Positions 1-64,000 of a DNA stretch of 64,000 nucleotides are shown here, piece by piece (position 1 is the first letter of the stretch; every line of letters starts with the position of its first letter). A program made the position numbers and the translations under genes. Source of the stretch: a virus. The DNA is taken from positions 1 through 64,000 of the IMG/VR virus record IMGVR_UViG_3300034101_004323; one strand, written 5' to 3'. Below the pieces are notes generated by a model that did not search any database, was not told the origin of the DNA, and was given only the letters and a program-made list of their open reading frames with translations.

Positions 1-405
1 TAATCAAGGTTACCAAGGAGAACAAGGTTATCAAGGTAATGATGGTAATCAAGGTTTCCAAGGAGAACAAGGTTATCAAGGTAATGATGGTAATCAAGGT
101 TTCCAAGGAGAACAAGGTTATCAAGGTTTCCAAGGAGAACAAGGTTATCAAGGTAATGACGGTAATCAAGGTTACCAAGGAGAACAAGGTTACCAAGGCG
201 ATCAGGGTTACCAAGGTAATGACGGCAATCAAGGTTACCAAGGTGATCAGGGTTACCAAGGCGATCAGGGTTACCAAGGAGATCAAGGTTACCAAGGTAA
301 TGACGGCAATCAAGGTTACCAAGGTGATCAAGGTTACCAAGGAGATCAAGGTTATCAGGGAAATGATGGTAATCAAGGTTTCCAAGGTGACCAAGGCCCG
401 CAAGG
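1..405 (+). repeat. 9-bp-unit tandem repeat (CAAGG core) with 45-bp higher-order copies, encoding collagen triplets
   Basis: GGAGAACAAGGTTATCAAGGTAATGATGGTAATCAAGGTTTCCAA repeated with variants. Confidence 0.9.
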
Positions 406-547
406 CTCATGCCCTTCGTGTATTGTAAGCGACACAACAGGAATAACAGGAGCCAGTAATATTACAAATATTGTTCAACTTAGTCAAACTAATTATGATA
501 GTATAAGTAGTCCCGATCCAAATACATTATATATAATCAATGATTAA
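2..547 (+). CDS. Collagen-like (Gly-X-Y) fibre protein, 5'-truncated by window edge
   Basis: Frame +2 reads NQGYQGEQGYQGNDGNQGFQG... for about 135 codons, then ...SQTNYDSISSPDPNTLYIIND* (TAA 545-547). This C-terminal motif is typical of phage fibre proteins. Missing from the ORF track because there is no start codon in the window. Confidence 0.9.
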   Translation, partial: NQGYQGEQGYQGNDGNQGFQGEQGYQGNDGNQGFQGEQGYQGFQGEQGYQGNDGNQGYQGEQGYQGDQGYQGNDGNQGYQGDQGYQGDQGYQGDQGYQGNDGNQGYQGDQGYQGDQGYQGNDGNQGFQGDQGPQGSCPSCIVSDTTGITGASNITNIVQLSQTNYDSISSPDPNTLYIIND

Positions 548-556
548 GAAATCTTT

Positions 557-1177
557 ATGCCAATAGATAGCGACCTATACTTAAATAGTCTCAACATTAA
601 CTCTGCTAAATTAGGAAGTAATAATATTTCTAAAATATTTTTAGGAAATAATATAGTATATTCAACAACCTCTTTTGGTAGTTCTGGTTTTCAATGGATG
701 ACAATTAATTCTGTCACAGCAACTTCAGCATCTGGAATTGGCCAGAATGATATTACGGTGTCAATTACTCAAGACGGTGGAGGTATGAATACTCATGATG
801 GTATGTATGGAGCATCTACTTTTCCAGAACAATTTGGTATTCCAATTAGTGGAACTCAAATATTAAATAGTCAAGCAGGAATATTCACAGCAGTTTTTAG
901 CGAATCTGTTACAGATGCTTTAGTCGCATTTGCTAGTGTTGGCCAACCTGGACTACCTGTTCCTGTTATAGTATCAACACCATTTACTCCAATTTGGAGT
1001 ATGGATACAACATATCAGAGCGGAATAAATGGTACTCAATACTATCAATTTACTGGACAAGAAGGATTTAATATTATTAGAATAGACGGTACAGCAAGCA
1101 CAGTAACTTTTAATTATACAGTTCCAGAGTATTATTGTACTCTTTGCTTTGGCTTTGTTGATCAAAATACAATTTAA
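557..1177 (+). CDS. Hypothetical virion-associated/fibre accessory protein
   Basis: 206-aa ORF. N-terminal KLGSNNISKIFLGNNIVY motif is of a type commonly found next to phage fibre genes; the rest is beta-rich. Confidence 0.55.
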   Translation: MPIDSDLYLNSLNINSAKLGSNNISKIFLGNNIVYSTTSFGSSGFQWMTINSVTATSASGIGQNDITVSITQDGGGMNTHDGMYGASTFPEQFGIPISGTQILNSQAGIFTAVFSESVTDALVAFASVGQPGLPVPVIVSTPFTPIWSMDTTYQSGINGTQYYQFTGQEGFNIIRIDGTASTVTFNYTVPEYYCTLCFGFVDQNTI

Positions 1178-1250
1178 ATAGATTATCTGGACTATTCTGG
1201 ATCTGTAACTATTATATTAGATATTCAATAGTTATTCTCATGGACATATT

Positions 1251-2495
1251 ATGAAATTTTCTCTTATAACTCCCACACATAAAAATACTTCATATATACA
1301 AGAATTATATCAATCTATTACTAAACAAACCTATCAAAATTGGGAATGGATTATATATATCAATGGATCTGCAACGCATGATCATTTTAATTTTTTAACA
1401 CAAGATAATAGAGTTAAAATATATTGTGACTATTCTAATAATACTAATGTAGGATATCATAAAAACAAAGCATTTAATTTAGGTACCGGAGATATTTTAG
1501 TAGAAGTTGATCATGATGATATCTTGTTACCAAAATGTTTAGAGAAACTAAAAGAAGCATATGAGAATCATCCTGATGTTGGATTTGTATATTCTGATAA
1601 TGCTAAACTTAACGAGAACTTTAAACCGTATAACACAGCATACGGATGGAAACACCAAAAAATATCCTATAATGGAAAAAGCTTATGGGTTCCTCAATCA
1701 TTTGGAGCAACAAGTCATTCAATATCATTAATATGGTTTGCACCAGATCATGTTAGATCATGGAGAAAAGAAATTTATCATACTGTTGGTGGCCATAATA
1801 ATAACTTGTCTGTACTAGATGATCAAGAATTAATAATAAGAACATATTTAATTACTAAATTTTATCACATACCAGAACCATTATACGTTTATAGGATACA
1901 TGGAGAAAATACATGGCTAGAAAGGAATAAAGAGATACAGACAGGAACAGTACAGCTTAGGAATAAATGGATTCAAAATCTTGCAGAAAGAGATGCTCAA
2001 TTAAAAAATCTAAAAATGATAGATATAGGAGGAGGTATAGATGGTAGAAAAGGATACATATCAATTGATCAAGAGGGATCAGATATTATTTGTGACTTAA
2101 ACGATGGAATACCAATGCCAGATAATTCCTGCTATGTTGTTAATGCTAGTCATATAATAGAGCATTTACGAGATCCATATAAAACAATGAAAGAAATACA
2201 CAGAGTTTTAGCTCATGGGGGATGGGCTTTTATACAAGTACCATCAACAGACGGTAGAGGAGCATTTCAAGATCCTACACACGTTTCGTTCTGGAATCAA
2301 AATAGCTTTTGGTATTATACTAAAGAACAACAAGCCAGATATATTAGAAATAATACTATTAAATTTCAAGCTTTCAGATTAGAAACAGACTATCCTTCAG
2401 ATTGGTGGAAAATAAATAATATTCCCGTTGTTTTTGCTGATTTGATAGCAATTAAAGATCAAAATCCTAGATTTCCAGGGTTATTAGAAATATAA
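1251..2495 (+). CDS. GT2 glycosyltransferase fused to a SAM-methyltransferase-like domain
   Basis: FSLITPTH...QTYQNWEWII...VEVDHDD (GT-A DxD); C-terminal IDIGGG...SHIIEHL...EIHRVLAHGG...AFQDPTH. Confidence 0.85.
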   Translation: MKFSLITPTHKNTSYIQELYQSITKQTYQNWEWIIYINGSATHDHFNFLTQDNRVKIYCDYSNNTNVGYHKNKAFNLGTGDILVEVDHDDILLPKCLEKLKEAYENHPDVGFVYSDNAKLNENFKPYNTAYGWKHQKISYNGKSLWVPQSFGATSHSISLIWFAPDHVRSWRKEIYHTVGGHNNNLSVLDDQELIIRTYLITKFYHIPEPLYVYRIHGENTWLERNKEIQTGTVQLRNKWIQNLAERDAQLKNLKMIDIGGGIDGRKGYISIDQEGSDIICDLNDGIPMPDNSCYVVNASHIIEHLRDPYKTMKEIHRVLAHGGWAFIQVPSTDGRGAFQDPTHVSFWNQNSFWYYTKEQQARYIRNNTIKFQAFRLETDYPSDWWKINNIPVVFADLIAIKDQNPRFPGLLEI

Positions 2496-2504
2496 CCAAT
2501 CTTT

Positions 2505-2515
2505 GGTGTATTATA
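2505..2515 (+). promoter_or_regulatory. GGTGTATTATA motif, putative phage-specific promoter
   Basis: Identical 11-mer at 14598-14608 and 10-mer at 11442-11451; each lies upstream of a + strand gene block. Confidence 0.5.
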
Positions 2516-2559
2516 CTAATATGGTTAATATATCAAAACATTATTAAGGAAATCTTATA

Positions 2560-2916
2560 ATGATTAAACCTGGTTATAAAACTAGCGAATTTTGGTTTAC
2601 AGCTGTCAGTTTTATATTTAGTGGCTTATATTTAATTGGTTTGTTTGGTGAAGATAATCAGCAGAAAGAAGATTTAATTAGGGATGTTAGTCATGGTGTA
2701 GAAAGTATTATACTAATCGGTGGACAATTAGCTATATTATTTAAATATCTTAATGGTCGAAAAGAAATTAAAAAAACATTTTATTCTTCTACTAGTCCTA
2801 GTGACGTAACAGAAAATACTAAACCAAATGATCCAATTCCAGTCCCAAGTAGAAAATCTAAAAGCAGATCTAGAAAATCTAATTCAAGAAAATCAAAAAA
2901 TACTAGGAGAAGTTAA
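2560..2916 (+). CDS. Holin-like membrane protein
   Basis: KPGYKTSEFW N-terminal motif, two hydrophobic segments, highly basic C-terminal tail; AAGGA SD upstream. Confidence 0.55.
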   Translation: MIKPGYKTSEFWFTAVSFIFSGLYLIGLFGEDNQQKEDLIRDVSHGVESIILIGGQLAILFKYLNGRKEIKKTFYSSTSPSDVTENTKPNDPIPVPSRKSKSRSRKSNSRKSKNTRRS

Positions 2917-3250
2917 AACAGTAGCTATTGCGCAAGCATGGAAAATTCTCCAATTAGCAATAGCCAAAATTATACAAAATATTGAGAATAAAAGTAAAAC
3001 TCTAGCAGGAAAAGATAAAAAAGAAATAGCAATGATATTATTATCACAGTTTTACGATAGTGTTTTTATAGCTATAGATATTCCTCTTGTTCCTACTGTT
3101 GCAGAATCTATTATACATAGGTATACAAAAAGTTTTTTGATGATTTTAGTTAGCTCAAGTATAGATGCAATGGTTGCAACATTTAGAGAAATTGGTGTTT
3201 TTTCATCAAAAGATTATGTATCGTCAGTACTAGTAAATGAAGTGCCATAA
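2828..3250 (+). CDS. Hypothetical protein (helical)
   Basis: 140-aa ORF overlapping the upstream gene's basic tail; N-terminal coiled-coil character. Confidence 0.65.
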   Translation: MIQFQSQVENLKADLENLIQENQKILGEVKTVAIAQAWKILQLAIAKIIQNIENKSKTLAGKDKKEIAMILLSQFYDSVFIAIDIPLVPTVAESIIHRYTKSFLMILVSSSIDAMVATFREIGVFSSKDYVSSVLVNEVP

Positions 3251-3267
3251 ATATAAAGGAAAAACAT

Positions 3268-3630
3268 ATGAACGTTACACAAAGTTTTGAAGAATTTTCT
3301 AAAGGAATCGGTGCCATGGATTTGGCTCTTTATGCTGGTGTTGGTATGATAATTTGGATTCTATTCAAAGATAAACTGAGTCCAGTACAAACAGCCTTAC
3401 TAAAATTATTTAATAAGGATCAATTCTCTATTCCAAGTATAGACACAAAAAGCCCAATAGTAGTTTCAAAACCATCAGAAGATGTATTTTTCCAATTGGT
3501 AGCAAGCTGGAAACAAACACGAGACTTGGCTGTTAAAAGCGGATGCTCAGAAGCTATCAAGGTGGCAGATCAAATGTTTCCGCATCTATCCCCTAATGCT
3601 TGTTCATCAGATAAAGGAAAAGTTCTATGA
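3268..3630 (+). CDS. Hypothetical membrane protein
   Basis: AAGGA SD; one hydrophobic segment (LALYAGVGMIIWILF). Confidence 0.7.
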   Translation: MNVTQSFEEFSKGIGAMDLALYAGVGMIIWILFKDKLSPVQTALLKLFNKDQFSIPSIDTKSPIVVSKPSEDVFFQLVASWKQTRDLAVKSGCSEAIKVADQMFPHLSPNACSSDKGKVL

Positions 3631-4124
3631 AAGATAATAAAATTATACTATTAAGTATTGCTAGTATTCTAGTTCTTATTGGCTTAATTAAACCAGACTT
3701 TAATAAATTCTTTCCTTCATCACCAGATACTGTTTCAGTAGAAACTAACAATTTTGTTAAACCATCAGAAGATCTAAAAGATGAATCTGATGCTATAATA
3801 AATGCTTTATCTGTAGACAAGGATAGAAAACTTGATGGAAAAAGATTAGCTAGTTTGGCTGGTGATATGGCCACACTGATTGAATTAGACAATGAAAATG
3901 AAGTTATAAAAAATACAGAAGAAATTAGACAAGCAAATAGTCTTATTGGCCCAATGTTAAAATTAAATATATCTGGAAAATATCCAGATCTAAAAACTGC
4001 TTCACAAAACATGATAGTATCTGTTATTGGAGATGATAGTGTTCCATTAAATAAAGATCTAAGAAAAAAAGCTGTTATTGCTTTTAAAACTTTAGCATGG
4101 TCATATTATGAGGGTAGTAAATAA
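3627..4124 (+). CDS. Hypothetical protein with N-terminal signal/anchor
   Basis: ATGA-coupled start; IILLSIASILVLIGLI hydrophobic N-terminus. Confidence 0.7.
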   Translation: MKDNKIILLSIASILVLIGLIKPDFNKFFPSSPDTVSVETNNFVKPSEDLKDESDAIINALSVDKDRKLDGKRLASLAGDMATLIELDNENEVIKNTEEIRQANSLIGPMLKLNISGKYPDLKTASQNMIVSVIGDDSVPLNKDLRKKAVIAFKTLAWSYYEGSK

Positions 4125-5047
4125 TGTCAAGATATTCATCAGAAGAACTATATAATAATTATCGCAAAGGATTTAGTGGCTGTTTATGGGAGCAGCACGT
4201 ATTTGATCATCTAATGGAAAATAGTAAATATGCGTTATTTGGTGATGCTAATAAAAAAATTAAAAGTAGTGGAAAAGGTAAATTATCAACACCATATAAA
4301 AGTGTGTTAAAATTTGACAAAAAAGCTTATGAAGAAAGACAAACTACTGGAGATTGTGTGTCTCATGGAACACGAAACGCTTGTGATATTAGTAGAGCGG
4401 TTGAGATAGATGTCAATAATGAAAGAGAAGCATGGATAGCAAGAGGAGCAACAGAAGCAATTTATGGGGCACGAGGTCACGGCGGACAAGGAATGAGTTG
4501 CTCAAGAGCAGCTGAGTTTGTTAGCAAAAACGGAGGAATATTGTTACGCCAAAACTATAAGGGTGTAGCTGACTTTACAAAATATAATGGTAATCTCGGA
4601 GCAGGATGGGGAGGACGAGGATTGCCAGATCCTGTAATTGATCTTGCAAATGACCATCAAATTAAAACCGTTAGTCTTGTTAGAACAATTGAAGAAGCTC
4701 GTGATGCTCTTGCTAATGGTTATGGATTAGCAGTATGTTCTAATTATGGATTTTCTAATAAAAGAGATAAAAAGGGTATAGCAAATACTAGTGGTAACTG
4801 GGCTCATTGTATGGCTTGGATAGCATGTGATGATACTGGTAGTGAACCATTATTTCTTGTTCAAAATAGTTGGGGTAAATGGAATGATGGTGGTCATCCA
4901 GAATGGGGAAATATTCCTGATGGCTCTTTTCTTATTCGTGCCGAAGTTGCTGCTGGTATGCTAGCAAGTAATGGTAGTTATGCTTTTAGTAATTTTGACG
5001 GCTTTCCAGTACAAAAGCTTCCAGATTATGGATTTACATATTTATAG
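4124..5047 (+). CDS. Papain-like (C1 family) cysteine peptidase
   Basis: QTTGDCVSHG (Gln/Cys), WAHCMAW (His), LVQNSWG (Asn) catalytic motifs. Confidence 0.85.
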   Translation: MSRYSSEELYNNYRKGFSGCLWEQHVFDHLMENSKYALFGDANKKIKSSGKGKLSTPYKSVLKFDKKAYEERQTTGDCVSHGTRNACDISRAVEIDVNNEREAWIARGATEAIYGARGHGGQGMSCSRAAEFVSKNGGILLRQNYKGVADFTKYNGNLGAGWGGRGLPDPVIDLANDHQIKTVSLVRTIEEARDALANGYGLAVCSNYGFSNKRDKKGIANTSGNWAHCMAWIACDDTGSEPLFLVQNSWGKWNDGGHPEWGNIPDGSFLIRAEVAAGMLASNGSYAFSNFDGFPVQKLPDYGFTYL

Positions 5048-5059
5048 AAAGATATTATT

Positions 5060-7393
5060 ATGTCAGATGGATTCATAAGAAAAGTAGGAAATAAGTTTTA
5101 TATTAGATATTCAAATGGTGGAGTTTGGTTATACTCTCCATCTACTGGAACATCTCTTACAGAATGTCAATCTTGCTGTCCTATTCAATATTTATCTCAG
5201 TGGGAAGACCCAAATGCTGTTTGTGTAGATAAAAGGCTCGTTCATTCAATTGATTTAAAATCCCCGTACTATATTTTTAAAGGACAACCATTTAATGGAA
5301 CCATTTCGAGCATACCCAAACCAGCTCCATCATCAGCATATAATCTTTTTTGCGGAACCCCTCCTACAGCAAATATTAGTTCAAGAATAACTATTAAAAT
5401 TGCTAACGATCCAGTATTTAGTGGTGTTTACACATTTGATTATAGATATAACAAAAATCCACAATGGCAATATAATAGTTTAGAGAGCGATACATCAGTA
5501 TCAAATTATCAAGATTCGACTAATCCACTATACACTGGTGTTGGTCAAAAATTAATAAGCTTAGAAGAAACTATTTATGAACCGTCATATAAAGGATATG
5601 TTGAATATGCCACAACTGGTGCTGCTGGATCAAATTTGAGCGGAGTATACGCTTTTCCTGCTCAATTTGTATTTTCAATTGTTCAGCCCCCCACAAATGT
5701 AAATGGAATAAATGATGGATTATCTCCAGTATTACCAACAGGAAGAGGCCACAGAGCTGTTATAGGTTTTAATCCTCCTTTAAGATGGAGACATCCATAT
5801 AGCGATTGGGTAGTTGCTGATACTATTGGTCATAATATATTACCTGAAAATTATCCTGTAGGAGTAACAGGAGGAACTGCTCCATCAAAACCTTGGTATA
5901 ATACTAATTATTGTACAGGAATAGCTTCTCAACCATATTCAATTAATATTAGTGGAATAAGTGATAATCCATATGATTTATCAAGCTCCTCATCAAAAAC
6001 CCCGGTTTGCACAGATCTTTCAACTATGGGATTCTCTTATAGAACTTCTGGAGTTGGAGTTCCTTTTGATAGTTCAGCATACGGAGTTTCTATGCTGAAT
6101 CGTTGTACCGGAATCAGATCAGACTTTCATAATTATACATTCACTTATAATAGTAGCAACTATTCTCTTAATGAAACGTCATTATTTAGTCCAAAAGAAT
6201 ATTTAGAAGCATCAGTAGAATTTGATTTTTCTTGCAGAACATCAGGAACAATTTGTTCAGAATTTAATTCTTTAACTCCTGTATCAACAGGATATTCAAC
6301 AATTAGTAATAGTTGTTTTGGATCATATGTTAATGCTGACTTTATGTGTGGAGATAATTTTGCTCATCCTAGCGGAGAATATTTTACAACCGAAGGTATA
6401 GTTGATCTTAGAGTTATTTACTCTGGAATGCCATATCAGGTAGCTTCGGTTCCTCACATTTATCCTATGGTAAAAGCAACAAATTCTACTGGTAATGTTT
6501 ACAAAGCTAATAGTGGACAAATGATTTTTGTTGATTACGATGGACCAATTACTCCTGATGGTTTTAGATCGTGGATAAATTCAGATTTTAATTTTGTAAC
6601 ATTAGATATAAATAATAATATTACTATCAAATGGCCCGGAGTTGATGTATATTGGCAAATTAGGAGTGATGCTATTGTTGTTTCAGGATTAAGTCCTGAT
6701 ACTTTTGGATTCAATGGAACCTACTATCTTGCAAATGTTCTTGATAATAATAGTTATAACTTTTATTCAAAAACTGGTGGAAACAGTTTTCCTAGAATAA
6801 TGGTCGCAGGCGGAGATGTATGGGCACTATCTCAGAATGGTAGTCCTAACTATGAGCTAGGATCCGCAAGCTATCCAAGTCCACCAATAGGAAATTGGGG
6901 CAGTGGTGATGATAACATACCATCTCCAACAACAAGTTATTCTAATAAAACAGCTTGGGCACGAGTTACTCCAGAAGGTGGAGAAGGAAGTAATGTTGGA
7001 GTATATGTTTTTCAAGCAGGATCAACAGAATTTATATCTCAATATTCTTATGATTCTGATGATAATAGATATATTAGTCTTAATGACTCAAATATACAAA
7101 TGAGATTTTCTGTTGATAAATGGCAATTGGGCAAAGTTGAAACTGGCACATTCGTTGTATATTACGAATTAAGCAATGTAACGTGTGGAAATCCAAAATT
7201 TTTGAATCTTTTATTCACAGACTATAGCAGTTTTACATTAGCAAATAATACTTATGCAGCAGTAGAGATTCCTGTAACGTGTAAATCTCAACCTATTGGA
7301 CAATGGAGTGGAGCAAATCTTCCAGGAGACGGAGCAGCAGTATCTATAAAAGATCCGTTGGCTGGCGGTAGTACTGGTTCTATTAATTGTTAA
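5060..7393 (+). CDS. Large Ser/Thr/Gly/Cys-rich hypothetical protein, possibly virion-associated
   Basis: 777-aa ORF with beta-rich composition; no recognised motif. Confidence 0.6.
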   Translation: MSDGFIRKVGNKFYIRYSNGGVWLYSPSTGTSLTECQSCCPIQYLSQWEDPNAVCVDKRLVHSIDLKSPYYIFKGQPFNGTISSIPKPAPSSAYNLFCGTPPTANISSRITIKIANDPVFSGVYTFDYRYNKNPQWQYNSLESDTSVSNYQDSTNPLYTGVGQKLISLEETIYEPSYKGYVEYATTGAAGSNLSGVYAFPAQFVFSIVQPPTNVNGINDGLSPVLPTGRGHRAVIGFNPPLRWRHPYSDWVVADTIGHNILPENYPVGVTGGTAPSKPWYNTNYCTGIASQPYSINISGISDNPYDLSSSSSKTPVCTDLSTMGFSYRTSGVGVPFDSSAYGVSMLNRCTGIRSDFHNYTFTYNSSNYSLNETSLFSPKEYLEASVEFDFSCRTSGTICSEFNSLTPVSTGYSTISNSCFGSYVNADFMCGDNFAHPSGEYFTTEGIVDLRVIYSGMPYQVASVPHIYPMVKATNSTGNVYKANSGQMIFVDYDGPITPDGFRSWINSDFNFVTLDINNNITIKWPGVDVYWQIRSDAIVVSGLSPDTFGFNGTYYLANVLDNNSYNFYSKTGGNSFPRIMVAGGDVWALSQNGSPNYELGSASYPSPPIGNWGSGDDNIPSPTTSYSNKTAWARVTPEGGEGSNVGVYVFQAGSTEFISQYSYDSDDNRYISLNDSNIQMRFSVDKWQLGKVETGTFVVYYELSNVTCGNPKFLNLLFTDYSSFTLANNTYAAVEIPVTCKSQPIGQWSGANLPGDGAAVSIKDPLAGGSTGSINC

Positions 7394-7414
7394 ATTTTTT
7401 ATAAAGGTTAATTT

Positions 7415-7576
7415 ATGAAAATTCTAGATAAAATAGCTCTTAATAGATTAATTAGTATAATAAGTAATTTTATATTAAGTCTATTAAAAATATTTGCTCC
7501 TAAGTCTGTAGATAATATAGATATTCCAAAGCCTAAAAGAAAAAAAATATTACCATGGAGAGCCAAAGATGAATAA
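7415..7576 (+). CDS. 53-aa amphipathic/basic small protein (below ORF-track cutoff)
   Basis: AAAGG SD; MKILDKIALNRLISIISNFILSLLKIFAPK...KPKRKKILPWRAKDE*; fills the gap and overlaps the next start. Confidence 0.65.
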   Translation: MKILDKIALNRLISIISNFILSLLKIFAPKSVDNIDIPKPKRKKILPWRAKDE

Positions 7577-7892
7577 ATTATTAGGTTTAATTTTAATTGG
7601 TTCTGTTATTATTGGATCATCAAGCTATAAAGGATCAACAACAGCCGGAATAACCTTAATAGGTGGAATCATTAAAGCTGAACATGTTGATACTACTAAA
7701 AAACATAAAAGAAAAGACTGTCCAGTATGCAAAGGTAAAGGATGGTACATAAGCGGAGATGGTATTAAAAAGGTTGATTGTGGATATTGTGAACCAGAAG
7801 ACAAAGGATCCACAAAAGTTATAGTTCATCCTCCTGTGGTACTAGAACAAAATTGCTCAAAAGGATCATGCAAACCAATTAATGAGAGGTAA
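7569..7892 (+). CDS. Signal-anchored protein with DnaJ-type CxxCxGxG zinc finger
   Basis: Hydrophobic N-terminus; CPVCKGKG...CGYC. Confidence 0.7.
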   Translation: MNKLLGLILIGSVIIGSSSYKGSTTAGITLIGGIIKAEHVDTTKKHKRKDCPVCKGKGWYISGDGIKKVDCGYCEPEDKGSTKVIVHPPVVLEQNCSKGSCKPINER

Positions 7893-7894
7893 TT

Positions 7895-8296
7895 ATGGCG
7901 AAATCAAAAAATGAAAAACAATTAGAAACTATAGCAAAAGATGTTCTAAAAAAAGCTAATATTCCAGAAGATCAAAATTTTGGAAGTATTATCGCTATTC
8001 TTATGATGATTAGTATAATATTAACTGTTATAAGAGTTTTACAGGAATGTAATAAAAATAAAACATCTAACATGACAACACAAGAAATTGGTGGTCTATA
8101 TGGTGAAGAAATTAGATCATATAGCAGAAAAAGGGGTTGGTTCACAAGATTAAGAGTCAAGCGTATTATGCGTCAAAAATTATCAAAAGACGATTATCAT
8201 AAATATGCTATCAAGTTAACTGAAATTTTGTTAGATAAAGGAGAAACTATCACGGACGATGAAGCATTAATACTACTGGAGGCATCAAATGTTTAA
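7895..8296 (+). CDS. Hypothetical membrane protein
   Basis: GAGG SD; IIAILMMISIILTVI TM segment. Confidence 0.7.
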   Translation: MAKSKNEKQLETIAKDVLKKANIPEDQNFGSIIAILMMISIILTVIRVLQECNKNKTSNMTTQEIGGLYGEEIRSYSRKRGWFTRLRVKRIMRQKLSKDDYHKYAIKLTEILLDKGETITDDEALILLEASNV

Positions 8297-8543
8297 TTTA
8301 TTAGTCTGGTGTGTATATGGTTTATTCGTTGGTAGCATAGCAAAATCAGTTGTTCCGGGAGAAGAAAATTTTGGTTTTATTAAAACAATAGCGTTAGGAG
8401 TAGCTGGCTCATACATGGGTGGAGCAGTATTATATATGTTGGGCGAATACAGTAGTGTTAGTCCTGCGGGCATATTCATGGGAGTTGCTGGAGGAATTCT
8501 AACCCTTGTCGTATACAATAAACTCAACTCAACAACAAGATAA
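8289..8543 (+). CDS. GlsB/YeaQ/YmgE (transglycosylase-associated) family membrane protein
   Basis: WxxxGLxxGxIAKxxxPG...TIxLGVAGSxxGG...GVAGGILxL pattern, three TM segments. Confidence 0.8.
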   Translation: MFNLLVWCVYGLFVGSIAKSVVPGEENFGFIKTIALGVAGSYMGGAVLYMLGEYSSVSPAGIFMGVAGGILTLVVYNKLNSTTR

Positions 8544-9486
8544 AGTAGCAATAATACTTTGGTTATATCATATTGATCTATGGCCAGAATTTTATGGTCT
8601 ATTAAAACCATTAGCCGATAATATAGTTTTATATTTAGGACTATGTGATAGTTCGCTTTCTGATTATCCAGATATAAAACGTGATATTGATTTATTTGAT
8701 TATAGAATATATTATCAAAATAACTATGGCTGTGACGTTGCGCCATTTTTAAATCAGATCCAAATGGTGTCTGAACCAGTATTTATTAAAATACACTCTA
8801 AGAAGTCACTGTGGGGCGTCAAGAACATCATTCAGTGGAGATCTGTTTTATTGAATGGTCTCATAGGATCTAAAAAGATATTTGATAATAATATTATAAG
8901 ATTATCGGACCCAAATGTTGGAATGATCTGTAACGAAAATCTTTTACTAAAAGAAAGAGAAGGCAAGAATACTGAAATTATACAAAAAATTAGCAATATG
9001 ATAAACATGAACTATGATCATGTTGCAAACTCGTCATTTCCTGCCGGAAACATGTTCTGTTCAAAAACATCAATTTATCACAAATATTTCACTCCAGAAG
9101 TATGTGATCAATTAAACTTTTATCTAAAAAAAGAACAAGGAAAAGTAGACGATAAATCAAATGGAACATATTCTCATTCTTTAGAAAGAATATTCGGATA
9201 TATTATAAAACAAGACAATAAAATATTTAATTTTCCTGAATATGATATTATTAAGATATTAAACGATCAAGCTCCTAATGGTAAATATTTTTCTTTAATT
9301 AAAACATATAATAACCATTGCTATTTAGAAGAAGATCTTAATGCATATGGAAATATTGTTGATCAAAGACATAACGACATGACTATAGAGTGGTTTCATA
9401 TGCCAACAAAAATATATCAAAAATATAATATAATAGATAAAAATACCATAATAAGAGAAAGAAATGCAAAAAATTCAATCAGTTAA
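8506..9486 (+). CDS. RgpF-like (rhamnan synthesis F) protein; start codon uncertain
   Basis: LYHIDLW, NYGCDVAPF, KIHSKKS, FPAGNMF, HSLERIFG motifs. Confidence 0.75.
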   Translation: MSYTINSTQQQDKVAIILWLYHIDLWPEFYGLLKPLADNIVLYLGLCDSSLSDYPDIKRDIDLFDYRIYYQNNYGCDVAPFLNQIQMVSEPVFIKIHSKKSLWGVKNIIQWRSVLLNGLIGSKKIFDNNIIRLSDPNVGMICNENLLLKEREGKNTEIIQKISNMINMNYDHVANSSFPAGNMFCSKTSIYHKYFTPEVCDQLNFYLKKEQGKVDDKSNGTYSHSLERIFGYIIKQDNKIFNFPEYDIIKILNDQAPNGKYFSLIKTYNNHCYLEEDLNAYGNIVDQRHNDMTIEWFHMPTKIYQKYNIIDKNTIIRERNAKNSIS

Positions 9487-10942
9487 AGATCTGATACAAA
9501 ATCCAATTTTTCATAAACTCTTAATAGATCATCCGTGTCTGATTCCTGATGATTTTGATTGGAACGCATATATTAATAATAGTCCAGATCTGATGCATAT
9601 TTATGAATTCACTACAGAAATAGAAGCAAAAATTCATTATATGTTATATGGTAAGAGTGAACATAGGAATTATAAAAAGAAATTATCCAATGATGAGACG
9701 CTTACTTTAAAACAATATGAAAATATTTTACATAATTATAAATTTAATCCAAAAATATATAAAATTTTAAATGTTGATTTATCTTATTTCTCTGATCAGG
9801 ATGCTACGTTACATTTTTTACGACACGGAATACAAGAGAAAAGAGAATATTTAACAGATTACGAGTATGGTGATATATTAGAAATATCCAGCAAAAGTAT
9901 AGATAAGATACAAAAAACAGATATATTATTGATTAATCACTCATCATCTTTAACCGGAGCGCCGAAAGCTCTAGTAAATATATATCATCATTTAATTAAA
10001 CAAAATTTAAAGGTATTATTTGTTGACATTCTGCCAACTAATGCTTTAAATGTTGAAAATCAAACATATCATCTAAACAATATGCATCTATTAAAACAAA
10101 TTATTAATAAAAGTAATCCATCCAAAATATATTCTAATTCATTAAATATTTATTTACTATATATATCTAAATTTATAGAAGAATTAAAATATACAACGCT
10201 ATATTTTCATGAAACATATAATGGTTTTAGTATATTTACTAAAGATAAATACAATAATTTATTAAAAAATCAACCAATTTATGTGGTAACGGAAAAAATT
10301 AAAAATGAATTTATATCTAAAGGATTTACCAATATCCACATTTCTCCACCATTCTTACCAACAGAAGAACAATCTCAGATAGATCTTTTAAAACAAGAAA
10401 ATATAGATCATCCTATTGTTAGTATTAATGGAAAATATCCACTAGACATGAATAAGATTATTATAGGAATGTGTGGAACCGTATGTAAAAGAAAAAATTT
10501 CGATCTTTTTGCTAATTTATGCTCTAAACATTCTTATCTACAGTTTTTATGGATTGGAGCAGATTCTAAAAAAATAGATGACGAATACAGGAGTATCAAA
10601 AATCTATTTATTGTTCCAGCAACAAAGAATCCATATAAATATTTTAATATTCTGGACTATTTTTTCTTAACTAGCATATCCGATCCTTGTCCATTTGTTG
10701 TATTAGAAAATCTATATATGAATAAAAAAATCATAGTACTAGACAAAAACATACATTACGAGCATCCAAAAGAAAAACTAGAGAACTTCATTGTTTTATA
10801 CGATCATAATAATGATATCAATACTATTTCTAAAAAAATAAAAAATCTTAATCTCAATAAATTACCAAATAAGACGACTAAAAATATTGATTATATAGTT
10901 CAAGAATTCTCAACACCAAAAATCATACTCGATACGATATAA
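9464..10942 (+). CDS. GT4-like glycosyltransferase with two N-terminal FDW/FNP..Y...DL...H..G..E.R repeats
   Basis: INHSSSLTGAP, GTVCKRKNF, DYFFLTSISDPCPFVVLE (GT-B motifs). Confidence 0.75.
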   Translation: MQKIQSVKDLIQNPIFHKLLIDHPCLIPDDFDWNAYINNSPDLMHIYEFTTEIEAKIHYMLYGKSEHRNYKKKLSNDETLTLKQYENILHNYKFNPKIYKILNVDLSYFSDQDATLHFLRHGIQEKREYLTDYEYGDILEISSKSIDKIQKTDILLINHSSSLTGAPKALVNIYHHLIKQNLKVLFVDILPTNALNVENQTYHLNNMHLLKQIINKSNPSKIYSNSLNIYLLYISKFIEELKYTTLYFHETYNGFSIFTKDKYNNLLKNQPIYVVTEKIKNEFISKGFTNIHISPPFLPTEEQSQIDLLKQENIDHPIVSINGKYPLDMNKIIIGMCGTVCKRKNFDLFANLCSKHSYLQFLWIGADSKKIDDEYRSIKNLFIVPATKNPYKYFNILDYFFLTSISDPCPFVVLENLYMNKKIIVLDKNIHYEHPKEKLENFIVLYDHNNDINTISKKIKNLNLNKLPNKTTKNIDYIVQEFSTPKIILDTI

Positions 10943-10951
10943 AAAACACTG

Positions 10952-10979
10952 TTGACTTTTGATCAGCGTCGAGTATCAT
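10952..10979 (+). promoter_or_regulatory. Sigma70-type promoter, probably leaderless
   Basis: TTGACT-16 nt-TATCAT; ATG at 10986 lies at the expected +1. Confidence 0.55.
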
Positions 10980-10985
10980 ATCTTC

Positions 10986-11453
10986 ATGAGACCATCGTGG
11001 ACAGACTATTTTCTAGGCATGGCTAAAGTTGTATCTCAACGTAGTCATGATGTTCATACAAAACACGGTTGTGTCATTACAGATTCAAATAATAGAATTT
11101 TGGGTGCTGGATATAATGGTTTTGCCAGAGGACTAGACGATCAACAATTGCCAAAGACTAGGCCAGAAAAATATCCATGGATGATTCATGCCGAAAGAAA
11201 TGCTTTATCCAATTGTGTTGTTAGGCCGGATAATGGCGTTGCGTATGTTACCGGTCAATGCTGCAATGACTGCATCATGGCTTTGTGGCAAGAGGGTGTT
11301 ACAAAAGTTTTTATGACAGATGATCACGGAACAAAATTATTCGATAACGAAGCAAAAAAAAGATTTGATGACTTTGTAAGAATGAGCGGAATAGAAATAC
11401 TAATAGTAAAACCTGATCTTTCGTGGATTAAGAATCTTTGCGGTGTATTATGA
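10986..11453 (+). CDS. dCMP deaminase
   Basis: W.DYF...A...SQRS.D, GYNG, HAERNA, CxxC (CNDC). Start placed at MRPSW rather than the TTG at 10959. Confidence 0.9.
   Translation: MRPSWTDYFLGMAKVVSQRSHDVHTKHGCVITDSNNRILGAGYNGFARGLDDQQLPKTRPEKYPWMIHAERNALSNCVVRPDNGVAYVTGQCCNDCIMALWQEGVTKVFMTDDHGTKLFDNEAKKRFDDFVRMSGIEILIVKPDLSWIKNLCGVL
11442..11451 (+). promoter_or_regulatory. GGTGTATTAT motif upstream of nrdB
   Basis: Matches the copies at 2505 and 14598. Confidence 0.4.
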
Positions 11454-11519
11454 TATCACCTAAAATTTTACAACAATCCGCGCCACTCTGCGTAAAATAC
11501 AATATAAAGGAATAAGTAA

Positions 11520-12494
11520 ATGATATTTGATGAACAAATTACTAGAAAACCAGATCACTATCCTTGGACACAAGACTTTATAGAGGCGATGCACAATGGT
11601 TTTTGGACACACAGAGAATTTAGTTTTCAAAGCGATGTGCAAGATTTTCTTGTTAATTTAACAGATCAAGAAAAACAGATTGTTATCAGGGCATTATCCA
11701 CAATAGGTCAATTAGAAATATCTGTAAAGAAATTTTGGGCCAAATTAGGAGATAATTTACCCCATCCATCTATTAACGATATGGGATACGTAATGGCAAA
11801 TGTAGAAGTTATTCATGGAGATGCATACGAAAGACTATTAGAAGTCTTAGGTATTGATGATAGTTTTGATGAAATTCTAAAATTAGATATTATCAAAGGA
11901 CGAGTAAACTATCTCAGGAAACACTTACATAAATTCCATGAAAATAATAAAAAACAATTTGTTTATTCACTAATACTATTTACATTATTTGTTGAAAATA
12001 TTGCTTTGTTTTCTCAATTTTATACAATAAGTTGGTTTGGTAGATATAGAAATCTGCTTAAGGATACAAACAAGCAAGTAGAATATACATCTAGAGAAGA
12101 AAATCTACATGCTATGATAGGTATAAAAATTATCAATGCTATAAAAGAAGAATATCCAGAATTATTTGATGATGAACTAAAAAATAAAATCATATCAGAA
12201 GCATCAGAAGCTATCAAATATGAGTGCCAAATAATAGAGTGGATAGTAAATGGCTACGATCATGATAAATTAAATTCACCACTTTTAAAAGAATTTATTA
12301 AGAACAGGATGAATGAATCATTAGTTAAGATAGGGTTTGATCCTGTATTCGATGTTGATGAAGAAGTAATAGCAAAAACATCATGGTTTGATGAACAGGT
12401 ACTAGGAAATAATATGACAGATTTTTTCCATAGCAGACCAGTAGAATATGCAAAAAGCACACAAAGTTTTACAGAAGAAGATTTATTTAATTAG
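11520..12494 (+). CDS. nrdB: Ribonucleotide reductase class I beta subunit (class Id-like)
   Basis: QLEISVKKFW, EVIHGDAY, ENIALFSQF, REENLH, DFFHSRPVEY. Confidence 0.95.
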   Translation: MIFDEQITRKPDHYPWTQDFIEAMHNGFWTHREFSFQSDVQDFLVNLTDQEKQIVIRALSTIGQLEISVKKFWAKLGDNLPHPSINDMGYVMANVEVIHGDAYERLLEVLGIDDSFDEILKLDIIKGRVNYLRKHLHKFHENNKKQFVYSLILFTLFVENIALFSQFYTISWFGRYRNLLKDTNKQVEYTSREENLHAMIGIKIINAIKEEYPELFDDELKNKIISEASEAIKYECQIIEWIVNGYDHDKLNSPLLKEFIKNRMNESLVKIGFDPVFDVDEEVIAKTSWFDEQVLGNNMTDFFHSRPVEYAKSTQSFTEEDLFN

Positions 12495-12508
12495 GACAAA
12501 TAAGGAAT

Positions 12509-14158
12509 ATGAATAAGAAATATTACTGGTTAAATTCTCATAGTAGAATTTTTCTTGAGAGAGGCTATCTAAAAGAAGGCGTCACTCCAGAAGAAAGAGT
12601 TAGACAGATTGCAGAAAATGCAGAGAGTATTTTACATATTCCTGGATTTGCAGACAAGTTTGAAGACTATATGAGTAGGGGTTTTTATTCATTATCAACC
12701 CCAGTATGGACAAACTATGGGAATAATAGAGGACTACCTGTTTCATGTTTTAGTTCTTATATTCCTGATACTATGGATGGGATATTAGATAAAGTAGCAG
12801 AAGTTGGAATGATGAGTAAACTTGGTGGAGGAACATCAGGGTTCTTTGGAGACTTAAGAGAAAGAGGAGCAAAAATTAGTGTTGGAGGAGAATCTAGTGG
12901 TCCTGTACATTTTATGGAGCTTTTTGATAAAGTTGCCGAAGTTGTATCTCAAGGGTCAGCACGTAGAGGGTCATTTGCTGCTTATTTACCAATAGAACAT
13001 CCAGACATTAATGAGTTTTTGCAAATAAGATCAGAAGGACACAATATTCAAAACATGAGTATTGGTGTTACAATAACTGATGATTGGATGAAAGATATGG
13101 TTGACGGTGATAAGGATAAGAGAAAAATTTGGGCTAAAATTATTCAAAAAAGATTTGAAACAGGATATCCTTATCTTGTATTCATAGATAATGTTAATAA
13201 TAGTGCTCCACAACCATATATAGATCAAAAACTAAAGATCAAGAATAGTAATCTATGCTCAGAAATAACCTTATATACTGATGAACAAAATTCATTCGTT
13301 TGTGTTCTGTCTTCTCTCAATCTTCTTCATTGGGATGAAATAAAAGATACAGACGCTATAGAGACATTAATATATTTCTTAGATTCTGTTAATGAAGAAT
13401 TTATTCGTAAAACAAAAAATTTAAGATTCATGGAATCTGCTAGAAACTTTGCCATGAACCAAAGAGCTTTGGGCATGGGTGTTCTTGGATGGCATTCTTT
13501 ATTGCAGTCTAAAATGATTAGTTTTGAATCTATGCAGGCTAAATTATTAAATACAGAAATTTGGAAAACAATTAGGACTAAAGCGGATAATGCAACAACT
13601 GAATTAGCCAAACTTTTAGGAGAACCTCCTTTAATAAAAGGATATGGTAGACGAAATGTAACAACATTAGCTGTTGCTCCAACAACCTCAAGTTCTTTTA
13701 TTCTTGGTCAAGTAAGTCCATCTATTGAGCCTCTTAATTCAAATTATTTTGTTAAAAAATTAGCTAAGGGTAATTTTACATATAAAAATCCATATTTAAA
13801 AAAACTACTAAAGGATAAAGATCAAGATAAAGAAAATATCTGGAAAGACATACTGATAAGAGGAGGATCTGTACAACATCTAGACTTTTTATCACAGGAA
13901 GAAAAAGATATCTTTAAAACTTTTGGAGAAATTTCTCAGAAAGAAATTGTTATTCAAAACATTCAAAGACAAAAATATATTGATCAAGCTATTTCTCTAA
14001 ACTTAATGATTCCACCAAATTCTCAAGCTAAAGAAGTTAGTGAGTTATTGATATACGGATGGGAGAATGGAGTGAAAACATTTTACTATCAAAGATCGTC
14101 CAATCCTGCTCAAGAATTAGTACGAAGTATTTTAACCTGTTCGTCATGTGAGGCATAA
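12509..14158 (+). CDS. nrdA: Ribonucleotide reductase class I alpha subunit, compact, no ATP cone
   Basis: PVSCF, GGGT, SNLCSEI, APTTSSS, KTFYYQR, C-terminal CSSC. Confidence 0.95.
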   Translation: MNKKYYWLNSHSRIFLERGYLKEGVTPEERVRQIAENAESILHIPGFADKFEDYMSRGFYSLSTPVWTNYGNNRGLPVSCFSSYIPDTMDGILDKVAEVGMMSKLGGGTSGFFGDLRERGAKISVGGESSGPVHFMELFDKVAEVVSQGSARRGSFAAYLPIEHPDINEFLQIRSEGHNIQNMSIGVTITDDWMKDMVDGDKDKRKIWAKIIQKRFETGYPYLVFIDNVNNSAPQPYIDQKLKIKNSNLCSEITLYTDEQNSFVCVLSSLNLLHWDEIKDTDAIETLIYFLDSVNEEFIRKTKNLRFMESARNFAMNQRALGMGVLGWHSLLQSKMISFESMQAKLLNTEIWKTIRTKADNATTELAKLLGEPPLIKGYGRRNVTTLAVAPTTSSSFILGQVSPSIEPLNSNYFVKKLAKGNFTYKNPYLKKLLKDKDQDKENIWKDILIRGGSVQHLDFLSQEEKDIFKTFGEISQKEIVIQNIQRQKYIDQAISLNLMIPPNSQAKEVSELLIYGWENGVKTFYYQRSSNPAQELVRSILTCSSCEA

Positions 14159-14584
14159 ATGATAAAAGTTAAAAGCGTACATCCAGAAGCTAAACTACCT
14201 ACTAGAGCGAACAATAATGATGCTGGTGCAGATTTATACTCTGTTGAGCATAAAGTCGTTGAACCATTAACGAGAGCTTTAATTAGTACCGGTATAACTA
14301 TAGAATTGCCAGAAAATGTATATGGTCGTATAGCACCAAGATCTGGTCTAGCATTTAAACATGGACTAGATATTTTAGCTGGTGTTATAGACGAAGGATA
14401 CAGAGGTACTGTTGGTGTTATTGTATATAATACAGACAAAGAAAAATCCTATGAAATCAATATTGGTGATAAAATCGCTCAACTAATTATAGAAACATAT
14501 CATAAAGAATCATTCGATTGGAGCGACAATTTGAGTGATTCTGAAAGATCTGAGAAAGGATTTGGGTCATCTGGAACTAAATAA
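14159..14584 (+). CDS. dut: Trimeric dUTPase
   Basis: AGADL, RSGLA, GVIDEGYRG, GDKIAQL, RSEKGFGSSG. Confidence 0.95.
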   Translation: MIKVKSVHPEAKLPTRANNNDAGADLYSVEHKVVEPLTRALISTGITIELPENVYGRIAPRSGLAFKHGLDILAGVIDEGYRGTVGVIVYNTDKEKSYEINIGDKIAQLIIETYHKESFDWSDNLSDSERSEKGFGSSGTK

Positions 14585-14597
14585 TATTTTATGGTAA

Positions 14598-14608
14598 GGT
14601 GTATTATA
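14598..14608 (+). promoter_or_regulatory. GGTGTATTATA motif upstream of phoH
   Basis: Intergenic, identical to 2505-2515. Confidence 0.5.
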
Positions 14609-14650
14609 TTATATATGATTGCTTACATCTTTCTATAAAGAGAGGCTCAA

Positions 14651-15379
14651 TTGAAAAAAAATAATAAAGCTGGTAAGAACAAACAAAGGGTTATCGATGC
14701 TACAAATAATATTCAACCAACCGCACTATCTTATAGAAATAAATTAAAACCAAGAACAGAAAACCAAAAAAACTATGTTAAGTCTATTATAGATAATACA
14801 ATTACATTTTGTCAAGGATTGGCTGGTAGTGGAAAAACACATATTGCTATTGGTATGGCAATAGAATCACTACTAGAAAATAAAGTTAATAAAATTATAA
14901 TAACAAGACCAGTTATAGAAGCCGGAGAAAAATTAGGATATCTTCCAGGATCAGCAGAAGAAAAACTTCATCCTTATTTATTACCAATCATTGATGAAAT
15001 TCATCATTTCATTACTCCAGCCCAATATGCATCATTCAAACTTAATAATAAAATAGAAGTCGTACCATTAGGATTGATGAGAGGTAGAAATTTTCATAAT
15101 TGTTTTATTGTGGCAGATGAGTGCCAAAATGCATCATATGAGCAATTAAAGATGTTATTGACAAGAACTGGTCAACAAAGTAAAATGGTGCTAACCGGTG
15201 ATATAGGACAGTCAGATCTTAGCAGACATTTACAAGGCGGCTTTATCACAATGATAGAAGCTCTTGAAGGTGTTGTTGGAATAGGATATTGTAAACTAGA
15301 ATCATCTGATATTATTAGAAATGCGATCATATCAGATATTCTATCTAAATTAGATATTTATGAAAGAAATAGAACATAA
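14651..15379 (+). CDS. phoH: PhoH-family ATPase
   Basis: GLAGSGKT, ITRP, LGYLPG, MRGRNF, DECQN, GDIGQSD; TTG start after GAGG. Confidence 0.95.
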   Translation: MKKNNKAGKNKQRVIDATNNIQPTALSYRNKLKPRTENQKNYVKSIIDNTITFCQGLAGSGKTHIAIGMAIESLLENKVNKIIITRPVIEAGEKLGYLPGSAEEKLHPYLLPIIDEIHHFITPAQYASFKLNNKIEVVPLGLMRGRNFHNCFIVADECQNASYEQLKMLLTRTGQQSKMVLTGDIGQSDLSRHLQGGFITMIEALEGVVGIGYCKLESSDIIRNAIISDILSKLDIYERNRT

Positions 15380-15962
15380 GAAATGCCTGCTATTAAATGC
15401 AGACTATACTCCTATACATATAATATCTTGGAAGAAGGCTATTATATGGTCTATGAAATATACATCAGAGCATAAATATGCTATTGAGATAATATCTTAT
15501 TACAATGATGAATTTATACAAGGTAGTTGTGGTAAAAAGCACCCAGTTCCTGCTGTAGCAAAAATTCGGCAATTTTTTAATCTTTATCGCAAGAATATTA
15601 ATTTTTCTCGTAGAAATTTATTTATAAGAGATAATTATACCTGTCAATATTGCGCTAAGAAATTATCAATTGCACAATTAACATATGATCATGTTATTCC
15701 AAAAAGTAGATTTGATATAAAGAATAAACATAAATGTACAAACTGGACTAATATTGTAACTTGTTGCTGGGAATGTAATAATAAAAAAGGAAACAAAACA
15801 CCCAAAGAAGCCAATATGATACTTCTTAATCAGCCAATTATTCCCAAATATTGTTCTGTGTACTTGCCGTGGTATCGTGACTTTTTTACTATAAGTGGTA
15901 GTTTTCCAGAGTGGACACCGTTCATAGAAGGTTATATCAATAATGAGAGTAAATGCATCTGA
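15360..15962 (+). CDS. HNH endonuclease (McrA/HNH_5-like)
   Basis: LLLNADY, FSRRNLFIRDNYTCQYC, TYDHVIP, WTNIVTCCWECNNKKG. Confidence 0.9.
   Translation: MKEIEHKKCLLLNADYTPIHIISWKKAIIWSMKYTSEHKYAIEIISYYNDEFIQGSCGKKHPVPAVAKIRQFFNLYRKNINFSRRNLFIRDNYTCQYCAKKLSIAQLTYDHVIPKSRFDIKNKHKCTNWTNIVTCCWECNNKKGNKTPKEANMILLNQPIIPKYCSVYLPWYRDFFTISGSFPEWTPFIEGYINNESKCI
15864..15892 (+). promoter_or_regulatory. Possible internal sigma70-type promoter for downstream genes
   Basis: TTGCCG-17 nt-TACTAT, about 50 nt upstream of the start at 15943. Confidence 0.35.
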
Positions 15963-16356
15963 TTATAAAATTTCTACACGAGATACAACAGAAGACAAAT
16001 TTTATACAATAAATGGTTCAGAATCTTTTATTGATGATAATGGAGATCCTAGAACAACAAAAGAATCTGATAAGATTTATGCTAAAGCAACAAAAAGCTA
16101 TTCGTCAAAAGATTTACATAATAAAACTTTACAGTATAGATATTATATATTAACAGATTCAAATAATAATCTTTATAATCCTATAGAAGAATCATCACTA
16201 CTATCTATTACGACCAAAAATCAATCATATATAAATAAGGTTTGTAAAAACGAACAAATCTTTACAGAAGTTAGTCAGAGCATTTTTAATCAATATATTT
16301 CTTTTTTGAAAACAAAAAGCAAGAAATTCTTAATCTCTGCCCAACGAGAAATATAA
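15943..16356 (+). CDS. Hypothetical protein (paralog of 17039-17428)
   Basis: FIDDxxxPR...LYNP...EV...Y..FLKT...A.RE pattern shared with the paralog. Confidence 0.75.
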   Translation: MRVNASDYKISTRDTTEDKFYTINGSESFIDDNGDPRTTKESDKIYAKATKSYSSKDLHNKTLQYRYYILTDSNNNLYNPIEESSLLSITTKNQSYINKVCKNEQIFTEVSQSIFNQYISFLKTKSKKFLISAQREI

Positions 16357-16360
16357 CTCT

Positions 16361-16705
16361 ATGCCGACATACTCATACTTATGCAATAGCTGTAAGGCTG
16401 ATTTTGAATTATTCTTCTATATTAAGGACTATACAGAACATCCTACTTGTCCAGTATGCAAGAAAAAAACAACTGATCGTAATTATAGTATAGACATGCT
16501 GACGCTAAACTCCTCTGTCAAAAAATCTGACACTGAATTAAAAACGATTGGAGATTTAGCTAACAGGAATAGAGACAGAATGACTGAGGATGAAAAAAAT
16601 GCTTTGTATATAAAGCATAATTCTTATAAAGAAGAACCTAGTGAAAAACCACTTCCTAAAGGAATGACTAGACTTAAGAAACAAAACAAAATAAAATGGA
16701 CATGA
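16361..16705 (+). CDS. FmdB-family zinc-ribbon protein
   Basis: MPTYSYLCNSC...FE...CPVC. Confidence 0.8.
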   Translation: MPTYSYLCNSCKADFELFFYIKDYTEHPTCPVCKKKTTDRNYSIDMLTLNSSVKKSDTELKTIGDLANRNRDRMTEDEKNALYIKHNSYKEEPSEKPLPKGMTRLKKQNKIKWT

Positions 16706-16709
16706 TATA

Positions 16710-17042
16710 ATGTTAAACCAAGACGAAATGAACGAAAAACTAAAAGAGATACAGGATCTGAGTATAGAAGAATTAAAAAATATTCTAGAAATTAATAAGG
16801 ACTATGAATTTGAAGACAATAAAAAATTAATATCATGTGCTCATGAAATAGTATTTGCTATAAATGCTTCGGTCTTAATGGAAAATGAAAAGGGAGAACT
16901 AACAGGAACCAGAGAAGTTTGTTCTAAGAATTTCCATATTCCTGTGCCAATAGATAAAGACTATGAAATATTTATGAAAACATTCTTTGACTATATAGAA
17001 AACTGTTTGATCAACGGCATACAAGAAAGTTCAAAACCATGA
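16710..17042 (+). CDS. Hypothetical protein
   Basis: 110-aa ORF in a tightly packed operon. Confidence 0.65.
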   Translation: MLNQDEMNEKLKEIQDLSIEELKNILEINKDYEFEDNKKLISCAHEIVFAINASVLMENEKGELTGTREVCSKNFHIPVPIDKDYEIFMKTFFDYIENCLINGIQESSKP

Positions 17043-17428
17043 AAGATAATCAATTTATTTTTACACAAAATCATTCTGAAAAATCAGAAGCCAATAAAGA
17101 TAGATTTTTTTGTTTATTAGAAGATAAAGATTTTATTGACGATCAAAATAATCCTAGACTAAAAACAGAAGATGATAAAGTATTAGCAAAAATAAAATAT
17201 AAACCAAATGGTATTCCTAAATATCTAATTAGGATAGATGATACTAAAAAATTATTTAATCCAACATTAGATTTACCAGAAACAAAAAATATAAAACTAT
17301 TACATTCTATCGGTCAAGAGACAATGATATTTAAGGAAGTAAATAAAAAAGTATTCGATTTCTATTTGATGTTCCTTAAAACAACTAATACTTCGTGGAT
17401 TTTAAACGCTGAAAGAGAGGATATATAA
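17039..17428 (+). CDS. Hypothetical protein (paralog of 15943-16356)
   Basis: ATGA coupling; motifs shared with 15943-16356. Confidence 0.75.
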   Translation: MKDNQFIFTQNHSEKSEANKDRFFCLLEDKDFIDDQNNPRLKTEDDKVLAKIKYKPNGIPKYLIRIDDTKKLFNPTLDLPETKNIKLLHSIGQETMIFKEVNKKVFDFYLMFLKTTNTSWILNAEREDI

Positions 17429-17760
17429 TGTCAAAACTAAATAAAACACAAATATATGCTATAAGATGGTTAGCCAATCAAGGAACCACACAAGAAAGTA
17501 TAGCATCAGAGCTTGATCTTAACATAGAACAGGTTATAAAAACATTAGAGAAATATGGAACGTCCAATCAGAACAATAATATAGAAGCAAAACAAAGTCC
17601 AGCCAAAACATCGAATATGATAACGGAAACTTCTGTCAAAAAGACTAAGAATGTAGCGATCATGACAAAAGAAGCTTCTGAACAACATGATGCTATGAGA
17701 CATAAGACACACCCTATGAACAATGAAAGCTCTATTTTTAGACCAAAGAACAATGGATAA
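17428..17760 (+). CDS. Putative helix-turn-helix DNA-binding protein
   Basis: GAGG SD; TTQESIASELDLNIEQVIKTL resembles an HTH. Confidence 0.55.
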   Translation: MSKLNKTQIYAIRWLANQGTTQESIASELDLNIEQVIKTLEKYGTSNQNNNIEAKQSPAKTSNMITETSVKKTKNVAIMTKEASEQHDAMRHKTHPMNNESSIFRPKNNG

Positions 17761-18163
17761 ATATACTTCAAAGTATTCAAATGGAAAATCAGTATCAGCA
17801 GTACAATATATAACAGAACTAATATGTGAAAATAAAGCAAGAAAAGATAAAACAGATTTGCATTATAGATTTTGGACAACAAAATCTTGGTCTGCATTCT
17901 ATAGAAATCAGATAGCGTCTGCCAATAAGCTAATTGAAAAATATGATGCAAAAGCAATTATAGCAGCACTTAGACACAAGGATGCAGAAAGAATATATTC
18001 ATTGCGAGCCCCTCATCTACCGGCTATAATAGAAAAAATGCAAAACGAGATCAACGCTCAAAATACTATATTAACACAAAAATTTGATAGAAAAGACAAG
18101 TTGACTCTTAGACCAAACCAAAAGACAAATAGCATTATTTCAAGACTAGAGGAATTAGAATGA
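17753..18163 (+). CDS. Hypothetical protein
   Basis: Likely start MDKYTSKYS, overlapping the previous stop. Confidence 0.65.
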   Translation: MDKYTSKYSNGKSVSAVQYITELICENKARKDKTDLHYRFWTTKSWSAFYRNQIASANKLIEKYDAKAIIAALRHKDAERIYSLRAPHLPAIIEKMQNEINAQNTILTQKFDRKDKLTLRPNQKTNSIISRLEELE

Positions 18164-19173
18164 CACTAAAAGAGGACGTGATTAAAAATTTTGGTGACGA
18201 AATTATCCTAACAGGCAATGCTCTGGTAGATAAAAAAGTTCTTACTATTCCAGTAGGTCCATCACTAGATATTGCTTTGAATGGCGGGATTCCAGAGGGC
18301 AGTTTTGTTGTATTAACTGGTCAGCCTAAATGTGGTAAAACAACAACATCCCTGGACTTCTCTGCTACAGCACAAAAGAAAGAATATGCTTATGGTTCCT
18401 TTAAGGAAGGAAGACAAGTGTATTACCTTAACATTGAAGGTAGATTGAAGAAAAGAGACTTAGAAGGCATTCCAGGTCTAGACCTATCAAGATTTCATAT
18501 TATAGGAAGTCAACAAGGAAAGATATTACATGGTGAGGAATATCTACAAATTGCTGAAAGGATTATTAATGAGGCTCCAGGATGTGTCCTTATCATAGAC
18601 TCCTACTCTGCTTTATGTACAGAAGCTGAAATTACAAGCGATATGGATAAAATGCAAAGAGCAGATGGAGCAAAGCTATTAGCTAAATTTTGTCGAAAAG
18701 TAGCTAATGTTATTCCAGTAAATAAAAATATAGTTATAGGTATCACACATCTTATGGGCAATCCAACAGGATATGGTGCAGAATTTAAGGAGAAGAGTGG
18801 ACAAGCTATTGCTTATCAAACAGATATAAAATTACGAGCAAAAACATTTAAGCCATGGGTTGTTGGTACCGATAATACACAAATAGGACAAGAAATAGAA
18901 TGGCAAGTTGTTTGTTCTGCTCTTGGTCCTCCTGGGGCTGTTACAACTAGTTATATTAGATATGGTCAGGGTATTGATAGATATACAGAACTTATTAATC
19001 TTGCTTGTGATGTTGGTATTATTAACAAGGGCGGTGCATGGTATACCATAACAAATTTAGAAGATAAACCAAAATTTCAAGGAACCGAAAAAGTAAGAGC
19101 TTTTCTTTTAGATAATAGCGAAGCATACACAAAAATAGAACAAGATGTTAAGAGTGTTTTGGGAATCAAATGA
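18160..19173 (+). CDS. recA: RecA/UvsX-like recombinase
   Basis: SLDIALNGGIP, GQPKCGKTT (Walker A), LIIDS (Walker B), GIINKGGAWY. Confidence 0.9.
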   Translation: MTLKEDVIKNFGDEIILTGNALVDKKVLTIPVGPSLDIALNGGIPEGSFVVLTGQPKCGKTTTSLDFSATAQKKEYAYGSFKEGRQVYYLNIEGRLKKRDLEGIPGLDLSRFHIIGSQQGKILHGEEYLQIAERIINEAPGCVLIIDSYSALCTEAEITSDMDKMQRADGAKLLAKFCRKVANVIPVNKNIVIGITHLMGNPTGYGAEFKEKSGQAIAYQTDIKLRAKTFKPWVVGTDNTQIGQEIEWQVVCSALGPPGAVTTSYIRYGQGIDRYTELINLACDVGIINKGGAWYTITNLEDKPKFQGTEKVRAFLLDNSEAYTKIEQDVKSVLGIK

Positions 19174-19577
19174 AAATTATAGATTTGGATGGAAACATCC
19201 ATAATTGGCACTTGACAGGTCATATAGCAAAGGGTAAACTAACCAATAAGTCTTCTTTCCATTTGATGGCGAGAAAACTAATAATAGATACTTTTCCAAC
19301 TTTACAAATCTTGGAAGAAGTTTCTATACCTTTAAGAAAATCTGAAACGCTGTATCTTGACTTTTACTTACCTCTTGCTAAACTATGCATAGAAGTACAT
19401 GGAGAACAGCATTTTAAATTTGTTCCATTTTATCACAACAATATTTTAAACTTTTTGAAATCTCAAAAAAGAGATAAAGAGAAAACAGAATGGTGTGAAA
19501 AAAATAATATTAGGCAAATAGTGTTAGCACACAATGAATCTGAATCAGAATGGAAAGAAAAACTAAAATATGAATAA
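19170..19577 (+). CDS. PD-(D/E)xK endonuclease (DUF559/Vsr-like)
   Basis: LYLDFYLP...IEVHGEQH...RDKEK..WC. Confidence 0.75.
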   Translation: MKIIDLDGNIHNWHLTGHIAKGKLTNKSSFHLMARKLIIDTFPTLQILEEVSIPLRKSETLYLDFYLPLAKLCIEVHGEQHFKFVPFYHNNILNFLKSQKRDKEKTEWCEKNNIRQIVLAHNESESEWKEKLKYE

Positions 19578-20061
19578 AACAACACAAGAAGAAATACAGT
19601 ATTGGGATAAAATATTAGATGACTATGAAAAAACACTGTCTCTTCCAGAATACTCTTCAGGCTGCTCAGTTCCTGAAGCAGAAATAAATAACTATCTTAG
19701 TATGTCTAGGGATCAAATAGAGAAATTAAATCCAGAAGATTGTGCTCAAATTTCATATAGACTATCTCAATTCGGTTTTTATTTACAGCGTAGTTTGAAT
19801 AGAGAAATAGCCAGATTTAACTGGGCAGAAGAGAGCATTAAAGAAACAATAGCAGATGAAATAAATAGTTATAAAGGATATGGTTATTTAGAAAAATCTT
19901 TACAGGCTATTAAGCATAATGATAGGGCATCAAATCTGTATAAAATTAAAAAATATGCCCAACAAAGAATGGACAGATTAAGTTATTTGGCTAATAATAT
20001 TAAAAATTTATCAGATATACTTCTTTCTATACAAAGAACCAAGGTGAAACATGCCTCTTGA
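19570..20061 (+). CDS. Hypothetical coiled-coil protein (possibly a recombination mediator)
   Basis: Helical 163-aa ORF between recA and dnaB; function is inference only. Confidence 0.55.
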   Translation: MNKTTQEEIQYWDKILDDYEKTLSLPEYSSGCSVPEAEINNYLSMSRDQIEKLNPEDCAQISYRLSQFGFYLQRSLNREIARFNWAEESIKETIADEINSYKGYGYLEKSLQAIKHNDRASNLYKIKKYAQQRMDRLSYLANNIKNLSDILLSIQRTKVKHAS

Positions 20062-20458
20062 TAATGACGACATAAAACAACTCATAGCAATTTTACAAAA
20101 GGGTCTATCATCAGACTCAGAGGAGAATGAATCTGTTGCTGAGACAGTAGAGAAACCTAGACGTAAAAGAGGAAAGATCCCACAGATAAATACTGCTCCA
20201 CTAAAATCGACTACTCGTAATAAAAAATCAGAATCTTCAAACAGATTTGACTTAATGATGGAGAAAAACCTTCATAAGGAAGATCTTGAAGTAGATAAAT
20301 TATTATCAAAATATCCACCAACAATAAGATCAAGGGAATTTACTCCTGTCGAAGTAAAATGTAGAGTATGTGGAACAGAAGATAGTATTAATCCAGCATT
20401 AATGAATGACGCCCCAAATAGATATAAATGTAACAGATGTTCAAAGGAGCCGGGATAA
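20051..20458 (+). CDS. Hypothetical protein with C-terminal zinc ribbon
   Basis: CRVC...CNRC. Confidence 0.7.
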   Translation: MPLDNDDIKQLIAILQKGLSSDSEENESVAETVEKPRRKRGKIPQINTAPLKSTTRNKKSESSNRFDLMMEKNLHKEDLEVDKLLSKYPPTIRSREFTPVEVKCRVCGTEDSINPALMNDAPNRYKCNRCSKEPG

Positions 20459-21915
20459 TGGTTTTGTGTGATCCATCAGCAGAAAGAGCTGTTCTGAGTT
20501 GCATTATGCAACACGGTGAAAAAGCTTATTATGAAATTAACGATATTATAAATGAATCCTGTTTTACTATAGATAGTAATCAACTTATTTATAGCTGTAT
20601 TAAACATATATTTTCCAATGGTCAGGTTAGTACTCTTGACATAGCATCAATATATTCTGCCTCTCAAGATTTGGGTTTCTCTCATATCTTTAGCAAAAAA
20701 GAAGAGGCTCAACATTTAAAGGCTATTTTAGATTTTCCAGCAAATATAGCGAATATAAATCAATTTGCAACCAAAATCAAAAAACTAGATATAGCAAGAT
20801 CCTTACATAAAGAGCTAGAAGCAGCACAAGAAAAATTATTAGATGTTACTGGTTCAGAACCTATATCGTCAATATTATCTATAGCAGAAGATACTCTGTT
20901 AGACTTTGGCTCTCACTTGTCTAATGATAATGAGCCGAAATCCATTGGCGATGATATAGATAATTATATCGAATACTTAAAAAGCAATCCGGTTGATCAG
21001 CTTGGCATATCAACAGGGTTTCCCATATATGACCATGCTATTGGTGGAGGTTTTAGAAAAGGAACCGTAAATGTTATTGCAGCAAGACCAAAGGTAGGAA
21101 AAACATTATTGGCAGATAATATAGGATTTTTTATAGCAAATAAATTAGGTATTCCTGTATTAAATATGGATACAGAAATGAGTACTAAGGACCATATTCA
21201 TAGAATATTGGCTATGATGACAGAGACAGAAATTAATAGTATAGAAACAGGCAAATTTGCTGCTACTCCAGCAACCAATAAAAAAATAAACGATGCCACA
21301 GAATCTCTGAAAAATACAAAATTATATTATAAGTCAATTGCCGGTAAGCCTTTTGATGAACAACTAAGTATAATGAGAAGATGGTTGTGTAAAGATGTCG
21401 GACTGAATCCAGATGGAACAGCAAAGGATTGTGTTATTGTATATGATTATTTAAAACTAATGGATAGTGCTGGAATTAGTCAAGACTTAAAGGAATATCA
21501 GATTCTAGGTTTTATGATGACAGCATTACACAATTTTGCTGTTAAATATCAAGTACCTATCTTAAGTTTTATACAATTAAATAGAGATGGTATTAGTAAA
21601 GAAAGCACAGACACGGCATCTGGATCAGATAGAATTATTTGGTTATGTAGTAATTTTTCTATATTCAAAAGAAAATCAGATGAAGAGATGGCTGAGGACT
21701 CTGGTAAAAGTGGGAATAGAAAACTTATTCCTTTAATATCCAGACACGGTGGATGTCTAGACGATAATGATTATATTAATTTTGGCCTCAAAGGATGGTG
21801 TGCAAAAATCACAGAGGGCCAAACAAAACTAGAAATATCTAATGGTATTAAAAATCAAAAAGACGGATTTATCGTAAATGAAGACAACAATGAAGAAGAA
21901 ATCAGTTTCGTATAA
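20458..21915 (+). CDS. dnaB: Replicative DNA helicase
   Basis: AERAVL, GISTGF, AARPKVGKT, DTEM, VYDYL, QLNR; start at ATG 20458 after AAGGAG. Confidence 0.92.
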   Translation: MVLCDPSAERAVLSCIMQHGEKAYYEINDIINESCFTIDSNQLIYSCIKHIFSNGQVSTLDIASIYSASQDLGFSHIFSKKEEAQHLKAILDFPANIANINQFATKIKKLDIARSLHKELEAAQEKLLDVTGSEPISSILSIAEDTLLDFGSHLSNDNEPKSIGDDIDNYIEYLKSNPVDQLGISTGFPIYDHAIGGGFRKGTVNVIAARPKVGKTLLADNIGFFIANKLGIPVLNMDTEMSTKDHIHRILAMMTETEINSIETGKFAATPATNKKINDATESLKNTKLYYKSIAGKPFDEQLSIMRRWLCKDVGLNPDGTAKDCVIVYDYLKLMDSAGISQDLKEYQILGFMMTALHNFAVKYQVPILSFIQLNRDGISKESTDTASGSDRIIWLCSNFSIFKRKSDEEMAEDSGKSGNRKLIPLISRHGGCLDDNDYINFGLKGWCAKITEGQTKLEISNGIKNQKDGFIVNEDNNEEEISFV

Positions 21916-23038
21916 TCAGCATAAATTAAAACTATTATCAGATAAGCTATGCGATAATATAGAATCTTTATTAGATTATTTTGGTATAGAATACAAGAGG
22001 TTATCTAAGATGATAACTATGAGTTGTCCTATACATGGTGGAGACAATTCATCCGCATTAAATCTATATCCAGAAGGCGATACATATAGAGGTAACTGGA
22101 AATGCAGAACACATAATTGTGAAGAAGTATTTAAATCTTCAATTATTGGATTTATTAGAGGCATAATATCTCACAATAACCATAATTGGATTAAAAATGG
22201 AGACACAGTATGCTCTTTTGACGAGGCACTGCAATTTGCACAAAATTTTATAAAACAAAACTTATCAGATATAAAAATAGACAAGAAAACGATAGAAAAA
22301 AGTAGTTTTGTCAATACTATTAATTATATCAATATTAAACAAAATAATAATCAATCAAGAGTAACAAAACAACAGATTAGAAAATCTCTAACTATTCCAT
22401 CACAATATTTTATTGATAGGGGATTCTCTGAAAATATATTAAATAAATATGATGTTGGAGATTGCACAACAAGCAATAAGGAAATGTCAAGTCGAGCCGT
22501 AGTACCAGTATATGATATTGACTATAAATATATGGTTGGTTGTACTGGAAGAAGCGTACATGAAAAATGCGAACAATGCTCATGCTTCCATGACAGTTCG
22601 GTATCCTGTCCAAAAGATGAATATTCTTGGCTAATGTCAAAATGGAGACATAATAAAGATTTTAAAACACAAGAATATTTATACAATTATTGGTTCGCAA
22701 AAGATTTTATTAAAAAAACTGGATGCGCTATTATTGTAGAGAGTCCAGGTAATGTTTGGAGACTAGAAGAATCAGGAATACATAATTCTGTCGCTATTTT
22801 TGGCTGCTCGTTATCTGATAAACAGAAAATGTTATTAGATATTTCTGGAGCTTTGACACTAATTCTTATTATGGATAATGACGATGCTGGTAAAAAAGCA
22901 ACAGATGCCATGATAAAAAAATGTCAAAAAATATATAATATCCATAATATAACGATAAAAAAAGAAGACATAGCCTCGATGAGTATTGATGAGATCAGAC
23001 AAGAAATATTACCCGAATTAGAAAAATTATCCTTATGA
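21878..23038 (+). CDS. dnaG: DNA primase (CHC2 zinc finger + TOPRIM)
   Basis: CPIH...C...C; IIVESPGNV; MDNDDAG. Confidence 0.85.
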   Translation: MKTTMKKKSVSYNQHKLKLLSDKLCDNIESLLDYFGIEYKRLSKMITMSCPIHGGDNSSALNLYPEGDTYRGNWKCRTHNCEEVFKSSIIGFIRGIISHNNHNWIKNGDTVCSFDEALQFAQNFIKQNLSDIKIDKKTIEKSSFVNTINYINIKQNNNQSRVTKQQIRKSLTIPSQYFIDRGFSENILNKYDVGDCTTSNKEMSSRAVVPVYDIDYKYMVGCTGRSVHEKCEQCSCFHDSSVSCPKDEYSWLMSKWRHNKDFKTQEYLYNYWFAKDFIKKTGCAIIVESPGNVWRLEESGIHNSVAIFGCSLSDKQKMLLDISGALTLILIMDNDDAGKKATDAMIKKCQKIYNIHNITIKKEDIASMSIDEIRQEILPELEKLSL

Positions 23039-23625
23039 CAAAAATAATAGCATTCGCAGGAAGAAAACAATCAGGAAAAACAACATGCTCCGAATTTGTA
23101 GCTAATTGTTATGCTGGTTCTTTGTTAGGAACGCCACAAATATATAACTTTGCAGATCCATTAAAAAAAGATATATGTATGAATATTTTAGGCTTATCAT
23201 ATGACCAATGCTATGGTAGTGATGAAAATAAAAATACATTTACAGATTGTTATTGGCAAGATACTAGACTAACCGCACGAGAGGTTATGCAATTTGTTGG
23301 TACAGATCTGTTTCGTAAAATGAAAAATAATGTTTGGGCATCGGCTACAATTAATAAAATTAAATTAGAACAACCAAAATTAGCTATTATTGCCGATTGT
23401 AGATTTCCTAATGAAGTTGAAGCAATTCAAAATGCTGGAGGATTAGTAATAAAATTGACACGAAATCCATATGGTTCTGATCACGATAGTGAAACAGCAT
23501 TAGATCCTGAAAGATATTCTACTGAAAATTTTGATCTTATTATTGAAAATACTCATATGACTATTGGAGAACAAAATAAACTTATACATCAATATCTTAT
23601 GGATAAAGGAATACTCTCATTATAA
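23035..23625 (+). CDS. Deoxynucleoside monophosphate kinase (T4 gp1-like)
   Basis: GRKQSGKTT, FADPLK, REVMQFVGT, DCRFPNE, HDSE. Confidence 0.9.
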   Translation: MTKIIAFAGRKQSGKTTCSEFVANCYAGSLLGTPQIYNFADPLKKDICMNILGLSYDQCYGSDENKNTFTDCYWQDTRLTAREVMQFVGTDLFRKMKNNVWASATINKIKLEQPKLAIIADCRFPNEVEAIQNAGGLVIKLTRNPYGSDHDSETALDPERYSTENFDLIIENTHMTIGEQNKLIHQYLMDKGILSL

Positions 23626-24671
23626 TAACATATTTTAGGTCTTCAAGCTTTAATGCTCATTCAATGTGTGAGCAACAGTATTTTATAGAATACGTTCTTG
23701 GATGGAGAGGTCCGTCTGGACAAAAAGCAGATAAAGGAACGATAGTTCATAAAGTATTAGAAATTTTAGCTGTTATTAAAAAAGCAGAACAAGATAATCA
23801 ATTAACTATAAATGATGATATAGCAGGCATTATAGACATTACTAATTATGATTTAGACAATATTATTGATTTAATATACAATCATTACTCGTTATCTGCA
23901 AAACATCATAAATGGAGTCCAAAAGATAAAAAGGACTGTAGTGAGTGGGTATATAAAGCTATTAAATTCAATGATGGTATGTTTGATCCAAGAAATAGAA
24001 AAATTCTTGAACCAGAACAGCACTTTGACTTTACTATAAATAAGTCGTGGTCAAAATACTCGTTCAAGACTGATGATGGTATAATATCTGGTAATCTTGC
24101 CTTAAAAGGTACAATAGACCTAATCACTCTTGTTAATGATAATACTATAGAAATAATTGACTGGAAAACAGGCAGAAGACTAGATTGGGCCACAGGTCAA
24201 GAAAAAACTCAAGAAAAACTAGAAAATGATCCGCAGTTAAGAATATATCATTATGCTATTAGTCAGCTATATCCAAATATAGATCATATTATATTTTCAA
24301 TATATTTTATAAATGATGGTGGTCCATTTTCAATATGTTTTGACAAGAGTGATCTTCAAAAAACAGAAGATATGTTAAGACAAAAATTTGAAATTATAAA
24401 ATCGTCAAAAAAACCAAAATTACATAAAAGTTGGATGTGTAATAAACTATGTCATTTTGGTAAAACAAATTTTTCTGATTCTAATATTTTACCAATTTTA
24501 GAATATAGAGATAGTCAAACATGTAAGCAGGGCGAGTTTATGACAAAATGCGAACAAATCAAACACGATTTAGAGTTGCATGGCATGGATTCTGTGGTAC
24601 AATCATACAAACACCCAAATCATTCGTTTGGTAAATATAAGGCTCCAGGAAGCATAGAGGAGAATAAATGA
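23619..24671 (+). CDS. Cas4/AddB-like PD-(D/E)xK nuclease; probable ATT start
   Basis: RSSSFNAHSMCEQQY, GTIVH, KGTIDLI, IIDWKTG, QLRIY, C-terminal Cys cluster. The frame extends 15 codons upstream of ATG 23664 to an ATT located 8 nt after AAGGA. Confidence 0.8.
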   Translation: MIITYFRSSSFNAHSMCEQQYFIEYVLGWRGPSGQKADKGTIVHKVLEILAVIKKAEQDNQLTINDDIAGIIDITNYDLDNIIDLIYNHYSLSAKHHKWSPKDKKDCSEWVYKAIKFNDGMFDPRNRKILEPEQHFDFTINKSWSKYSFKTDDGIISGNLALKGTIDLITLVNDNTIEIIDWKTGRRLDWATGQEKTQEKLENDPQLRIYHYAISQLYPNIDHIIFSIYFINDGGPFSICFDKSDLQKTEDMLRQKFEIIKSSKKPKLHKSWMCNKLCHFGKTNFSDSNILPILEYRDSQTCKQGEFMTKCEQIKHDLELHGMDSVVQSYKHPNHSFGKYKAPGSIEENK

Positions 24672-24715
24672 TGGACGTGATTAAGGAATATGCCCCTTTA
24701 CACGTCCATTCCTAA
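24668..24715 (+). CDS. dnaE: N-terminal 15 codons of DnaE (MMDVIKEYAPLHVHS*), in frame with the main dnaE ORF
   Basis: GAGGAG SD plus ATGA coupling; encodes the HxH of the PHP motif, then TAA. Confidence 0.8.
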   Translation: MMDVIKEYAPLHVHS

Positions 24716-24733
24716 GTGACTCATTATTCACTT
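24671..24733 (+). promoter_or_regulatory. RNA hairpins flanking the in-frame dnaE stop (candidate recoding signal)
   Basis: ATGGACGTG (24671-79)/CACGTCCAT (24701-09) is a perfect 9-bp inverted repeat; AAGTGA (24714-19)/TCACTT (24728-33) is a 6-bp stem over the stop and GTG. Confidence 0.6.
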
Positions 24734-26548
24734 TTGGATGGGCTCAGTAAACCAGAACAAATAGCTAAAAGATGCCAAAAAATTGGATCTAAGATTTGTG
24801 CTATAACAGATCATGGAACAATATCTGGCGCTGTACAGTTCTATTCGTCTATGAAAAAATATGGTATCAAACCGATATTAGGTTGTGAGCTATATTTATC
24901 TGATAATGATTGTACAATCAAAACTCCTGATAATGCTAAATTAAGCCATTTTATAGTTCTGGCTAAAAACTATAATGGATGGAAATCTTTAATCAAAATT
25001 ATTTCCAGGTCTAATAATCCTGATATTTTTTATCATAAACCAAGAATAGATATAGATACTTTATTGCCATACTTAGATGGTAATATTATAGGTTTTGCTG
25101 GTCATCTTGGATCATTAGTTGCAAATAGCATAAAAAACAATGACTCTAATACTACTATTAATCTTATTCAAAAGTTGAAAGACGGATTTGGAGAAAATAA
25201 TTTTTTTCTAGAAGCTCAATTAATAGACCAAGAACAAAATAAAGATCAAATTGATCTTACAAAAGAAATTAGAAGATTAGCACAAATAACAAATACTAGA
25301 GTAATAGCCACACCAGATGCTCATTATTGTGAATCTGAAGACGCTGTTGATCAGAGGATTCTACTGTGTAATAATCTTAAGACAACATTAACAGATATTA
25401 ATAGAAAACTTATATCTGATGAAGATACTCCTATGTCTTGTTTTTTTAAATCTGATAAGTATCATATTCCTTCTTTTGAAGAAATGAGCGAAATACATAA
25501 TCATAATGAATTAGAAGCAACATTAGAATTAGCTTCTATGTGTGAAGACTATGATATAACCAACAAACCAATGTTGCCATTATTTCAATGTCCAAATAAT
25601 GATAATCCGGACGAATATCTTAGACAGTTATGTAGGAATGGCTGGAAAGATAAAATAGCAAATATTATAGATCAAGATAAACAAGAAGAATACGTTAATA
25701 GAATCAAATACGAACTGTCTGTTTTACAAGGGGCTGGTCTGTCTAGCTACTTTTTAATAGTGCAGGACATAGTTAATTATGTATCGTCTAATGGGTGGTT
25801 ACCAGGACCAGGAAGAGGTAGTGCGGCCGGTTGTCTGGTCTCATATTTGATAGGAATAACTAGTATAGATCCCATCAAAAATGATCTAATATTTGAAAGA
25901 TTCTATAATGCAGGAAGAAATACACAGGATCGAGTGTCCATGCCAGATATAGATGTTGACGTTCCTATTAATAAGAGAGAAGCTGTTGTCGAATATATTA
26001 AAGATAAGTATGGTCATGATAAAGTCTCTCAGATGATAACATACAATACTATGAAAGGGAGAGGAGCACTTAAAGAGGTATTGAGAGTATATGGTAATAT
26101 ATCTTTCGACGAAATGAATAAAATAACAAAGTACATACCCGATGAAGCAAAGATAGCCGATGAATTGCAAGAAATGAAAGAAGAAACAGGAGAGGCTTCT
26201 ATTATACGCTGGGCTTTAGAGAATAATGTTGACAAACTCAAGGAATGGTGTTATTTATTAGATGATGGAACTCTATCCGGACCCCTCGCTAAAAGATTTG
26301 AGCAGGCTATTCGTTTAGAGGGCACTAAGTCTAACCAATCAAAACACGCTGCTGGTGTTGTAATATCTCAAGAAAAATTATCAGAAATATGCCCAATGGT
26401 TTACGATAGTAAAAATAAACAATTAATAGCTGGTATGGAAATGCAAGATCTTGAATCTTTAGGTGTAATCAAATTTGATATTCTTGGAATAGCAATGTTA
26501 GATAAAATCATGAATATTTCTCAAATATTATCATTAGAAGGAGTTTAA
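24716..26548 (+). CDS. dnaE: DNA polymerase III alpha, N-terminal gene (PHP + palm/thumb)
   Basis: HYSLLDG, ITDHG, GCE, DAHY, GRGSAAG, FERF, MPDIDVD, KHAAGVVI, KFDILG. Confidence 0.95.
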   Translation: MTHYSLLDGLSKPEQIAKRCQKIGSKICAITDHGTISGAVQFYSSMKKYGIKPILGCELYLSDNDCTIKTPDNAKLSHFIVLAKNYNGWKSLIKIISRSNNPDIFYHKPRIDIDTLLPYLDGNIIGFAGHLGSLVANSIKNNDSNTTINLIQKLKDGFGENNFFLEAQLIDQEQNKDQIDLTKEIRRLAQITNTRVIATPDAHYCESEDAVDQRILLCNNLKTTLTDINRKLISDEDTPMSCFFKSDKYHIPSFEEMSEIHNHNELEATLELASMCEDYDITNKPMLPLFQCPNNDNPDEYLRQLCRNGWKDKIANIIDQDKQEEYVNRIKYELSVLQGAGLSSYFLIVQDIVNYVSSNGWLPGPGRGSAAGCLVSYLIGITSIDPIKNDLIFERFYNAGRNTQDRVSMPDIDVDVPINKREAVVEYIKDKYGHDKVSQMITYNTMKGRGALKEVLRVYGNISFDEMNKITKYIPDEAKIADELQEMKEETGEASIIRWALENNVDKLKEWCYLLDDGTLSGPLAKRFEQAIRLEGTKSNQSKHAAGVVISQEKLSEICPMVYDSKNKQLIAGMEMQDLESLGVIKFDILGIAMLDKIMNISQILSLEGV

Positions 26549-26549
26549 T

Positions 26550-26729
26550 ATGAATAAAGTATTTTCTGAATTAGCAGTCGGTGAAAGATTCAATTTAAAT
26601 GGCGTCGATTATATAAAGATACAAGAAGTCAGAGTTAGTTGTTGCAGATCTATAAATGCTCAGGATGCAAATAATCCAGCAACCAAAACATTTGTCCAAG
26701 CTTCAACAACGGTAACTATTAATGCCTAA
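26550..26729 (+). CDS. 59-aa hypothetical protein within the split dnaE locus
   Basis: GAAGGAG SD; MNKVFSELAVGERFNLNGVDYIKIQEVRVSCCRSINA...; overlaps the dnaQ start; below ORF-track cutoff. Confidence 0.7.
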   Translation: MNKVFSELAVGERFNLNGVDYIKIQEVRVSCCRSINAQDANNPATKTFVQASTTVTINA

Positions 26730-27423
26730 TTTTCAAAAAATCTGTGTTTTCGACATGGAAACGGACGGGATTAACCCGGATGTTTGCAGTCCAGTACAAA
26801 TCGCTGCTGTTGTTATTGATCCAATAAAATTAGAAATAGTCAAAGATTCAGAATTTAATATAAATCTCAAGCCAGAACTTTTAGAAAATAATACAAGTTA
26901 TGCCTATGAGGACAGTGATGTTTTGGATTTTCATTCCAAAGTTAGAGGATGTTCTAAAGCAGCAATCCTTGACTCATGGAAAAAATACCAGTCACAAGAG
27001 GCTGGCTGGAAAATGTTTGTCTCTTATCTTGAAATGTATCACATTAAATCAAAGGGAAATAAAAAATCCTGCTTTTCTGCACCAATTGCTGCTGGATTTA
27101 ATATTAATAGATTTGATTTGCGTATTATAGAAAGATTAAGTAAAAAACATAATAATCTTAATAAAGAAGGAAGATCTTCTTTATTCTATCCAAGAGATGT
27201 TATTGATGTTATGAACTTATTATTTTATTGGTTCGAATACAATAATGAGTTAAAAAACTATACATTAGATAATCTAAGAGACTATCTTGGCATAAATAAA
27301 GACAATGCTCACGATGCACTAAAGGACGTAAAAGATACAGCAGACATTATGACTAGATTTTTAAAACTACATAGAAGCCTATCTAATAAGGTTAAATTCA
27401 AAGGATCTTTTATAAATGCCTAA
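26722..27423 (+). CDS. dnaQ: DEDDh 3'-5' exonuclease (DnaQ/epsilon-like)
   Basis: FDMETDG, AGFNINRFD, HDALKD. Confidence 0.85.
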   Translation: MPNFQKICVFDMETDGINPDVCSPVQIAAVVIDPIKLEIVKDSEFNINLKPELLENNTSYAYEDSDVLDFHSKVRGCSKAAILDSWKKYQSQEAGWKMFVSYLEMYHIKSKGNKKSCFSAPIAAGFNINRFDLRIIERLSKKHNNLNKEGRSSLFYPRDVIDVMNLLFYWFEYNNELKNYTLDNLRDYLGINKDNAHDALKDVKDTADIMTRFLKLHRSLSNKVKFKGSFINA

Positions 27424-29032
27424 ATGGTCATTTGATTGTGGATGTTGTTTTGATATAATAGGATCATCTGGAGATAAACATAAGCTTGTCTTCTCTCCCA
27501 AGATAGAATCTATAAACTTATCATGCTCAAAAACATGGGAACTAATTTCTTCTGGCAACACAAAAGGCTGTTTTCAGTTAGAATCTAGGCTTGGGCAAAT
27601 GATGGCAAAAAAGCTTAAGCCTGAAAATATAGAACAATTATCTGGTCTGATTAGTATTTTAAGACCAGGGTGCTTGGAAGCAATTAGAGAAGGTAAAAGC
27701 GTAACCAATCACTATATAGACAAAAAGAATGGATTAGAGTCTATAAATTATTTTCATGAATCATTAGAGAGATCTCTCAGTACAACATACGGAGAGATGA
27801 TATATCAAGAACAAGCCATGTCAATAGCAAAAGATTTGGCTGGATTTGATCTACAAGAAGCTGATTCTTTAAGAAAAGCCATTGGTAAGAAAAAACCTGA
27901 AGAAATGGCTAAAGTTAAACAGAAATTTTTAGACGGAGCAAAAAAACTAGGCGTTGTAAATATACAAGAAGCAGAAGAGATCTTTGGATGGATAGAAAAA
28001 AGTCAAAGATATTCATTTAATAAATCTCACGGAATATCCTATGCTATGAACGCATACCTATCGGCTTATGCAAAAGCTCATTTTCCAGAAGCATTTTTTG
28101 TATCTTATTTAAAATTTGCAAAAGATAAAATAGATCCACAGCAAGAAATAAAAGAGTTAATAAAGAATGCTAATGAAATGGATATCCTGGTTTGCCTTCC
28201 AGATTTAAGACTGAAAAATCCAAATTTTGGCATTTTTAATAACAAGATTTATTTTGGTTTAACAGATATAAAAGGAGTTGGAGATTCTGTCTTCAGTAAG
28301 ATCACTGATATCTGTATAAATATTGATCTTTATAATCTTGGATGGATGGATTTATTATTAAAGCTATTACTTAATATTAATTCGACAGCTGCAAAAGCTC
28401 TTATTTCTAGTGGAGCTATAGATTATGTATCAAAAAATAGAACAGAAATGTTATTTGAGTTCGAAATTATTAGTTCATTAACTAAAAAAGAAATAGAATA
28501 TGCTAGTATGGTTACTCAAACAACAACATCTACTAAAGACATGTTAACCTATTTACTTAACCATAATAAGGTTAATGTAAAACGAAAACAGATAATACAA
28601 AGTTTATTACAGAGTGTTAATAAGCCACCTTATTCTTTAATAGATAAGATAGAATGGCTTGCTGATACTGAAGCTTCTTTGCTCGGAACTGCTATATCCT
28701 GTTCTAAGTTAGATAGTTATGATATAGAAATGACTAATGTAGACTGTAAAACATTTAAAACCAGTAATAATGCTGCTAATATTATTATCGCTGGGGAAAT
28801 TACTAATATTAATGTTGTAAAAACTAAAAAAGGAAAATTACCAGGACAAGAAATGTCTTTTGTTTCAATAGAGGATCAAACAGGGGCCTTAGATTCTGTT
28901 ATATTTTTTCCAGAAACATATGCTAAATATAAGCATTATTTATTTGAAAATAATATTCTTATTTTTATTGGAAATAAAAGCAAAACCAAAGACGGTCTGG
29001 TTGTAGATAAATGTTTCGTTCCCAAGTCTTGA
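27416..29032 (+). CDS. dnaE: DNA polymerase III alpha, C-terminal gene (fingers, HhH, OB fold)
   Basis: GCFQLES, RPG, YQEQ.M, AD.LRKAIGKKK, YSFNKSH, FGL..IKGVG, OB fold IAGEI...MSFVSIED. Confidence 0.93.
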   Translation: MPKWSFDCGCCFDIIGSSGDKHKLVFSPKIESINLSCSKTWELISSGNTKGCFQLESRLGQMMAKKLKPENIEQLSGLISILRPGCLEAIREGKSVTNHYIDKKNGLESINYFHESLERSLSTTYGEMIYQEQAMSIAKDLAGFDLQEADSLRKAIGKKKPEEMAKVKQKFLDGAKKLGVVNIQEAEEIFGWIEKSQRYSFNKSHGISYAMNAYLSAYAKAHFPEAFFVSYLKFAKDKIDPQQEIKELIKNANEMDILVCLPDLRLKNPNFGIFNNKIYFGLTDIKGVGDSVFSKITDICINIDLYNLGWMDLLLKLLLNINSTAAKALISSGAIDYVSKNRTEMLFEFEIISSLTKKEIEYASMVTQTTTSTKDMLTYLLNHNKVNVKRKQIIQSLLQSVNKPPYSLIDKIEWLADTEASLLGTAISCSKLDSYDIEMTNVDCKTFKTSNNAANIIIAGEITNINVVKTKKGKLPGQEMSFVSIEDQTGALDSVIFFPETYAKYKHYLFENNILIFIGNKSKTKDGLVVDKCFVPKS

Positions 29033-29057
29033 CATTTGAACGCGACCGGGCTATAAT
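29029..29057 (+). promoter_or_regulatory. Consensus sigma70 promoter for ssb
   Basis: TTGACA-17 nt-TATAAT, perfect consensus. Confidence 0.85.
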
Positions 29058-29102
29058 AGCTGCGTGGGTTGAATTTGTACTTTAATTTTGAGGAGATTTG
29101 AT

Positions 29103-29477
29103 ATGAATATCACTTTGTTAAAAGGTAATCTTGCTAGGGATCCAGATCTAAGAACAGTTTCTACTGGAGGAAAGCAAACTGCTGTTGTGAATTTTACAGT
29201 TGCTACTTCCAGAGAATATACTAAAGCTAATGGAGAAAAAGATAAGATTACTTCTTTTATCAATTGCGAAGCATGGGATAGTGGTGCTGAAGTAATTGCT
29301 TCTTCATTTAAGAAGGGCGATCTGGTTTTGATTGAAGGTTCTTTGAGAAATGATTCATGGGAAAAGGATGGAATTAAGCATAGTACTCTAAAGGTTAGAG
29401 TGAATAATTTTTCCAAGATCACTAAGCTTGCTAAGAATAACCAGTCTAATCAGTCCGAGGAAGTTGTTGCGTTCTAA
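29103..29477 (+). CDS. ssb: Single-stranded DNA-binding protein
   Basis: AGGAG SD; LKGNLARDPDLR, F.VAT, KKGDLVLIEGSL; acidic/Phe C-terminus. Confidence 0.95.
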   Translation: MNITLLKGNLARDPDLRTVSTGGKQTAVVNFTVATSREYTKANGEKDKITSFINCEAWDSGAEVIASSFKKGDLVLIEGSLRNDSWEKDGIKHSTLKVRVNNFSKITKLAKNNQSNQSEEVVAF

Positions 29478-29522
29478 TAATCTAATAAAATAATATAATA
29501 GGATTTTAAAGGTTAAAATATT

Positions 29523-29548
29523 AGGGGTTGCAAAACCCCTTTTATTTT
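29523..29548 (+). terminator. Rho-independent terminator after ssb
   Basis: AGGGGTT-GCAA-AACCCCT stem with GNRA loop, followed by TTTATTTT. Confidence 0.8.
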
Positions 29549-29565
29549 ACCTCTTATCATAAAAT

Positions 29566-31230
29566 ATGAAACAAAAATTAAAAGTATTAATGTGTTCTGA
29601 AGCTAGTTTTATTAATTCTGGTTTTGGTAATTATACAAGAGAATTATTAACAAGATTACACAATACTAATAAATATGAGATAGCAGAATTTGCTTCTTAT
29701 GGTATGGTTAATGATCCAAGAGATAAAAATATACATTGGAAATATTATGCTAATGCAGTAAGAGAAAATGATCCAAGAATGCAAGAATATGCTTCTAGAT
29801 CAGATAATCAATTTGGAAGATGGAGATTTGATAAGGTATTACTTGATTTTCGTCCAAATGTCGTGATTGATATTAGAGACTATTGGATGAATAATTATCA
29901 GTCTCAGTCCCCATTAAGACCATTTTTTAATTGGGTTTTAATGCCAACTGTTGATTCGGCACCACAACAAGAATCATGGATAGATACATTTTTACATGCT
30001 GATGCAGTATTTACCTATTCTGATTGGGGAGCAAAAATTATACAGCAACAGAGCAATAATAAGATTAATTATGTAGGCACAGCATCCCCAGGTGTTGATC
30101 TAGAAACCTTTTGTATGAAACCAGATAGAGATTCTATAAAAGCAAAATACGGATTACCACAAGATAGTTTTGTTATTGGTTCAGTTATGAGAAACCAAAA
30201 AAGAAAACTTATCCCCGAATTATTATTAGCTTTTAGACAATTATTAGATGAACTAGAAGCAGATGGCAGTCCATTAGCAACTAAAACATACCTATATCTT
30301 CATACGAGCTATCCTGATGCTGGATGGGATATTCCAGAACTATTAAGACAAAATAGATTACTCAATAAGGTTTATTTCACTTACCATTGCTCAAAATGTC
30401 AAGCAACCCATGCCTCAGTATATACTCATCCACTTAAAATCTGTAAAAACTGCCTTGAATCATCAAGCAGATTTACTTCTGTTACAAATGGAGTATCAAA
30501 TGAAACCTTATCTGATATATATAATATGTTAGATATTTATGTTCAATATGCTATTTGTGAAGGATTTGGTATGCCTCAAGTAGAGGCTGGTGCTTGTGGT
30601 GTTCCTATAGCAACGGTAAACTATAGTGCGATGGAAGACGTTATTCATAAATTAAATGCTCATCCTATTAAAATTAAATCTTATTTTAAAGAACTAGAGA
30701 CAAAAGCTATAAGAGTTTATCCAGACAATAATGATTTAGTAAAGTTTATCTTAAAGTTTATGAGACAAACTAAAAATAGACAACAAGAAAAAAGAAAAGA
30801 AACTAGAAAATTAACAGAGAAGCATTATAATTGGGATAATATTAGCAAAATATGGGAAAACTTCCTAGACTCAGAATCATTATTTAGTGCTAAAAGAAAT
30901 TGGGATGATCCTCCAAAGTATTTACAGCCAATTCAAGAAAATATGCAAACATTACCAAAAGATAATTTTATGTCCATATATTCTGTATGCGCTAATAATT
31001 TAGGAGATCCTTCTTTCTTTGGAACATCTTTATGTCTAGATATTTTAAGAGATGGAGACTATGGATTTACTCAAAATGGTATGAATTTTAATAGTACAGA
31101 TATCAATCAAGCATATAAACATTTACAAATAATTATAGATAATAATAATCAAGCAGAACATGCTAGATCATCTCACATGTTATTTAATGAAGATTTTATT
31201 GAATACTCACACATAAAAAGTAGCACATGA
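29566..31230 (+). CDS. GT4 glycosyltransferase with Cys4 insert
   Basis: SGFG, RNQKRK, EGFGMPQVE (intact Ex7E); CSKC...CKNC insert. Confidence 0.85.
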   Translation: MKQKLKVLMCSEASFINSGFGNYTRELLTRLHNTNKYEIAEFASYGMVNDPRDKNIHWKYYANAVRENDPRMQEYASRSDNQFGRWRFDKVLLDFRPNVVIDIRDYWMNNYQSQSPLRPFFNWVLMPTVDSAPQQESWIDTFLHADAVFTYSDWGAKIIQQQSNNKINYVGTASPGVDLETFCMKPDRDSIKAKYGLPQDSFVIGSVMRNQKRKLIPELLLAFRQLLDELEADGSPLATKTYLYLHTSYPDAGWDIPELLRQNRLLNKVYFTYHCSKCQATHASVYTHPLKICKNCLESSSRFTSVTNGVSNETLSDIYNMLDIYVQYAICEGFGMPQVEAGACGVPIATVNYSAMEDVIHKLNAHPIKIKSYFKELETKAIRVYPDNNDLVKFILKFMRQTKNRQQEKRKETRKLTEKHYNWDNISKIWENFLDSESLFSAKRNWDDPPKYLQPIQENMQTLPKDNFMSIYSVCANNLGDPSFFGTSLCLDILRDGDYGFTQNGMNFNSTDINQAYKHLQIIIDNNNQAEHARSSHMLFNEDFIEYSHIKSST

Positions 31231-32225
31231 AAATATTATATATAGGACCATATAGAAACGAATTGTCTATAGGACAAGCATCAAGGAATATCGTTTCATC
31301 ATTAGCAAAAGATAATGATCTGACAATTAGACATATCTATGTGCAAAACAATAACGACTATAGGATCAGTAATGATCTGTTAGTATTGGAACAAAAGGAT
31401 ATAGAATCATATTATGATACTATTATTCAGCATTCAACTCCTTATCTATTGGCAACATATAACAATTTAGATATTGCAAAGAAAAACATAGCAATACCGA
31501 TCATAAATAAAACGATTAACAAAAAACAGTATCAAAATGCATTGTCTAAATTTGATAATATTCTAACAGATGATCGAGTCATAGAGTCTATTCTAACAAA
31601 ATCATATGGGATAGATAATATTAAACTGTTTAATTATAATATAACTAACAATAATCTAAATAAGATAAATTTAGATATTCATAATCAAAACAAAAAATTC
31701 TATTTTATTGGATCATTCTATAATAATAAAAAAATAATAAAACTAATAATTAGTAGTTTCTATCTAGCATTTGGAGGAACCTCAGAAGTATCACTTATAT
31801 TATTTATCACAGATAATTCTGATTCGGTAAAACAAGAGCTACAGAAACTAATAAATGATCTAAAAAAAGAATTAAATATCTTAACTACGAATTACAATCA
31901 TAAAATTATTGTTAAAACACTTTCTGATGAGGAATCATTATCAGTACATAACAGTTGCGATATTTATATCTCTTTACATGACTCTGGAATAGAATCAAAT
32001 ATTCATAGAGCAATTGCAGAAAAATATAATAATACTATTATAGACGAATCTAATACCAATATGATATATGATATTGATCAAGGTTATGGTGATACATATT
32101 CTTTTGGAGAGTTAACGATGACAACTAATAATGCATCTCTATCTCAATCAATGATAAGTTCTATAGTAAATAAAACAACAAAAAACAATACCACAGAAAC
32201 CATAGATAAAATTTTATGTCCATAA
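31227..32225 (+). CDS. Degenerate GT-B-like protein
   Basis: MKILYIGPY, FYFIG, HNSCDIYISL; lacks Ex7E. Confidence 0.6.
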   Translation: MKILYIGPYRNELSIGQASRNIVSSLAKDNDLTIRHIYVQNNNDYRISNDLLVLEQKDIESYYDTIIQHSTPYLLATYNNLDIAKKNIAIPIINKTINKKQYQNALSKFDNILTDDRVIESILTKSYGIDNIKLFNYNITNNNLNKINLDIHNQNKKFYFIGSFYNNKKIIKLIISSFYLAFGGTSEVSLILFITDNSDSVKQELQKLINDLKKELNILTTNYNHKIIVKTLSDEESLSVHNSCDIYISLHDSGIESNIHRAIAEKYNNTIIDESNTNMIYDIDQGYGDTYSFGELTMTTNNASLSQSMISSIVNKTTKNNTTETIDKILCP

Positions 32226-33070
32226 ATTATCAAATACATAATATATTCCATAATATATTAACTAAACAAAAATATCCTAAGAATATTTTATATACATATA
32301 CAGAAAGCTTATTCGATAAAGCTATGGAAGATATTCCAGATACTATTATGATTAATAATCAGGTATTTTTGAATATTCCATTATCCTATGGACTATGCAT
32401 AATAAATGATCCTCTTGATTTTGCACAGAATATTGGAGCGTATAATAATTTATTTGCTAATAAAGTATTATTTTTTCATGATGGACCTCCACCATCCTTA
32501 AAAAAGGAAGATCTTTTTTTATTAAAAACATCATTACAAAAATTTCCTTCTTTTAGTTTTAGTTTAAATCATGAACAATGGATGAACCAGTCCATCCAAT
32601 CTCTAAATTATGGTATCAAGAATATAGATATAGATATTAATAAAGAAAAAGATATAGTTATATTATCTACTAAAAACCATAAACAAACAAAATTAATATA
32701 CGATAATCTCAAACAGGCTTATCCAAATACAGATCTGTTAACTATTAATAGTAATCAGTCTTATGAGGATATAATAAAGATAATATCTAAATATAAAATA
32801 TGTATAGATCTAGGATCATACTATAATGTCCTGTGCGGTGTTTCTGTTGGTTGCTATGGTATAACAACTAAGAAATCGTATCAAGATGATTATATTTATC
32901 AGATATCAGATTATCAACAATTAATAGGTATTGTTAAAGATATTCTATCATCACCTATTAACATTAATGATATGAGAAAATATATAGAAGATAAGTATTG
33001 TTATGAGTCTTTTATTCAAAAAATAAGCAATATAATAACTAATTATTCAGCAAAGGCCGTACTATTATGA
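32216..33070 (+). CDS. Hypothetical, possibly degenerate GT-B-like protein
   Basis: C-terminal ISKYKICID...RKYIEDKY..E.F pattern. Confidence 0.5.
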   Translation: MSINYQIHNIFHNILTKQKYPKNILYTYTESLFDKAMEDIPDTIMINNQVFLNIPLSYGLCIINDPLDFAQNIGAYNNLFANKVLFFHDGPPPSLKKEDLFLLKTSLQKFPSFSFSLNHEQWMNQSIQSLNYGIKNIDIDINKEKDIVILSTKNHKQTKLIYDNLKQAYPNTDLLTINSNQSYEDIIKIISKYKICIDLGSYYNVLCGVSVGCYGITTKKSYQDDYIYQISDYQQLIGIVKDILSSPININDMRKYIEDKYCYESFIQKISNIITNYSAKAVLL

Positions 33071-33495
33071 GTAAAAATATTAATATAGTTCTACAGAATA
33101 TGAACGTCGATCTGGTTGGTTTTGAAAATGTTGTTATTGATCAAATAGCTTCGGTATATAGTTTTTCTTGTGATATTATCAATTGTTCTATTGCTAGTTT
33201 TTTTGAACATTCAAAATTTTGGATGATCATGGAAATTTTAATAGATAAATTAAAACCGGGTGGACAACTAGCAATATCAATATACGACACTCAAAGAATT
33301 GCTGCTCTATATACAAATAACCAAATTCAAAGTTCAGATTATCTAGGACTAATGAAAAATATTAATAATTGTATATCTCTATCTGATTTTATGGAATTTT
33401 CATCAAATAAAAAAGATATAGTAATAGCAGATATCAAGAAAGATCAATTAATAACCAATATTACAATTATCAAGAATCAAATAACAAATGGCTAA
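33067..33495 (+). CDS. Hypothetical, methyltransferase-like remnant
   Basis: KLKPGGQLAI motif, no glycine-rich SAM motif. Confidence 0.5.
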   Translation: MSKNINIVLQNMNVDLVGFENVVIDQIASVYSFSCDIINCSIASFFEHSKFWMIMEILIDKLKPGGQLAISIYDTQRIAALYTNNQIQSSDYLGLMKNINNCISLSDFMEFSSNKKDIVIADIKKDQLITNITIIKNQITNG

Positions 33496-34240
33496 TACAT
33501 ATTGCAAGGGTTGCGCATTCTCTAAGACTAATATAGCGATAGAAGAAGCTTGTGAATTTGATATTCCATATCATGTAAAAGATATAAAAAATATCTTAAT
33601 TAAAGATGATTCTTACTATATAGAGAATTATAAGTGTAAATATGCTTTTTCAAATCAGATATTAATAGAGAATAATATTAATAAAAATGATATAAAAGAA
33701 AAGCTTGTATTGGGATCTCATATAGCATATTATCTAATCATTAATGCTAGGCATTTATCTAAAATAGAGGATTTTATATATATAGCTGAACAAATCAACT
33801 CAATGGATATTCAGCCAAAATTAGTATCAATACTTATTGATATAAATAATACCAACAATAAAACTATTTTTGAGACACTGCATAATAATATAAAAAAAGA
33901 TATAAGATGGAAGTTACATGCTTTTTTAAATGACGTATCTTTTAACGAAGCAGCAAATATTGCGGCAGAAACAAATATACAAACCAGCGAATCAGCGCTT
34001 TTATATTTTTGGGATAGTTCTGTTTCTGATTTTAGTATAACAAATAATAGAATTAATCATATATTTTTTGTTAGAAATATTCAACAAAATAACATATTTG
34101 GATTCAGATCATCAGAATTTGATGGAATGTGCTTACCGATATCATTATATAAATCTATCATTACTCTAGTAGATAGAGACATATTAAAAGCTTTATCTTC
34201 TATAACCGATTTTTCATTAGAGACATATGAACAAGAATAA
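33488..34240 (+). CDS. Hypothetical protein with N-terminal CxxC...C...C
   Basis: CKGCAF...C...C. Confidence 0.6.
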   Translation: MANTYCKGCAFSKTNIAIEEACEFDIPYHVKDIKNILIKDDSYYIENYKCKYAFSNQILIENNINKNDIKEKLVLGSHIAYYLIINARHLSKIEDFIYIAEQINSMDIQPKLVSILIDINNTNNKTIFETLHNNIKKDIRWKLHAFLNDVSFNEAANIAAETNIQTSESALLYFWDSSVSDFSITNNRINHIFFVRNIQQNNIFGFRSSEFDGMCLPISLYKSIITLVDRDILKALSSITDFSLETYEQE

Positions 34241-34937
34241 GCAACCATTATCTGCTATAATTTTAGCATCAGAAATAACAAAAGGAATGAAATCTATTGG
34301 ATCAAAAGCTCTATTGCCGATATCTGGATCAATAACAATAATAGATTATCAGATACAGTCTTTAAAGAGATTCTATAGTCCAATAGACATATACATATGT
34401 ACTGGATTTGATCATGATAAAATTGTAAAAAAAACACAGAAGTATAAAGATATAAAATATATCTATAATAAAAATTATATTAAACACAATCAAATGGATT
34501 CTTTACTTTTGTGTTTGGATAGATATAAACTCAATCATGCATTAATAATCAATAATGGAGTATTAATTTCTGAAAAAATTCATTTAGACACTAATACAGA
34601 AATTTTTACTATAAACTCTCCTAAAAAAACAGACTTTAGTATTGGATGCAATATTTCAAATTTATACACAAACTATCTGTTTTATGATCTGCCTCATAAA
34701 TGGGTAGAATGTGTTTTTATAAATAATGATGCTATACAAGCTTTATTGGAGTATTCAAAAATTAAGGATATTTCTAAATTATTTTTATTTGAAGGATTAA
34801 ACATTTTATCTGAAAATATTCATCCTTTGAAAACCAAAGAAATACATAAGACAGCCGCTATAAAAATTAATACGATCAAAGACTTATCGAAAGCTAAAAA
34901 ATATTATGAAAAATATATTTGTTCAAAACACGTATAA
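34227..34937 (+). CDS. Nucleotidyltransferase-fold protein (LicC/NTP-transferase-like), degenerate signature
   Basis: AIILASEITKGMKSIGSKALL, IIDYQI, ICTGF, YN.NY...N. Confidence 0.7.
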   Translation: MNKNKQPLSAIILASEITKGMKSIGSKALLPISGSITIIDYQIQSLKRFYSPIDIYICTGFDHDKIVKKTQKYKDIKYIYNKNYIKHNQMDSLLLCLDRYKLNHALIINNGVLISEKIHLDTNTEIFTINSPKKTDFSIGCNISNLYTNYLFYDLPHKWVECVFINNDAIQALLEYSKIKDISKLFLFEGLNILSENIHPLKTKEIHKTAAIKINTIKDLSKAKKYYEKYICSKHV

Positions 34938-35616
34938 CAAACTAATAAATAATTTACATTATATTAATCTTCCAGATATCAAATTTTATTTTGATAATGT
35001 AAACAATAATTTATATAAATTATATTACAGTCTAAAATTATCTGATTGTATTTTTTCTTCATCTTCTATGAATGATGAAATCGTATCATTTATTAATGAT
35101 AATACTAATAATTCAAATATTAAAATTTATATTTATCATGATATGTATAATGAACATCTAATTAATATTATGCCTAAATGTTATCATATTATAGATGAGG
35201 ATAATTATACTAATAATGGAATTAAATTTCCTAAAAACATTATAAATACTGATATTTACAAGATTAATCCTAATATCGTTAAAAAAGATCGTATAGTTTT
35301 ATTCTTAGAAAAAGAAACAGACATATCAGACTCTGTAAAAAATAAACTATATCCAAATGAGACAAAAATATTAATGTTTAATAATGGTAATATTCCTCAT
35401 GACCAGAATATTGGATTTTTATCTGAAATAACCAGATCCGAAATTTTACAAGAATCTCGTTTCTTTGCTTGTAACAATAACTATTATGCAATAGAAGCGG
35501 GACTATGTGGATGTGAAATACTTGATATGAATAATCTCGATAACAATATAACAAAAAATTATGAATTTTCAAGCTATATAAACTATAATGAATATTTAGG
35601 AAAAATCTTAATATGA
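34906..35616 (+). CDS. Hypothetical, GT-B-like remnant
   Basis: NIGFLSE...IL...YAIEAGLCGC. Confidence 0.5.
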   Translation: MKNIFVQNTYNKLINNLHYINLPDIKFYFDNVNNNLYKLYYSLKLSDCIFSSSSMNDEIVSFINDNTNNSNIKIYIYHDMYNEHLINIMPKCYHIIDEDNYTNNGIKFPKNIINTDIYKINPNIVKKDRIVLFLEKETDISDSVKNKLYPNETKILMFNNGNIPHDQNIGFLSEITRSEILQESRFFACNNNYYAIEAGLCGCEILDMNNLDNNITKNYEFSSYINYNEYLGKILI

Positions 35617-36077
35617 AACAGAATAAAGATCTCGGTTTTCTGATACCTGTATTAGATAATACTCAGTCATCAAATATTATATGCAATACAATATCACGTC
35701 TAATACAATCAAGACCAAAACAACAAATATGTATTTTCAATAGTTATTCTGAAAGAATTGACACAAAGAACATTCCTGTTACTCATATTAATCAGGCTAA
35801 ATTTTTTGATGGTAATTTAATAGTATTTGATTTACATTGTTTACAGCTATCTAATCTTTTTCCTCTTATACATGAAGTATATTATTATGCTCAAAACATT
35901 CCTTGGTCAAATGGTCAGAATCATTATGCTCAGTGGAAAGAGTTATTCGATAGGAAAAATTTAAAGATTATCTCTGCCAATAAACATATACATGATATAT
36001 ATAACATCGTATGGTCAAATTCAATAGGTATTTCGGAGACTTTTAACTATGAAACAGTCAACAAATTTATACTCTAA
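35613..36077 (+). CDS. Hypothetical protein
   Basis: 154-aa ORF, ATGA-coupled. Confidence 0.6.
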   Translation: MKQNKDLGFLIPVLDNTQSSNIICNTISRLIQSRPKQQICIFNSYSERIDTKNIPVTHINQAKFFDGNLIVFDLHCLQLSNLFPLIHEVYYYAQNIPWSNGQNHYAQWKELFDRKNLKIISANKHIHDIYNIVWSNSIGISETFNYETVNKFIL

Positions 36078-36855
36078 TTTAGATGATAATCAAAAATATA
36101 AAATATTACAAGAAATGTATGTTGAAAAAAAAATGAGTTTTGCAGATATTGCTCATGAGTATGATACTTACGCCAATAAAATTAGAAGAGACGCTGTATC
36201 TTTAAAAATAAAAATAAGAGATAAATCAGAAGCTCAAAAGAATGCCTTGGTAACAGGAAAACATAAACATCCGACTAAAGGAACTACAAGGTCGGAAGAC
36301 ACAAAAAATAAAATAGGAAAAGGAGTAATGGACTCATGGGACAATCTAACAGAGTCTGAAATTTCTGATAGAAGGAAAAAAGCAAAAGATAATTGGGAAA
36401 GTTTATCTCAGGACGAAAAGCAACAAATGCTTAAACTAGCAAACGCTGCTGTTAGAGAAACTAGTAAGGTTGGATCAAAACTAGAAAAATATATCCTATT
36501 AAATCTTATTAAAGATGGATATAAAGTAGAATTTCATAAAGAACAAACTTTACTAAATACAAAGTTGCAGATAGACCTATTTGTTCCTAGTATTGATACA
36601 GCCATTGAAATAGATGGGCCATCTCATTTTAGGCCAGTTTGGGGTGACGAAGCATTAAAAAGGAATATTTCTTATGATAACAAAAAAGAAGGACTAATTA
36701 TTGGAAAAGGATGGAAATTGGTAAGAATAAAACAAACTAAAGATTTTTCAAAAAGTAGAGCTAATTTTATCTATAAACAATTAATAGATACATTAGCCGA
36801 AATCAAATTAAATACAGGATCAGGCACAAACACTTTTAATATACAGGACACATGA
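36049..36855 (+). CDS. HTH + NUMOD3 + DUF559/Vsr-type endonuclease (homing-endonuclease-like)
   Basis: MSFADIA.EY HTH; KGTTRSEDTKNKIG (NUMOD3); IDLFVP...IEIDGPSH. Confidence 0.75.
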   Translation: MKQSTNLYSNLDDNQKYKILQEMYVEKKMSFADIAHEYDTYANKIRRDAVSLKIKIRDKSEAQKNALVTGKHKHPTKGTTRSEDTKNKIGKGVMDSWDNLTESEISDRRKKAKDNWESLSQDEKQQMLKLANAAVRETSKVGSKLEKYILLNLIKDGYKVEFHKEQTLLNTKLQIDLFVPSIDTAIEIDGPSHFRPVWGDEALKRNISYDNKKEGLIIGKGWKLVRIKQTKDFSKSRANFIYKQLIDTLAEIKLNTGSGTNTFNIQDT

Positions 36856-36858
36856 GCA

Positions 36859-37584
36859 ATGATGAGTAAAATTAAAAAAGACGCTGTAGAAGTCAAGCCA
36901 GAGGCCCAGGAAACGATTAAGATTCCATCTCACAACGACTTAGAATGGACGGACTATGTTCTTGGTTTATTGTCTGAAGACGAAAAAATTAAGGGTAATC
37001 CAACAACAGATGGTTTAAGAAGAATTTTTGAAATTGCCTTAAAATGCACAGTTATTCATTCTGATACAGATGTTGTTCAATCTCCTTCTCCAGATAATGA
37101 AAAACGAGCAACTGTTACACACAAATTAACATATGTTTTGAACGATAACAATCTTCCATCAGAACTATTAATTAGGTCAACAACAGGAGCAGCAGACGTT
37201 TATTGGGGAAATTGTGATAAAATCTATAGAAATCATCCAGTTGCTGTTGCGGAAACTAGGGCAGAAGGAAGGGCTCTTAGAAGAGCTTTGAAATTAAGAA
37301 AGGTAGTTGCTGCTGAAGAATTAACACAAGAGACAGAAGATCATCCTGATGCTAATTCGGTTAATAAAATTACCAATAATCAGATAAATTTTATTGACGT
37401 TATTGCTCAAAGGCTTAATATAAACATAAGCAAATTGTTGAAGCAGCAGTCTATTGATGTTAAAAATATCTATGGTCTTGCTCATCAAGATGCTGTTGAT
37501 ATAATCAGATTATTATCTAAATATCAGCAAACCGTTGGTGAAATACCAGAAGATATTATAGGCTACAATAACGAATGGAAATAA
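36859..37584 (+). CDS. Putative single-strand annealing protein (Rad52/ERF/Sak-like)
   Basis: AETRAEGRALRRAL...AAEEL core; ITNNQINFI...A.DII..L C-terminal module. Confidence 0.55.
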   Translation: MMSKIKKDAVEVKPEAQETIKIPSHNDLEWTDYVLGLLSEDEKIKGNPTTDGLRRIFEIALKCTVIHSDTDVVQSPSPDNEKRATVTHKLTYVLNDNNLPSELLIRSTTGAADVYWGNCDKIYRNHPVAVAETRAEGRALRRALKLRKVVAAEELTQETEDHPDANSVNKITNNQINFIDVIAQRLNINISKLLKQQSIDVKNIYGLAHQDAVDIIRLLSKYQQTVGEIPEDIIGYNNEWK

Positions 37585-37587
37585 TTT

Positions 37588-37908
37588 ATGAAAGTATTTT
37601 ATAAGGCTAGTGATAAACTAACTTTTGAATTAGAGTCGGCGGGACAAAAAGAGCTTTTTAAAGATCTTGCTCTGATTCAAGAAATTTTTAGTGAAGAAAA
37701 ATGCGGAATGTGTGGAAGCACAAATTTAAGATTTGTGGTAAGAAATGTTGATGGCAATGATTACTACGAAATTAGATGTGCTGACTGTGGTGCCTTATTA
37801 ACATTTGGCCAACACAAAAAGGGTGGCACACTATTTCCAAAGAGAAAAGATGATGACGGTAATTGGCTAGCAAATAAAGGCTGGCATAAATACCAGAAAA
37901 AAGACTGA
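37588..37908 (+). CDS. Zinc-ribbon hypothetical protein
   Basis: CGMC...CADC. Confidence 0.7.
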   Translation: MKVFYKASDKLTFELESAGQKELFKDLALIQEIFSEEKCGMCGSTNLRFVVRNVDGNDYYEIRCADCGALLTFGQHKKGGTLFPKRKDDDGNWLANKGWHKYQKKD

Positions 37909-38283
37909 TTACCATTTTGCTATTGGACAAGACTCGCTTTCACTAGCGAGCTTGTTCATATAGTTTCTATCTCTTGTAATATTACAACCACATTTTGTAC
38001 AGGTATTATTCTTTAAGAATTCGCAAGATAAGCATAAAGAATATCTCTGCTCAATTAATTCTAAAGAGCTATTTGGAATCATAGACTGAATAGCCGCAGG
38101 AATATCTTTTATATCTTTTTTTAATGGACTTCTACAAGGAAACAAAGGTGGTTCATTACCATCATTAAAAGAAACTTTGTTCCCGCATTTTGAACATTCA
38201 TAGATATTATCTATTTTTACAAAATTACAAAATATATCAGCCATATTATCAATTAAAATCATATGGTATCCAGTATCCTTCAT
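37909..38283 (-). CDS. Cys-rich small protein (DUF6171-like)
   Basis: RYSLCLSCEF...CTKCGC...CPIAKW; real start may be ATG at about 38244. Confidence 0.7.
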   Translation of the reverse strand: MKDTGYHMILIDNMADIFCNFVKIDNIYECSKCGNKVSFNDGNEPPLFPCRSPLKKDIKDIPAAIQSMIPNSSLELIEQRYSLCLSCEFLKNNTCTKCGCNITRDRNYMNKLASESESCPIAKW

Positions 38284-41200
38284 CTTTGGACTGAACTGTT
38301 TCTCTGCCTTGATATTCTAATCCATCCACACTACCAAAATAAGTTCTAAATAGCATTTCATTAAGCCAATAGTAATATGGACTATAAGGCTGTACATACT
38401 GCCCTGTTTTAGAGTCAATACATTTCCAAATCCTAAATGAACCATCTATTGGTCCACCAGGAGCAGGATATATACTCTTGCTTAATGCTCCAACATCATT
38501 TGGTTCGTACATATCAAATTGAGTATCTTTATTCCTTAATAGTCTTGGTATTCTTTTAAAATCAACATGTAGTTTTTCTATGTCATCTAAATTAAATATA
38601 TTATAGATTTTATTCTTAACATTTCCATCTGGCTCTACATCTGGTTGAGATGGTCCTATTGGACAGATATAACTATAGGTTGCTGTTATACCTTGTGCCC
38701 TCTCTGAGCCATGGAAATTTAGAAAGAACGTTCGTTCTACTACATAATTTATATCATTATTTTCTGGCCATTTTAAATTGGGATATTTTGCTTTTGTATC
38801 TTCTATTATTTTTTTTGATAGTTCGTAAGTTTGATCTGTCCCAATATTTCGAAGTGATTCATCGTCTCCAGAAATAATATCTGGAACAGTGGTATCTAAA
38901 CATACGCTATCAGCATTAAGACTCTTCATATCATTATACTGTAAACATACAAACTGAACCTTTTTTAATATTTTTATGGTTCTGTCTTTATCTATAGAAC
39001 ATCCTTGCTCAGGATCTATATTAATCCAGTATAAATTATTGTTTTCTTTTTCAGTAATAATTAATGATTCATCATCATTTTTGTTAATATTGATAGAGAT
39101 ATTAGGTATCGAACTCATGTTTTCGGATGGGGCTATATTATCAAGATAATATTGAATATTATTTTGTTCTGAATATAATATTTGTAAATCCTGAGCTGCT
39201 GCTTCTTTTTCTGATACTGGCTTATCAAAGTCTAAAAAATATTTTTTTGATAAATTTTTTGATTCTTTAATTTTATTCTTAATAAGATCATTTAATTTAT
39301 TAAGTCTATCTCTTAGATCAGATTTTTTAATTTTACTATCTTTATCTATTTTAATTATTTTTACAGGACTAATATCCTTGTCGAAAGATATGGTTCCTCT
39401 ATCAGATAATAAATCATTTTCGTTAAATAAAACATCAATTTCTGTCATGTACCCATAAGATTTATTTTCATAAACAGAATTGTCAATATTGGATAAGAAT
39501 GGATCAGCTAATACTTTTAAATTATTATCTGCATATAATTTATTATCATATTTATTTATATTATTATTCATATTATCTAATGTATAGATAAAAGCACATC
39601 CAGCAGTTGTGCCATTTGTTACTGGTTGAGTTTGATGAGCATAATATAATTCTGATGAAAATGAATTATAATCTATAGTAGAATTTTTATTATAATGAAT
39701 TCTATCAATCAATGGGATTATCTTACTATTAATATCTGGTTGAGATAACATATATCTGGTAGTAATATTAGAACCATATCCGTAGTTACTAACACCCCAA
39801 GCCGATTCTTTAATGTCCTGTGACGAATGAATATCGTGATCACTAGAATGATTATTTAATGACCAAAAATTTAATGGTAGTGTTGATTTTCCATCAATAC
39901 TTGTTTTATTATCTAAAATAAGAATTCTTTTACTTTTTTCTGGAGAAACAGATATAATATTCCCAGTTGGACTATCTCTAAAAATAACTATAGTTTTATA
40001 TGTACCAGAATCAAAAACATATCCAATATTTGTAATATAATTATTCTTAATATCATATGACATCAAAAAAATTTCATTTTCTAGATTTTTAAGTTCATCC
40101 TCATCGATTCCAAACTGGAGTTTCTTGAGTTCTTTTAGCTTATTAAATCTATCTTTTAATTTATCCATTTTTATATTGTCTATATCAGCTGGTTTTTTTT
40201 CTGTTAAGATAACAATATCATGATTATCTTGAAAAAAATAATAAGGCCTAAGCCCATCCATAACATACAATCTCTTCTCTGTAATAAGAGTATCAAAGTC
40301 ATTATCACTTTTAGATAAATTAAAAATATTATTATGTTTTATATATGAATCAGAATAAAATAAATCTTTAAAATTATTAATCGTTCTTTCACCACTAATT
40401 ATTCTAACTTGTTTTCTGTCCTTATTGCCAAATTCTTGATAAATATCTGATTGTTCTAGTTTTCCTCTTATGTTTTTAATATTTGTTTTAATTTTATTTA
40501 GTTTTGTTTCCTCGTCTTTTGTTAAGGTTGCTTTTGCAGATAATCTGGAATCCTCTTCCAACATGGAATCTGAATCGAATGGACTAACCCCAGTTTCTGT
40601 GTCATTCATATACAAAGACTTAATATAAGAATTATAAATAATCTTAATAAAATTATCTTCATTTATTAGATTAATTTTAAAAATAGATAAATCTCTTAAA
40701 TAACTATTATAATGTAGTTTATAAAATTGATGTTTATGTTTTTTCATAATAACAGAATTATTATATCTAAATATAGACGCTTCTGTTTTATAGAATAATT
40801 CGTTATCTTTTGATACGCTAAGAAGTATTTTATCTGATGATCCTACTGGATATTTGTCGTAATTAGGAACGTACCAAGCTCTATTAAAAATATCCTTTTG
40901 TCTTTCTTGTCTTAAAGAATGTAAATAGTTTGCTATTTGTCTAGTTTGTTCATTCATTGCCATTTCTACGCCTGGTAAAGCAGCTACAGCACCAAGAATA
41001 CTAGGTGGGAGCATTAATATCAGTGGAAATATTACAAACGGTAGAGGTTGAGAAAATTTTGGAACATTTAAACTTTCCTTTGAATACCTACAAAGTCTAC
41101 CATCTATAGTATATAGATTTGGGGCATTTATAACCGATGGAGGTAAAAGATGCAATTTGTCTGTTAGATCTGCAATAAAACTATATCCAGGAATAGATGG

Positions 41201-44200
41201 ATTATCATCTTCATATTTAATATTTCCTAAAGAATCACCAGGAATAAATCCATTACTATTATCTGTTCTGTGTATAATTAACTCCCAATTACATAGACTA
41301 TTTTCTACTAAATTTGATCTATTTTTAGTTACACAAGCATTATAGCCTATAAGCTCTTGTGTAGATAAAATCCTGTCATATGGCTCAAATGGATCGCTTT
41401 CATCAACAACTGCCACACACAACCTGAATGTTGTTTCAGAAGAATTTCCAGCTTTATTTACTGCCGACGGACTTTGGGAAAATATTGGCATACCAGCAAT
41501 TTTTTGAAATCTATGACTATTATTCAATAGTTTATTTTCTATCATAATTTTTTTATATGCGGATACCTGACCATCATCATATCCAGCTGCTGATAATGTA
41601 GGAGCTAAATCTATTGTATTATTAATTTTATCTGAAATATTATTATTTATATATAATGTAGAATCTATATTATTATTAGATGAATTATTAAATAAATCTA
41701 AAAGATCTGAAAATTTAATATTTATATTATATTCATAATTTTCAATATGATCTTGATTTAATAAGTATATTCTATAAGTAGAACTTCTTGGAATTTTTGG
41801 ATCACCACTAAAATTTTCTAATGTTTTGGAAGTATCTAAAGGAATATTATCATTCATATTCCATAATGATGATATATATTGTTTTATATGTTTGTTACTT
41901 TTTCCAAAACCATCATCCTCTTCTTCTGGTAGTAATCCAAAATCTCTATATTTATCATAATATGATCCTTTAAACCATGGATCTTTTGGCGGTGGAGATT
42001 TTCTTTCTCCTTCTCCTTCTTCAGATGACGGTGGATTTAATCGGTCTGCAGCCAATCCACAACTGTCTATTTCTAGCCAAACCACAAGATTTTTGGGATT
42101 CACATAATTTAAAAAATTAAGCTTAACCTCTATGTTAGATATGCTGCCTCCACCTTGTCTTCTCCATCTTAATCTTTTTGTAGATTCTCTATCTTTAAAA
42201 GGAATAAAAGATCCTGGTCTTGTGAATATATAAGAAGAAGAATAGTTTGATTCTTCTACAGTAATATCAGAGCAGTAGTTATCAGACGATACCGGGGCAT
42301 CATCTATTATTGGAAAATCTATCTTAAATTCATCATTATAATTTAACATCTTTAGATCTATATTTCCACCAACACTTCTATATCCATAATTATCTATATG
42401 GTCGCTAACTTCTCTTTGATCCACAATTTCTGGATTTTTATTCTCTTCTTCTCCAACAGGATCATAAGCTTCTGGATCAACGCTCAAAGTTATTGAACTC
42501 TTATATATTTTTGATTTTCCATCTTCAAAATCGTTCTTTAAATCATATAATCCTGGTCCTTTGAAAATTTGCACAGCTCTATTATATGGATCAAAATTAA
42601 CAACAGAAGATAAATTTTTGAATCTTAAATAGGCAGGACTATTAGAACCAATCCATCCATGAAACGGATGAAAACACCCTTTACTAAATTCTATAGAAGA
42701 ATTTAATGGTAATTCAGTATCATGACATAATTGAGTAACTTTACCATCTTTTTCATTTTTGGGACCGCTAAAAAAGTCATTTGATGCTGTAATTTCTGGT
42801 AAATATGAATTTACGGCAGGATGAAAAGGTATGTCTATTCCTAATTGAGATAATTGTTGTTTTGAAAATCCTCCATATGATTTAACAGCAAATCTTTTTG
42901 TTTTTAATCCATCAGGGGCGCTAATATTTACCATTTTATCATTATCCGAAGGATCCATAAAAATAAATCCTCCAGCATCTGATCCGCCATCCACAATAAA
43001 ACCTCTGTTATCTAAAATTCCTTCATATAAAGATTCACAGCCATTATATTCAGGACCAAATAAAGCCGCGTCAGCCGGATTGCTACTAAAAGGAGGAGCA
43101 TTTTTTGATTGGTCTGTTTCATGACTATTTAAATTTGTTAATATTATACGATTTAATTCAATTGTTGTATTATTACAATTATAATCGATGCTAAAATCTA
43201 CATTACCATGTACTATAGCTTTTTTTCCATCTTTATCAGATGTCATAGGCATAGAAAATTTATGATAATTATTACCTAATGGAATTACTGCCGGAGGTAA
43301 ACTATTTCCAGGCCCTGGCGGAGCATCAGGATTTGCTAATCCTTGAGGAACCTTAACAGAGCAGTCTGTGTAAGAAGGCCAAAAAACTCCCTGTTTACCG
43401 ATATAACATTCTCTAATATTTGGAACCATAATTGAAAGATTATTCTTTGCTTGTATATATTGAACAGAGGCTGGCCTTAGTCTTTCTTTTTGTTCTTTTC
43501 TGGAATATGAGACTATAACTTTTCCAGTGTCTATAATTTTTCCATTAGCATATATAGTTACGGTATCATATATTATACCAAATGACGTTCTAACTCTAAC
43601 TTCTAAAATATATTTTCCTGGGGATTTAATAAAAACAGTTGGTGATTCATCTGTGGAAGTTTCGTATCTTACTGATGGTTGTTTTGGGTCTAAGAATCTT
43701 AAACAGTCTGGACCAGATATTTTTCTCCATAGAACATCTGGTTGTTCTGACCCTATGATGCTTGTATCATATTTAGCATTATAGTCTATTGCGGCAGTTT
43801 CAAATGAGTATTCTATTTCTTTTAAGGATTCTACATCTTGATTTCCAAAATCTATATCAATATCTGGACCGGCAGTTACTGGAATCCTGACATTTTTAAA
43901 TTTTGATTTTTCTATATCCCAAAGAGGAATCATGAACGACTCATTCCTCTTTAGTTTGTTATTAAGCTTTAATTTCGTACTAGCGGCACTAAACTCTGTT
44001 GAAATTAAAAATGGTCCTGAAGAAATACTCATATTATTATATACTGTTGTATTTTGTAGACCTTTTGAACATCGACTAGTCATTTCTTGATTAATTTTAA
44101 CATGTGGGCCATTAACTAATCCTGGTTTATATTTAAGCTCACTCTCATTTTCTAATATAAGTTTAGATCCATATTTAAAGATTAATCTATTAAATAGATC

Positions 44201-45433
44201 ATCTCTAGTTGTGACCAAACCATGAGAGTATGTATATTGATTATTAGTCATATAATCAGTAGATAATATATTTAATTTTTCGGTTATGCTTAATAATACA
44301 TCTTGTATTAATTTAATTTCATCATAAACAGATTTTGGTTTGCTGTTGATATATTTTAAAACATGAGATGCAGTATCGGGATTTCTCAGTATAGATACTG
44401 TTGTTCTATCTAATAGTGGATAAGTAGATAATATATGACATAGTTTTTTAAATAATTTTGATTGCAGAGGAGAAAAATTTGGTTGTGGTATACCACCATT
44501 AATATTTCTAGTATTATTATTCCATGATAATGTATGATATACCTCTCTATAAATATTGGATAATGTTGGAGATATATAAGAAGATGAACACATATAATCT
44601 TGAGAACTAGCATCTTTCATTTGCGGAGATTTGAAATAGCTATATGTATCGCCATCTGGTATCCATAAACATAATTCTGGAGTCTCTTCAATAATACGAC
44701 TAGTTGGGTTTATTACAAATTTTATATTTTCTTTTTTAAGTTTTTTATCAGAATTAAGCATATCATCAATTTTAATATATTTATATTGAGCAGATGGCAA
44801 AAAAGTATCATACTGTAGATTCTTTATAATGCTATTTATTTCTGATATTAAAAAAGTTTCAGAATCATATTTAATTAATGGTATATCTTGAATATTTATG
44901 TTTTGATTATTTATTTTTACAGAAGCTGGACCAGAAGATAAGCGTACTGTGCTTCCTATAGGAATTTCTTCTATTGATAAAGGCTTATTGACAATTGAAT
45001 TATATTTAAACCAAAACATCAATCCATAGACCGGATAAAAGGGGCACAGGTCCGGAGTTATTATCCAATCAGTAGACATATATGGAGATTCATTTATTTC
45101 CCAATTATGAAATTTTGGATCAAAAATATCAATCGCATTTTGTATTCCTAAGTTATCACTAAGAGTGGTTGTTCCTTTATACAATGTCATATCATTAATA
45201 CGACTATTAAATAAATTAACAAAAACAGGATACCAAACATCTGATTTTGTTTTATATATATTATTTTTAATAAAGTTTATTGTATTTACTAGATAAACCT
45301 CACTTGTAGATTCCTTATTAGATAAATCAGGATTACTATAAATTATTTTATCGCCATTACTAGAATCAAATTTATACGAATATAAATCGTCTAAAAAAGA
45401 CTTATCATAAATGACACAATTTTTATTCATCAA
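38249..45433 (-). CDS. 2394-aa virion/tail-associated protein
   Basis: Continuous ORF in the structural block; PKD/REJ-like segment (AGPD...WRKISGP...PGKYIL) and P-domain-like segment (ISNIEVKLN...NLVVWL...WELII). Confidence 0.7.
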   Translation of the reverse strand: MMNKNCVIYDKSFLDDLYSYKFDSSNGDKIIYSNPDLSNKESTSEVYLVNTINFIKNNIYKTKSDVWYPVFVNLFNSRINDMTLYKGTTTLSDNLGIQNAIDIFDPKFHNWEINESPYMSTDWIITPDLCPFYPVYGLMFWFKYNSIVNKPLSIEEIPIGSTVRLSSGPASVKINNQNINIQDIPLIKYDSETFLISEINSIIKNLQYDTFLPSAQYKYIKIDDMLNSDKKLKKENIKFVINPTSRIIEETPELCLWIPDGDTYSYFKSPQMKDASSQDYMCSSSYISPTLSNIYREVYHTLSWNNNTRNINGGIPQPNFSPLQSKLFKKLCHILSTYPLLDRTTVSILRNPDTASHVLKYINSKPKSVYDEIKLIQDVLLSITEKLNILSTDYMTNNQYTYSHGLVTTRDDLFNRLIFKYGSKLILENESELKYKPGLVNGPHVKINQEMTSRCSKGLQNTTVYNNMSISSGPFLISTEFSAASTKLKLNNKLKRNESFMIPLWDIEKSKFKNVRIPVTAGPDIDIDFGNQDVESLKEIEYSFETAAIDYNAKYDTSIIGSEQPDVLWRKISGPDCLRFLDPKQPSVRYETSTDESPTVFIKSPGKYILEVRVRTSFGIIYDTVTIYANGKIIDTGKVIVSYSRKEQKERLRPASVQYIQAKNNLSIMVPNIRECYIGKQGVFWPSYTDCSVKVPQGLANPDAPPGPGNSLPPAVIPLGNNYHKFSMPMTSDKDGKKAIVHGNVDFSIDYNCNNTTIELNRIILTNLNSHETDQSKNAPPFSSNPADAALFGPEYNGCESLYEGILDNRGFIVDGGSDAGGFIFMDPSDNDKMVNISAPDGLKTKRFAVKSYGGFSKQQLSQLGIDIPFHPAVNSYLPEITASNDFFSGPKNEKDGKVTQLCHDTELPLNSSIEFSKGCFHPFHGWIGSNSPAYLRFKNLSSVVNFDPYNRAVQIFKGPGLYDLKNDFEDGKSKIYKSSITLSVDPEAYDPVGEEENKNPEIVDQREVSDHIDNYGYRSVGGNIDLKMLNYNDEFKIDFPIIDDAPVSSDNYCSDITVEESNYSSSYIFTRPGSFIPFKDRESTKRLRWRRQGGGSISNIEVKLNFLNYVNPKNLVVWLEIDSCGLAADRLNPPSSEEGEGERKSPPPKDPWFKGSYYDKYRDFGLLPEEEDDGFGKSNKHIKQYISSLWNMNDNIPLDTSKTLENFSGDPKIPRSSTYRIYLLNQDHIENYEYNINIKFSDLLDLFNNSSNNNIDSTLYINNNISDKINNTIDLAPTLSAAGYDDGQVSAYKKIMIENKLLNNSHRFQKIAGMPIFSQSPSAVNKAGNSSETTFRLCVAVVDESDPFEPYDRILSTQELIGYNACVTKNRSNLVENSLCNWELIIHRTDNSNGFIPGDSLGNIKYEDDNPSIPGYSFIADLTDKLHLLPPSVINAPNLYTIDGRLCRYSKESLNVPKFSQPLPFVIFPLILMLPPSILGAVAALPGVEMAMNEQTRQIANYLHSLRQERQKDIFNRAWYVPNYDKYPVGSSDKILLSVSKDNELFYKTEASIFRYNNSVIMKKHKHQFYKLHYNSYLRDLSIFKINLINEDNFIKIIYNSYIKSLYMNDTETGVSPFDSDSMLEEDSRLSAKATLTKDEETKLNKIKTNIKNIRGKLEQSDIYQEFGNKDRKQVRIISGERTINNFKDLFYSDSYIKHNNIFNLSKSDNDFDTLITEKRLYVMDGLRPYYFFQDNHDIVILTEKKPADIDNIKMDKLKDRFNKLKELKKLQFGIDEDELKNLENEIFLMSYDIKNNYITNIGYVFDSGTYKTIVIFRDSPTGNIISVSPEKSKRILILDNKTSIDGKSTLPLNFWSLNNHSSDHDIHSSQDIKESAWGVSNYGYGSNITTRYMLSQPDINSKIIPLIDRIHYNKNSTIDYNSFSSELYYAHQTQPVTNGTTAGCAFIYTLDNMNNNINKYDNKLYADNNLKVLADPFLSNIDNSVYENKSYGYMTEIDVLFNENDLLSDRGTISFDKDISPVKIIKIDKDSKIKKSDLRDRLNKLNDLIKNKIKESKNLSKKYFLDFDKPVSEKEAAAQDLQILYSEQNNIQYYLDNIAPSENMSSIPNISININKNDDESLIITEKENNNLYWINIDPEQGCSIDKDRTIKILKKVQFVCLQYNDMKSLNADSVCLDTTVPDIISGDDESLRNIGTDQTYELSKKIIEDTKAKYPNLKWPENNDINYVVERTFFLNFHGSERAQGITATYSYICPIGPSQPDVEPDGNVKNKIYNIFNLDDIEKLHVDFKRIPRLLRNKDTQFDMYEPNDVGALSKSIYPAPGGPIDGSFRIWKCIDSKTGQYVQPYSPYYYWLNEMLFRTYFGSVDGLEYQGRETVQSKDEGYWIPYDFN

Positions 45434-48400
45434 TTAATTCCTACCTATAAGAATCCATTTTCCATTTTCAAACATAAACATTCCTGTATTCTTTGCTCCC
45501 GATATAGTAAAATTAAATCTAGTATTGTCAAATATTATAGGTATCCTTGGCGCATTTTCGGGTCTTCTTGATCCTTGTATATATGTTAATGATACTATTG
45601 CGCTATTATTTCCTGTAATTTGACCAAAAACAATAAAAGACTGCTTTGATACAGGCTCATAGAATCCTGAATTTGAATTATATCTGCATAATAATTTTGA
45701 TCCTCTTGGCGCTGTATATCCACTCTTATCTTTAACATAAATCAATCTTCTTATACCATAATCCATTGGCTGAACAGAATATTCTGCATCATCAATAAAA
45801 GCTCTTGTTGGATAGGTTTCAAATCCACCATCTGGTAAAATCATATCTTCTTCTAAAGTAATATATATCATCTTATATGGACATTTATTTTTAGCATTAG
45901 CTTTACCAATAAATGTATTTAATAAAGATATATCAGTCCCGCTAGCTACAACATATGGCGGAAGAATTTCTCCGTCACATCCTCCTCCACCACTAGCGGA
46001 CCATACTTTTCTATCATTATCCCATCTTACGTCTATAGGACCAACTGGCCACAGATCAGATCTTTCGGCCCAATTAAGATGAAAATATTTACTTTTTGTT
46101 TTAATCCATTCATTTCCTTCTTTTTTATAACCTTTTCCTATAATGTCTCCCAATAGTTTTCCCTTAGACGGAATAAATTCCCCATCCTTAGTATAGTCAT
46201 TTTGACCAGATGCATTTAATAGGAATCTCTTTGGTCTACCATATTTATCTATCTCAAGTGGTTCATCAGCAGCATTAGGAACAGGATATCCATCAGTATC
46301 ATATCCCCATCCGTGCATCATTAATGGTCCTCTTAATCCAAAAAATCTTTGATTTAATAGAATATTCTCATTAGTATTATATTTATATGTTAAATCGATA
46401 TCATAATAATCTTTATTTACAGCATTACTTAGGTTCATAACCTTCATTAATTCACTACTCTCTAGACCAGCTTGGGTTTCTCCTGATGGAACTTGTTGAA
46501 CAGCAAATTGACCAGTTATTGGATCGTATAAGCTTTGTATGTTTCTTGCAAGATCTAAACTTTCAAAATCTACAGGAGCATGTTCTGATCTTCCTATAAC
46601 AGATATGCTGTGTCTTGATCTTTCTCCGCTAGCAGACGGTTGAGAATTAGGATTTTTAAATTCTCCATGTGGCATAACAATCGGATTTAATGATAAGATA
46701 TTAATTTCTTGCGGCTGATCAGTATCTTCTCCAGATGGAAATACCAATTTTGATTTTGAACATAGTGGGCATGGGTAGTCTACTTCTTCTGCAATTTTAG
46801 AACCAGACGGAACAACTGAAATCTTATAATATCCTAATCCAGCACATTGTGGACAAATAATATTTTTTTTCTTTAATTCGTCAGTTATACATCTTGAGGA
46901 TAGAGAATATGTACTACCAAATAAAGTCGGATAGAATGATATTGGAGAGAAAAATCCATCCATACTCATGACTGCTTTGGAATCATACTCTTTGCTAAGT
47001 TCTGATAAAATTTCACTAGGCATATAAAGAGCGGTTCTTGTATTATGTCTTCTGAGTTCTCCTGATCCACCAGGATCTTTAGAAACAATATCTGTTTCCG
47101 GTATATAATGCATAGCCCTTCCTATAAAAACCTCGCCAGGACTTCTTCCATAAATTTTTGATTCAAAAGAAGATAAAGAGCTACCAGATCTTGTATTTGA
47201 AGAATTCTCCATAATTTTATTAATTTGATTTGATATTTTTTGTTCAAATTTTGATTGAGCATCACTTAATTTTTTTAACAGAGATATTCTAGATGTTGAG
47301 AATTGTTTAATTCTCTCTGCATTTTCTTTACTATATATACCTAATTTTTGTGAATATGTTCTAAAGCTATAATTTGTAGACACACCATTGGTAGAAGCAT
47401 AAGTAGAAATATTGCTTAATGTTAACCCCATATAATTATCTATATAGTTTTTTTGTAAAGAAACACAATTGAATCCATAGACTTTAGAAATTAAAGAAGC
47501 ATGAACATCATTATCTGTTACTCCCAAAACCATGCCTCCGCCAAGACCAAATAAAGGTGGTCCGTAAACAGACACTTGACCATTTTCCAATATTGGCTGA
47601 TAAGATAATTCAGAAGACATTGTATTTAGAACTAGTAAATCTAAAAATGATGTTCCTCCTGTTTGCCAAGGAACAAATTCCTCTCTTTTCTCCACCTTAG
47701 TGTCTCCTATTAACTGCTCGACAGCATTCGAAGAATCTATGATTCCAGGAAATACATTTGCTTGATTAGCTAAGCTCGGATAATTAGTCCATGGCCCATA
47801 ACAATATAAATTAGATTTTAATGGAATACCAGCAAATAGAGGATGAGCCATTTTTGCGCTAATCATTTCGTGTTTACTTGATTGGTTTGAAGTATCTCCT
47901 TCAGAAACTAAAAATCCATTGTCTAATATTGGTATACAATATGACAGTAAAACCTTTTTTAAATCAGCTGTTAATAATTTTTTCTTTTCTAATATAGCTA
48001 AATCCTCTATAGCTACATTAGCTATAACAGTTAAATTTGGATCTTTTGTATAAGAATAGCTACTACCCATCAATTCAATTCCTGGAGAATCTATTATAGC
48101 TCTGGGTCCAATTAAACTTGATGGATCAAAAAACGCAATATCGTCACAAGATGTGGTAATATATACTTTTCTTGATGGAGCAGAAAAGACTGATCGTTTA
48201 ACTTTATCATTACCGGATGATTGTTGTTGTTGTGATACTCCGCTAGATAATACTCCGGTTCTACCAAAAGGATCTTTTCTAACGTCAAACGTGTCTATCA
48301 ATAAATAATCTTGTCCAATTGAAGCTAAATTAATTGATGGAATAATTTTCTTTTCACAATTAATAGACGATCCTATTCTATTAGCCCATGCTTGATCGTA

Positions 48401-51319
48401 TTCTCTAAGTTGTTTTCTCTCTGATATCTTATCAGGTACATCATTTTGTCTAATAAGATTTCTATTATATCTAGCTTTTAATTGTTGAGCTTTAATCTCA
48501 TCACTCTGCTCGCACCACTTCTTTGACGCATCATCATAATTATACGATGCATTATATCCTAGTATAGGCTTAATTAATCCTTTATCATCTATTAGTCTAT
48601 AATAAGCAGGGCCGCCGACCATAATACAATCATCAATACTATTACCATACTCTTCCCATGCTCCATCTGCTAATTCTTTATCAAAAAAGATCTTTCCACT
48701 ACCCTGATAAACTGCAATACCTCCAGCAGATGATGGTATTTGAATATTTGAGTAAGCCTTATCTCTATATGCCATTAATCCTGGTAATCTTACCAAATAT
48801 TTTTTACCATAATATTTATCTCCGATACTTTTAATAAATTCAACCAAAATACGTAAATCATTCATAAATTCATAGCTTAATGTTAAACCAAAATTAATAT
48901 CTGTTTTTCTTTTTTCAGGATTTGGGGTGTTTGATCTTTGTTTAGCTTCGCCAGAATAATTTGCTTTTCCTGGTGCGGCGTCCATTCCTGGACCCGTATT
49001 TGGGGAGTTAGAGCTAAATCCTGGCATTGGTAATACTGTTAACTTATCTAATTTCTTATAAAGATTCACCAACATAACAAATAAGTCTGGTTTTTCTGTT
49101 CTGTATTTTGCTAAGCAATATGCTAGATAAGAATCAAATCCTGCCATTGCTGCTCTAATTTCTGTTTCTGTTATTTTGAAAGCAAAATCATTCAAATAAG
49201 CAGATTTTTGAATGTTCTTTTTGTTTTCTATCTCTGGTAATTGACCGTTTGCAGGAGGATCTTCTTCTTGTTCAGTATTATTTGTTGATGAACCTAAGCC
49301 ACTGTCCGTATATGGTATATTTCCAGGAATTGCAGGATCAAGTGCGTATAAACTAGACATGGACCCCAAGGATAATACTGGTAATTCTCTTGTTGTCATA
49401 CTAACAACAAGTTGTCCTGTCCATGTGTCTAATGAAACCGGTCTAATATATCTAAAGATATTATTTGATGTTGTACTAATTTCTATTTGTTCGTTGTGTT
49501 TGTATCCGAAAAATGGACATATAGCATGATTTATTAATGGGGTATATCTATTTTTTGATGCTCTACTATTCTCACTATCTAATCCTCCGGTTCCAGATCC
49601 GTTGCTAGCAGGCGTAGATGAATCTGAAGCACTACTGGAACTAACAACTCCTTTAGGAGCAGAATACTTTGTTCCTCCTCCATAACTAAAAGAAGAAAAA
49701 TAATTTCCAACCCATGGAATTGGTTTTCCTCCAACATTTGAATCTGAAAATTCAGTATCTTCTTTATTAAAAATATCACCAGTAAAAGTTTGTCTAATTG
49801 TTTCATTTCCATCATATAATTCTGAATTAACTGCTCCTAATACTTGCTTATTTATTACAGTATTTTTTGTAGATAAAAAATTAGGAACTTTTACAGCAGA
49901 TGATTTATCATTAAATCTATTATAATCAACAAATTTCTTAATTATCGGATTAAATATATAATTTGTTTGAGAATATGCTAATAAATATGACTTGGCTTGA
50001 TATAACCTTTGTTGATTACCTCCTATGTACATAACCTTAGGCGAATACCTATTATGTTCTTTACCAAATGATGTGGTTGTTGTTCCTATTCCTTCATTTT
50101 CTATATTACTAACTAATGATGATACAGCGTTTGGTACTACTGGCAGTGTTCTATTAATAGTTTTAATTTTAATAACATTAATACCATTTTTTCTTAATAT
50201 TGTAGTATAAAAATCTCTACCTGTCTTTTCACAGGCCACCCTAATAAGATCAGCAATACTAATAGAAGAATCTGGAGCACTTACTCTGATATCCAAGGGT
50301 GGTCTTGGTATCTCTGATAAGTCTAAAGAGAATAATGATCTTGAGTTATTGTCCGATGCTAATGTTGGTGGGATTAATCCAAAGCTATAATCTCTAAAAT
50401 TTGCTACCTGTGGAGACGCAGAATTTGTTAGAACTGTAGGAGCTATAATTCTGCCAAAAGGAGAAAATGCTTTTTTGGTACCCAGATCAGAAACATTAGA
50501 TGTTGATGTTAAAACAGATAATGTATCTAAAACATAAGCTAAAGGAATACCATCCTCATTTTTTGCTGAAGCTCCAAAACCATATGACTCCAAGAATCCA
50601 TAAACATTAAAAACATTAGGGATATTACCATCTTTTATTTGTCCAGCATATTGGAGTCTGGTATCATCAACAACATTAACTGGTCCTCCAAAAGAACCAG
50701 CATATCTGGCAAAAACAGATCCGGCGTAATGATCCACAATAACTTTTGAATTTTGCAGCAAATCATCTGCGGAAGAAAGCGTAACAGTATATGATATTAC
50801 ATTTTGTCTATTACTTCTTTCCCAAGATGTTATAAAACCTCCAAATGAAAAATATCCAAATCTGAAATATGCTGGACATCCTATAATATTGTAACTATAA
50901 GTGGTTTGAGGATCATAATTACCATCAGGATCAATATTTGTTATATCTCCGATAAATCCAGGATCGCTACTAACCCAGTATTTTGAAACCAGATTATTAT
51001 TTCGTAAAGCATGATAAACCTTACCTGGGATTATTCGGTCTTTACTTTTTCCAAAAACATATGGAGAACTTGTCTCATCAATATAACAATTATCATCAAT
51101 ACAATCATAATAATGATTATCTGGAAATGCTGATGGATCTATATCAAATATATTATTTGCTCTACATGCGGATATGTCATTAACCAGTTCAATATTTAAA
51201 GTAGACGATGTTCCACCCCAACCCAGATTATTACTAAAGGAAACAATACTTGATCCTAAAAATAACTGTTGTCCTATAATACTAGATCCTTTTATATTTC
51301 TCAAACATGAATTTGGCAT
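45434..51319 (-). CDS. 1961-aa putative tail/baseplate protein
   Basis: Large ORF downstream of the tape-measure gene; FLGSSI.SF...GWGG N-terminus; CPQC.G.G...CPLC zinc ribbon. Confidence 0.65.
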   Translation of the reverse strand: MPNSCLRNIKGSSIIGQQLFLGSSIVSFSNNLGWGGTSSTLNIELVNDISACRANNIFDIDPSAFPDNHYYDCIDDNCYIDETSSPYVFGKSKDRIIPGKVYHALRNNNLVSKYWVSSDPGFIGDITNIDPDGNYDPQTTYSYNIIGCPAYFRFGYFSFGGFITSWERSNRQNVISYTVTLSSADDLLQNSKVIVDHYAGSVFARYAGSFGGPVNVVDDTRLQYAGQIKDGNIPNVFNVYGFLESYGFGASAKNEDGIPLAYVLDTLSVLTSTSNVSDLGTKKAFSPFGRIIAPTVLTNSASPQVANFRDYSFGLIPPTLASDNNSRSLFSLDLSEIPRPPLDIRVSAPDSSISIADLIRVACEKTGRDFYTTILRKNGINVIKIKTINRTLPVVPNAVSSLVSNIENEGIGTTTTSFGKEHNRYSPKVMYIGGNQQRLYQAKSYLLAYSQTNYIFNPIIKKFVDYNRFNDKSSAVKVPNFLSTKNTVINKQVLGAVNSELYDGNETIRQTFTGDIFNKEDTEFSDSNVGGKPIPWVGNYFSSFSYGGGTKYSAPKGVVSSSSASDSSTPASNGSGTGGLDSENSRASKNRYTPLINHAICPFFGYKHNEQIEISTTSNNIFRYIRPVSLDTWTGQLVVSMTTRELPVLSLGSMSSLYALDPAIPGNIPYTDSGLGSSTNNTEQEEDPPANGQLPEIENKKNIQKSAYLNDFAFKITETEIRAAMAGFDSYLAYCLAKYRTEKPDLFVMLVNLYKKLDKLTVLPMPGFSSNSPNTGPGMDAAPGKANYSGEAKQRSNTPNPEKRKTDINFGLTLSYEFMNDLRILVEFIKSIGDKYYGKKYLVRLPGLMAYRDKAYSNIQIPSSAGGIAVYQGSGKIFFDKELADGAWEEYGNSIDDCIMVGGPAYYRLIDDKGLIKPILGYNASYNYDDASKKWCEQSDEIKAQQLKARYNRNLIRQNDVPDKISERKQLREYDQAWANRIGSSINCEKKIIPSINLASIGQDYLLIDTFDVRKDPFGRTGVLSSGVSQQQQSSGNDKVKRSVFSAPSRKVYITTSCDDIAFFDPSSLIGPRAIIDSPGIELMGSSYSYTKDPNLTVIANVAIEDLAILEKKKLLTADLKKVLLSYCIPILDNGFLVSEGDTSNQSSKHEMISAKMAHPLFAGIPLKSNLYCYGPWTNYPSLANQANVFPGIIDSSNAVEQLIGDTKVEKREEFVPWQTGGTSFLDLLVLNTMSSELSYQPILENGQVSVYGPPLFGLGGGMVLGVTDNDVHASLISKVYGFNCVSLQKNYIDNYMGLTLSNISTYASTNGVSTNYSFRTYSQKLGIYSKENAERIKQFSTSRISLLKKLSDAQSKFEQKISNQINKIMENSSNTRSGSSLSSFESKIYGRSPGEVFIGRAMHYIPETDIVSKDPGGSGELRRHNTRTALYMPSEILSELSKEYDSKAVMSMDGFFSPISFYPTLFGSTYSLSSRCITDELKKKNIICPQCAGLGYYKISVVPSGSKIAEEVDYPCPLCSKSKLVFPSGEDTDQPQEINILSLNPIVMPHGEFKNPNSQPSASGERSRHSISVIGRSEHAPVDFESLDLARNIQSLYDPITGQFAVQQVPSGETQAGLESSELMKVMNLSNAVNKDYYDIDLTYKYNTNENILLNQRFFGLRGPLMMHGWGYDTDGYPVPNAADEPLEIDKYGRPKRFLLNASGQNDYTKDGEFIPSKGKLLGDIIGKGYKKEGNEWIKTKSKYFHLNWAERSDLWPVGPIDVRWDNDRKVWSASGGGGCDGEILPPYVVASGTDISLLNTFIGKANAKNKCPYKMIYITLEEDMILPDGGFETYPTRAFIDDAEYSVQPMDYGIRRLIYVKDKSGYTAPRGSKLLCRYNSNSGFYEPVSKQSFIVFGQITGNNSAIVSLTYIQGSRRPENAPRIPIIFDNTRFNFTISGAKNTGMFMFENGKWILIGRN

Positions 51320-51320
51320 T

Positions 51321-53207
51321 TTAATGATCCATATGATTTCTATCTGTGGTACATTGTTGGAAGATCCATGTTACAGACCTAGAATATCTTCCCTGAGATG
51401 GAGTCCATGTCTCTGAGTCTGATTGAGTAAAAACAGTTCCATATGGTTGAGAAATAGAATTTTGAAATAAAGCATTTGTTCTATTGCCGAATGGTCTATG
51501 TCCTTCAATAATTAAGTCTATATTTTGCCATAATGGATTATCTGTGTATAAAGGACATGATGGATCTGTTTGTATGGATTCTCTTGGAGATGATGGTGGA
51601 ACGATAACAACTTCAACACTAATGCTCTTTCTTGCGGTAGTCTTACCGTTGGTGGTAATAATAGGACCTAATTGGCGTCCAATAACTTGGGTTTCTGTGG
51701 TATTATCGGCTGGAGAATCTATTGTAACACTGATATTTTCACTAAGAACACCATTCCAAATAGAAGATAACATATTTGTTTTGTTATTAAATTCATAACT
51801 ATAATTTATAGTTCCTCTATTAGGATCATGACTTTCTGATGTTGATGCAGGAACGACGTTAAGGGTATTTTCTCTTGAATAATTCGGGTGTGTGTTTTGT
51901 TGACTTGGATTAATATCATTATATTCTGTTGTTCTATCATAACTATTAATGCCTAATGAAGCTCTTCTATATAACATAGGCTTAACTTTTTGTAACCAAC
52001 CATCTCTAGCACTATCATATTTAGTTCTTTTGGGGGATATATTAGTTGCTACAGTAGTGTTTGATGGTTCTTTTCCATTATATTCTGAAAACTTTAAATT
52101 AATAGGATTATCTAATCCAGATCCTGTTGGCATAATTCCAGAAGTACCATCCATGATTTCTTTTGGCGTTTCTATCAAACCCTGTAACGATCCAGCAACT
52201 CTCACTGTTGTTACATATTCTTGAGAAGTTGATCTTTCTATATTGAATGTCTCTATATATCCAATTTTTTCGGGCATTGCTAACCAAGAATCATTAACTT
52301 CGTATGTTCCATTATATATATCTATACTGGTAGTTCTAGCATGATTATATAGATGAGTACCACTAGAATTAGGAAAATAAGGAGAAGAACCAGCAGAATT
52401 TACTCCGCCAAATGGTTTTTTTAGCTGTTTTTCTACCCATGATTTGGCATATAAGTATGACTTATTATTTTGGGCTATTGATTCATCTATTGATAAACAC
52501 TCTGTACCACTAGGAACAGGAATACCTCTTGCTGATAATCTTCTAGAAATTCTAAATTGAGGTATAGAAGTAATATCCACAGGAGAAGAATTCATTGTAC
52601 CAATACCATTCAATGCTCCTATCACTCCAAAAGATGGGCTAAATGCCCCGTATCCTGGTGGACTTTCTGGTTTAGATGAAACATTATATATGTTATTTAT
52701 AAATGAGATATCATCTTGTGGTTCTATTGTCCAGCTCTCACTTCTATCGCTAACATTATCTGATCCACTAACAGCAGTTAAAAATTCTAATCCAATAGCA
52801 TAATCAGCAGTTTGAGTCCAATTATTTTCGCTTTTATTTACACTTAAATTAGTAACTCTTATACCACTAATACTATACATTACATCATTATTACATTTGA
52901 TCTCAAATAATCCATTTGAACAACTGAATAAATCCTCCAGTTTTTTGATAGATAAAATTATACCACTAATACCAGTTGATCCATTAGTATCACTAACAGC
53001 TTTTGTTGTACTTACTATTTTTCCTGTTAAATCTATCTGGTTTGTTATAGTTTCAACTATATTATTTGAATTAGCATTAAATGTTTTTGATATATCTACC
53101 AGAGGTTCTGGACCAACAATAGATCCTATATTAATACCTCTATAATATACTTTAACTCCGCTAGAGGATAATGCTTGAGCACTAAATAATAAATCTTGAT
53201 TAAACAT
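51321..53207 (-). CDS. Putative tail structural protein
   Basis: 628-aa beta-rich ORF; AAGG SD; located in the tail block. Confidence 0.6.
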   Translation of the reverse strand: MFNQDLLFSAQALSSSGVKVYYRGINIGSIVGPEPLVDISKTFNANSNNIVETITNQIDLTGKIVSTTKAVSDTNGSTGISGIILSIKKLEDLFSCSNGLFEIKCNNDVMYSISGIRVTNLSVNKSENNWTQTADYAIGLEFLTAVSGSDNVSDRSESWTIEPQDDISFINNIYNVSSKPESPPGYGAFSPSFGVIGALNGIGTMNSSPVDITSIPQFRISRRLSARGIPVPSGTECLSIDESIAQNNKSYLYAKSWVEKQLKKPFGGVNSAGSSPYFPNSSGTHLYNHARTTSIDIYNGTYEVNDSWLAMPEKIGYIETFNIERSTSQEYVTTVRVAGSLQGLIETPKEIMDGTSGIMPTGSGLDNPINLKFSEYNGKEPSNTTVATNISPKRTKYDSARDGWLQKVKPMLYRRASLGINSYDRTTEYNDINPSQQNTHPNYSRENTLNVVPASTSESHDPNRGTINYSYEFNNKTNMLSSIWNGVLSENISVTIDSPADNTTETQVIGRQLGPIITTNGKTTARKSISVEVVIVPPSSPRESIQTDPSCPLYTDNPLWQNIDLIIEGHRPFGNRTNALFQNSISQPYGTVFTQSDSETWTPSQGRYSRSVTWIFQQCTTDRNHMDH

Positions 53208-53221
53208 CCTTTATCCTTACA

Positions 53222-54466
53222 TTATATTAATGCTACAGCACTCACATATATTGGGGTTATTTTTCCAGTAATTTCTGTTCCTAAATAATTAGCTTTTATC
53301 GTATCTCCATCGTATATACGATAATTGTATTGTAATTGTCCAATATTAGAACCATTATAATATAAAGAGGCAATACTAGGTATTTCTGATAAGTCTGGTA
53401 AATATTCTGTGGTTTTAGCAACTTCGGAAAATTTTACTGGCTGACCAGATACCGGAGGAACTATAGCCACAACCAAATCTTTAAAAGAATCTGAATTCAC
53501 AAAGATATCATCTATAACTATATCATAAGATTTATTCCCAAGATTTGCAATATATTTTGTACTCTCAATATCATTATATGTGGATAATATAGCTGATCTA
53601 ATTTGGTCCACTGTTACTTTTTTTGTTTTCATTGCTAAAGGATCAGCTATTATCCTAAATTTATCTTTATGGCCTCTATTTGGTAATAATTGATTATTTT
53701 TTTTGTTTAATATAATTGAATCTATATTATCTGTGCATGGTATAAATTTGGCTAAAATATAATTTTGGTAAGTATATGTCCAATTATTTTCTTTATTTAA
53801 TACAATAAATTCATCATCAATAGGATTACTAGATATAATTTCGCATGGAATATTTGAGGCATCAGAAACAATGATTTCTTTATATTGAGTTTTAATAATA
53901 GAATTAGAATCTAATCCCTTAACTGTCATCTTTAACAAAACTTTAGCAGAAGTTGAGAACTTTGGTATTATCTGAAACGATGTTATTGGAACGAACCTAT
54001 CATTGCCAGATATTGTATATATTTGAGGGGTAATATTAACAAATGTTCCAGACGGAACAGCAGATTCTACATTAAATTCTATAGAATAACTATTTTTAGG
54101 TTCTATGTTGTTTTCTAAATAAACCTGACCAAGAGCATCAGCAGAAGCTGCATCACTTTGACTTTGAAAGTAAGTAATCTCATCTGGGCTTGCTGTTATT
54201 AAAGTAAAATTTCCCACATAAGAGTTATTCAGTATCAGATCAGGACTTAAAAAATTAGAGGTATTTGGTGCTATTACGACTCTTGTTCCTGTTATAACAG
54301 GATATTCTGAGCTGAGATTAGCTATAGATAATGTAGAAATGCCACCCACTCTTTGAGAAGCTGTTATGTCTGCAACTTTAATTGGTTTAGGTCTAAGTTC
54401 ATCAAATGTGATGCTAAGTCCACAAGCCGCAGATATTATGTTATATTGTTCAGTTGGTATAAGCAT
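53222..54466 (-). CDS. Virion-module protein containing an AcrB DN/DC-like subdomain
   Basis: Residues about 269-354: KFRIIADP...VTVDQIRSAI...FKDLVV...GQPVKFSEVAK. Confidence 0.6.
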   Translation of the reverse strand: MLIPTEQYNIISAACGLSITFDELRPKPIKVADITASQRVGGISTLSIANLSSEYPVITGTRVVIAPNTSNFLSPDLILNNSYVGNFTLITASPDEITYFQSQSDAASADALGQVYLENNIEPKNSYSIEFNVESAVPSGTFVNITPQIYTISGNDRFVPITSFQIIPKFSTSAKVLLKMTVKGLDSNSIIKTQYKEIIVSDASNIPCEIISSNPIDDEFIVLNKENNWTYTYQNYILAKFIPCTDNIDSIILNKKNNQLLPNRGHKDKFRIIADPLAMKTKKVTVDQIRSAILSTYNDIESTKYIANLGNKSYDIVIDDIFVNSDSFKDLVVAIVPPVSGQPVKFSEVAKTTEYLPDLSEIPSIASLYYNGSNIGQLQYNYRIYDGDTIKANYLGTEITGKITPIYVSAVALI

Positions 54467-54475
54467 AATTTGCCT

Positions 54476-54997
54476 TTAGCAGTTTTGGCAGGATATTGTT
54501 ATGGTTCGACTTGTTAGCTCAATAAGTTCTGATGATGAATTGTAGTTTAATATTTTAAACTTTAAAATAGTTAAATTTTTAGATCCAGATATGGTTAGTG
54601 TTATTGGAACAATAGCTTCTTTAAGAGGTATGGTATTATTTGAGCTTGGATCAGTATAATTATATTCTGTATAGACTGGAGTATTAATTGAGTAATTAAT
54701 ATCATTACCACTAAGATCTTCTAATTCAAATACATAATTAGTATCTGTCATTAGATCTATTACTTTAACATTTAGAATATCTCCACTACAACAAAAATTA
54801 TTTACAGAATCAAAAGTTATAGCAGGAACTTTGCTGAAACAAACTTGTTTACCAACGAACTCTACAACCGAACCATTAACTAATTTTGTATATAATTTAC
54901 CAGTTACTGCATTTATTGCTATTTCTCCAACCACTAATTGATTAGCATGAGGAGGATTTATAGTTTGTTGATCATTTTTAAGTCGTAAAGTACCCAT
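54476..54997 (-). CDS. Short fibre-like protein with Mtd-N/hyaluronidase-type N-terminal motif
   Basis: LRLK...P...QLVVGEIAINAVTGKLYTK; AGGAG SD. Confidence 0.6.
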   Translation of the reverse strand: MGTLRLKNDQQTINPPHANQLVVGEIAINAVTGKLYTKLVNGSVVEFVGKQVCFSKVPAITFDSVNNFCCSGDILNVKVIDLMTDTNYVFELEDLSGNDINYSINTPVYTEYNYTDPSSNNTIPLKEAIVPITLTISGSKNLTILKFKILNYNSSSELIELTSRTITISCQNC

Positions 54998-55016
54998 TTA
55001 AACATTCTCCTTGATA

Positions 55017-58000
55017 TTAATAACATACTCCAGTAAACATCATACCCAATCCACTAGGTCCACCACTAAAGTCAAAAGAATCAGTTCCAAATGTGGATGT
55101 GTCCTCGGTTACTGTTGATCTAGGATCACCGTCTGTTCCTATACTTCTAATTTCTGATGGTTCACTGTCTCCATAGCTATTTGTGGCCACAATTTTAAAG
55201 AAATATGTATTATTCTCTGGTATATTATCAACAACAAGACTGGTCGCAGATGCACTTACCGATCCGTTATATGTTATCCAAGAGAATTGACCAATAGGAG
55301 TAACTCCATCATCAAGCCAATAATATACTATGTATCCGTTTCTTGCACTAAGACCATCATTAGCTGGTGCGGTCCAAGACAACAAAGCATCGTATTGATT
55401 TCTTGTTACGCTAAATGTTTGTGGTTTACTTGGAAAATCACTAGATGGCGTAACATTAGGTGTTGGATCACTTGGTTCTGATTTACCAACAGTATTAATA
55501 GCAATAACTCTAAATCTATAAGATGTTGTAGAGAATAAATTACTTACATAACGGTATGTTGCAGGATTAGACACTAGCGGTAGACCATCAGTAGTAATTT
55601 GTTCGCTTTCTAGTGGTAACCAATCTTCTGCGATATCAGAATAATATTCAACAAGATAAGCATATATATCTCTACCCCCATTGTCTTCTGGAGCTTGCCA
55701 TTCTAATACAACAGCATTATACTTTGGTGTTGCTATTAAGTCTGTTGGTTTTCCAGGAAGTTGTGGATTTGGTGGAGGAATTAGGGACACAATCTGTCCA
55801 AATGTATTTATTGTTAAGGGATAATTTGGAACATAAAGTTTTTTATTTAGTGATTCTTCGTATGGAACCGGAACCGATCCCGTCCATACTGGATTCAATA
55901 CTAGCTCTTTAGTAATAAGCCCACTACTATAAGTATAACCATCAACGCTCAAATCAGCATAGGTAGATAATGGAAGACTACCACTAATTGCTACTCCAGT
56001 AGAACTAATTTCCATACCATATGCTTTCTCTAATGCTAGATTTTCTTCAGCATTAGCTCCATAAGATATTATACCTTCGTATACTCCGTTTAATGTTGTT
56101 ATAGCATAAGGAGTATTGGTATTGATAGTAATTTTTGGTTTAACATCTAAATAAATACCTGTTGCTCTAACTGCTATCTGATTTTCTATAATTGTTGTTT
56201 TTCTAAAAATTCCACTTTCCAATGAACCTAAAACACTATTTGGAATAGAGGCATGAACTCTAAAAGCTGGAGTTAAACCAGAAGGAACTCCATTTTCATT
56301 TATGGCAAACCACTCTGGTTCATATCTTGTAAATAATGTTTTTCTATGACCATATACAATAAAATCAATATCTTCTGCGATTTTATTAAATGTTGTATAT
56401 ATATTGGGTCTGATACTAATAGTATTTATTGTGCTTGGTTTGAATCTATACTCACTATTTGCAGATAATCCATCGCAAGTAAAGCCTTCTATGGCATCTG
56501 GTTCAATCTTCATCTCCAGATATCCGCCCTTTTGTACAGAAAACGCGTAGCCTACATATCTTCCATTATCTTCATCTCCTTGACCGAGAACTAATTGTGA
56601 TGTTCCATAAAAATCTTCTGGAATAGGGGGACAAACAGTTACAACTAGATCTATTTCATTTGTAAAGAAATCTTTAGCGCCATCAGCATCTCTAGCGTCA
56701 ACAAGACTAATATTTGCAACTTTAACATAGAAGACATCTCTATTTTGATTATATATTGCTATAGTTTCATTATAGGCAAATTCTTTCTGTATATCAGATA
56801 AATTAATGCCTCCAGTACCACCCTTAGATTCGTCCAGTGAAATAAATTTGAATCTGTCTATTGTTCCGCCAACCCCTGCTCCAATAAACTCTATTGCTCT
56901 TCTAGGATATCTGGTCCAACTTACTCCTGGAGCACTAAGATAATCAGGTTGTTGCCATAGAGCTGGACCAGTACCATTATGAGTTAAAATACTTCCACTA
57001 AATCCTGGCACTAATGGTCCAACAAAAATTCTATCAGTATATAGTGCTGGTGGTAGTTCATTTTGTCCATCTGCTGTTTCACCAGAAGGCTTATAAATAC
57101 CAACAACATAATTGCCTAAAGAACTTGCTTGAGATGGAGCTAATCCAACGCCAAACCAGTTAGAAGCTGTTAAATAACCCTGATCAGAATTATGTATTAT
57201 ACTTCCTTCTGGAGTACCATTAAGAACAGGATATAGTCCAGTTGAACTTGTAATATTACCATCACCATCTGTTGAAGAAACAACCATGTACTCTGATTTG
57301 AAATGTTCAGAAGATACAACATTTGTATCATCTACCTTAAATAAGAATCCACCACTAGGGCCAGGGAACATACCACCCGGTATAACGTTACCATCTGCTC
57401 CAACATATTCTAGACCCCCACTAGAACTAATTTTAATACCACCACCATTAAGCCCTGATCCTATGAATAAATCCTGATAAAATTCTGTACGATTAGGAGT
57501 GAATCTAACAAGACTTAATGGATTAATTTTATTGATAAATACAGTATTGCCTGTAGTAGCAAAAACTATTCCGGTATTAGATATGAAAGTGCCAAAAGCA
57601 CCAGTAATAGAGGATAATGGATCAACTTCTACAACAGTATCGTCTCCACCAAATTTAATATTATAGTTAGAATTAGAAATATTTGCAGATAATAATTTAT
57701 TTCCGGATGATCCAAGACTTAGTGAATCAGCGTATATATTACCTCCAACACTAAGCGTTGAGACTAATCCACTAGCATATTCAAATGGTTCTACTCTACT
57801 AATTGTAACCGCTGATCCTGATGTACTAATAGACTCATTTGGAAGCGGCATGAAATAAGCAGCTTTATGCCATTCGTTTAATGATGGTAGCCAATATCCT
57901 GCATCTTTCTTGCGAGTTACAGAAATAACACCAGCAGATTCACTAATATTATATGATCCGTCTTCTGTTGTTGATGACGAAACCATATCTCCTGTTGGAG

Positions 58001-60920
58001 CACCATTATTTAACCAATTGATAAATCTTAATGAGCTCAGATAATTAATATAAACTACTGGTAAATTCAACATACCATCTTTAGCAGAGTATGCGAATGG
58101 AGTTATAGAACCATCGCCAGTTCTTAGAATACCACCATAAATTGTACCAGACATTCTTGGGTCATATAAACCATTAGCCGATATTCCCGTTGCAACAGCA
58201 TTTAGGAAAGAAATATATTGTTTATTTGTTATTTCTTTTTCAGAAATAGAGAATGGATATGGGACCGATCCTAAATTAGTTTTATTTATTGGGTTTGGTT
58301 CTGCTTTTATAGTAAATCTATTAGTATAAGATTCTGTATATAAAGCAGATTCGTCAGATGGATTATATATATCCTCTACGCTAGTGAATTTAAACTGCAT
58401 ACTATCATTAATAGAATTATTGCTAAATCCTGCTTTGGAACAAATTCTAAAACCAACATCATCAAAACCAGATAATCTTGGTGTTGGAACATAACTTCTT
58501 AATCCGTTGGGATCCAAAGTTCTCCATGAACCACCGCAAACATATTGCATTGAATTAGCAGAAGATATCTTTTGATCATCTTCAGTCCATTCATAAACAT
58601 TACCGTTTTGATCATATGTTCCATAAAAGCTTTTTCTACCATTTGTACCAACAACACTCAACATTCCTGACCAATAAGAAGAACCCTGAGTATATGCTGC
58701 TTCTTGAAAATTTACAGTATTATTAGATCCTCCTGCTCCGTTACCATTAATAGAAATTTTAACTGGAATAGGATCAATAGCCAATCCATCAGAATTTTCA
58801 AGTTGTGTTGCATACTGGAAATATTTACCTGATGGTTTGGTGTTAAGAGTAGCTTGGGCAAAAACATTAATAGCTGGAATATCGCCCACACCATAAACTA
58901 AAAAGTCTATATTCTTTTTTGTTGTATTAAAAATTGTTGGAACATTGGGTCTGGTGCTTAATTGAATAGCTGTTGCATCAGAAGCAACATTTGAAGTATA
59001 TAATTCATTTCTTAATATTCCTCCTCTTGTAATAGAGAATATACTAAGATCACCAGACAAATTAACACTGTTTTCTACTACTAGGCCAGTAATTTCATCA
59101 TTTGTAACAAATATATCTTCAATAATATTATAAGAGATAGTATTATCTACAATATTATTTATAGCGATTTGATCTCCAATAGCAAATTCTTCTGTAGATG
59201 CTGGAGTGATTAAATCTATTTCTTTTGTTGTTTTACCAATACATACTTGTCCAGATCTACTAGGATATCTTGTCCAAGATAAATCTTTTCCTCCTAATCT
59301 CACAGTACCTGTTTCATATGGCCAAAAATCTGAAATATTAAATTGAGATACAACGGTTCCTCCGTCTGTTGTGGTCAAAACCTTTCCAGCGCTTTGATTT
59401 CCTAGTCCTGGAATTTTAAATCCAGTAGTTGCTACGACTCTTTGAGAAGCATCTAAACATAATAATTGATCTGTTTGAGTAATATATGGCAATCTTAATG
59501 AGTTTAAAACAGATACTATTCCTGTGGTTGTTATATTTGAAGCTCTAATACCAACACTTCCGTCGTTTCCTGTTGTTGCTATAGAAATATTAGATGATTT
59601 TAATTGTATACTACTATTATCAAAAACTATACTATCACCAGATGATGATACTTCTATTCTACCATTACCATTTGATATTATTGTAGAGTCAGGATGACTA
59701 GTTAATGTTGTTTTAGTAGAATTACCATCTGATACAATTAAACTAATTTGCCCATCATTATTTGCTAATGATTTAGTGTTTGCTTCAATGGAAGCATAAG
59801 TAATTTTAGCCCCGGTACTATTTTTAGCAGAAAAAGAGACTTTGCCTATAACATTATTATCTGCATTGGTTAATGCGTATGGATTCTTATATAAAGCTAT
59901 ATGAGCTGGAAAATCACATGATGATTTATTTTCTAATCTTATATCTTCTTGGCATATATTATTAATAATATGAAAAACTGTTGCTGGTTTTATACCAGAT
60001 GGCATATTTAAACCAAAACGACCATCATGTGTAAAAATTAAATTTCTAGATGGATAATTGGGTAAATTACCACTACCATATACTATAAAGTTTCCTGATT
60101 CTTTAGTTTGATTAAATATTGTATCAAATGTTCCTGATGATGGTAGTATAACTTTAGCAGAGCTCTCTGTTGCTGAACCTAATAAGATTTTATTATTATT
60201 ACCTATATAAGCGTTAGCTCCTGCAAAAGATCCACTATTATTATATTGTAATGATCTATCATCTCCATTAGGATTACTTTGTGCTGAAAAGATGTTCTCG
60301 TTATCATTAAACGATAAAGAGCCGACATTACTATTATTGGTATTTAGTACCACCCAATCCAGCCCTGTTGAAATTATAGAAGCATAATCATCATTAGATA
60401 AAGATAGTAAGGTTTTATTATTATATTTTATTCCTAATGATCCTGATCCTACAATCTTAAAAAATACTTCTAATGCTTTATTTTTTGAAGCATCTATCAA
60501 GTCTGCTTCTATGTATCCTGTAGAGGTATCAACAATATATACCGTTTTAACATTATTAATAGTGAAACTATTATTTTGAAATGAAATATTATTAAAGCCA
60601 GTGTTAAAATTTAATGAATTAACAAATAAATAGAACTGTTTAGAGCCTTTAGAGGAAAAATTCACCATGCTATTCTGGTTCGATGAAGATACTACGCTTC
60701 TATCAGCAACAACAATGGCCGAATCATTTTTTTGTATAATTCCTACTCCAACTTCCCATTCTATGTTAGAATTATCTATTATATTTCGTGCTAAATATGG
60801 TATACTTGATCCAACATGAGTATCATTTAAATTATTATATCCTGGTAAATTATTTAAAATTACAAAATTATTGTTATTATTTATTGTAAAAACACATCCT
60901 ATATTATCGAATATGTGCAT
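55017..60920 (-). CDS. 1967-aa tail fibre/receptor-binding protein with FGE-type C-lectin domain and two C-terminal fibronectin type III domains
   Basis: N-terminal WEVGVG...R.V.SSN...VNF fibre motif; GTYDQNGNVYEW/GGSW/GFR and EITNKQY..FLN/LPSLNEWHKAAY; two P..P..L...W.AP...G...Y...Y.F.V.A.N..G.S repeats. Confidence 0.8.
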   Translation of the reverse strand: MHIFDNIGCVFTINNNNNFVILNNLPGYNNLNDTHVGSSIPYLARNIIDNSNIEWEVGVGIIQKNDSAIVVADRSVVSSSNQNSMVNFSSKGSKQFYLFVNSLNFNTGFNNISFQNNSFTINNVKTVYIVDTSTGYIEADLIDASKNKALEVFFKIVGSGSLGIKYNNKTLLSLSNDDYASIISTGLDWVVLNTNNSNVGSLSFNDNENIFSAQSNPNGDDRSLQYNNSGSFAGANAYIGNNNKILLGSATESSAKVILPSSGTFDTIFNQTKESGNFIVYGSGNLPNYPSRNLIFTHDGRFGLNMPSGIKPATVFHIINNICQEDIRLENKSSCDFPAHIALYKNPYALTNADNNVIGKVSFSAKNSTGAKITYASIEANTKSLANNDGQISLIVSDGNSTKTTLTSHPDSTIISNGNGRIEVSSSGDSIVFDNSSIQLKSSNISIATTGNDGSVGIRASNITTTGIVSVLNSLRLPYITQTDQLLCLDASQRVVATTGFKIPGLGNQSAGKVLTTTDGGTVVSQFNISDFWPYETGTVRLGGKDLSWTRYPSRSGQVCIGKTTKEIDLITPASTEEFAIGDQIAINNIVDNTISYNIIEDIFVTNDEITGLVVENSVNLSGDLSIFSITRGGILRNELYTSNVASDATAIQLSTRPNVPTIFNTTKKNIDFLVYGVGDIPAINVFAQATLNTKPSGKYFQYATQLENSDGLAIDPIPVKISINGNGAGGSNNTVNFQEAAYTQGSSYWSGMLSVVGTNGRKSFYGTYDQNGNVYEWTEDDQKISSANSMQYVCGGSWRTLDPNGLRSYVPTPRLSGFDDVGFRICSKAGFSNNSINDSMQFKFTSVEDIYNPSDESALYTESYTNRFTIKAEPNPINKTNLGSVPYPFSISEKEITNKQYISFLNAVATGISANGLYDPRMSGTIYGGILRTGDGSITPFAYSAKDGMLNLPVVYINYLSSLRFINWLNNGAPTGDMVSSSTTEDGSYNISESAGVISVTRKKDAGYWLPSLNEWHKAAYFMPLPNESISTSGSAVTISRVEPFEYASGLVSTLSVGGNIYADSLSLGSSGNKLLSANISNSNYNIKFGGDDTVVEVDPLSSITGAFGTFISNTGIVFATTGNTVFINKINPLSLVRFTPNRTEFYQDLFIGSGLNGGGIKISSSGGLEYVGADGNVIPGGMFPGPSGGFLFKVDDTNVVSSEHFKSEYMVVSSTDGDGNITSSTGLYPVLNGTPEGSIIHNSDQGYLTASNWFGVGLAPSQASSLGNYVVGIYKPSGETADGQNELPPALYTDRIFVGPLVPGFSGSILTHNGTGPALWQQPDYLSAPGVSWTRYPRRAIEFIGAGVGGTIDRFKFISLDESKGGTGGINLSDIQKEFAYNETIAIYNQNRDVFYVKVANISLVDARDADGAKDFFTNEIDLVVTVCPPIPEDFYGTSQLVLGQGDEDNGRYVGYAFSVQKGGYLEMKIEPDAIEGFTCDGLSANSEYRFKPSTINTISIRPNIYTTFNKIAEDIDFIVYGHRKTLFTRYEPEWFAINENGVPSGLTPAFRVHASIPNSVLGSLESGIFRKTTIIENQIAVRATGIYLDVKPKITINTNTPYAITTLNGVYEGIISYGANAEENLALEKAYGMEISSTGVAISGSLPLSTYADLSVDGYTYSSGLITKELVLNPVWTGSVPVPYEESLNKKLYVPNYPLTINTFGQIVSLIPPPNPQLPGKPTDLIATPKYNAVVLEWQAPEDNGGRDIYAYLVEYYSDIAEDWLPLESEQITTDGLPLVSNPATYRYVSNLFSTTSYRFRVIAINTVGKSEPSDPTPNVTPSSDFPSKPQTFSVTRNQYDALLSWTAPANDGLSARNGYIVYYWLDDGVTPIGQFSWITYNGSVSASATSLVVDNIPENNTYFFKIVATNSYGDSEPSEIRSIGTDGDPRSTVTEDTSTFGTDSFDFSGGPSGLGMMFTGVCY

Positions 60921-60943
60921 ATTTAAAACTCATGATTAAAGGT

Positions 60944-63900
60944 TTATACTTGAAAAGGATTAATTAGTGGAGATCCTGCTATTTGATTTGCTGCTGCTAG
61001 TTCAGCAAACTTTTCTTGTATCACTGACATAGCAATATCTTGTAAATCCGGGGACAGCTTATTCAATGCGGCATCTCCATTAATTATCACATTATGAGTA
61101 TGTGTTACTGTTATAGTTATTTCCTGTGGTATTGCACTTAATCCGGCCAAAGTATCAGCTACGCTCTTAAGTCTGTTGGTAAATTCACCAATCTTATTAA
61201 GAGTATCCGAGTCAATAGAAGATACACCATTTGATGGCGCTGCTGCCGTTTGACCGCTCATTGCTTGGACGGCATTCTGAAAAGCTAATGTAATAGAACT
61301 ACTAATTTGGCCAACTATATTACCCATATAGGAGGACAAATCAAACATTTTATTTCCACCAGTTACACCTCCTGCTGTTTCATAATAATTTGGAGTTATT
61401 ATTCCACCATTAGATAAATAATTAACAATGCCACCTCTTGTATAATATCCGTCATTAATAGCTTTTAGTACTGGTAGATGTTTTTGTGTTGCTTTACGAT
61501 TAATAACAAATTCGCCAGGAGTTAACATGGCAGGAACAGTATCAGTTCCACGAGGTTGATAATTTACAAGAGTTCCATTCTTGGCATATACTGGCACTCG
61601 TCCCCCTGTTGCAAAGTTTTTAACACCAGAAAATACATTTCCAGCCCCTTCTTGATTTTGATCATTCTTTTTTTGTTGTTCTTCTTTTAGATTAGCTGAT
61701 GCTCTTATTAGAGCTTCTACTTGATCAGCATGAAGAGTATCTCGTCCATTTTCTAAGTTTAAGTCTCTTTTATAAGCATGCGCAAAACTATTCCAGTGAA
61801 TTTTTCCATTATCGCTTGATATTGCTTTTAAAGAATCTACAAAATATTTATAACCATAACCCACATTATTCTCATTCCATGGAATGACAGCATTCTTATC
61901 ATCAGACTCTCCGGTTTTTAGTCCTGTATTAAGTAGTGTATCAAAAGCTCTAAAATAAAGCCAAATATCTTTTAATCTAGTTTCTTTTTCTTTTTTGAGA
62001 TCGTCTGGTAAAAGATCCTCTCCGTATTCATTTTTTCCTCTAAAATAAAATTTTCGTAATTTATCAATAAGCTCACTTCTATCTTCAGAATTTGGAAAAA
62101 TTCTTTGAGGATCTAAAGCAACTTCCATTAATCTATTCCAACTATCAGGAAGTGCTTGTTCTGCACTTTCTACTTTACCAGCTCCTTTGGTTCCAAAAGT
62201 ATAAGAATCGCCCTTTAACTTATCGTCTTTGGTTTGTATGAATTTAGTACTAGTTCGTTTTGTCATATTTGACATTATTTGTCTATTTATTATTTTTTGT
62301 AATAAATCTTGACTAACATTCATTCTGTTCCAATATTTAATATAATCTTCACCCAAATCAGTTTTTCCCATTACAGCATTACTTATAATCTTTGTTTTGT
62401 TTCGATCATCTGGATCAGCAACTACCCTTGTTTCAGGGAAGCTCTCATCAGACAAATTTACTCCAAGATCTTGTAAAGTTTGTGTGCTATTTGTATCTTT
62501 CAGATTATATATTTCAGCAAAAACTGCTCTCCAAGCATCTATCCTTTCTCTTTCATAATTTCCAGGAAGTAAAGATGTTGGTATTTTTGATCCTATATTA
62601 GCAGCAGCATTTCCAATATCAGCAACACTTGTCATTTCTTTACCTATTGAGGAACTCACTAGGGGTGGTACATCATCACCAAGTCTTGCTAACCTATAGA
62701 ACTCTCTTGCTAAAGTTACTTTTTTAGCATCATCAATCTTGGCATATTCTCCTATACTAAAATCAGTTTTAGCATATGATAATGCTGTTTCATTCTTGAT
62801 TTTTTCCATATTAGCTTCACGAGCTTTGAAAAATTCATCTAGATTCAAGTCTAATGTTTCGTTAGATATAAAAGATTCACTACCAAATTTTGAATCATAA
62901 ATAGGACTATATGGAATTCCATTACTAGCTGATAGATTCGGAATTTCGCGGTAGTCTGTGCCTCCTCCCAGTATGTAGTGGTCTACATAGTCATCTAAAC
63001 GAGATTCTGGCAAGCCTAATGTATTATCACTTATTCCAAGAAACGGATTAAAAGGTCTCATCTTCTCATCATTTCCTTGCGGTGGAATTATTACATGCGG
63101 TTCCTTTACTCCTAATTCTTCAAAAGATTTTCCAAATCTTTTTTCATTTTCCAAATATAATCTACTCTTAGGATCATATTTGATATAACTAAATTTGACA
63201 CCATTCTTGTCATAGTTTCCTGGTGATCTTATTACTGGTTGTTGCACCATATCTGGTGATGTTACAGCTTCTCTGAAAATCTCATCATAGTCATCCAAAC
63301 TTAAATTAGCATCAGTCCATCTAAAATATTTAACAGTTCCATCTTTATTAATTCCAAGCATATCGGTTTTTTCTTCATCGCTGTACTGAAATTTTTGTTC
63401 TCCATCTTCTGCCTTCTTTGTGTTTAATGCTGCTAATTTAGCTTGATATTCTGTCCATCTGCCACTAATAGCTTCATTATAAGCTGTAATAGGGGCTAAA
63501 GGAGATCCAGCCATTGCTGAAGGTTCTATAACGGGCTTATCTAATTTTATAGATGCTACTGTTCCATTATATAAATTAACTAAATCGCTAACATTCTGTT
63601 TATTTCCTAAAGATTCTTTTGTTTCGCTCTCAAATTTCTCTGAAAGTAAAGCATCTTGATATCGTAATGCTGTCAATCTGATATTTTGGGCTAATTGTAG
63701 CGTTGCTATACTTTCCGTCTGATAATCTTGTATAACATTAGAAAAATTTGCCATTCCGTTTGGTGGCTCATGTTTAATCGTTTGTCCCTCGAAGTCGAAC
63801 CTGCCACCTTCCATACCCTCTTTTCTTATAAAATTTTCTTTACCAGATACAATAGGAAAGTTCTTTTCTCTTCCAAAACCATCAGCTCTAAAACCAATAA

Positions 63901-64000
63901 TATTACCAACAGGACTATTCTTTGCTTTTGCATAAAGATCGTCTCGTTGTTCCTTTCGGATAAAATAATAATAACTATTATCTTTTGAGGCTAATCCTTT
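60944..64000 (-). CDS. Tape-measure-like protein, C-terminal portion (5'-truncated by window edge)
   Basis: Frame stays open from 63814 to 64000. FATGG...GTDTVPAMLTPGEFVINRKAT...LKAIN is typical of phage tape-measure C-termini. Confidence 0.75.
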   Translation of the reverse strand, partial: KGLASKDNSYYYFIRKEQRDDLYAKAKNSPVGNIIGFRADGFGREKNFPIVSGKENFIRKEGMEGGRFDFEGQTIKHEPPNGMANFSNVIQDYQTESIATLQLAQNIRLTALRYQDALLSEKFESETKESLGNKQNVSDLVNLYNGTVASIKLDKPVIEPSAMAGSPLAPITAYNEAISGRWTEYQAKLAALNTKKAEDGEQKFQYSDEEKTDMLGINKDGTVKYFRWTDANLSLDDYDEIFREAVTSPDMVQQPVIRSPGNYDKNGVKFSYIKYDPKSRLYLENEKRFGKSFEELGVKEPHVIIPPQGNDEKMRPFNPFLGISDNTLGLPESRLDDYVDHYILGGGTDYREIPNLSASNGIPYSPIYDSKFGSESFISNETLDLNLDEFFKAREANMEKIKNETALSYAKTDFSIGEYAKIDDAKKVTLAREFYRLARLGDDVPPLVSSSIGKEMTSVADIGNAAANIGSKIPTSLLPGNYERERIDAWRAVFAEIYNLKDTNSTQTLQDLGVNLSDESFPETRVVADPDDRNKTKIISNAVMGKTDLGEDYIKYWNRMNVSQDLLQKIINRQIMSNMTKRTSTKFIQTKDDKLKGDSYTFGTKGAGKVESAEQALPDSWNRLMEVALDPQRIFPNSEDRSELIDKLRKFYFRGKNEYGEDLLPDDLKKEKETRLKDIWLYFRAFDTLLNTGLKTGESDDKNAVIPWNENNVGYGYKYFVDSLKAISSDNGKIHWNSFAHAYKRDLNLENGRDTLHADQVEALIRASANLKEEQQKKNDQNQEGAGNVFSGVKNFATGGRVPVYAKNGTLVNYQPRGTDTVPAMLTPGEFVINRKATQKHLPVLKAINDGYYTRGGIVNYLSNGGIITPNYYETAGGVTGGNKMFDLSSYMGNIVGQISSSITLAFQNAVQAMSGQTAAAPSNGVSSIDSDTLNKIGEFTNRLKSVADTLAGLSAIPQEITITVTHTHNVIINGDAALNKLSPDLQDIAMSVIQEKFAELAAANQIAGSPLINPFQV

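Follow-up and report, generated by a model that had tools for sequence, protein, structure and literature searches.

A nine-base gap opening with a stop codon in the dnaE gene of a lake phage, and a candidate ribosomal hop across it

To our knowledge, the established cases of high-efficiency programmed ribosomal bypassing come from essentially a single cassette family, that of T4 gene 60 and its homologues, and surveyors of this family reportedly still call it unique. The gene 60 bypass sits in the MobA element, an HNH homing-endonuclease element (bioRxiv 10.1101/2022.08.31.505936; PMC7026636; PMC5462505). Candidate bypasses of 10 nt, and also of 7 nt, have been described in terminase genes of the Streptomyces phage phiHau3 and of prophages (PMC10732093). 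In E. coli, low-level tRNA hops over stop codons occur between matched codons (Weiss et al., 1987, as cited in PMC10732093). Translational coupling can proceed via termination-reinitiation (70S scanning; PMC11194080).

The dnaE gene of an uncultured lake phage is interrupted after 14 codons by nine genuine bases which open with a stop codon. The window analysed here comprises 64,000 nt (positions 1 to 64,000 of the IMG/VR record IMGVR_UViG_3300034101_004323). In this phage group, dnaE is already divided into two genes, and a DEDDh exonuclease gene is located within the dnaE operon. The locus contains the following features.

23664 to 24671, plus strand: PD-(D/E)XK (Cas4/AddB-like) nuclease gene 5' of dnaE, from the ORF list (Pfam PF12705, E 4.8e-16)
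24657 to 24662, plus strand: Shine-Dalgarno sequence GAGGAG of ORF1
24671 to 24712, plus strand: ORF1, 14 codons, MDVIKEYAPLHVHS, encoding the first beta-strand and the HxH metal-ligand motif of the PHP domain
24671 to 24709, plus strand: stem-loop 1, a 9-bp stem (24671-79/24701-09) with an inner helix AAGG (24683-86)/CCTT (24695-98), from the MFE fold
24704 to 24743, plus strand: alternative outer helix, GTCCATTC (24704-11)/GGATGGGC (24736-43), from the RNAalifold consensus of 46 cassettes
24710 to 24712, plus strand: candidate take-off codon TCC (Ser); TCY in 20/20 cassettes from the protein search versus 29/40 intact genes
24713 to 24721, plus strand: coding gap TAAGTGACT, comprising the stop TAA (24713-15), GTG (24716-18) and the near-cognate candidate landing codon ACT (24719-21)
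24714 to 24733, plus strand: stem-loop 2, the candidate take-off hairpin, AAGTGA (24714-19)/TCACTT (24728-33) with an 8-nt loop
24716 to 24718, plus strand: GTG, in frame and next to the stop; the annotated start and the candidate codon for a restart
24722 to 26548, stop included, plus strand: resumed dnaE part 1 (HYSLLDG...), the remaining PHP domain and the polymerase NTPase domain

All elements listed in the first-pass annotation were found where it had placed them. These include the reading M-M-D-V-I-K-E-Y-A-P-L-H-V-H-S-TAA(24713-15)-V-T-H-Y-S-L-L-D-G, the Shine-Dalgarno sequence, the 9-bp inverted repeat (ATGGACGTG, 24671-79; CACGTCCAT, 24701-09), the 6-bp stem, and the GTG at 24716, upstream of which no Shine-Dalgarno sequence was found. 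Its translation start at 24668 held in part: an in-frame ATG is present there (24668-24670) and is overlapped by the TGA of the nuclease gene (24669-24671), which abuts the ORF1 start, but only the closest relatives share this ATG with the window. The start common to the whole family is the second ATG at 24671, and ORF1 spans 14 codons (13-15) in 46/46 distinct cassettes. The Shine-Dalgarno sequence is part of the cassette, with (A)AGGAG 8-11 nt ahead of an ATGGAC start in most cases. The nuclease gene lies upstream of dnaE in gap-bearing and intact relatives alike. The PHP motif of DnaE picks up again at CAT 24722. Pfam matched PF07733 and PF02811 (PHP) in the ORF beginning with the GTG, the latter aligned from profile position 6 only. 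The contiguous motif HxH(S/T)x(Y/F)SLLDG is absent from the window DNA, where the gap splits it; it is contiguous, and of one length, in 40 distinct intact relatives. A hop over the gap would rebuild it exactly.

An assembly artefact or sequencing error, against which the first-pass annotation had advised a check, is excluded by identical sequence in independent lake metagenome assemblies. The comparison was made on contigs, and those of three other lake-water studies (X5, X6, X7) have 0 differences over 24614-24950. The same nine bases occur in three IMG/VR contigs whose DnaE is 93-94% identical. At the DNA level, 24400-25400 had no match among GenBank phages; relatives found there by protein comparison do not exceed 35% identity and were uninformative. 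No Rfam family was matched, the sole match being sub-threshold and attributable to chance. A covariance-model search of this and related genomes returned one cassette per genome, always at dnaE. One further candidate, L145, was rejected as a chance pattern match within an unrelated gene. No paper describing this dnaE cassette family was found.

The gap is not private to the window phage. About 50 distinct versions are present in related IMG/VR and JGI contigs, and a large group of AT-rich phages from fresh water has the cassette at the dnaE 5' end; in the remaining relatives the motif is uninterrupted and both hairpins are missing. The gap of 48 distinct cassettes measures 8 nt (4), 9 nt (9), 10 nt (16), 11 nt (17) or 12 nt (2), so that all three frame relations are represented. 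A gap divisible by three is found in only 11 of the 48, fewer than expected by chance. Since such lengths are not favoured, the gap does not appear to be read as codons. At least eight length changes are required on the DnaE tree. CAT-TCY-TAR precedes and opens the gap in all versions, and TAA or TAG follows TCY in 48/48 distinct cassettes, some of which were retrieved by patterns fixing GTCCATTCYTAR and demanding TAR. The same holds for the 20 cassettes recovered by protein search, for which no pattern was used. The alignment of relatives proposed in the first-pass annotation thus revealed a conserved stop after HxHS, inserts of 8-12 nt in three frames and two covarying stems.

Candidate take-off and landing codons match (TCY to TCN) in 32/48 distinct relatives, and in 32/32 of these the landing codon is the first TCN triplet past the take-off codon. 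A start codon at or beside the stop, represented in the window by the in-frame TAA-GTG (24713-24718), is missing for the downstream ORF in 28/48 distinct relatives. Cognate TCN landing combined with a downstream frame free of ATG, GTG and TTG is found in 26 distinct variants. In L018 and L089/L094, a TGA in the downstream frame stands immediately 5' of the landing codon, which leaves these variants without any frameshift path. For most variants a hop would be the sole route to the downstream frame, because start codons are missing and several carry frameshift-blocking stops. The window itself departs from the matched pattern. TCC and ACT agree in two of three positions, ACT is not cognate for tRNA-Ser, and a cognate-looking TCA lies 2 nt beyond it, out of frame. 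ACT landing is retained across five DnaE lineages that are mutually only 66-73% identical.

Stem-loop 1 sequesters the start codon, and its 3' arm adjoins the take-off codon. Stem-loop 2 includes bases of the stop codon, and its loop encloses the landing codon together with the first two codons of the resumed frame. In 52 distinct sequences, pairing amounts to 98.7% in stem 1 and 98.3% in stem 2. One pair of stem 1 covaries between G-C and A-U (35:14) with 0 A-C mismatches, and the inner helix shows matching changes in relatives when read from the alignment (AGAGG/CCTCT, AGCG/CGCT, AACG/CGTT). Stem 2 forms 6/6 pairs in 41/46 sequences with 13 arm-pair types, and compensatory changes occur at three of its six pairs. 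Taken together, four pairs of the two stems have compensatory changes, and the covariation score, its counts drawn from related sequences, was reached by 0/500 shuffles. For the 42-nt ORF1 region the folding energy is -18.7 +/- 1.1 kcal/mol, versus -3.3 +/- 1.5 in uninterrupted relatives, and both stems were absent when looked for in intact relatives. The alternative outer helix would close around the stretch from the take-off codon through the gap to stem-loop 2, and is incompatible with stem 1. It is supported by the fixation of its synonymous sites (GAT 20/20 and GGA 19/20, versus 26/40 and 18/40 in intact genes), and no covariation was found for 24704-11/24736-43. A pseudoknot between the AGGA loop and TCCT, suggested in the first-pass annotation, found no support: AAGG (24683-86) pairs with CCTT (24695-98) inside the hairpin.

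ORF1 and the resumed ORF are both under protein-level constraint. Y-x-P-L-H-V-H-S is kept in ORF1 while the Leu codon varies over five synonymous codons, and synonymous change falls at loop positions outside the stems. The first resumed codons vary as H/M and Y/F alone, as in intact genes. The ORF1 peptide sequence is conserved, as a nascent-peptide signal in the exit tunnel would be, but the PHP motif and stem 1 also account for this.

The best reading is that the gap is probably crossed by a short programmed hop of peptidyl-tRNA-Ser; we infer the hop itself from the relatives that offer neither start codons nor frameshift paths. Initiation at ATG 24671 (or 24668) would be followed by translation of MDVIKEYAPLHVHS and a pause in which peptidyl-tRNA-Ser sits on UCC (24710-12) while UAA fills the A site. 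In place of termination, the tRNA would uncouple from the mRNA, which would slip by 9 nt. Re-pairing with ACU (24719-21) at two of three positions would allow decoding to restart at CAU 24722, and the product would be a single polypeptide with the canonical PHP motif ...LHVHSHYSLLDG... Stem-loop 2 may act as the A-site take-off hairpin. Stem-loop 1 may re-form at the mRNA exit and drive or lock the forward movement, by analogy to T4 gene 60. A bypass of the T4 gene 60 type had been the leading idea of the first-pass annotation, and it gains support from the conserved stop after HxHS and the covarying stems of the relatives. Uninterrupted relatives without conserved stems had been named there as evidence to the contrary; such relatives exist, lacking the stems, while the interrupted ones retain both, so that the objection holds only by half.

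Translation may instead end at UAA 24713 and free a 14-residue peptide, with the same ribosome restarting at GUG 24716. DnaE would then start with fMet-Thr-His-Tyr-Ser, and the peptide would give the HxH strand in trans or be dispensable. As in termination-reinitiation, stop and GTG are adjacent in the window, and the in-frame GTG directly abuts the stop, so that a ribosome could resume without leaving the mRNA. ACT codes for Thr, which suits the S/T position of the motif; this Thr (T2 of the GTG ORF) falls on T14 in the alignment with Taq Pol III alpha (2HPI). A DnaE made from two genes is already tolerated in this phage group. ATG is the first resumed codon in 3/20 gap forms versus 1/40 intact forms. 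In addition, 14/16 distinct variants with non-cognate landing codons (ACT, GCT) carry GTG or ATG in frame, either as the first resumed codon or shortly ahead of it, as would be expected if restart had replaced hopping in those lineages. Restart is nevertheless judged less likely than the hop, though for the subtype of the window it is a serious rival. A start codon for restarting is missing in most of the family, and the 26 distinct relatives without a start in the downstream frame keep the same cassette and stems. The sister subtype TCC-TAACG-ACT (TAACGACT) has lost the GTG via two compensatory stem changes, yet retains the stem, ACT and, in 5 loci, an intact downstream ORF of 617 aa. In the ATG subtypes, the codon ahead of the ATG is invariably NCT though untranslated. 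The GTG lacks a Shine-Dalgarno sequence, and the 14-residue peptide would need to bind in trans. It is quite improbable that the PHP N-terminus is dispensable, with the gene working from GTG 24716 or later without HxH and ORF1 a leftover leader of the element. The PHP site of E. coli DnaE is degenerate, and together with the DEDDh exonuclease of the operon this means that PHP proofreading could be redundant. YxPLHVHS is nonetheless held at the amino-acid level despite synonymous change in non-stem loop positions. Start-less variants could not express HYSLLDG, yet its codons evolve as coding. CTG replaces the downstream TTG in L026 and L058, which, with the coding evolution of the H-Y-S codons, also led to the rejection of a downstream TTG start.

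Readthrough of UAA 24713 by a near-cognate or suppressor tRNA, raised as an alternative in the first-pass annotation, would yield full-length DnaE with three additional residues (X-V-T) in the PHP motif. The 9-nt gap of the window and its nearest relatives is in frame, so that readthrough could function in this subtype. This route is disfavoured by the gap lengths given above and is regarded as extremely unlikely. The 8-nt subtypes TAGTGACT and TAACGACT equal the 9-nt TAAGTGACT type minus one base, so that the frame is altered, and the gene is retained. Three residues would be added between metal ligands of a motif whose length is fixed in the 40 intact relatives, and the 84-kb contig carries no tRNA gene. 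It is hardly credible, too, that the gap is removed before translation, either by excision of 8-12 nt from the RNA or by a rare precise DNA deletion that gives a subpopulation with intact genes. A 3-nt direct repeat (TCY...TCN) flanks the gap in most variants, and on the tree gap forms are intermingled with intact ones, fitting recurrent precise loss. We know of no micro-intron of such size, or splicing system for it, in bacteria or phages, and among the contigs of four lake runs none lacked the nine bases. The stop right after the take-off codon and the conserved length of ORF1 point to a translational event. Three more routes were rejected. An alternative genetic code does not fit the use of both TAA and TAG and the differing frames. 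A His-to-His hop (CAT to CAY) would remove two residues of the motif of invariant length and fails in ATG variants. A -1/+1 frameshift as the general route meets stops in L018, L089/L094 and every form of 9 or 12 nt, and the residues that the gap would encode show no conservation.

The candidate hop of the peptidyl-tRNA resembles T4 gene 60 in several respects. The take-off codon is followed directly by a stop, which falls within the 5' arm of a hairpin, and is closely preceded by a second stem-loop. Take-off and landing codons match in most dnaE family members, and the metal-binding motif of a replication protein is interrupted. As with MobA, the element brings a replacement copy of a conserved segment of the host gene followed by a gap, and in dnaE relatives an HNH gene directly upstream runs into the new ORF in a different frame. 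The gap frequently outlasts the endonuclease, and the distribution is polyphyletic. In contrast, the host gene of gene 60 is the Topo II large subunit, and here it is the PHP motif of dnaE, without sequence similarity. The gap is 50 nt there and 8-12 nt in the dnaE family (9 nt in the window), and take-off is from Gly GGA there and from Ser UCY here. Take-off at codon 14 leaves no room for a long nascent-peptide signal; the chain of 14 residues is too short for a tunnel signal like that of gene 60. The dnaE landing codon is located inside the loop of the take-off hairpin, that of the window is merely near-cognate, and the dnaE hop is a proposal from sequence. By this comparison, the dnaE cassette is not a member of the MobA/gene 60 homologous family and would only work alike. 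The phiHau3 candidates share a non-coding block of about 10 nt in a conserved phage gene, relatives without the insert, stem-loops flanking the site, and conserved junctions from which bypass is favoured over frameshift. Their trigger is a rare UUA codon with a developmentally limited tRNA and not a stop (PMC10732093), and they comprise three genes only, form no broad series of natural variants and are not reported to be linked with a homing endonuclease. In the hops of Weiss et al., as cited there, peptidyl-tRNA likewise jumps from a stop-adjacent codon to a matching codon a few nucleotides downstream. Those hops are described as inefficient and were seen in reporter constructs, whereas a dnaE hop would have to yield an essential replicase, and conserved RNA structures surround its site.

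Gap forms are scattered on the DnaE tree. At least 12 changes are needed, a single clade is rejected, and the forms are polyphyletic. An HNH homing-endonuclease gene (PHROG 3322/374) lies directly upstream of 8/53 distinct gap loci, truncated remnants included, versus 0/47 intact loci. Control of the replicase by the element as a regulatory switch, as envisaged in the first-pass annotation, is speculative. The HNH link suggests instead that the cassette originated from a selfish element, and together with the polyphyletic gap forms it parallels the MobA element of T4 (bioRxiv 10.1101/2022.08.31.505936). A free-standing endonuclease beside the gap is absent in the window, where the PD-(D/E)XK gene abuts ORF1, and the window cassette looks like an endonuclease-less derivative. 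A recent gene-conversion tract was rejected. The excess similarity that gap forms share does not reach beyond 30 nt past the gap; conservation of the cassette therefore reflects constraint and not recent transfer. The cassette is best read as a unit derived from a mobile element, composed of a Shine-Dalgarno sequence, a 14-codon replacement N-terminus in a hairpin, a gap started by a stop and a stop-containing hairpin. The gap may first have served to shield the carrier of the element from its own endonuclease.

Tentatively, the dnaE cassettes may represent a second, independent bypass family borne by homing endonucleases, with the shortest known programmed hop (8-12 nt), at codon 14 of an essential replicase. 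In the subtype of the window, landing would be on a non-cognate ACU. Its site would be fixed by a structure of the mRNA, the loop of the take-off hairpin, in place of a match between codon and anticodon, and no long nascent-peptide signal would be needed. A ribosome hop over a break is a very rare mode of gene reading, for which the case is made here from sequence comparison. Gene callers truncate or mis-start such dnaE genes (here at GTG 24716, with loss of the HxH metal ligands), and annotations of an abundant freshwater phage group are therefore systematically wrong. About 50 natural variants, which differ in gap length (five), stop/arm register (three) and landing codon (several), form a ready mutational series from which the minimum requirements for take-off and landing could be derived. 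The repeated endonuclease link supports the view that coding gaps are self-immunity devices of selfish elements in motifs intolerant of extra residues. If true, an independent bypass family in another essential gene would make bypassing a recurrent phenomenon and not a one-off.

The dnaE start lies on an 84-kb IMG/VR viral contig with a G+C content of about 31%, on which no tRNA genes were found. At 24657-24745, the SD is followed by ATG-ATG-GAC-GTG ... CAC-GTC-CAT-TCC-TAA-GTG-ACT-CAT-TAT-TCA-CTT-TTG-GAT-GGG, which reads MMDVIKEYAPLHVHS-stop-VTHYSLLDG in a single frame. A 14-codon frame (ORF1, from ATG 24671 or 24668) thus ends within the PHP motif, at a gap of 9 nt (24713-24721). The gene call places the dnaE start behind this stop. 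The called ORF lacks the HxH ligands, because it matches the Pfam PHP profile from position 6 only; in an alignment with Taq Pol III alpha, its residue 2 falls on T14. The site is identical in contigs from three other lake-water studies, and the same 9 nt are present in three relatives of 93-94% identity. The interruption is therefore real DNA. The elements of the site are:

within 24657-24745, + strand: SD GAGGAG, read from the sequence
24671-79 with 24701-09, + strand: stem 1, first three codons paired with the H-V-H codons
24714-19 with 24728-33, + strand: stem 2, stop codon and following bases paired with the Ser-Leu codons of HYSLLDG
24704-24711 with 24736-24743, + strand: alternative 8-bp helix GTCCATTC/GGATGGAC, RNAalifold consensus
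24716, + strand: GTG start of the called dnaE ORF

From the 219 relatives found by a protein-seeded IMG/VR scan, 80 were retained. About two thirds of these are uninterrupted (M-x-x-Y-x-P-L-H-x-H-S-H-Y-S-L-L-D-G), and about one third is broken at exactly the same place as the window. Two DNA-pattern scans on IMG/VR and one on JGI metagenomes brought the total to 48 distinct cassettes, with the consensus CAY-GTC-CAT-TCY-TAR, short spacer, NCN, CAY or ATG, TAY/TTY-TCN-CTN. The stop predicted to persist after HxHS does so, as TAR after TCY, in all 48. ORF1 has 14 codons in nearly all cassettes (range 13-15). Among the distinct cassettes, the next sense codon follows the take-off codon after 8 (n = 4), 9 (n = 9), 10 (n = 16), 11 (n = 17) or 12 nt (n = 2). 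At 24728 of the window, loose ends in two lake-water metagenome runs (X1 and X6) show a relative whose gap is a 12-nt variant (TAAGTGAGATCA). Since it occurs in the same lake samples as the window phage, different cassette versions co-occur and could meet in co-infection.

Multiples of three are not preferred among the gap lengths of the 48 cassettes, and the length changes at least eight times on the DnaE tree. No translated insert could absorb such changes, so the gap is not decoded. Frameshifting as a joining route is ruled out in the relatives' loci L018 and L089/L094, which have a downstream-frame TGA immediately 5' of the landing codon (the last triplet of the gap), and in the 9- and 12-nt forms, which have a stop in frame; the ORFs do not overlap in any of these. 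In 26 distinct variants, the stretch of the downstream frame from the preceding stop up to the first conserved codon holds no ATG, GTG or TTG. ORF1 keeps Y-x-P-L-H-V-H-S, with its Leu encoded by five synonymous codons, and the first resumed codons show only H/M and Y/F exchanges, exactly like intact genes. Judged from these patterns, protein-level constraint evidently acts on both sides of the gap. In all 32 variants that have TCN as the landing codon, no earlier TCN follows the take-off codon. A putative peptidyl-tRNA-Ser hop from TCY to the gap-ending NCN triplet is the only single mechanism that would join the ORFs in all variants.

The window itself has the landing codon ACT, a gap in frame and a GTG following the stop. 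Stop and restart at GTG 24716 is the main rival here, less likely than the hop but a real one. Across the family, the landing codon is non-cognate (ACT or GCT) in 16 distinct variants, and 14 of these have an in-frame GTG or ATG, a pattern that would fit lineages where restart took over. Against this, the 8-nt subtype TCC-TAACG-ACT has lost the GTG via two compensatory stem changes, yet keeps ACT, and its 617-aa ORF is intact in five loci. Five lineages that share only 66-73% identity retain ACT, and the codon before ATG in the ATG subtypes is still always NCT. On these three grounds a hop is cautiously favoured for the window.

The covarying stems proposed earlier are borne out among the relatives. 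In a MAFFT alignment of 46 sequences, 96% of the cells in stems 1 and 2 pair. The value is 98.6% in a model-fitted alignment of 52 distinct sequences, which leans towards the structure and contains related sequences. In this fitted alignment of related sequences, compensatory changes occur at four stem pairs, the covariation score is reached by none of 500 shuffles, and pairing falls to 31-54% once the stem partners are slid. The stem 2 core appears as GTG/CAC, GAG/CTC, GCG/CGC or ACG/CGT; a register shift (TARGNGA with CTT versus TAGNGA with CTA) is compensated in the Leu codon. Synonymous sites are frozen in gap forms only: the Val codon is GTC in 20/20 gap forms versus 2/40 intact forms, and every gap form uses TCN for the Ser that follows Tyr. 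Folding of the ORF1 region gives -18.7 kcal/mol in gap forms versus -3.3 in intact relatives. No support was found for an AGGA/TCCT pseudoknot, a detail of the first-pass annotation; the Pro-Leu codons are the pairing partners of the loop purines instead. The alternative helix would enclose the gap and stem 2; it and stem 1 compete for the GTCCAT segment. Its synonymous sites are conserved, but covariation is absent at 24704-11/24736-43. It could act as a switch, with the start codon sequestered in one state and the structure open in the other.

A hop would join ORF1 to the resumed dnaE, giving the junction peptide EYAPLHVHSHYSLLDGLSK. When UCC occupies the P site, positions -9 to -1 would be taken up by the 3' arm of stem 1; if this arm zips up with the 5' arm, which has by then left the ribosome, the mRNA could be pulled forward. 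Pairing of exiting mRNA has been proposed for the forward pull in gene 60 (bioRxiv 10.1101/2024.12.09.627546), and by analogy stem 1 could play this role in the dnaE cassette. Stem 2 would start within the stop codon in the A site, as the take-off hairpin of gene 60 does (PMC5462505). Two known systems come closest: the bypass of T4 gene 60/MobA and the candidate 10-nt bypasses in the phiHau3 terminase, for which a rare UUA codon is the trigger (PMC10732093). Full-text literature searches turned up no description of a bypass in dnaE. In the MobA element of T4-like phages, the bypass insert protects its carrier from MobA (bioRxiv 10.1101/2022.08.31.505936), and the dnaE cassette with an upstream endonuclease has the same architecture. 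The logic is common to both, whereas gene, gap size and codon differ and there is no homology.

Downstream, dnaE is divided into two genes:

24716-26548, + strand: dnaE part 1, first gene of the split dnaE
26550-26729: 59-aa ORF between the parts
26722-27423: DEDDh/RNase T-like exonuclease between the parts
27416-29032: dnaE part 2, with finger, HhH and OB domains

Of 141 related loci, 115 have a part-1 ORF of 600-650 aa; the split therefore seems to be a conserved trait of the group, and it is unrelated to the 5' gap. The upstream replication module (21878-23625) holds a primase-like Toprim-domain protein (386 aa) and a deoxynucleotide monophosphate kinase-like protein (196 aa).

A maximum-likelihood tree built from 76 distinct DnaE part-1 proteins does not separate gap from intact forms; they are intermingled, and at least 12 state changes are required. 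A single gap clade, a group chosen with a first tree already in view, is rejected by the AU test (delta lnL 628, p ~1e-4). Gap forms resemble one another more than intact forms do only in the first 30 nt 3' of the gap; the cassette is therefore kept by constraint, not recent transfer. It occurs once per genome, always at dnaE. Between the PD-(D/E)XK gene and ORF1, 8 of 53 distinct gap loci versus 0 of 47 intact loci carry a 240-250-aa ORF or its truncated remnant (Fisher p 0.006, ignoring relatedness). This ORF has an N-terminal HTH, matches PHROG families annotated endonuclease, HNH endonuclease or endonuclease VII as well as phage genes annotated HNH endonuclease, and overlaps ORF1 out of frame at its 3' end. 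Some gap-bearing relatives (L024:1249-1797, L026:1305-1811, L084:660-1157, L101:99-758) have a more distant paralogue of it (28-33% identity) another 1.1-1.2 kb upstream, ahead of the PD-(D/E)XK gene; none was found in intact relatives. Truncated remnants of the dnaE-adjacent homing endonuclease, comprising the last 43 or 103 residues only, are fused to or adjoin the PD-(D/E)XK gene end (L089:5251-5379, L112:4019-4327, L126:4544-4852, L130:91-399). They document a stepwise loss of the endonuclease from loci that retain the gap cassette. Upstream of the cassette in L018 and L040, the original ATGA junction, as in the intact arrangement, can still be recognised, indicating that the element replaced the first ~11 dnaE codons by a copy of its own together with the gap. 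An endonuclease is missing from the window, where only 14 nt separate the conserved end of the nuclease gene from ORF1; the window thus looks like an endonuclease-less derivative.
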